This document shows, piece after piece, positions 1 through 28,406 of a stretch of DNA of 28,406 bases (the stretch's first letter is position 1; every line of letters begins with the position of its first letter). The position numbers were made by a program, and so were the translations under genes. This stretch comes from a virus (taxonomy: Duplodnaviria > Caudoviricetes), in IMG/VR virus record IMGVR_UViG_3300012952_000009, positions 1 to 28,406 of that record; one strand, written 5' to 3'. Under the pieces are notes generated by a model. It searched no databases. It was given only the letters and a program-made list of their open reading frames with translations, and was not told where the DNA came from.

Positions 1-123
1 CGGCCATATGTAAAATGAAAATACTGGTAGCTTGTGAAGAAAGCCAAAGGGTTTGTATTTCGTTTCGGCAGGCTGGGTTTGATGCGTGGTCGTGTGACTT
101 GTTGGATCAATCAGGTGGTTATC
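1..123. repeat. Terminal direct repeat, copy 1 (circular assembly overlap)
   Basis: Bases 1-123 are identical to 28284-28406. The ORF ending at 28301 overlaps the ATG at 28298 (= position 15), so gene order is continuous across the join. Confidence 0.97.
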
Positions 124-701
124 CTGAATGGCATATTCGGGGAGATGCGATCAAGGAAGCATATTCCGGAAAGTACGATATGCTTATTGCATTCCCTCCA
201 TGTACCTACATATCAAAGGCCGGGGCGCTTAGAATGTTTCCCAATAGAAAGCTTGACCAAAAAAGATTTGGAAAAGCAATGGAGGCAAAAAAGTTTTTCC
301 TGGATTTGCTTCATTCTCCCATCAAACACATTGCGATAGAAAACCCAACACCACTAAAGATCGTAAAGATGCCAAACCATACACAAGCAATTCAGCCGTA
401 TCAGTTTGGCGATCCATTTACAAAAAGGACTTTGCTTTGGTTAAAAAATCTGCCATGTCTCAGACCAACAATTGTTATAGATGATTACAGGAAGTGGACT
501 AAACCTACACCATGGGTAAGAAGTTCGGCACATGGCGGATCGTACCAACCAGTAAATGTTCCTGTTGGGTGGAGAAACAATGGCAACAATAGAAGAACCG
601 AAAGATCAAAGACGTTTTGGGGAATTGCCCGCGCAATGTCATCGCAGTGGACACCTGAAAAAATCGCAGAAATGCCGGAACAAATCAAACTCTTTAAATG
701 A
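15..701 (+). CDS. Phage DNA cytosine (C5) methyltransferase-like protein
   Basis: ILVACEES start, WSCD motif, catalytic IAFPPCT, ENP motif, QPYQFG..KRT.LWL and RSKTF.GIA.AM..QW ending, typical of the short phage Dcm-like family. Confidence 0.85.
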   Translation: MKILVACEESQRVCISFRQAGFDAWSCDLLDQSGGYPEWHIRGDAIKEAYSGKYDMLIAFPPCTYISKAGALRMFPNRKLDQKRFGKAMEAKKFFLDLLHSPIKHIAIENPTPLKIVKMPNHTQAIQPYQFGDPFTKRTLLWLKNLPCLRPTIVIDDYRKWTKPTPWVRSSAHGGSYQPVNVPVGWRNNGNNRRTERSKTFWGIARAMSSQWTPEKIAEMPEQIKLFK

Positions 702-711
702 AAATATCTAT

Positions 712-813
712 GTGTGTATGGAATGCAATTTGTATATAGATTTGAGTACTGATATTGAAGACCCGCAATGTGAGATTTGTGGATCGACTCTTTACGCGGC
801 CAGCTCTACTTGA
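712..813 (+). CDS. Possible small zinc-ribbon peptide (start uncertain)
   Basis: 3' end of ORF 556..813 encodes CMEC-x14-CEICG. Only GTG 712 or ATG 718 are available as starts and there is no clear RBS. Confidence 0.35.
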   Translation: MCMECNLYIDLSTDIEDPQCEICGSTLYAASST

Positions 814-883
814 ATCTTGGTCTCTTGATACTGTCATAATTTGATGGTATCTTTGTTCGTGCCCCCTTTTTATGGTTGGATGA

Positions 884-1108
884 ATGCCCGATAGAAAAAC
901 CCTCAAAGCGTTCCACCAATATTCGAACCGTGCGCTTGCTGAATATCGGACGAAGACCATTAGGAAGAGCGGCACCGTTACAAGTTATGTCACGATACAA
1001 TTGAATGGTGAGATTGTTTCCTTGATTGATGCGCAAGCCAAAAAGGAAAAGACCAATATAAGCGATTGGATTATCCGCGCATGTCTCGAAAAACTGGATG
1101 AGAAATGA
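884..1108 (+). CDS. Ribbon-helix-helix-type DNA-binding protein
   Basis: VTIQLNGEIVSLIDAQAKKEKTNISDWIIRACLEKL fits the beta-strand/helix/helix pattern of CopG/Arc-type RHH proteins. Confidence 0.7.
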   Translation: MPDRKTLKAFHQYSNRALAEYRTKTIRKSGTVTSYVTIQLNGEIVSLIDAQAKKEKTNISDWIIRACLEKLDEK

Positions 1109-1212
1109 GTTTAACCGCTTGGCTGATGGTCTTTGTGGTCTTGATCATTGTTATCGACATACACAACATCATTAAAAAAAATAGGGAAGAACATAATGGA
1201 AAACGGAAATGA
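1105..1212 (+). CDS. 35-aa single-pass membrane microprotein
   Basis: ATGA overlap with the upstream stop. MSLTAWLMVFVVLIIVIDIHNIIKKNREEHNGKRK fills the gap before the methylase gene. Confidence 0.55.
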   Translation: MSLTAWLMVFVVLIIVIDIHNIIKKNREEHNGKRK

Positions 1213-2842
1213 GCCGGCCGCCTACATGGTGCCAATTACCGAATTAAACGAATGGGAAAAAAACCCGAGGATGAATCAAGCGGCTGTGGATAAGGTGGCA
1301 GCATCGATTCGGCGATTTGGGTTTGGCGCTCCGATTGTTGCAAGGAAAGAAGACCGTATGATTATTGCTGGTCATACGAGAATCAAAGCGGCAAGGACCA
1401 TCGAGGGAATGACACATGTACCGGTTCGATATCTTGACATTAGTATGAAAGAAGCCGAAGCCCTTGCACTGGCAGATAACAAGCTTGGCGAAATTGCTGT
1501 CTGGGAGGACAATATGCTGGCTTCTCTTCTTGCTGACTTGTCGGAGGAGGAGGCTGTTTCTCTTGGATTCAATGAGGAGGAATTGGAAGACCTTCTTGGT
1601 GACATCGATCAGTTGGGAAAGCCTGTCTTCGAGGATGATCTTGATGACCTTGATGACCTTGACAGAATACCAGAGGATGTGGAACCAAGGACCAACCCGG
1701 GGGATGTGGTTGAAATGGGAATTCATAAGCTCCATTGCAAGGACAATATCGAGGTCCTCAGGTCCATGCCTGATAATAGTATCGATTCCATTGTCACAGA
1801 TCCACCGTACGGGATTGACTTCATGAACAAGACCTGGGATTCATCCGTTCCCGGGAATGAATGGTCGGAGGAATGTCTTCGGGTTCTCAAGCCGGGCGGA
1901 CATATAATCTCCTTTGCCGCGACAAGAACAATTCATAAGCTTGTAACCAACCTGGAGAATGCAGGCTTTGAAGTAAGAGATACGATCAATTGGTTGTACT
2001 TCTCAGGCTTTCCGAAGAGTCTTGATTTGTCAAAGGCGATTGATAAACACTTTGGGGTTGAAAGAGAGGTGATTGGATTAGGACCACCTAAAAAAACCGT
2101 TTCTCATTGCATGAATAATTCCGGACAAAATAAACTTGGAGCACAAAAAAAATTCCTATCCGGACCAGCAACCAAAGAAGCAGAGGAAGCAGATGGTTGG
2201 GGAACAGCTTTGAAGCCTTCTTTCGAACCGGCTACACTTTGCCGGAAGCCATTGTCTGAGAAGAGCGTTTCTTTAAATTGGTTGAAGTGGAAGACGGGCG
2301 GGTTGAATATTAATGGTTGTCGGTTTAGTTATGGTGATCCTTGTTGGGTTGGGCCAAATGATGAAGTTGGGCCAAGATCGATCGGTGGTTATCAAGATCA
2401 ATATGTAGGCGGAAAAATAAAAAATCCTATCTCAACAAATGATCCCGGTGCAAGATGGCCCGCCAACATCTACCAATGCCCAAAAGCATCCAGAGGAGAA
2501 AGGGAGGAGGGTTGCGAGGATATGCAAAAGACAAAAGGGGCAGCAATTCAACATCACGGTGAGAACTCAAAAGGATTAAACAGCCCAAGGGCAGGAGCAG
2601 GAAGAACAGCTTCCGAAGTTGCAAACATACACCCAACCGTCAAACCCATCAAACTTATGCGATGGCTCGTTCGCTTGGTGACTCCTCCCGGGGGAACGGT
2701 GCTGGATACTTTCCTGGGTTCTGGAACAACCATGATCGCAGCTGAGAAGGAAGGCATTCGATGCATCGGAATCGAGAGGGAACCAAAGTACTGCGATATA
2801 ATCCGGGCGAGAGTTGAATCAGCGATAGGAGACAAGCCATGA
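1196..2842 (+). CDS. ParB-like N-terminal domain fused to N4/N6 DNA methyltransferase
   Basis: KNPR..SIRRFGFGAPIV..IIAGHTR..LADNKL (ParBc) followed by TDPPYG, HPTVKP and VLDTFLGSGTT (beta-class amino-MTase). Start moved to ATG 1196 behind AGGGAAG. Confidence 0.92.
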   Translation: MENGNEPAAYMVPITELNEWEKNPRMNQAAVDKVAASIRRFGFGAPIVARKEDRMIIAGHTRIKAARTIEGMTHVPVRYLDISMKEAEALALADNKLGEIAVWEDNMLASLLADLSEEEAVSLGFNEEELEDLLGDIDQLGKPVFEDDLDDLDDLDRIPEDVEPRTNPGDVVEMGIHKLHCKDNIEVLRSMPDNSIDSIVTDPPYGIDFMNKTWDSSVPGNEWSEECLRVLKPGGHIISFAATRTIHKLVTNLENAGFEVRDTINWLYFSGFPKSLDLSKAIDKHFGVEREVIGLGPPKKTVSHCMNNSGQNKLGAQKKFLSGPATKEAEEADGWGTALKPSFEPATLCRKPLSEKSVSLNWLKWKTGGLNINGCRFSYGDPCWVGPNDEVGPRSIGGYQDQYVGGKIKNPISTNDPGARWPANIYQCPKASRGEREEGCEDMQKTKGAAIQHHGENSKGLNSPRAGAGRTASEVANIHPTVKPIKLMRWLVRLVTPPGGTVLDTFLGSGTTMIAAEKEGIRCIGIEREPKYCDIIRARVESAIGDKP

Positions 2843-3279
2843 CAGTAAAGAAGGGAAGACCAACCAAGTTCACACCTGAACGGATAGACAGTATCTGTCA
2901 ATCGGTGAAGCTCGGACTATCCAGGAAGGACACGGCGAAACGAGCGGGGATCGATATCAGTACCTTGATGGCTTGGCTTGCAAAGGGGAAAAGAGGGGTA
3001 GAGCCATTTGTCGCCTTTGTCGAGAGGGTAAAGAAAGCAGAGGGTGATGGGATCGCCTTTCATATTGCTAACATTACATCGCATGCCAAGAATGGTAACT
3101 GGCAATGTTCCGCTTGGCTGCTGGAAAGATGTTGGGGCTATACCCGAACCGATGCCGGCAAAGAGGAATTTGAGGAGGTGATCGATGTGGAGGAGGTCGA
3201 TGTAAAGGAGCTACTTCTGCAGATCAAGAAGCAGAACCAGGAATTAAAGCCATACATGGAACCCGAGATTGAGGAATGA
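2839..3279 (+). CDS. terS: Terminase small subunit
   Basis: GRPTKFTPE N-terminus, HTH-like segment, NWQCSAWLLER motif, and position upstream of TerL. Confidence 0.8.
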   Translation: MTVKKGRPTKFTPERIDSICQSVKLGLSRKDTAKRAGIDISTLMAWLAKGKRGVEPFVAFVERVKKAEGDGIAFHIANITSHAKNGNWQCSAWLLERCWGYTRTDAGKEEFEEVIDVEEVDVKELLLQIKKQNQELKPYMEPEIEE

Positions 3280-3377
3280 TTGTTTGTCTTGTCCTATGTC
3301 TGCTGTTTCTTGTTCTTTGCTTTTGCGTGGCCGGATATGCAATGTACAGAATAGAACAGGATGAGTATGAAGATTAG
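3276..3377 (+). CDS. 33-aa single-pass membrane microprotein
   Basis: ATGA overlap with the terS stop. MIVCLVLCLLFLVLCFCVAGYAMYRIEQDEYED fills the terS-terL gap. Confidence 0.55.
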   Translation: MIVCLVLCLLFLVLCFCVAGYAMYRIEQDEYED

Positions 3378-3386
3378 ATTATCATT

Positions 3387-4868
3387 ATGATGGATCTACA
3401 TTCCTACATCCAGACCCAAAAGAAATTGGTCGCCATACAGAAAGGCTATCCGCTTGCACTTGCGAAGTTATGGGTTCCTCATTGTCATCGATTTGATGGG
3501 CTTGGTGAGAAAAGCCCGCGCCCGGTTGGTTGCCGTAAACCCATGACCAAGAAAGCCCCGGGGCTCTATCATTGTTCCACGTGCAACATTACGGAGAAAA
3601 GGACATCTCAGAAAGAGGCGATGGTTTTCACGAAAGGCAGAACCGCAACGGCTTTATTCGGGGGAAACAGATCAGGCAAGACACAGGCCGGGGCCATGTT
3701 GGCGGTAGCCGTAGCGGCCGGCCGCGGTGAATGGTGGGTCAGGCAATGGCTTCGACTTAATGATCTACCAAATAGCACCGTTCCAAATGTCAAACCCTCG
3801 ACAGTGATCGCAAGCGCTTTGTCATACGGTGACGCGATAGCCTATATTCGCCCGAAGCTTGATCTGTATCTTCCAACCGGAACGAGACGGATAAGATGGA
3901 ATTCACAGGACCGGGCAACTGCCCATCTTCCAAATGGTGGCAAGATCTATTCCATGTCAGCGGACTCAGGTCGGGAGAAATACCAGGGCCAGAGTTGCGA
4001 ATTAATTTGGCTGGACGAAGAACACCCATATCCTATATTTGAAGAAGCCCAAATGCGTACCATCGACTCCGGAATATCGAACGGCGTTATTCTTACGATG
4101 ACTCCGCTCCTCGGGTTTACCTGGCCTGCCGATTTGTTTATCCAGAACCCGAACAATGATTCCTCTTTGGTCTATCACCAAATAACCGGACTTGATAACC
4201 CATACATTTCATCGGCTAAGATGATGAAAACGGTCGGCCACATGTCCGACGAATCAAAAGCATCCAGAATATTCGGACATTTCACCAATCAGGCCGGTCT
4301 TGTATATCCCGAGTTTGATCGCAATATACATATCGTTGATGACATTGACATATCGAACCGGGATTCCTGGGATGTATTTCTGACCATCGACTTCGGGGTC
4401 GTGAACCCGTTCGCCTGTCTTGCCGTGGCCTATCACGCAAAGACCGATCGACTTGTGGTTTTTGATGAGTACTTTGCCACGGAAAAAACAACCCTCCAAA
4501 ATGGGCATGCCATAAATGCGCTTTTCCAAAGATATAAACCGTTCGACCATGTAATTTGTGATCCGGAAAACAAGGACGGGCGGATGCTTCTTGCTCGGCA
4601 ATGTAATCTCCATAACCACGCGGCACCAAAACATCTTGGGGTATCTCAAACGATCAACATGGTAAAAGAAAGGCTTGCTCTTGATGCTGAGGGAAAACCA
4701 AGGTTGTATGTTTTCAAAAAATGCAAGAACCTACTACTCGAGTTCAGAAAATACCGATGGGCAAAAACAACGACGGGCAAGGACAAACCAGTGAAGAGGG
4801 ATGATCACGGCTTGGACGCGCTTAGATATTTGGTGTGCTGGCTTGCGCGTTATAGAATGCACCTGTAA
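3387..4868 (+). CDS. terL: Terminase large subunit
   Basis: Walker A GGNRSGKT, Walker B IWLDEE, TMTP coupling motif, nuclease motifs IDFG..NP, ICDP and DDHGLDALRY. Confidence 0.95.
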   Translation: MMDLHSYIQTQKKLVAIQKGYPLALAKLWVPHCHRFDGLGEKSPRPVGCRKPMTKKAPGLYHCSTCNITEKRTSQKEAMVFTKGRTATALFGGNRSGKTQAGAMLAVAVAAGRGEWWVRQWLRLNDLPNSTVPNVKPSTVIASALSYGDAIAYIRPKLDLYLPTGTRRIRWNSQDRATAHLPNGGKIYSMSADSGREKYQGQSCELIWLDEEHPYPIFEEAQMRTIDSGISNGVILTMTPLLGFTWPADLFIQNPNNDSSLVYHQITGLDNPYISSAKMMKTVGHMSDESKASRIFGHFTNQAGLVYPEFDRNIHIVDDIDISNRDSWDVFLTIDFGVVNPFACLAVAYHAKTDRLVVFDEYFATEKTTLQNGHAINALFQRYKPFDHVICDPENKDGRMLLARQCNLHNHAAPKHLGVSQTINMVKERLALDAEGKPRLYVFKKCKNLLLEFRKYRWAKTTTGKDKPVKRDDHGLDALRYLVCWLARYRMHL

Positions 4869-4905
4869 TTATCTTGTGCTATATTGACGGAAAAGAGGTG
4901 TCAAA

Positions 4906-5253
4906 ATGGAAGAGTCGATTTTTAAATATCTCCTTGATTATGGATCTCTTGGAATAACCGCCGGGCTTTTGTTTTGGCTGTATCTTCATTCCATGAAGCA
5001 GGTTAAAGAAATCCGAGCCCAGTCTCGGGAAGATCTTGAAATGCTACGGGATCGGTATGAATTGGTTATTGGAAAATACGATCAAGACAAAGAGCTTTTC
5101 TTTGATGAGCGCCAACGGATGCACAATCAGATCGTTATGAAGATAGAAAGTATTGAGAAGACAATCGACAAGCAGGAAAAATCAATCGAGTCCATCAAAG
5201 ACAAATTGGATCAGATCTTAATCCTTCGAGATCGTCAAAGCATGATAGGATAG
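4906..5253 (+). CDS. Holin-like membrane protein (BhlA/UviB-like architecture)
   Basis: N-terminal TM (YGSLGITAGLLFWLYL) followed by a charged coiled coil; RBS GAGGTG. Confidence 0.55.
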   Translation: MEESIFKYLLDYGSLGITAGLLFWLYLHSMKQVKEIRAQSREDLEMLRDRYELVIGKYDQDKELFFDERQRMHNQIVMKIESIEKTIDKQEKSIESIKDKLDQILILRDRQSMIG

Positions 5254-5257
5254 CACC

Positions 5258-7393
5258 ATGGGAATATTTGACAGCTTCTATTCGATATTCAAGACACGAC
5301 AGGCCAAGATCGAGGAAAAGCCCACCAAGGAAAATCATGGCTCTTCATGGTTGAACCCAAACGGAGTACGGAATCCATACCGCGCGCTTACCGCTCTCGA
5401 AGCGTATGGAAATCACGGTTATCTATATGCTGCAATCAATCGGGCAACTGAGGACCTTTCTGCTCTTGACTTGAGACTATACAGGGGGAAGGGAAGAGAT
5501 GCCCAGGAGATATTTGAGCATCCGTTTCTTGATCTGATTGAACAGCCAAGTACAGCAATTGACGGTTTCCTTTTCCGGGAACAGATTACTCTCGATCTTG
5601 TGCTCTCGGGTTCCTGCTATGTACTTCTCCTTGGACCTGAGATTCCTGTATCAATGGTCAGGCTTCATCCGGACGAAGTGCGCGTCATTACAAATGAGAT
5701 GGGTCTTGTTGGATACGAGCACACCAGCAATGGACAGGCAGTGATCTATCCACCCGATCGAATACTCACCGCGAGAAATGCAAGCTATTCTACTGGACCC
5801 AAATCTTTGTATGGTACTGGAAGCGTAGAACCATTGGCGCGGGAATTGAATGCCGATCTAAACGCTCAGAACCTGGCAAGCCAATCAAGTAGCCAGGGGC
5901 ATCCGGATGTTTTGATCTCACCCAAGGACATTACTGACATATGGCCCGAAGAGACGAGAAGGAATATCTCCGATCGATACAACAAGCTTGCAAAGGCCGG
6001 GGGCGCTATGGTCTTATCCGGAGCGTCAGAAATCAAGCCTCTCAACTTATCCCCGAAAGATATGGAATTCGCCACGGTTCGAAAGACAGCCATGGAGGTT
6101 ATTTCGGCATGCATCGGAACCCCTCCAAGCGTTCTTGGTTTGCCGGCCGCAAATTACGCAACTTCCCGACAACAGGCGATCAACTATTGGCAGGTACAGC
6201 AGAAGAGAGCAAGACGAATCGATATCATGCTGACCAAGCTTGCCCGACTTTGGGATCGGAATCTATATGTAAAGCATGACTTCGGTACGGTTCACGAATT
6301 GCAGGATATCCGGAAAAGCCAATTAGAACGGATTCAAATGCATATAATGAACGGCATGTCACCCGAAGCGGCATATGAATACGAAGGGCTTGGCAACGCG
6401 CCAATCTCTTCCGATGCCCAACCAGACGAACCAGACTTTGAGGTCATCGACCAAGGCGCGGAACAAACCATCGTCCGATTATTCGAGAACACTTTGCCGG
6501 CCAGCTCTCCACAAGACCAGCAAGACCCGGAACAGAAAGCGGCAATGTACCGCCGGCGATATTGGGATGATTACTACCAAAAAAGATACATTCCGGCACA
6601 TAAGAAGATGCGGCTCATTTGGGCGCGCTATTTGAGATCGGCAAGAAAGAGATATATCGCTCGAGCCGAAAGACTATTGAAAGAGGAAGTCGGGAAGTCC
6701 GTAGTCAAAGGCTACATAGTTAAGGAAGGGGAATCGTTCGTGGTCGTTGATGATTGGTCAGCACTCGAAGCGGAAAAGGCCGAGATCCGACATATTGAAA
6801 AATTGGTATGGGATACCTATAGAAAACTTTATACGGTTATTGGGCAGGATGAATTGGACAAGGTGATGAATGGAGCGGGTAGAGATACCGAAGAATTTAG
6901 AATCATAGATGTACAAATCGAAAAGGGCTTTATAACAAACGCGGCATCCTGGGTTAGAAAGAACGTGTACAAGGTAGCCAAGGAAGTAGCGAACACCACA
7001 ATGCGGTTCATCAGAAAATTAATCAATCGCGGCCGGGAAGAGGGAACAGCAAAAGAAGATATTATATCGCAAATTCGACGGGCCCCGGTTTTTGATACAG
7101 GAAGATTGGATAACATAGCCAGAACCGAAACAACGAGAACGATAAACGGCGCTATAGATTCGGCATACATCCAAGCCGAGGATCTTGGAGTCAAGATCAA
7201 GAAGGTATGGATCACGGAAAACGATGACCGCGTGCGGGAATCCCATGTCGAATTGGATGGTCAGACGATAGCGGTTTCCGGTGAGTTCGTAACAGGGAAC
7301 GGCTCTACTACATTTAGGCCGGGCGAATTTGGTATCGCCGAGGAAGATTGCAATTGTAGATGCGTTCTTGGCTATGTAGAAATCAAGGAATAG
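5258..7393 (+). CDS. Portal protein fused to a Mu gpF / SPP1 gp7-like minor head domain
   Basis: N-terminal HK97-type portal motifs (HPFLDL..P, GSCY, LHPDEV, LSPKDMEF, IGTPPSVLG..NYA). C-terminal IARTE..KKVWIT.ND.RVR.SH..LDGQ..NCRC. Confidence 0.9.
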   Translation: MGIFDSFYSIFKTRQAKIEEKPTKENHGSSWLNPNGVRNPYRALTALEAYGNHGYLYAAINRATEDLSALDLRLYRGKGRDAQEIFEHPFLDLIEQPSTAIDGFLFREQITLDLVLSGSCYVLLLGPEIPVSMVRLHPDEVRVITNEMGLVGYEHTSNGQAVIYPPDRILTARNASYSTGPKSLYGTGSVEPLARELNADLNAQNLASQSSSQGHPDVLISPKDITDIWPEETRRNISDRYNKLAKAGGAMVLSGASEIKPLNLSPKDMEFATVRKTAMEVISACIGTPPSVLGLPAANYATSRQQAINYWQVQQKRARRIDIMLTKLARLWDRNLYVKHDFGTVHELQDIRKSQLERIQMHIMNGMSPEAAYEYEGLGNAPISSDAQPDEPDFEVIDQGAEQTIVRLFENTLPASSPQDQQDPEQKAAMYRRRYWDDYYQKRYIPAHKKMRLIWARYLRSARKRYIARAERLLKEEVGKSVVKGYIVKEGESFVVVDDWSALEAEKAEIRHIEKLVWDTYRKLYTVIGQDELDKVMNGAGRDTEEFRIIDVQIEKGFITNAASWVRKNVYKVAKEVANTTMRFIRKLINRGREEGTAKEDIISQIRRAPVFDTGRLDNIARTETTRTINGAIDSAYIQAEDLGVKIKKVWITENDDRVRESHVELDGQTIAVSGEFVTGNGSTTFRPGEFGIAEEDCNCRCVLGYVEIKE

Positions 7394-7446
7394 TAATACA
7401 ATAATTTTAATTATATTATTATTAAATCTGCCTATTCTTGTAATTA

Positions 7447-7475
7447 TTGCAATCGCTTGTTTTCTGGTTTATACT
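7447..7475 (+). promoter_or_regulatory. Sigma70-type promoter for the capsid operon
   Basis: TTGCAA-17 bp-TATACT in an AT-rich gap, followed by GAGGTG RBS and ATG 7493. Confidence 0.65.
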
Positions 7476-7492
7476 CTTCTCGAGAGGTGTAC

Positions 7493-8671
7493 ATGCTGAG
7501 AAGAAATCTATTGGTTGAAAAGGTGGCAAGCCCGGAACAGAAAGACGGGAAAATATCCATGTCCTTTATTGCTTCGACTTCGGCGGTTGACAGATACGGG
7601 GATGTTATAGACCAGAACGGTTGGTCTCTGGAATCGTACAAATCCAATAACATCGTCCTTTTCAATCATGACGCAACTGAGCTTCCAATCGGAAAGGGTT
7701 TGGTTGAAGTAGTCGATGGGAACCTGATGATCGATATCGATTTCGACATGAAGGACCCCCGCGCTGCTGAGATTGGAAGAAAGACCAAGGATGGTTTTCT
7801 TAATGCCGTATCGGTTGGATTCAATCCTATCGAGTCGGTAAAGAGAAGCGATCTACCCGATGACCATTTTGCGAAGGGTGCCGATGGGATGTTCTTTCTA
7901 AAGTCGGAGCTTCTTGAGGTCTCTGTGGTAACCATTCCGGCAAACTCAGAAGCTGTTGCCGCTAAACAGTTGGCGAGCTCAGCAGAAGAACGGGTCTTCC
8001 GGAGAATAGCAAAACACATCCTGGATATCATCGAAGAGGAAGAGCGGTTCGTCGTGTACTATGCGAAGGAATCCAAGGAAGAAGATGAGGTCATCGAAGA
8101 GGATGAAGAGGAATTAGAAGAGGAGTTTGAAGAGGAATACTACGATCATGATTCCGAAGACGAAGAAGACAAAGAAAAGAGTTTGACCTATCGAAGTACG
8201 AATTTTCCTAAGGCAGGAGATGATTTAGAGGTTGATCTTGATAATAGCGGGTACAGCATTTTTCCAATTGCTTATGCGGAAAATATTAAGTTGAAGTATC
8301 CAACTATTTGGGCCAAAGGTGGAAACATTCTTGGAAATAAACAGTATTCTCTTTTGCGGCGTATTTTAAAAAATAACGGCAAGCCAAAAACCGACAATCA
8401 AGAAAAGGCGATTCGTTTGCGAGAATCATGGGCAGCAAGACATTTAAAAGATTTTCGTTTGGCTGGTGTCGTTGCACAAATGAAGTGGCTCGTAATTGGT
8501 AGTCGAGGAATTAGCCACATGAAAGAAATAATTGATACAGAAATTAATAAAATAGAAGAAGAGAAATACCTTAAAACTTTACTTGGCGAAAAGCCAAACC
8601 AACCAGCCGCCGAGAAGGACGAAATCAAAAGCCTGTCTTATCTCATCGGCTTAATGAAAACAGACAAATAA
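7493..8671 (+). CDS. HK97-type prohead protease with acidic linker and extra C-terminal domain
   Basis: VDRYGDVI, VLFNHD..LPIGK, AVSVGF and LLEVSVVTIPAN motifs; ATG 7493 with GAGGTG RBS. Confidence 0.9.
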   Translation: MLRRNLLVEKVASPEQKDGKISMSFIASTSAVDRYGDVIDQNGWSLESYKSNNIVLFNHDATELPIGKGLVEVVDGNLMIDIDFDMKDPRAAEIGRKTKDGFLNAVSVGFNPIESVKRSDLPDDHFAKGADGMFFLKSELLEVSVVTIPANSEAVAAKQLASSAEERVFRRIAKHILDIIEEEERFVVYYAKESKEEDEVIEEDEEELEEEFEEEYYDHDSEDEEDKEKSLTYRSTNFPKAGDDLEVDLDNSGYSIFPIAYAENIKLKYPTIWAKGGNILGNKQYSLLRRILKNNGKPKTDNQEKAIRLRESWAARHLKDFRLAGVVAQMKWLVIGSRGISHMKEIIDTEINKIEEEKYLKTLLGEKPNQPAAEKDEIKSLSYLIGLMKTDK

Positions 8672-8686
8672 CAAATTGGAGTAAAC

Positions 8687-10162
8687 ATGTCTGAATATAA
8701 TGTCAATCAGGGTTTGGTTGAAGAAGCCAAATCGATCCTTAATGGTCTTCGGGCCCATCAGAAAAACGCCGAAGATAAGCTTTCCAACATGGACAGGCAA
8801 ATCGAGGATCTTAAACTATCCCAGCGCAAACTATCCGAAGCCTATACCAAGGCAGCACCGGAATATCGCGCCCAAGACGAAACCCTCCGACGGTATGTTC
8901 GCAAGGATGGAACCCTCCGGCTGAACTCAGAAAAAAAGCAAATACAGATTGGCGGTCAAGGTGCCATGACTTCAAACGTTCCCGGACTTCTTGACGAGAC
9001 CGAGCCAACCAACGAATGGCATGCCAAGCTTTTGAAGATCAACAAGGAACGAAACTTCGCCCGCATGCTGATGGCAAATCCTCATACCCCCAAGATGGAC
9101 CTTAAGCTTTACAAGCATCTCGAGGTTGCCCCCCGATGCATCAAGCCGGGTCTTGAAAAAGCATATGATGGAGACCCAGGAAAAGGTAGCCAGTGGACAC
9201 AAGCACAATTCGTCGATTCCCTGTATGAATCCTATACCGTTCCCCGACGTCTTCGATCTCTTCTTCCAACGGTAGAATGTGATCGGGGCTCCCTGATCAT
9301 TCCAACCCTTACAAAAGGCGCACAGCCATATGTACAGGGAACCGCAACTGATGACATAAACGCATCCGCATATCCAGCGTCTACCGTAACCACCGGACAG
9401 ACTGTTATTTCTCTTGCTGGGATGACCGTTCGGTGCGTCGTGGACCAAGTGGCGGCGGAGGATTCAGCCTTAGCCCTTGCAAGTTTGCTCTCTCGCAACA
9501 TAGGAGAGAGTATCGAATCTGGGTTCGAGGACACCATGATCAACGGTCAGACTGGTGTTGTTGGTTCATTCGATACAGGCTTGGCAGATTGGACCGGACC
9601 TGATGGAAGATGGACAGCAGGATCAGCAAGCGATCACCGCCTGACATTTGACGGTTGGCGAAAATTGGCTTTTGCTGCTTCTACAGAAAACACTCCTGCT
9701 AGTGGTGCGGATGTCAAGTTCTCTGATATTGTTACATGCATTTCCAAAATGGGCGAGTTTGGAGCAGGCGAACGATTGATGGTTGTATCTCCAAGCTTTC
9801 TGATCAAGAACCTTCTTGATATGTCAGAGCTTGCTACCATTGATAAGTTTGGACCACAAGCTACAGTATTAACCGGACAGGTTGGCGCGTTGTTGGGCAT
9901 GCCCGTTATCATGTCTCGGTTTATGACCGATGATTTGAATGCCAACGGAATCTATGACAACGCAACAAAAGACTATACGGGATATCTTATCTACAATAGA
10001 AGCTCTTATGTCCAATATCTTCGTCGAGGTCTCCAGATCGAAAGTCAAAGAAATATTGCTTCGGGTGCTTTTGAAATCGTTGCTTCATTGCGCGCCGTTA
10101 TGGGTTCCGCCGATGCTGCAGGATCTAAAAATGTAGCCTTCCAGTATTCCATAGATAAATAA
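8687..10162 (+). CDS. Major capsid protein (HK97 fold, N-terminal scaffold/delta domain)
   Basis: Position after the protease, N-terminal coiled coil, EDTMINGQ and GALLGMPVIMSRFM motifs; RBS GGAG. Confidence 0.9.
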   Translation: MSEYNVNQGLVEEAKSILNGLRAHQKNAEDKLSNMDRQIEDLKLSQRKLSEAYTKAAPEYRAQDETLRRYVRKDGTLRLNSEKKQIQIGGQGAMTSNVPGLLDETEPTNEWHAKLLKINKERNFARMLMANPHTPKMDLKLYKHLEVAPRCIKPGLEKAYDGDPGKGSQWTQAQFVDSLYESYTVPRRLRSLLPTVECDRGSLIIPTLTKGAQPYVQGTATDDINASAYPASTVTTGQTVISLAGMTVRCVVDQVAAEDSALALASLLSRNIGESIESGFEDTMINGQTGVVGSFDTGLADWTGPDGRWTAGSASDHRLTFDGWRKLAFAASTENTPASGADVKFSDIVTCISKMGEFGAGERLMVVSPSFLIKNLLDMSELATIDKFGPQATVLTGQVGALLGMPVIMSRFMTDDLNANGIYDNATKDYTGYLIYNRSSYVQYLRRGLQIESQRNIASGAFEIVASLRAVMGSADAAGSKNVAFQYSIDK

Positions 10163-10164
10163 TC

Positions 10165-10797
10165 ATGGCGGTTGTTAGCCTATCCACATTCAAGGAATAC
10201 CTTCCCGAGTTATCGGGCAGCACCGGAGCAGATACGGATCTCACCAATTTATTGGCCCGTGTCGAATCCGCCGTTGCCCGATACATCGGGTTTCCTGGTT
10301 GGTCCGGGGATTCCGGTAGTTCAAACCAAACTCCGGTCCTGGATTCAACGACGTATACTTTGTATGTGGATGGGCCGACCCACTATGATCGATACACTCT
10401 ACAATTGCCTATCGCGCCGATTGTGTCGATAACCTCGATTCATTCGGATGCGAACAGGCAGTATCTAAGCTCTTCCCTTATCGACTCTTCCACCTATACA
10501 TTTAATACCGAGCTGGCCCGCGTTTATCTCGATCCAAATACTGCCACCCAAGTCTTTGATGATGGATACAGATCCAATAAGATTGTCTTTGTGGCCGGCT
10601 ATACATCGGTAACGGCACCGAGTGATTTGGTGCATGCAATTTGTGTTTGGGCATCTCAATTGCATCGAAACAAAGCTACCCAGGGAAAAGAAAGCATCAC
10701 ACAATCAAACAGCACTGTAAGAGTATCACCTAAGACGATGCCCCCGGAAATAAAACAGTATATTAATTATCTTAGATTCCCCGGGGTTATTCTGTGA
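10165..10797 (+). CDS. Head-tail connector (gp6/gp15-like)
   Basis: VSLSTFKEYL..D.DL..LL..YIG, LPIAPIVSITSI, FVAGY and PSDLVHAI motifs; directly after MCP. Confidence 0.85.
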   Translation: MAVVSLSTFKEYLPELSGSTGADTDLTNLLARVESAVARYIGFPGWSGDSGSSNQTPVLDSTTYTLYVDGPTHYDRYTLQLPIAPIVSITSIHSDANRQYLSSSLIDSSTYTFNTELARVYLDPNTATQVFDDGYRSNKIVFVAGYTSVTAPSDLVHAICVWASQLHRNKATQGKESITQSNSTVRVSPKTMPPEIKQYINYLRFPGVIL

Positions 10798-11225
10798 GCA
10801 TGACATTTGAAGAATTCCGGAAGATGATCAATAGGAAGTGGACTTTTTTCCATGCCTTCATTTCAGCAAAGAAAAGGGAATCGCTTGCGGGTGAGATACG
10901 GGCCCAGCTTCTTAGGGAAGCAAGAACGAATGCGACATACTACCCACAAATTCGAACAAAGGAATTGTGGAAGTCAATCAGAACATTTCAGCAGGCAAAG
11001 GGGCGCGCCTTTGATATTGGACTAACCGCGGGAAGCGAAATTGGATCAGGTTTTCAATCAAGACCGCGCGGTGCTTACTATGCTCTTTTTGTAGAAAAGG
11101 GTACCAGTCGAATGGCGCCAAGATTCTATTTAGAGCGCGCCTTTGACAAGGTGGATCAGACCGTGCCAAATAGAATAAAAAGATACATGAGGTTATATCT
11201 CGAGGACCCAAAGTATTATGGCTGA
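10794..11225 (+). CDS. HK97 gp10-like neck/tail component
   Basis: RTKELWKSI..YYALFVEKGTSRMAPRFYLERAF motif. Confidence 0.85.
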   Translation: MSMTFEEFRKMINRKWTFFHAFISAKKRESLAGEIRAQLLREARTNATYYPQIRTKELWKSIRTFQQAKGRAFDIGLTAGSEIGSGFQSRPRGAYYALFVEKGTSRMAPRFYLERAFDKVDQTVPNRIKRYMRLYLEDPKYYG

Positions 11226-11679
11226 TTCGAGAACCGTACAAATTCACAAGCAGATTGTTAGTATCATTGCCCAGGACTATACCGGGGCAAGCTACTATTC
11301 GGGTCTTGATATGACGGAAGGGAACGTGATTCGGGGAAAGGTGGACATACCCCCTATGATACCATTCGCCACGGTTGGGTTTCGAAGAGTGAACGAAGAC
11401 TATGGTCCGACCCTGGGAAGATTTCAAGGCGATATAATCTTTGAAGCCTTTGTCTTTGTCGGTGGTTCGGCATTCAATGAGAGGCTTGACAATGCCCTGA
11501 ATCTATGTTCTGATATGGTCAAGAAGATTACGGCAAACCGGCAACTGGCCTTGGGGTCTCTTGTTGATGATGTCAAATGCGACATTGCAGCGGGTGACGG
11601 TGAGGAAGTCGGTATGTCTAACACCGGGATCGGCCTCATTACGATTACGGTCAAATTCCAATCCGATGATGGTGCCTGA
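11218..11679 (+). CDS. Putative tail terminator/completion protein
   Basis: Position between the gp10-like gene and tail tube, size, and ANRQLALGSLV pattern. Confidence 0.6.
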   Translation: MADSRTVQIHKQIVSIIAQDYTGASYYSGLDMTEGNVIRGKVDIPPMIPFATVGFRRVNEDYGPTLGRFQGDIIFEAFVFVGGSAFNERLDNALNLCSDMVKKITANRQLALGSLVDDVKCDIAAGDGEEVGMSNTGIGLITITVKFQSDDGA

Positions 11680-12458
11680 TGTCCTGGTATTCAACAAATT
11701 ACAAGCAGCGGATTCCTATCGCGATCAAGCTCGAATATGTTGGGGGAGTTCCACCCGCTGCCACGGCCACAAAGGACATATCGATTACGGTGCCTTCAAA
11801 CTTCGATCCCTTCTGGACGAATATCCGGTCTGATGCTTTCGACGCGATTCTTGTAAGCCATGACAACAACCTTCTGACATTTAAGCGGGCATCCTTTAAT
11901 TTTGCCAATCGTCAATTGACCTTCGAAGTCGATGCCTTTGTATACGATAACAAGGAGAATTCCACCGGCTTGATCTTCCTGTATTGGAATTACTCTTCGG
12001 CTACGGATCTTGCGTCGGTGTTCACGGCATCCAGCCCAATGCAGGCATCGATCTTTCTGGGAACCCCTCGGGGTAGATTGGTGATGGGTGACCCAACCGG
12101 AAACAATACATCTAATTCGCCATCGGCAACGGTTCAGAAATCAGTTGATGAGAACGTCTATGTATGGTTTCAATATAGTACGCTCCTTAATAGAATGAAG
12201 GCACCGTATAACAATCGGGTCTTCTTTGAAAGTATAAAACAGGTTAAGGTCTTTTCTTTTGATTCAACAGGTACCGATTCGTCTGGGAGGTTCGATGCGC
12301 TGGAAACGGTTTTTTCTTCTGGTTACATTGGCATTATGGCTAAAGGTGGCACGAACAATACGACCTACCTATTAGGCGCCTTTATCACTACCAGTTTATT
12401 CCAAGAGATACAAGTGAAATGTTATCTTGAGGTATCCAACAAATATCCACCATCATAA
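11679..12458 (+). CDS. Virion protein: DUF2341-like N-terminal domain plus fibre-adaptor-like C-terminal domain
   Basis: SWYSTNYKQRIPI..FWTNIRSD..LYW resembles DUF2341. QKSVDE..VWFQY..GGTNNTTY..ITTS resembles the KDP..DY..GGT.G..Y..ITTS adaptor pattern. Recognised by eye. Confidence 0.5.
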   Translation: MSWYSTNYKQRIPIAIKLEYVGGVPPAATATKDISITVPSNFDPFWTNIRSDAFDAILVSHDNNLLTFKRASFNFANRQLTFEVDAFVYDNKENSTGLIFLYWNYSSATDLASVFTASSPMQASIFLGTPRGRLVMGDPTGNNTSNSPSATVQKSVDENVYVWFQYSTLLNRMKAPYNNRVFFESIKQVKVFSFDSTGTDSSGRFDALETVFSSGYIGIMAKGGTNNTTYLLGAFITTSLFQEIQVKCYLEVSNKYPPS

Positions 12459-12473
12459 TCCAAGGGGTCTGTC

Positions 12474-13433
12474 ATGCCAGCGGCAAAATTAGGAAGAGGA
12501 AGTTTCATTCGGTTGGGTGAAGAGTCTACGTGGGGGAACGCTGCTTCCACCACGGTATCGAATCGGATCGCTTCTCAATCATTGCAAAGAAAGCAAGAAC
12601 GATCACAGAAAACCCATTTGTCTACAAGCGCCGGTGTTTTCTCGTTTGGCTCGTTCGATGGTTTTGAATTGTGCGAGGGAGATGTCGAGCTTCCAATTGG
12701 ATACAATGGCAGCGGATTACTTTTAAAGGCTGCCTGTGGTGCGCTGGCTACTACCGGGCCATCTGGTTCTGATTACACCCACACCTATTCAGCAGGAACC
12801 ACCGGGGATCTTCCCTCTCTGACTATCAATGTGCAGCGCGGTAATTCCTCGAGTGAATTGTTTAAGGGAATGAAGATCAGCACAATGGGGCTGAGTATTG
12901 AAGCCGGCGGACAAATGATGGGAAGCTTTTCCTTTGTGGGATCGACTTCGGAAGCAAGAACAACCGCCGCCACTGCTTCATATAATAATGCCAACAAGGA
13001 TGTCTTCCACTATGAAGCGGCCGCTTTGACGTTTGATTCTCAAAGCTACAACCTTCGAAGCATGACCTTGAATCTTGATAACAAGATCGAACGGCGAAAC
13101 CTTCTCGGGTCTAAGTTGACATCGGAACCATCCATTACGGACATGCGAGAAATTACTCTTGAATGTTCTGCCGATTATGAGGACGATGCGCTATATACTG
13201 CCCAGTTAGCGGGAACGGCCGGAGATGTCGTAATCGCCTTCACCAATTCCAGTTCACAATCCTTTACGATTACCTTGAAGGATGCCCAATTGATATCCTA
13301 TGACGATGCCATCAGTACGGTCGGCCGGATAGAAAGAAGCTTCACTTTCCAGGGGTTCGCAAATATATCCGGGGCAAACGATGCCTTTTCCATTGTGATC
13401 GTGAACCAGGAATCCAGCGGAACAGCAAATTAA
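12474..13433 (+). CDS. Major tail tube protein
   Basis: GEESTWG, YTHTY..LPSLTI..FKGMKI..LSI and LNLDNK motifs of siphophage tube proteins. Confidence 0.88.
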   Translation: MPAAKLGRGSFIRLGEESTWGNAASTTVSNRIASQSLQRKQERSQKTHLSTSAGVFSFGSFDGFELCEGDVELPIGYNGSGLLLKAACGALATTGPSGSDYTHTYSAGTTGDLPSLTINVQRGNSSSELFKGMKISTMGLSIEAGGQMMGSFSFVGSTSEARTTAATASYNNANKDVFHYEAAALTFDSQSYNLRSMTLNLDNKIERRNLLGSKLTSEPSITDMREITLECSADYEDDALYTAQLAGTAGDVVIAFTNSSSQSFTITLKDAQLISYDDAISTVGRIERSFTFQGFANISGANDAFSIVIVNQESSGTAN

Positions 13434-13508
13434 TCTATAATAGATTATTATATTATCATGGTTTGTCGCTGAGCTCGGCAGACTTATCTATCATTAGGGG
13501 AAGACAAA

Positions 13509-14024
13509 ATGAAAGATGTACTCAGCCATATTATCAAATCGTCGTATTGGACATTGCCGATCTTCGATGGAAAGATCTTGATTAGAGGTAGAATACTTTC
13601 GCCAAGCGAAGCCGAACAGGCCGGAGTTATGCAATTCATGGTGGCCGGTCAACTGATGCGAAATGCCAAAGACCTCAAGAACATGGAAAAACTCCAGAAT
13701 GCCGAGAACGGAACGGATGAGGAAAGGATCGATTCCATTCTTGAGGCGACAAGACAAATGGGATTTCGTCCGGAGATGCTCGCACAGATACACGAGCAAA
13801 ACAACAAAGTGATTTGTCAGGTTGTCCGAGAATGCAGTATCGACCAGGGTGCGACATGGGAGAAGATCAAGATCGTTCATACGGTAGATCAGCAAGACGA
13901 GAACGCGAACCGGCTATGGATTGGAACAATACCAAAAAAAGATATTGAATCTATTCTTGAAAAAGCCCTGAACGGGTACAAGGAGGGTAGCGCCAAGATC
14001 GAACAGTTTTTTCGAGAACGATGA
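13509..14024 (+). CDS. Tail assembly chaperone (gpG-like)
   Basis: Between tube and tape measure genes; ends in CAG TTT TTT CGA. Confidence 0.75.
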   Translation: MKDVLSHIIKSSYWTLPIFDGKILIRGRILSPSEAEQAGVMQFMVAGQLMRNAKDLKNMEKLQNAENGTDEERIDSILEATRQMGFRPEMLAQIHEQNNKVICQVVRECSIDQGATWEKIKIVHTVDQQDENANRLWIGTIPKKDIESILEKALNGYKEGSAKIEQFFRER

Positions 14025-14232
14025 ATTAATCCACCTTTACGATATCATTGCGAAAACATACGGTGTTCTACCTCATGAGATCTCAAAATTGACTTGGTCC
14101 GAATTGTTTATTTGCATTCAGTGTATCAAAGCCAGGTCAGAACGAGCAAAGAAAGTATTGAGCCGAAGCAAGCGAAAAAAGGATATGATATTCCCAACCA
14201 TACCTATATCGGACTTGATAGATATTCTATGA
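14011..14232 (+). CDS. gpT-like extension reached by frameshift from the chaperone gene
   Basis: Open +1 frame FENDELIHLYDIIAKTYGVLPHEISKLTWSELF...IDIL* with no usable ATG at its 5' end; stops 7 nt before the TMP start. Confidence 0.75.
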   Translation, partial: FENDELIHLYDIIAKTYGVLPHEISKLTWSELFICIQCIKARSERAKKVLSRSKRKKDMIFPTIPISDLIDIL

Positions 14233-14239
14233 GGGAACC

Positions 14240-16387
14240 ATGTCGAACGTAGTCAAATATATTTTGGATCTCCAGACGGACAAAGCTGCAAAGGGATTGC
14301 AAGGTCTAAGCGCATCCCTAAAGAAAGCCGGTCCTATTCTTGGGGCCTTAAAAAATGACATGCGCTCATTTGGAAAAGCGGTTGTCGATGTATCAAGGGA
14401 TTTCTATAAGCTTACAAAGGGTGCGGTCGATGCCGTTAACCGGCTGAACGATCTAAGCACTGCCAGCAATTTGGCAGCGACAACAATAAACGCGGTGGAG
14501 TTTGCTTTTGCTGCCAGTGGACAATCCATGGAGGCGGCCGATACTGTTCTTAAGAAGTTTCCACACCGGATGAAGGAGATCAGAGCAGAAGGAACAACCG
14601 CCAACAAAATGATGGAAATATTGGGGATCTCTACAAAGAACCTCGACGGCACCATGCGATCAAGTGACGAGGTATTTAAGGACCTAATCAAGAACCTTCA
14701 AAACATGGAGGATGCTGAATTAAAGACCCAGGTAGCTACTGAGCTCTTTAGAAGAGACGCGGGCAATCTGATGGTGGCGCTTGGCAATTCGGCACCGCTT
14801 GAAAAGTTTACCGCCTTCACCGAAAAATTCGGAGTGAACGCAAAGAAGTCGGCAGATATGGCGGCGGCATTCCAAAGAAGCGTTGCGGGGCTTTCCGTAG
14901 TGACCGCATTTCTACGAGACAAGTTTGTGGACGCCACTGGCGGCATGTCAATTTTTAACAAGATCATAATCGAGGGAGTTGGCGCCGTTGTTTTCATTGG
15001 CAAAATGATGTCCTTGTTTGCCACGGAGATCAGGCTAACAGGTAATGCGATTGCCCAAATGGTCATATCTCAAATCAGGCCTTTAATCATGGCGCTTGTA
15101 TTGCTTGGAAAATTGGTTCCCAAAGTCGGAGAAGACATCGGAACAATTTTAAAAATGACAGGAATGCAGAAAGCCGGCGGAGCTTTTACAAACATCCAAT
15201 CGCGAATCGACCTTGCCAAGGAATCAGCCAATGAAGCAAAAAAGGCAATGTCTGGGTTAGTTACAGAAATAGATAGCACCGGAAACACCAGCGAAGAAGC
15301 AGCCAAGAAATTGAAGGCTTTAATTGAAAAGGCAAAAGAAGCAGATCAAGAAGGAAAGAAAGCAAAGAAAGACGGCGGCATTGGTAAGATTATCTTTGGA
15401 GACAAGAAAGACTTTATAAAGGACTTTGCGAAATTCGACAAGCTACAGACACAGGCTCAAAAAGGGTTTTCTGACTTTACCAAGGAATTCAGGAAAGGAG
15501 GAATAGAAATTGATTCGGCTTTAGAGAGTGCGGATCAGTTCATTGATTTGTTTAAGGAGATGAGCCTGCCAACTGATGAGATCACAAAGTTTGTAAACAA
15601 TCTTCGGTCTTTAAAACGGGAACAAGGTCAATTGGCCGCCATGGAATCAAACATTAATTTAGGATTAGACTTAACCGCGGCATTTGCAAGCGGCGGATTC
15701 GGGGATTTGATTGGCAAGTCTTTGGAATCGGCAATTGAAAAAAGCGACAGCAAGACTTTGGGAATCATTGGTAAGCTATTCGAACCGTTGGTAAATCTTG
15801 GTGAGAAATCGCCCAAAGAAATTAGAGAAGAAGGCGAGGCTTTTAACACTGCAATCACTAACGGTATTATGATGCTTCCGACTATTTTGTTGGAGGTGTT
15901 ACCTCATCTTTTCATCGATCTTGCTGGAAAATTATTAATGGCATTGTCGCGTTTGCCAATGGAATTTTTTATCTCATTTACACAAGCCATGGGAAAATTG
16001 GCCCAAGCATTTGCCGACATTGTTACTGCCCCATTTGATGAATTGGTTTCTATAATGAAAGAAATATGGGAATGGATCACGGCGCCGTTTTCTATTTTCG
16101 ATTCCAAAATGGGCGGCGGTAGATTTCGCGTTCCTCATGGTGAAGGTGGTCTTCGATACACCGGGGCAAAGCGTGGATTGGCAATGCTCCATGAAGGTGA
16201 AGTAGTCGTGCCAAGGAGCGGACAGGCAAGCCAGGGAATCCAGAGAAGATTTGGCGGCGGGTCTGGTATGAACATTGTAATTAATAGCGCCGTGGTTGAT
16301 GGGAACGTTGTCGAAACATTGGTCCAGCAAATAGAACAAAGGTTCGAGGCGTTCGGATCTTCTACCTCGACCCTGTTTTCTTCGTGA
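14240..16387 (+). CDS. Tape measure protein
   Basis: 715 aa, Ala/Lys-rich and helical, LGISTKNLDGTMRSSDEVF..LF motif, hydrophobic segments, AMLHEGEVVVP C-terminal motif. Confidence 0.92.
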   Translation: MSNVVKYILDLQTDKAAKGLQGLSASLKKAGPILGALKNDMRSFGKAVVDVSRDFYKLTKGAVDAVNRLNDLSTASNLAATTINAVEFAFAASGQSMEAADTVLKKFPHRMKEIRAEGTTANKMMEILGISTKNLDGTMRSSDEVFKDLIKNLQNMEDAELKTQVATELFRRDAGNLMVALGNSAPLEKFTAFTEKFGVNAKKSADMAAAFQRSVAGLSVVTAFLRDKFVDATGGMSIFNKIIIEGVGAVVFIGKMMSLFATEIRLTGNAIAQMVISQIRPLIMALVLLGKLVPKVGEDIGTILKMTGMQKAGGAFTNIQSRIDLAKESANEAKKAMSGLVTEIDSTGNTSEEAAKKLKALIEKAKEADQEGKKAKKDGGIGKIIFGDKKDFIKDFAKFDKLQTQAQKGFSDFTKEFRKGGIEIDSALESADQFIDLFKEMSLPTDEITKFVNNLRSLKREQGQLAAMESNINLGLDLTAAFASGGFGDLIGKSLESAIEKSDSKTLGIIGKLFEPLVNLGEKSPKEIREEGEAFNTAITNGIMMLPTILLEVLPHLFIDLAGKLLMALSRLPMEFFISFTQAMGKLAQAFADIVTAPFDELVSIMKEIWEWITAPFSIFDSKMGGGRFRVPHGEGGLRYTGAKRGLAMLHEGEVVVPRSGQASQGIQRRFGGGSGMNIVINSAVVDGNVVETLVQQIEQRFEAFGSSTSTLFSS

Positions 16388-16411
16388 GCTGGCCACCAAA
16401 GGAGAATAAAA

Positions 16412-17209
16412 ATGGGCAATGCTAAATTCTGGTTTTATCCCGAACCCGACGGAACAAGATTAGAGACGATCGATCTTGGTGAACAGTTGGGGGAATTTTT
16501 CACGGACTTCGAAGCAGATATACAAGTTGGGGTAGGATACGATGGTGGAAGCAAAAGAACAGTCGGCGCCATTCGTGAGGTCATAACCATCCAGCGCGAT
16601 CGGCTGATTCTGGGTGAGACCGTTGCACAAAAGTTTAGGGCTCTCCAATCTCATCTTGACCGTGGCTATTCAGTTTCATTCTCTGCGGATTCTGATAAAT
16701 GCTTTGCTGGTTTTCTTACACATCCCCCTTTGACCGGAGATACTACGATTTATCTATCCGGCAATCCTTTCTATCAATCCACGTCTAACAATGGAATTGC
16801 AGCGGGTGACTTTCTGAATATCGTTACACCGAATCCGGGCTCTACCAATGAATGCGTCAAGGTTATAACAAACAACGTCTCATCCCATGTTTCCGGCGGC
16901 AATATGGTAATCGATAACGGTGTAAGTTTTACATATCAAGATATCGGCTTTGCTCATTATTACCGATACTATCCTGTATTGAAACGAATCGCCGGCGATA
17001 CATCCAACATTATTACGAACGAACACGGGCAATTATGGAATCTGGATTTGCGTCTTGTGGTTGATTATCAAACCCTGTTTTCTTGGAAGCCTGATAACTC
17101 AGGATTCATATCTTCGACTTTGACCGATACCGCTGGTGTGCTGACCTATACGGGAAGAGAAGAGGGAGGCAAAAACCTCGACAATGAAAAACGCTTTTGG
17201 TGGCTTTGA
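16412..17209 (+). CDS. Tail tip / distal tail-like protein
   Basis: Directly after TMP, beta-rich, strong RBS AAGGAG; function from synteny only. Confidence 0.55.
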   Translation: MGNAKFWFYPEPDGTRLETIDLGEQLGEFFTDFEADIQVGVGYDGGSKRTVGAIREVITIQRDRLILGETVAQKFRALQSHLDRGYSVSFSADSDKCFAGFLTHPPLTGDTTIYLSGNPFYQSTSNNGIAAGDFLNIVTPNPGSTNECVKVITNNVSSHVSGGNMVIDNGVSFTYQDIGFAHYYRYYPVLKRIAGDTSNIITNEHGQLWNLDLRLVVDYQTLFSWKPDNSGFISSTLTDTAGVLTYTGREEGGKNLDNEKRFWWL

Positions 17210-18837
17210 TGGGTTGGTCATCACAGTTTATTGAGCAACTGGGCAAGAAGTCTATCGTACCAAAATATAGGCTGGTCTTTTTCAAGATGGGCCCGGATGT
17301 TCTTGGTACGGGAAACCTGGTGATTGGAAGCACGGGATCAGTTGGTGGGTATGGCGCTCGAATCCTGAAAACAGGAATAAAGGTACAGGGTACAAATGTA
17401 ACCCCTCAAGGATGGAGCGTATCATTCGGCGGGTTCTCGCTTGGCATTGTCGAAGGCAAGAAACCATTCCATAGTCAATTGGCGCGGGGTCGATTTGCGA
17501 AATTAGAATGCGACATCGGTACAGGGTTTGAGGTTATAGCCTTGGGCCAACTAAAGACAGCAAGAAAAGAAGGACCGATAATCTATTTGCAATTTGCCGA
17601 TCCGATTAGTTCGCTGCAATCCGGGATAAGCTCGAGCACCCAACTAACATCGGCAACGGGCCATCAAAATAATCAACCGTCTACCATATTCCGAACAATT
17701 GGATTTGAGGACACGATTACTTCAGACTTTAATTTTGCTTTAGATACCAAATTGTACGTGAACAGCGTTAGCGGCTATTACAAGGAAACGGGAAAAAATG
17801 GAGTAGTCAAGCTATCAAACGGAACCCGAACCTACTATATAGAATGGACCGGAAAGGGAGTAAATTATTTGGATGTTGTTCTGTTTACTGCAGTCTACCC
17901 AACCGTAGAAAGTGCGGGCTCTCTTACAACAGCCAACGGAGTAGTTACACGGGTTGCAATGCTAAACGACTTTCCCGGCGATATACTCGGAAAGATTATC
18001 ATGTCCACCGGAACGGGATCGAATGGCTCGTTTGACAAATACCCGGCCAACTGGTCAATTGGAGCAAAGCCCGGATCGTTTGTCTTTGATCATATCGATA
18101 GCAATTGGCAAAAGAGAAAGATTCTAACATTGGCAAATCAAGACCCTTCATACAAATGGAAAGTACCGGTAGAGGCTGCCTGGCAAAGCGGACTTCGGGA
18201 ATTCTGTAACCTATCCAAGAATTGCGGAATATGGCCAGTGTTCAGACAGGGAAAGATCTCGATACGCGGATGTGTCGATCCCTATGGTCCGAGCGAATAC
18301 AACAACGTGGTCGATCCTATTGCCATAGTGGATTCGGATATTCAAAGGGTAGTTTCTCACGATCTATTCAATCCACAGAATGGAAATATTTATGTCGTGT
18401 CTAACATGTATTATGGGCAGGCTGTAAACGCAGAAAAGTCAAATAGAAACATATCGGACATCATCCCAAAGGCAAAAAGTCTGCCGATTCTGGATTCCAT
18501 TGTTAGAGATAATGCCCGGATGTATGACGGCGGATTAGGAAGCGCGGGTCTTCCAACTCGTTTAAATCATGCCCAGGCGGATATGTATAGAATGCTGGGG
18601 TATGACAACTACACCAACGAAAAACTGGTCCTTGATTTGGATCTAAGGTTTGCCGTTCTTTGTGCCGGTGATCTTGTGTCCATAACCAGCAAACTCATTT
18701 CCGGCCTTTGCGAAGAAAGCGGCAACACCTACCAGGACAGGATCGGCATGGTAACGAATACCCAGTTTGATATTGGAGCGCAAAAGACAACAGTCACCAT
18801 TTCAATACTGCCTACACAAAAGTATAGAAATAGCTAA
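17209..18837 (+). CDS. Tail tip / baseplate hub-like protein
   Basis: TGATG coupling to the previous gene; C-terminal LCAGDLVSIT motif typical of Tal/hub proteins. Confidence 0.6.
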   Translation: MGWSSQFIEQLGKKSIVPKYRLVFFKMGPDVLGTGNLVIGSTGSVGGYGARILKTGIKVQGTNVTPQGWSVSFGGFSLGIVEGKKPFHSQLARGRFAKLECDIGTGFEVIALGQLKTARKEGPIIYLQFADPISSLQSGISSSTQLTSATGHQNNQPSTIFRTIGFEDTITSDFNFALDTKLYVNSVSGYYKETGKNGVVKLSNGTRTYYIEWTGKGVNYLDVVLFTAVYPTVESAGSLTTANGVVTRVAMLNDFPGDILGKIIMSTGTGSNGSFDKYPANWSIGAKPGSFVFDHIDSNWQKRKILTLANQDPSYKWKVPVEAAWQSGLREFCNLSKNCGIWPVFRQGKISIRGCVDPYGPSEYNNVVDPIAIVDSDIQRVVSHDLFNPQNGNIYVVSNMYYGQAVNAEKSNRNISDIIPKAKSLPILDSIVRDNARMYDGGLGSAGLPTRLNHAQADMYRMLGYDNYTNEKLVLDLDLRFAVLCAGDLVSITSKLISGLCEESGNTYQDRIGMVTNTQFDIGAQKTTVTISILPTQKYRNS

Positions 18838-18886
18838 TGAATAATCAAAATTTCATTATATTATATTCATAGCAACGGGCGGCAAG

Positions 18887-19777
18887 ATGACCAACGAACA
18901 GAAGATCCGATACAACCGAAATAGCGCCGTCCAGCGTGGGTGGGCCCCTTCATGGCTTGGCGCTTTTGATTTCGATGCCGATCTGATTGAGAAGATAATA
19001 GAATTCCAAAAAGAGTTTGATCTTGATGCCGATGGATTGGTTGGGCCATCGACATACCGAAGACTATACACCCATTTCATGAGTGATCAGATCTCCGAAG
19101 ACGCGGGAATCGAAGCCAAGGAACAAAGCTTCATTCGATACAAGGGAAAGGATTATCCGATCATGTGGTCCAAGGTTGTCTTGTGGGATGAGCCCGGGGG
19201 TCTGGATTGCACGAGTAGACCATCCAGCCGAAACCCCAAATACTTTGTCAACCATTGGGATGTATGTCTAAACAGCCGGACATGTGCCAAGGTTCTTAAA
19301 AAAAGAAACCTCGGTGTCCATTTCTGTATCGATAACGATGGAACGATATATCAGCTTGCCCCCATGGAAAACATTTGCTACCACGCAAAGAAACACAACA
19401 TGAAGACCATCGGGGTAGAGCTGAGCAACGCCTATTCTACCAAATACCAAAATTGGTATCGAAAGAATGGCTTTGGCAAACGTCCAGTTATCACCGATGG
19501 CCATGTACATAGAAAATCATTAAAGCCCTATCTTGGTTTCTATCCGCATCAGATCCAGGCGCTTGCCGCGTTATGGGCTGCCGTGAGTTTGGCGACAGGT
19601 ATTCCTTTGAAGGTTCCCAACAAAAACAACGAGGTGGATCATTACGCTGCGTCGGGAAGCTGGGAAGGTTTTTGCGGGCATCTACATTTAACAAAGAGAA
19701 AGATCGATCCCGCTGGTCTGGACTTTCACCAGGTCTGTGAGATGGCGATAATGATCAAATTGCAAATGGAGGGATAA
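18887..19777 (+). CDS. Endolysin: peptidoglycan-binding domain plus Amidase_2 N-acetylmuramoyl-L-alanine amidase
   Basis: FQKEFDLDADGLVGPST (PG-binding); FVNHW, HFCIDNDGTIYQL, YHA..N..TIGVEL and GH..RKIDP (Zn amidase). Confidence 0.92.
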   Translation: MTNEQKIRYNRNSAVQRGWAPSWLGAFDFDADLIEKIIEFQKEFDLDADGLVGPSTYRRLYTHFMSDQISEDAGIEAKEQSFIRYKGKDYPIMWSKVVLWDEPGGLDCTSRPSSRNPKYFVNHWDVCLNSRTCAKVLKKRNLGVHFCIDNDGTIYQLAPMENICYHAKKHNMKTIGVELSNAYSTKYQNWYRKNGFGKRPVITDGHVHRKSLKPYLGFYPHQIQALAALWAAVSLATGIPLKVPNKNNEVDHYAASGSWEGFCGHLHLTKRKIDPAGLDFHQVCEMAIMIKLQMEG

Positions 19778-19965
19778 TGCTATTCTGGCAGATAATAATG
19801 GTGGTGGCTCGTGAGTTAAAATTAATGGTTCGAGATCTTAAGAAAGAAGGTGGGCCACTTGATGAAGATACACCCAACGAATTGACACAGGAAGAGATAA
19901 GCTTCGTTGTGTCGGAGAGACTTCTAAACCTGGTTCCGAAGATAATACAATTGGTCATCAAATAA
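19777..19965 (+). CDS. Small hypothetical protein in the lysis module
   Basis: TAATG coupling to the endolysin; ends at the terminator. Confidence 0.6.
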   Translation: MLFWQIIMVVARELKLMVRDLKKEGGPLDEDTPNELTQEEISFVVSERLLNLVPKIIQLVIK

Positions 19966-19989
19966 AAAACCCCCTTTCGGGGGTAGTTT
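19964..19989. terminator. Intrinsic terminator between convergent units (best U-tract on - strand)
   Basis: - strand ACCCCC-GAAA-GGGGGT followed by a T run. Confidence 0.85.
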
Positions 19990-20007
19990 GGCGGCCAGCT
20001 CAGATCT

Positions 20008-20223
20008 TTATAATCGAGGGAGGCGGATCTCCTCTTCGAGTTCGATGATTCGTTCTTCTATCATCATCAGAACACCATCGATAATGATAGCGCTGGATGG
20101 TGGTAGAGCCAACTGAACCGATACCAATACTCTCTTTTGGGCAATGTGTCGTTTGATCTCATAGTCTATTTCTCGAATTCCCCTGTCTCGTTTTCGCCTG
20201 ACCTGCATTTTGATATAAGGCAT
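20008..20223 (-). CDS. Hypothetical protein (MPYIKMQ...)
   Basis: ATG at 20223 follows the stop of the upstream peptide by 1 nt; last gene of the early unit. Confidence 0.6.
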   Translation of the reverse strand: MPYIKMQVRRKRDRGIREIDYEIKRHIAQKRVLVSVQLALPPSSAIIIDGVLMMIEERIIELEEEIRLPRL

Positions 20224-20224
20224 C

Positions 20225-20293
20225 TTACACCAGAAAGAAGAAGATAAAGAAGAAGAAAAGACCGAAGACGAAGATATCAAGATCGCTTTTCAT
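20225..20293 (-). CDS. 22-aa Phe-rich hydrophobic peptide
   Basis: AAGGAGG RBS, ATGA overlap with the upstream stop; MKSDLDIFVFGLFFFFIFFFLV. Confidence 0.65.
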   Translation of the reverse strand: MKSDLDIFVFGLFFFFIFFFLV

Positions 20294-20595
20294 TGTTCCT
20301 CCTTGGTAGCTACCCAATGTCCATTTTCATGCGATAGAATGGATCGATCGGAGAAATAGATTTGTACCTGCTCTTCGGTTTCCATCAATCGAGGAGGACG
20401 AAGCCAGGGGTCAGGCATGAAAGAGACAAAGGAATTAAATGTCTTGGTCTTTTCTGGGTGGTTCATTTCTGAGATAAAGCCGAACCCGGATTCCTGGTAG
20501 CCGAGAATGTCCAGCGTATCCCAAATATTCTTAATGTTGTTTTCTTTTCGCCATTGCTGATTTGCGTGATGGTCCAAAATTATTCGTGCGTTCAT
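20290..20595 (-). CDS. Hypothetical protein
   Basis: AAGGAG RBS, ATGA overlap with the upstream gene. Confidence 0.7.
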   Translation of the reverse strand: MNARIILDHHANQQWRKENNIKNIWDTLDILGYQESGFGFISEMNHPEKTKTFNSFVSFMPDPWLRPPRLMETEEQVQIYFSDRSILSHENGHWVATKEEQ

Positions 20596-20939
20596 TTTTG
20601 CTCCTTGATGATGTTTGATTTGTATTCGTCGATCATTTTCCTGTTTTGGCTAATCAGTATTTCATAGACCGAACGATTGAGGGATGATTTCTTGCTTTTC
20701 CATATCTTGCAAAGCGTCTCGAAATCGCTCCACATGTTCTCATCCCATGTCATGGATTTGATTATGTATTTGTTCTTTTTGCTTCCCGTATTGGTTCCGG
20801 TCTTTGCGTGCCTCCCTTGTTCGGTGAGACCAATCGGAAGATACGCGCCGCAGGATTTGCAAGTTATGCGCTTGGGGAGGATTCCCGTGTATCGAGTAGA
20901 GACCCGGCACTTTGGGTTGATGCATTTGATCTTGTTCAT
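20592..20939 (-). CDS. Zinc-ribbon protein with possible C-terminal RHH-like segment
   Basis: CINPKC..CKSCG followed by IIKSMTWDENMWSDFETLC. Confidence 0.6.
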   Translation of the reverse strand: MNKIKCINPKCRVSTRYTGILPKRITCKSCGAYLPIGLTEQGRHAKTGTNTGSKKNKYIIKSMTWDENMWSDFETLCKIWKSKKSSLNRSVYEILISQNRKMIDEYKSNIIKEQK

Positions 20940-21538
20940 GACTTGACCTCGATTTCGTGATCGCCTTCCATGATCTTCTTCATGAGGCGGAATTTGTTAA
21001 ATGGTGACCATTCCGAAGGGTTACCGAATCGCTTGCTCTTGGAATATCGGACAACGGAATCATATCCACCTTCGACATTCTCCTCGCTCCACAGTTTAAA
21101 GATATCCAGGCGATCGGCATCTGGATCGATTCCTCTCTTCAATTGGAAGGTCTGGTTGTAAAGATACTTGAGCGCCATAGTGAGAAGTTTAGGTGCTGCT
21201 TTGTCTTGGTTGTCTTGTGCTGTCATCAGGATCGGAATCTTCTTTGTGGCATCGGTCTTGTTAGATCCGAGTTCATATGTAACCACCGCGCAAATGTAGT
21301 TTGAGGATCGGTCCTTGCCGGATATACGAATCGCGCATTCCACTACGTCGATCTTGTGTATGGACAAGACAAGCCCGTGTTTGATCATGGCATTCGTTAC
21401 AGGTAGATAGTCCTCTTCGGCTGAGTACTCATACCCTTGATGTTTATTGGTTCCCGACTTGCTGATCGTCTTGCATTCGTTCATGACTTCGATGATTTGA
21501 TCGGATAGTATTTGTTGGCCGGTTGTTGTCTCAGACAT
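20936..21538 (-). CDS. erf: ERF-family single-strand annealing protein
   Basis: ISKSGTNKHQGYEYS..D, HGLV and D..DKA..K..TMALKY....F....DPDAD motifs. Confidence 0.8.
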   Translation of the reverse strand: MSETTTGQQILSDQIIEVMNECKTISKSGTNKHQGYEYSAEEDYLPVTNAMIKHGLVLSIHKIDVVECAIRISGKDRSSNYICAVVTYELGSNKTDATKKIPILMTAQDNQDKAAPKLLTMALKYLYNQTFQLKRGIDPDADRLDIFKLWSEENVEGGYDSVVRYSKSKRFGNPSEWSPFNKFRLMKKIMEGDHEIEVKS

Positions 21539-21926
21539 GTTTGCTCCATTGAAATGATGTTAGAATTTTGGTTGATAGTGCCAAGATGTGTTTACATGAC
21601 CTCCTTTGTTTTGAAATATTGTTGATTGGTCGAACCCTGAAATTATAAGCCGGGCAGGTACACCATATTGAGTTTTCAGAAATAGAAACCTTGTATAGCG
21701 TGCCCACCATATCCGGAGAGGCAGGAAGAGCCATTCCCGTGAAGGTGTTCGTTCGTTCGTTATAGGTTGCATTTCTGATCTGTACGTCAAGCGCCTTCAT
21801 GTGTTCTTCTGAGCTTGCCGTAAAATAGATCTCATCCGAAAGCCCGATGACTTTCCCGGCTTTTACCGGGAGGTTTTTATTTTTGTTCATCATATCGCAC
21901 TTTTTCAAGAAGTTTTTGGTATTCAT
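21531..21926 (-). CDS. SWIM zinc-finger protein
   Basis: YKV..WCTCPAY..CKHILAL (CxC..CxH). Confidence 0.85.
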   Translation of the reverse strand: MNTKNFLKKCDMMNKNKNLPVKAGKVIGLSDEIYFTASSEEHMKALDVQIRNATYNERTNTFTGMALPASPDMVGTLYKVSISENSIWCTCPAYNFRVRPINNISKQRRSCKHILALSTKILTSFQWSKHV

Positions 21927-22275
21927 TCTTTACTTGGAGCCAAATTTCTTCTTGCTGTTTTTTTAGTGATTCGTATGGTGATCCGCTTCGAACATCCGGA
22001 TTGTGTCGACAGGCTGCGGAACAAGGAAAGAGGGAGCGCAGAAACATTAATTCTTTAGTTGGTTCTATTGATAGCCAATGCCGGGAATCACTTGCCGGGT
22101 AAAAATACATCCATTCTTTTTGTAGATTTTCAAGATCATTTTCCAGTTCGCTCCATTTTTCATATGATATGTTTTCGCAGTCATCCCATAATTCTTCTAA
22201 TGTTACATCAGGATCTTCGCTCCATACATTTAAGAAATGGTTTTTTACAAGAAGGATATGTTGAGAATTTTTCAT
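21877..22275 (-). CDS. Hypothetical protein
   Basis: ATGA-coupled ORF in the tiled - strand operon. Confidence 0.6.
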   Translation of the reverse strand: MKNSQHILLVKNHFLNVWSEDPDVTLEELWDDCENISYEKWSELENDLENLQKEWMYFYPASDSRHWLSIEPTKELMFLRSLFPCSAACRHNPDVRSGSPYESLKKQQEEIWLQVKNEYQKLLEKVRYDEQK

Positions 22276-22568
22276 GAGTACACCAGAGGAGAAGAAAGTC
22301 TTTGGTCTTCAATTCTTGATTGGTACTGATCGATCTTGAAGTTGAGGATGGCATCCTGTATTTTGCCCAGCTCTTTTTTTACGATATAGTTTACTTCCTC
22401 GGCCCATTTTTCAATCTGCTCCCATTCCTGATCGGCATCTTTAGAGTCGGGGTTGATGTCAAAGGCTTGCATCCTATCTTCTATTGGATCGACTCCAAGT
22501 ATGTAGTCGGCCATCTCTTTGTATTCTTCTAATTCTTCGATGTTGGTTGGTATTTCTGGCATTGTCAT
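22272..22568 (-). CDS. Acidic hypothetical protein
   Basis: Start reassigned to ATG 22568 behind AAGGAGCTTAAA. Confidence 0.7.
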   Translation of the reverse strand: MTMPEIPTNIEELEEYKEMADYILGVDPIEDRMQAFDINPDSKDADQEWEQIEKWAEEVNYIVKKELGKIQDAILNFKIDQYQSRIEDQRLSSPLVYS

Positions 22569-22635
22569 TTTAAGCTCCTTGGTGCCCCCTTTAGGGGGCG
22601 GTTGATGTTTATTTGTTTCGGGCAAGAAGTCTGAG

Positions 22636-22713
22636 GGGGAGACCTGGTTTCAACTGTCACCTCCAGCGAACGGCATAGTCATCCTCCTCCAGGGGAGACC
22701 TGGTTTCCACTGT
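22636..22713. repeat. 22-bp direct repeat pair with a 34-bp spacer
   Basis: GGGGAGACCTGGTTTC(A/C)ACTGT at 22636-22657 and 22692-22713, one mismatch. Confidence 0.85.
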
Positions 22714-22928
22714 GGCTGGTTTAGTCCGTTTTCTTGTTCCAGATTCCATTCAAAATTTGCAATTTCTTCCTGTTGAGAATCTGTCAGTCCATCCCATATA
22801 ATGTCGATTACTGGTTCTAATGCTGGTGCGGCTTTGCGTGAAGTAAATTGATATCCAGACCGACATTTAAGCTCGACTAATATTTCGATAAGTGCTTTAA
22901 TTTCTTCCATTCCGTCTTTTGTTTTCAT
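22650..22928 (-). CDS. Hypothetical protein
   Basis: Start reassigned to ATG 22928 behind GGAGCTTAAA, just downstream of a promoter. Confidence 0.7.
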   Translation of the reverse strand: MKTKDGMEEIKALIEILVELKCRSGYQFTSRKAAPALEPVIDIIWDGLTDSQQEEIANFEWNLEQENGLNQPQWKPGLPWRRMTMPFAGGDS

Positions 22929-22949
22929 TTTAAGCTCCGTGGTGTTTGA

Positions 22950-22991
22950 GTCACACATATATTATAGCCTTAAAATAATAGTATAGCAACA
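22950..22991 (-). promoter_or_regulatory. Early sigma70 promoter, copy 1 of a 42-bp duplicated element
   Basis: - strand TTGCTA-17 bp-TATAAT; 40/42 identical to 24376-24417. Confidence 0.85.
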
Positions 22992-23009
22992 AAATAACAC
23001 AATATTCTA

Positions 23010-23309
23010 TTATATTTTTATCCATTCCCGATGCTCTTCAAGAACCATTTGGCGGAACCGACTTGGGGAAACAACGAACAGATCCACAGCGTCTTGGTAG
23101 TCCATCATTAGCAAATCGGCCGACCTCTTGATTTCGTTCTTCGTGTCTTGGTCAATTTGCACCGACTGATATCTTCCAGTTTCCCGGCAACGCTGCTTTT
23201 GATGAATTGGATTTGGGATCTCTTTGTAGCATCGCGCGCAAATGATGGCGGTCCAGTTTTGATGGTAGACCCGGTTAATCTTTCCGCAATCGCATTGTAT
23301 TTTAAACAT
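23010..23309 (-). CDS. Small Cys-motif (zinc) protein with possible RHH-like C-terminus
   Basis: AAGGAG RBS before ATG 23309; CDCG..CARC, then YQSVQIDQDTKNEIKRSA. Confidence 0.65.
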   Translation of the reverse strand: MFKIQCDCGKINRVYHQNWTAIICARCYKEIPNPIHQKQRCRETGRYQSVQIDQDTKNEIKRSADLLMMDYQDAVDLFVVSPSRFRQMVLEEHREWIKI

Positions 23310-23322
23310 GGCTGGCTTCTCC

Positions 23323-23670
23323 TTAGAATGGTATTTCGATGATTGATTTGGTGGCCAGCTCTTCTTTGGTCTGGCCCATTTCATACCCCATGGATTGGTA
23401 CGCTCCATCCAAGGTGGGTTCTTCGTTTGATTGGATGCATTTGACCGCGTACAATTTTGATTGATGATAGAGAGTAAACGCGGATGCGGTCGTATCGTTT
23501 TGCTCGAGTAGAACCCTGTAGACCAGATCGAGACACTTGCCGAAAACCTGACTCCATTCCCTGTCTTCTTTTGCCTCAGCAAGGGAATAGTAGTAACAAT
23601 CCTTTGCGTCTTCGTGTTCCTGGTGTGCCGATTCGAAGATCTCAAAATAGAGTCGAGATGATGCGCTCAT
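23323..23670 (-). CDS. Hypothetical protein
   Basis: GGGAG RBS, ATGA overlap with the HNH gene. Confidence 0.65.
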   Translation of the reverse strand: MSASSRLYFEIFESAHQEHEDAKDCYYYSLAEAKEDREWSQVFGKCLDLVYRVLLEQNDTTASAFTLYHQSKLYAVKCIQSNEEPTLDGAYQSMGYEMGQTKEELATKSIIEIPF

Positions 23671-24032
23671 TTTAAACTCCCAAAAAGTGATAGCTGCTTT
23701 CTTCCGCGGTACATCAGAGCCCGGTCTCCGTCAGGAAGGGAAACAGATGCCTGAGCAAAAGCCTTTTGAGAAATGCGCTTGGGTAAAGCCTTGGTGCCTT
23801 TCTTTGAATTGCAAGATTTGCAGCAAGTTACAAGATTGGTGGATCTGTTGTCTCGAATCCATGATCCATTTTTTTGTATGAGATCACTATCGATATGGTC
23901 AAGTGTAAGAACCACCCCATAGTCATCCCGATGGCATGAACAATAGAAGCAGCGGTAACCATCTCGAAGATAGATTTGAAACCTTCGCTTTACGGCAATC
24001 CACTTCCAGCCGTTGTATCTCTTGCGATCCAT
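23667..24032 (-). CDS. HNH endonuclease
   Basis: RDGYRCFYC..LTLDHI..NLVTCCKSCNSKKG. Confidence 0.92.
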   Translation of the reverse strand: MDRKRYNGWKWIAVKRRFQIYLRDGYRCFYCSCHRDDYGVVLTLDHIDSDLIQKNGSWIRDNRSTNLVTCCKSCNSKKGTKALPKRISQKAFAQASVSLPDGDRALMYRGRKQLSLFGSLK

Positions 24033-24334
24033 TACTCACCCCCTATAACGGCAACGTATTGTTCGCTTGTATGGTCCAGGTTCCAAAGCATGGTACCAAT
24101 CCTTGATGTGTGTACACCGCTACGGGCGTTAGGGCTTAGATTCCAATTAGATCGATCATATGATTCGATTTGTATGAAGGTGCATATTTCTGGATATTGC
24201 TCAGCAGTCTTTACAAGCGCTTTGGCGATGTCTTCTTTGTCTCGAAGTCTCTCAAGAATATCCCTTCGAAGATAGTATTTTGCACGGGTGGAAAGGTTTT
24301 CAAGGAGTATTATAAATGTGTTTTTGTTTTTCAT
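24032..24334 (-). CDS. Hypothetical protein, first gene of the early operon
   Basis: Downstream of the promoter at 24376-24417; TAATG coupling to HNH. Confidence 0.7.
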   Translation of the reverse strand: MKNKNTFIILLENLSTRAKYYLRRDILERLRDKEDIAKALVKTAEQYPEICTFIQIESYDRSNWNLSPNARSGVHTSRIGTMLWNLDHTSEQYVAVIGGE

Positions 24335-24375
24335 GTTTAAGCTCTGGTTTGATGTTTGGAAACCCGTTGTCTTAG

Positions 24376-24417
24376 GTCACACATATAATATAGCCGTAAA
24401 ATAATAGTATAGCAACA
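24376..24417 (-). promoter_or_regulatory. Early sigma70 promoter, copy 2 of the 42-bp element
   Basis: - strand TTGCTA-17 bp-TATATT. Confidence 0.85.
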
Positions 24418-24422
24418 TGCAT

Positions 24423-24451
24423 TTGCGTGATTCATCAAAATAATGTACATT
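24423..24451 (+). promoter_or_regulatory. Divergent sigma70 promoter for sRNA-1
   Basis: TTGCGT-17 bp-TACATT, back-to-back with the early promoter. Confidence 0.6.
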
Positions 24452-24457
24452 TTAATT

Positions 24458-24560
24458 GCGGAACAAATCCGCTCTTTAAATCATTTTTACCGGTGCGGTG
24501 GTAATGGTTTGGGGAAAGGTAGAAAAGTTTGAAAGGTGGCATTTCTTGCCACCTTTTTTT
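24458..24560 (+). ncRNA. Candidate structured small RNA 1 (~103 nt)
   Basis: Hairpin GCGGA/TCCGC (24458-24472), long G-U-containing stem (24473-24515), terminator GGTGGCA/TGCCACC plus T7. Confidence 0.55.
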
Positions 24561-24561
24561 C

Positions 24562-24590
24562 TTGTGTTCTAAAAAAATCCCGGCTATATT
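24562..24590 (+). promoter_or_regulatory. Sigma70 promoter for sRNA-2
   Basis: TTGTGT-17 bp-TATATT; shares CGGCTATATT with the early promoter. Confidence 0.65.
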
Positions 24591-24595
24591 CTTTT

Positions 24596-24658
24596 GGTCA
24601 GGTTTAAGCTCTTGACAATGATGTTTGAGGTGGGTCGTTCCGCGGCCCATCTTTTTTT
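24596..24658 (+). ncRNA. Candidate multi-target antisense small RNA 2 (~62 nt)
   Basis: Own promoter; stem GTCAGG/CTTGAC with loop TTTAAGCT; single-stranded AATGATGTTTGA; terminator GGTGGGTCG/CGGCCCATC plus T7; complementary to several RBS leaders. Confidence 0.7.
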
Positions 24659-24672
24659 ACATACGGGAAGCG

Positions 24673-25074
24673 ATGACAACGAGCATTTTTCAGGACCGGA
24701 ACGAGACGCAGATCACAGGTGTGACAAACTCATTTTCGGTCCTCAAGAAAGCGGAGATGAATCTTGACTTTTCAGTTCGAAGAAGCTTTAGTGGAACCCT
24801 TCGGGGTCTTTGGGTTTTCTTTTCTGGAGCGACGGATTCCCCGACCTCTCTTGAGATAATGATCTCCACAGATACAGGCGGCGATAACATAATCATACCA
24901 TCCACCGCATCGGCGATAACTTCCGGTCTGACTACGGGAACAAGCGGATCGGCTTCATGGGATATCAACATTCCGGTGATTCTATCCGGTGAAGTGATCT
25001 ACGTCTTTATCAAGACGGATACGGGAACGGTGACAGTCGACAAGGTATGGATATCCTGGACGGCTCAATCATGA
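24673..25074 (+). CDS. Beta-rich hypothetical virion protein
   Basis: ATG 24673 behind GGGAAG; Ser/Thr/Gly-rich; first gene of the fibre module. Confidence 0.6.
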   Translation: MTTSIFQDRNETQITGVTNSFSVLKKAEMNLDFSVRRSFSGTLRGLWVFFSGATDSPTSLEIMISTDTGGDNIIIPSTASAITSGLTTGTSGSASWDINIPVILSGEVIYVFIKTDTGTVTVDKVWISWTAQS

Positions 25075-25322
25075 GACGCATATATTCTGCTTCGGGTGGT
25101 TCAGGTCAGCCGGTTATTGCCAAGCGTGATCTTTCGGATCAGATCAACAATGCCAGACAATCATTTTCTCTTCCACCATACCGGAAGGGAACGCTCCTTG
25201 TCTTCCTGAATGGTCTTGCACAAAGTACTAGTGAGATCACGGAAACAAGTCGAACAACATTTGCTACGTCTTTCATCCCGCGGACAGGATCAAACCTATC
25301 CGTCTTTTTCCAACCATTGTAA
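25071..25322 (+). CDS. Small fibre-associated beta-domain protein
   Basis: ATGA overlap; DLSDQIN..FSL..LLVFLNGL motif similar to the C-terminal domain of the next gene. Confidence 0.65.
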   Translation: MRRIYSASGGSGQPVIAKRDLSDQINNARQSFSLPPYRKGTLLVFLNGLAQSTSEITETSRTTFATSFIPRTGSNLSVFFQPL

Positions 25323-25339
25323 ATCAAAGGACATTCTTC

Positions 25340-27178
25340 ATGGCCATTCAAATCATCGCGGATCAGATTAAAAACGCCGCAGTCGAAACAAACAAGCTTG
25401 CCAATTCGGCAGTAACCCCGGGAAAAGCCGATCTATCTCAGGTCTGGGCATTCTCGGCAATCCCAACCATTTCCGGAACCCCGTCATCCGCTACTCAGCT
25501 AGTCAACAAGGAATACGTCGACAACAAGATCAACGGTCTTCATTGGCATGAGTCTGTCCGTGTTCGGAGCGGCGCCAATATTGACATCAGCAGCGCGCCC
25601 GCCGCGATCGATGGTGTAACGATGGCAGCCGGTAACCGCGTTCTGCTTTCCAATCAGTCAAGTGGAAGCCAAGACGGAATCTACGTTTACGCTTCTTCCG
25701 GTGCTGCGATGACACGAGCGGCCGATGCCGATGCATTTGCCGAGCTTCAATCCGCGGCCGTCTTTATCCGTGAGGGAACCAGCGCAAACGAGGGTTATCT
25801 CCAATCCGCCGAGCTTAGCAGCTTCGATAATCAATCCTGGATCATCTTTACCTCCTCCGGTTCCGGTCGTCAAGCGGGTACGGGTCTTTCTCTTTCCTCG
25901 AATACTCTAAACGTAGACTTTGACAATAGCTCAATCGGTGTAAATGGATCGGATGCTCTCGAGATCAAATCGGCCGGTGTTGGCACTGCCCAACTTGCCA
26001 ACGGTGCGGTAACAAATGCCAAGCTTGAAGAAAGCCAGGTAACATTTAATTCCGGATCAGGTCTGACCGGTGGCGGCGCTGTTTCCCTTGGTGGTAGCGC
26101 AACATTTGCAGTTCAGGCGAACGGGTCTACAATTACCGTTGGTGCTGGTGGAATATCCGTTGGAACGATCGGGGCTTCCAATATCGGAGCTAATGCAATT
26201 CAGACCGGCGCTATTTCTGATGCATCCGTAACCCTGGCGAAGCTTGCAAATCTTACGGCTGGAAAGCTTCTTGTTGGTAACGCTTCGAACCGTCCTGCCG
26301 ATGTCACCCCTTCCGGTGATGTCACGATGTCCAATGCCGGCGCTTTTACTGTAGCCAATGGTGCGATCAACGATGCCAAGCTTGCCGGGTCTATCTCAAA
26401 TGCCAAGCTTGCAAATTCCGCGATCACGATTCAGGGTTCCGACGGTGTCGAAGTACCCGGTGGCGCTGTCGCCTTGGGTGGCTCAAAGCAGATCAGTCTA
26501 ACCCTCGATGGATCCAGCCTCTCCAAGAGTGCTTCGGGTCTCAAGGTTAACAATCTTGGAATCGGAACCGCCCAGATTGCTGATTCCGCTATCACTGGTG
26601 TGAAGATTGGGGATGGCGAAGTAGCGAACAACAAGCTTGCATCGGCTACCATTAATGTAGTTGCCGGCAATGGTATCGCGACGACAGACTCTTCTATCGA
26701 TCTTGGTGGAAGCGCTACCCTTTCGGTCAATCTCGATGGTGGCTCTTTGGCTGTTTCCGGTGCTGGTCTCAAGATCTCCGATGATGGTGTTGGCGCTCCT
26801 CAATTGGCTACCAATTCGGTGACCGCGGATGCCATCGCCAATAATGCTGTCGGTGCTGCTGAGCTCGCTGATGACGCGGTTGATTCCGCTGCTCTTGGTT
26901 CGAATTCCGTAATTATCGAGAAGTGTGGTTTCCGTGCCTACTCAGAAAGTTTCTCTGGTACCACCGCCACCAAATACGATCTTGGCCGTGCGGTCAATTC
27001 CAATTTCTTCGATAGGGTTCAGGTTTTCAGGAACGGATTGCGCTGCAAGAAAGTAGCCTCTTCACCTGCTGACTCCTCCGAATACAGTATCGCAAATGAT
27101 GGAACGGGAAGTGTCTGCGCGATCACATTCGGGGCTGCTCCAAATGGAGACCTTATAATTGCCGATTACCTGACGTAA
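25340..27178 (+). CDS. Fibre-like structural protein (head or tail fibre)
   Basis: NKEYVD, IDGV..GNRVLL.NQ....DGIYV domain, repeated AVTxAKL pentads, four AG.GL..LxVxxDxSS modules, C-terminal VFRNGL..ITFGAAP..IADY domain. Confidence 0.8.
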   Translation: MAIQIIADQIKNAAVETNKLANSAVTPGKADLSQVWAFSAIPTISGTPSSATQLVNKEYVDNKINGLHWHESVRVRSGANIDISSAPAAIDGVTMAAGNRVLLSNQSSGSQDGIYVYASSGAAMTRAADADAFAELQSAAVFIREGTSANEGYLQSAELSSFDNQSWIIFTSSGSGRQAGTGLSLSSNTLNVDFDNSSIGVNGSDALEIKSAGVGTAQLANGAVTNAKLEESQVTFNSGSGLTGGGAVSLGGSATFAVQANGSTITVGAGGISVGTIGASNIGANAIQTGAISDASVTLAKLANLTAGKLLVGNASNRPADVTPSGDVTMSNAGAFTVANGAINDAKLAGSISNAKLANSAITIQGSDGVEVPGGAVALGGSKQISLTLDGSSLSKSASGLKVNNLGIGTAQIADSAITGVKIGDGEVANNKLASATINVVAGNGIATTDSSIDLGGSATLSVNLDGGSLAVSGAGLKISDDGVGAPQLATNSVTADAIANNAVGAAELADDAVDSAALGSNSVIIEKCGFRAYSESFSGTTATKYDLGRAVNSNFFDRVQVFRNGLRCKKVASSPADSSEYSIANDGTGSVCAITFGAAPNGDLIIADYLT

Positions 27179-27200
27179 TCTTCCCTTATTTCAGGTTTCT

Positions 27201-27240
27201 AAGCCCGGCCCATGTTCTATGGTGTCCGGGCTTTCTTTTT
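27201..27240 (+). terminator. Intrinsic terminator after the fibre module
   Basis: AAGCCCGG/CCGGGCTT stem with inner CCAT/ATGG, followed by TCTTTTT. Confidence 0.7.
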
Positions 27241-27402
27241 ACAATTTTGATTTGCTTTTCGATCGCAAAACGCGTTAGGTTTTTACATAGGTAAATTATT
27301 TCTATGGAAACTTTGAAATAGTTTTTCTATGAATGATAATAAATATATGAATGAAATATTAATTTCTATTATCATTAAACATCAAACCAAAGAGCTTATG
27401 AT

Positions 27403-28119
27403 ATGTTGAATCTTACAACACCAGAGTTGTATAAATTAACGATGGAGGAACGCCTCTTCGTTCATCTCTATAATAAATGGGGCATGCGATCATCCGGTGA
27501 CCCGATCGAACAATTCCGGCAAATCAAGAACCCCCAAGGGTTAAACGTTCCCTTTGAATTGAATGCTATTGACGAGTACCTTGAGAAGAAATTCCCCGGT
27601 GGGTATGAGTGGCCGATTGATTCCTGGGTAGCATGGATCGGGAGGTGGTTAAAAAATACCAAGCGGAAGAAAGCAAGTGAGGCGGACCCGCTCCAAAGAC
27701 CTTTCTACGAGATAATGTGGGATCACTATCTCAAATGCACCAAGTTCACGATACGGGAGGAACCATTTCGATCCAAGTATGAGCGCATATGGAATATCCT
27801 GACCGATGGAATAGAGACCAGGGTGAAGCATAATGCCTATTGTGGCTCACAGGAAAACAGGGATTTCACCGAGGTCTTTCTCCACCAATACCAATTGATT
27901 GTCAATGGTCATTCATTGTATGACGAATTGGACGCGCGGATAGTTCGCCTCATCTCAGCCGGCTACTTTGAAGATGAAGCCTTCATGCTCTACCTTGGAA
28001 GATTTGCATCTGATCTACTTCGTTGGGTTCTCGATCTTAAGTACGGCCCCGAATACGATAAATGCTATCAGAAAGGAGATATGGCTTTTGATGGACGAAG
28101 GAACAGGGGGGAGGTATGA
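27403..28119 (+). CDS. Hypothetical protein, possible replication initiator
   Basis: DSWVAWIGRWLKN resembles the W.A....WL.N motif of phage initiator C-terminal domains; follows an AT-rich repeat region. Confidence 0.4.
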   Translation: MLNLTTPELYKLTMEERLFVHLYNKWGMRSSGDPIEQFRQIKNPQGLNVPFELNAIDEYLEKKFPGGYEWPIDSWVAWIGRWLKNTKRKKASEADPLQRPFYEIMWDHYLKCTKFTIREEPFRSKYERIWNILTDGIETRVKHNAYCGSQENRDFTEVFLHQYQLIVNGHSLYDELDARIVRLISAGYFEDEAFMLYLGRFASDLLRWVLDLKYGPEYDKCYQKGDMAFDGRRNRGEV

Positions 28120-28301
28120 TAACGGTTAAATTTCAAGTCGGGCAAGAGGTTCTTTGTAGGCACCCAAAGCATAGGTTTTCTCTGATTGGAGTTATTCAGG
28201 AGATATTGGATGATCAGGCTTTGGTTAGGCTTCACGTTCCAATTGATAATCAGGATGAGTACTGGTTTGAGATTCGATGCCTTCGGCCATATGTAAAATG
28301 A
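28116..28301 (+). CDS. Small SH3/KOW-like protein
   Basis: KFQVGQEV..GVIQEI..ALVRL..WF...L pattern; GGAGG RBS; ATGA overlaps at both ends. Confidence 0.65.
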   Translation: MITVKFQVGQEVLCRHPKHRFSLIGVIQEILDDQALVRLHVPIDNQDEYWFEIRCLRPYVK

Positions 28302-28406
28302 AAATACTGGTAGCTTGTGAAGAAAGCCAAAGGGTTTGTATTTCGTTTCGGCAGGCTGGGTTTGATGCGTGGTCGTGTGACTTGTTGGATCAATCAGGTG
28401 GTTATC
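28284..28406. repeat. Terminal direct repeat, copy 2
   Basis: Identical to 1-123. Confidence 0.97.

What the first reader, a model, noticed from the sequence alone, without database searches (positions are those of the whole stretch)
24562..24658. Candidate ~62-nt phage sRNA antisense to the ribosome-binding leaders of 6-7 early and replication genes
Seen: a self-contained + strand unit with promoter TTGTGT-17-TATATT, a stem GTCAGG/CTTGAC presenting loop TTTAAGCT (box A), single-stranded AATGATGTTTGA (box B), and an intrinsic terminator with T7. Complements of both boxes sit in mRNA-sense orientation just before start codons. Gene 24334(-): 11 nt at 24335-45 plus 9 nt at 24350-58. Gene 22928(-): 9 nt at 22929-37 plus 10/11 at 22940-50. 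Gene 22568(-): 9 nt at 22569-77 plus 8 nt at 22603-10. Gene 27403(+): 8 nt at 27377-84 plus 9 nt at 27390-98. Gene 20595(-): box B 11/11 at 20608-18 plus GCTC. erf 21538(-): box B 9 nt at 21553-61 plus GCTC. Gene 23670(-): box A only, with one G-U, at 23671-79. Box A covers the Shine-Dalgarno GAG. The 24602-24629 copy is the only one not followed by an ATG and the only one predicted to be transcribed antisense. Known: P1/P7 C4 and P4 CI RNAs use two-box antisense pairing, but against one neighbouring operon. Inference: a single trans-acting RNA silences translation across a dispersed regulon on both strands. It could be an RNA-only immunity or early-to-late switch in a phage with no recognisable CI.
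Basis: partly seen in the sequence, partly recalled or inferred. Interest (0 to 1): 0.92.

Follow-up and report, generated by a model that had tools for sequence, protein, structure and literature searches.

The report
Phage RNA silencing its early genes
An uncultured phage carries a 63-base stretch that is complementary to the ribosome-landing sites of six of its own non-structural genes, and because this match changes in step across related phages, the stretch is likely made as a small RNA that would switch those genes off together.

Summary
The window is a whole circular 28.3-kb siphovirus-like genome. Unit 24596-24658 has a weak sigma-70-type promoter, a 6-bp hairpin, a single-stranded box and a terminator. 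It is predicted to pair best with leaders 24334, 20595, 27403, 21538, 22568 and 22928 (top 6 of 37); 23670 is weak. Related phages carry the same architecture at the same place with different boxes, and each unit fits its own phage's leaders. For the leader of one orthologous gene, the cognate unit binds best in 5 of 6 families. Tagged leaders are 36 of 110 non-structural against 2 of 55 late genes. Family F5 fails most tests, and the window's own shuffle controls are modest (8 of 200; 32 of 60). Best reading: a trans-acting antisense RNA that blocks translation of a dispersed early regulon (0.75). Timer versus immunity is open. No transcript evidence, no Rfam match, host unknown, and 'replication gene' is not shown for 27403. 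It works like P1 c4 and P4 CI but is neither. Earlier AI notes of this scan describe the same kind of element in other phages, none in this genome or look-alikes.

The parts
24562..24590 (+). Predicted sigma-70-type promoter of the unit (TTGTGT, 17 nt, TATATT)
   Evidence: Sequence; both hexamers kept in L029; 8 of 12 consensus bases, not listed by the scan
24596..24658 (+). Predicted 63-nt antisense RNA (start site inferred from the -10 box)
   Evidence: Fold z -3.87; same architecture upstream of the same gene in six to seven sequence families
24597..24616 (+). 5' hairpin; loop 24603-24610 is box A, complementary to the Shine-Dalgarno to start-codon stretch of target leaders
   Evidence: stem shortened on both sides in L029 with the loop unchanged
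24617..24626 (+). Single-stranded box B, complementary to the A-rich stretch upstream of the Shine-Dalgarno in target leaders
24627..24658 (+). Intrinsic-terminator-like hairpin with T run; 14 nt before the start of gene 24673
24335..24358 (-). Target leader of gene 24334 (both boxes); best predicted target
   Evidence: (-18.8 kcal/mol, rank 1 of 37)
22929..22950 (-). Target leader of gene 22928 (both boxes), 26 nt from its predicted start site
   Evidence: -10.8 from the predicted start site, rank 6 of 37; rank 25 when untranscribed upstream DNA is included
22569..22610 (-). Target leader of gene 22568; the boxes flank a 7-bp hairpin that brings them together in RNA
   Evidence: -17.8, rank 2; same layout in L029 gene 2128
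21542..21561 (-). Target leader of the Erf-family recombinase gene 21538
   Evidence: -12.1, rank 5; Erf by PHROG and Pfam
20599..20618 (-). Target leader of gene 20595
   Evidence: -14.3, rank 3
23671..23679 (-). Weak possible target: box A only, one G-U, gene 23670
   Evidence: Rank 9 to 11 of 37; same variant in L029 gene 1458
27377..27398 (+). Target leader of gene 27403 (238 aa, conserved in families F1-F6, function unknown)
   Evidence: -12.6, rank 4; orthologous leaders track the cognate unit in 5 of 6 families
22950..22991 (-). Early promoter copy 1 (42-nt repeat)
   Evidence: family D4
24376..24417 (-). Early promoter copy 2 (95% identical repeat)
   Evidence: family D4
24673..25074 (+). 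133-aa conserved gene directly downstream; used as the synteny anchor; first of three genes ending in a 612-aa virion-type protein

Best explanation
The unit at 24596-24658 is likely the gene of a 63-nt RNA whose exposed loop and single-stranded box are complementary to the ribosome-binding leaders of six of the phage's own non-structural genes, and it is predicted to pair with them in trans and block their translation together. Shown: the complementarity, its restriction to non-structural genes, and its co-change across related phages. Inferred: transcription by host polymerase from the start of infection; first contact through box B or the loop, opening of the 6-bp stem and a duplex across Shine-Dalgarno and start codon; repression by ribosome occlusion. 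For the role I commit to a delayed shut-off: the stable RNA would build up, overtake the early mRNAs and end early protein synthesis without a protein repressor (about 0.45 of the 0.75), with blocking of superinfecting phage of the same box type as a likely side effect.
For: Window: top 5 of 37 curated leaders by co-folding are 24334, 22568, 20595, 27403, 21538; top 6 with short leaders adds 22928; early set versus rest p=0.007 with the own unit, 0.0015 with the L029 unit, 0.06-0.53 with six foreign units. Relatives: the architecture sits upstream of the same gene in 22 of 52 loci with that gene (by eye, several loci are the same or near-identical contigs), in six families too different to align, each folding into hairpin, free box and terminator behind promoter-like hexamers. 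Leader of the 27403 ortholog: cognate unit best in F1, F2, F3, F4 and F6. Cross matrix of 15 units by 15 loci: own locus ranks first for W, L041, L033, L040, L077, L082, L235, L225. Blind 8-mer test: a top-six leader 8-mer is complementary to the own family's unit in 9 of 10 loci. Tagged leaders: 36 of 110 non-late, 2 of 55 late genes, Fisher p=6e-6. In F2 and F3 the early genes lie on the unit's own strand, so the unit is inverted in DNA relative to every tagged leader. Box spacing in targets is 2, 4, 5 or 25 nt, the last bridged by a hairpin.
Against: No transcript, no reporter, host unknown. Shuffle controls for the window are modest: 8 of 200 and 32 of 60. F5 (L077) fails the shuffle tests (183 of 200; 60 of 60) and the ortholog test (-7.5 against -12.2 for a foreign unit), and leads the cross matrix by only 0.4 kcal/mol; its boxes are low-complexity and also match F3 and F4 leaders. 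L029 fails one shuffle test (98 of 200, 10 called genes). In F6 the L082 leader is bound nearly as well by the F3 unit (-16.0 against -16.3 and -17.8). Candidates L214 (rank 11 of 15), L213 (4) and L241 (3) do not prefer their own leaders. 30 of 52 loci with the anchor gene show no unit upstream. Within F1 the fit is not tight: the leaders of 24334 and 27403 match the L029 box B over more bases than the window's own. The -10 kcal/mol cut was set after seeing the data and gene calls were crude.
Confidence: 0.75

Rival explanations
1. Same pairing mechanism, different role: the RNA is an RNA-only immunity factor that holds a non-integrated, quiescent phage genome silent and excludes phages with the same boxes; box divergence marks heteroimmune groups. 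(Shares the 0.75 with the best explanation.)
For: Boxes are entirely different between phages whose 612-aa protein is 77% identical, although a change needs matching changes in several leaders, which suggests selection for new specificities. No CI-like repressor recognised. P4 CI and P1 c4 act in lysogeny (passages).
Against: No integrase or ParA-type partition gene in the complete window genome, and no integrase among 103 selected proteins of partial relatives, so no sign of a lysogenic state. If 27403 is needed for replication, silencing it would not suit a plasmid-like state.
Confidence: 0.3
2. The unit is mainly the terminated leader of the downstream late genes (like lambda pR' with its short RNA, recalled), and the complementarity is secondary or lets early mRNAs tune read-through.
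For: Only 14 nt separate the terminator from gene 24673, with no room for a promoter, and the unit sits there in F1-F7, so those genes need read-through. Giant Pseudomonas phages have conserved 5'UTR-derived sRNAs before a tail gene (PMC11512511, passages).
Against: In the co-folds of six of seven leaders most of the terminator stem stays formed (the 23670 fold disrupts it); no alternative antiterminator fold. Candidate units in L240, L241, L209 and L211 lie elsewhere, and L240/L241 have none before the anchor gene. A leader role does not explain tracking of distant leaders.
Confidence: 0.1
3. The boxes are DNA operators or protein-binding sites on mRNA for a phage protein, and the inverted copy is one more operator at this promoter.
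For: In genes 22928 and 24334 the boxes lie just downstream of a duplicated promoter; gene 884 has weak hits to small DNA-binding families; the inverted copy starts at +8 of its own promoter.
Against: Sites are tied to start codons, also inside operons; spacing between boxes has no helical phase and is once bridged by a hairpin; sites are asymmetric; the single inverted copy is always displayed in an RNA fold whose stem changes on both sides. A decoy for an RNA-binding protein would carry the sense, not the complement.
Confidence: 0.06
4. No function: an inverted leftover leader, or a U-rich stretch before a terminator that matches A-rich leaders by composition.
For: Such false positives exist in my own screen: L185 2873, L208 3178, L241 2078, L211 1624, L235 4805. 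In the window the unit has the same DNA orientation as the minus-strand leaders. F5 behaves like a generic anti-Shine-Dalgarno.
Against: Family-specific preference; own promoter and hairpin in each family; inverted orientation in F2 and F3; boxes and 5' hairpin kept between L077 and L208 while the flanks differ.
Confidence: 0.05
5. The RNA mainly targets host mRNAs through its anti-Shine-Dalgarno-like boxes, as lambda PreS does, and the phage leaders act as sponges or secondary targets.
For: Phage sRNAs with host targets are known (bioRxiv 10.1101/2024.10.31.621285, passages).
Against: Fast box turnover that follows phage leaders is not expected if fixed host mRNAs were the targets. Host unknown, so not tested.
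Confidence: 0.04

Closest known systems
c4 antisense RNA of phages P1 and P7 (Rfam RF01695)
   Same: Short phage RNA that represses phage genes by pairing (PMC8198154, passages); two short boxes and specificity changes between sister phages (recalled).
   Different: No Rfam match. c4 lies in the operon it controls (c4-icd-ant) and backs up the C1 protein; here the targets are six or more separate leaders on both strands and no icd, ant or C1 was recognised.
CI RNA of satellite phage P4
   Same: Small RNA that shuts down early and replication functions without a protein repressor (PMC4825925, passages).
   Different: CI is processed from the transcript it controls and pairs with seqA and seqC on either side to cause termination; this unit looks like a primary transcript and covers ribosome-binding sites of distant genes.
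Start-associated sequences (SAS) of cluster K mycobacteriophages
   Same: A private motif over the Shine-Dalgarno of non-structural genes, role unknown; four K1 phages have one copy in the opposite orientation with no gene (PMC3203893, passages; still unexplained in PMC11373665 and PMC12699233, passages).
   Different: Unrelated sequence (0 matches). In three right arms checked, a free reverse copy was present in Anaya only; Pixie had none and ZoeJ's is the sense SAS of a leftward gene. No co-varying RNA has been described there in the passages I saw.
Trans-acting multi-target sRNAs, including phage-encoded PreS (lambda) and VpdS (VP882)
   Same: Short RNA, exposed seed, U-tailed terminator, many targets (passages).
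   Different: PreS targets are mainly host genes and VpdS regulates host and phage mRNAs; here the predicted targets are the phage's own tagged early class, and seed and tags are rewritten together between lineages.
T4 RegA and RegB control of early mRNAs (recalled, no call)
   Same: Shut-off of early gene translation at the ribosome-binding region.
   Different: Those are proteins; here the predicted effector is an RNA.

Membership tests
c4 antisense RNA (RF01695) | Match to the Rfam covariance model | tested here: not met
   No c4 hit up to E 5 in the window or up to E 1 in seven related loci
c4 antisense RNA (RF01695) | Encoded in the operon of its targets icd and ant | tested here: not met
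   Downstream genes are the 133-, 83- and 612-aa virion-type genes; targets are dispersed; definition from PMC8198154 passages
c4 antisense RNA (RF01695) | Two short boxes pair with two sites of the target (recalled) | tested here: met
   Predicted two-box duplexes for six leaders; prediction only
c4 antisense RNA (RF01695) | Matured from a precursor by RNase P (recalled) | not testable with these tools
   No reads; the unit has its own promoter and terminator
P4 CI RNA | Processed from a leader and pairs with seqA and seqC on both sides to cause termination | tested here: not met
   No complementary box copy within the unit's own predicted transcript or just downstream; definition from PMC4825925 passages
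Trans-acting base-pairing sRNA | Own promoter, unpaired seed, intrinsic terminator | tested here: met
   promoter predicted only
Trans-acting base-pairing sRNA | Seed complementary to several unlinked leaders, with co-variation | tested here: met
   5 of 6 families in the ortholog test
Trans-acting base-pairing sRNA | Discrete transcript that represses targets; chaperone dependence | not testable with these tools
   Needs reads or reporters
Cluster K SAS elements | 13-bp SAS consensus | tested here: not met
   0 matches with up to 2 mismatches
Cluster K SAS elements | Asymmetric motif over the ribosome-binding site of non-structural genes | tested here: met
   (36 of 110 against 2 of 55)
Lambda pR'-type terminated late leader (recalled) | Promoter, short RNA and terminator directly before late genes | tested here: met
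   F1-F7; not in L240 and L241
Lambda pR'-type terminated late leader (recalled) | Q-like antiterminator gene | tested here: inconclusive
   None named by PHROGs or Pfam; many genes have no family
Phage replication initiator or loader (gene 27403) | Sequence or fold match to a known replication protein | tested here: inconclusive
   No PHROG, Pfam, Atlas or Foldseek match; best structural Z 4.4, with DnaD, DnaT and G39P domains at Z 3.2-3.4, within noise

The most novel reading that the evidence does not exclude
A whole clade of small tailed phages controls its early regulon with an RNA address code: each lineage writes a private tag over the ribosome-binding sites of its early genes and encodes one small RNA that reads it, replacing a protein repressor. 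Rewriting tag and RNA together creates heteroimmune groups, and the same logic may explain orphan start-associated motifs in other phages.
Probability: 0.3. Interest if true: 0.9.

Novelty: new variant of a known kind. Interest (0 to 1): 0.78.

Why it matters
The phage antisense RNAs in the passages I read (c4, CI, OOP) each control one neighbouring operon. One RNA acting as master translational repressor of a dispersed early regulon would be a regulatory layer that protein-centred annotation misses, and one that Rfam-style searches also miss because only the architecture is conserved. The six or seven natural RNA-leader sets give a ready cognate versus non-cognate test in a laboratory strain and could serve as orthogonal repressors. 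It also offers a testable model for start-associated motifs unexplained since 2011, although my check of cluster K was equivocal.

Tried and rejected
No RNA holder was listed for 22400-27600; this is no evidence either way, and no reads could be laid. Megablast against cultured phages: no match; terminase best 28% and anchor gene no match, so no host. The one genome hit (L084, 33%) has no unit and says nothing on the host. The two-box pattern gave 20 viral loci, none followed by a terminator or preceded by a start codon in antisense: chance. Duplex energy over all ATG contexts was too noisy. MAFFT did not align the families in register, so no covariance model or pair count was made across families. 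The blind terminator screen (166 loci, 77 candidates, 24 with 4 or more own leaders hit, against 48 of 1528 foreign pairs that include close relatives) missed the window's unit and L082, counts repeated contigs, and gave at least five false positives; I used it only to find candidates. The minus-strand ORF 24435-24650 over the unit is not kept in L029 (longest 29 aa). Gene 27403: no known fold found (model pLDDT 76, pTM 0.50); the C-terminal part was barely tested. pLS20 establishment sequences (PMC8708921, passages) are 400-750 bp repeats with no RNA regulator in the passages seen: not a close parallel. L187 was seen as a possible unit and not tested.

Full report
Setting. The window is one contig with a 123-nt terminal repeat, so it is a complete circular genome of about 28.3 kb. 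PHROGs and Pfam name methylases, terminase, portal, head, tail and amidase genes on the + strand, and an Erf recombinase and an HNH nuclease in a block of small minus-strand genes. No integrase or CI-like repressor was named among the 38 and 24 proteins scanned. No cultured phage is close and the host is unknown.

The observation. The unit folds into a 6-bp hairpin with an 8-nt loop, ten free bases and a terminator. The promoter is weak by consensus and was not listed by the scan. One further exact box A lies inside gene 22928. When the full unit is co-folded with 37 curated leaders, the best five are 24334, 22568, 20595, 27403 and 21538. Gene 22928 ranks 25th there because the 50-nt window includes DNA upstream of its predicted start site; from that site it binds at -10.8 kcal/mol and with 26-nt leaders it ranks 6th (10th with 42-nt leaders). 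Gene 23670 ranks 9th to 11th. One start was set 3 nt off and corrected. Shuffle controls for the window alone are modest: 8 of 200 over called genes and 32 of 60 over all ATG contexts.

Relatives. I used the 133-aa gene at 24673 as an anchor. Of 56 loci examined, 52 hold it, and 22 of these show, by eye, promoter-like hexamers, a small hairpin, a U-rich free stretch and a terminator just upstream; the other 30, all more distant, do not. Several of the 22 are the same or near-identical contigs; they form six sequence families: F1 (window, L029), F2 (L005/L041, L030), F3 (L033, L043, L044, L042 and near-copies), F4 (L040, L038, L039), F5 (L077; also L208) and F6 (L082, L083). F2 to F6 were picked by position, not by match. 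A later screen added F7 (L235, L225), also upstream of the anchor gene, but picked by match. All fold alike yet cannot be aligned across families, so homology between families rests on position and architecture.

Co-variation. The cleanest test uses one orthologous gene, 27403, present in F1-F6. Its leader is bound best by the cognate unit in F1 (-12.2, next -4.4), F2 (-17.5, next -10.1), F3 (-23.1, next -11.7), F4 (-13.0, next -6.5) and F6 (L083 leader -21.8 and -18.4, next -10.6; L082 leader -17.8 and -16.3, next -16.0). F5 fails (-7.5 against -12.2). In a matrix of 15 units by 15 loci the own locus ranks first for W, L041, L033, L040, L077, L082, L235 and L225, second for L208, L240, L209 and L211, third for L241, fourth for L213 and eleventh for L214. 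Shuffled-RNA controls over called genes gave 0, 0, 0, 0, 1, 1, 4 and 8 of 200 for L041, L033, L043, L044, L040, L082, L083 and W, but 98 for L029 and 183 for L077. A blind count of leader 8-mers found a top-six word complementary to the own family's unit in 9 of 10 loci (not L040); foreign units also matched in four loci, mostly the low-complexity F5 box. With one locus per family F2-F7, leaders bound at -10 kcal/mol or better were 36 of 110 non-late genes and 2 of 55 homologs of the window's late genes (cut-off chosen after seeing data, crude gene calls).

RNA or DNA. In F2 and F3 the early genes lie on the same strand as the unit, so the unit is inverted against every tagged leader and cannot be a leftover leader of that block. 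Tagged genes lie on both strands in the window, L040, L082 and L235. The gap between boxes in window targets is 2, 4, 5 or 25 nt, and the long one is closed by a hairpin, as in L029 and L083. The sites follow start codons, not promoters. These points fit RNA pairing and fit a DNA operator poorly.

Mechanism. Shown: complementarity, class restriction, co-change. Inferred: host polymerase makes the RNA from the start of infection; the free box or loop nucleates pairing, the short stem opens, and the duplex covers Shine-Dalgarno and start codon (predicted structures), so ribosomes are excluded. I give this 0.75. For the role I favour a delayed shut-off of early translation, because neither the complete genome nor 103 selected proteins of partial relatives showed an integrase. 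Immunity is the close second: boxes are wholly rewritten between phages with 77% identity in the 612-aa protein, which is easier to explain by selection for new specificities. The unit also sits 14 nt before gene 24673, so the three downstream genes need read-through; it may double as a terminated late leader. Candidate units away from that gene in L240, L241, L209 and L211 suggest that the position is not essential, but they are weaker cases. In L240 a 377-aa helix-turn-helix (HTH_36) gene carries the common leader motif, the only hint of a replication-type target; for 27403 nothing was established.

Comparison with what is known. There is no Rfam match. It works like P1 c4 and P4 CI in using a short phage RNA against phage genes, but fails their defining features (PMC8198154 and PMC4825925, passages; PMC2864571, passages, for the Rfam family). 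Lambda PreS mainly targets host genes (bioRxiv 10.1101/2024.10.31.621285, passages). Cluster K SAS motifs resemble the target side, and four K1 phages have one reverse copy (PMC3203893, passages; PMC11373665 and PMC12699233, passages). In the right arms of three cluster K genomes I found a free reverse copy only in Anaya, so that link is unproven; the supplementary figure listing the other reverse copies was not read. Nine literature searches listed no paper describing one phage RNA against many of its own early leaders; the library lacks most subscription journals, so this is not proof of absence. The two-box detail of c4, its RNase P processing, lambda pR' and T4 RegA/RegB are recalled.

Earlier notes. 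A word search returned 48 AI notes of this scan, of which the 8 shown describe similar anti-leader RNAs in other phage genomes; none covers this genome, its look-alikes or the F3 unit. They are unchecked and I do not count them as support. My reading and the SAS lead were fixed before that call.

Verdict. A real and well-supported candidate, new as a variant of phage antisense control, not a member of a described family, and untested at the bench. Interest 0.78.

Noticed in passing
window 24458-24562 (+): A second candidate small RNA directly upstream: conserved -10 box at 24447-24452, three hairpins, fold z -6.5, own terminator whose T run abuts the -35 of the main unit. Found only in L029; no good pairing with window leaders (best -7.2) or with the main unit.
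   Followed up: partly
window 22950-22991 and 24376-24417: A 42-nt early promoter is duplicated at 95% identity; a related stretch starts the early block of L005 in the opposite orientation.
   Followed up: partly
window 22866-22874: An exact box A inside gene 22928, followed by an out-of-frame ATG on the minus strand.
   Followed up: no
L085:31871 (phage Anaya, between genes 96 and 97): A free reverse-orientation SAS copy with one mismatch; none in the right arm of Pixie, and ZoeJ's is the sense SAS of leftward gene 40.
   Followed up: partly
L225:4475 leader and unit 1551-1614: The F7 unit of L225 has an unusually long match, through its hairpin, to one small gene's leader (duplex -38 kcal/mol), absent from the sister unit in L235.
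   Followed up: no
L077:8956, L082:1815, L083:6127: In F5 and F6 the 27403 ortholog is transcribed divergently, directly next to the unit.
   Followed up: no
L243, L054, L196, L215, L175: Relatives with strong shared leader motifs (up to 13 leaders in L243) but no free antisense copy before a terminator in the part held; the loci are partial.
   Followed up: no
window 22636-22657 and 22692-22713: A 22-nt direct repeat at 95% identity inside the end of gene 22928.
   Followed up: no
window 884-1108 (+): 74-aa gene with weak hits to NikA-like and DUF6290 families, below cut-off: a possible small DNA-binding regulator.
   Followed up: no
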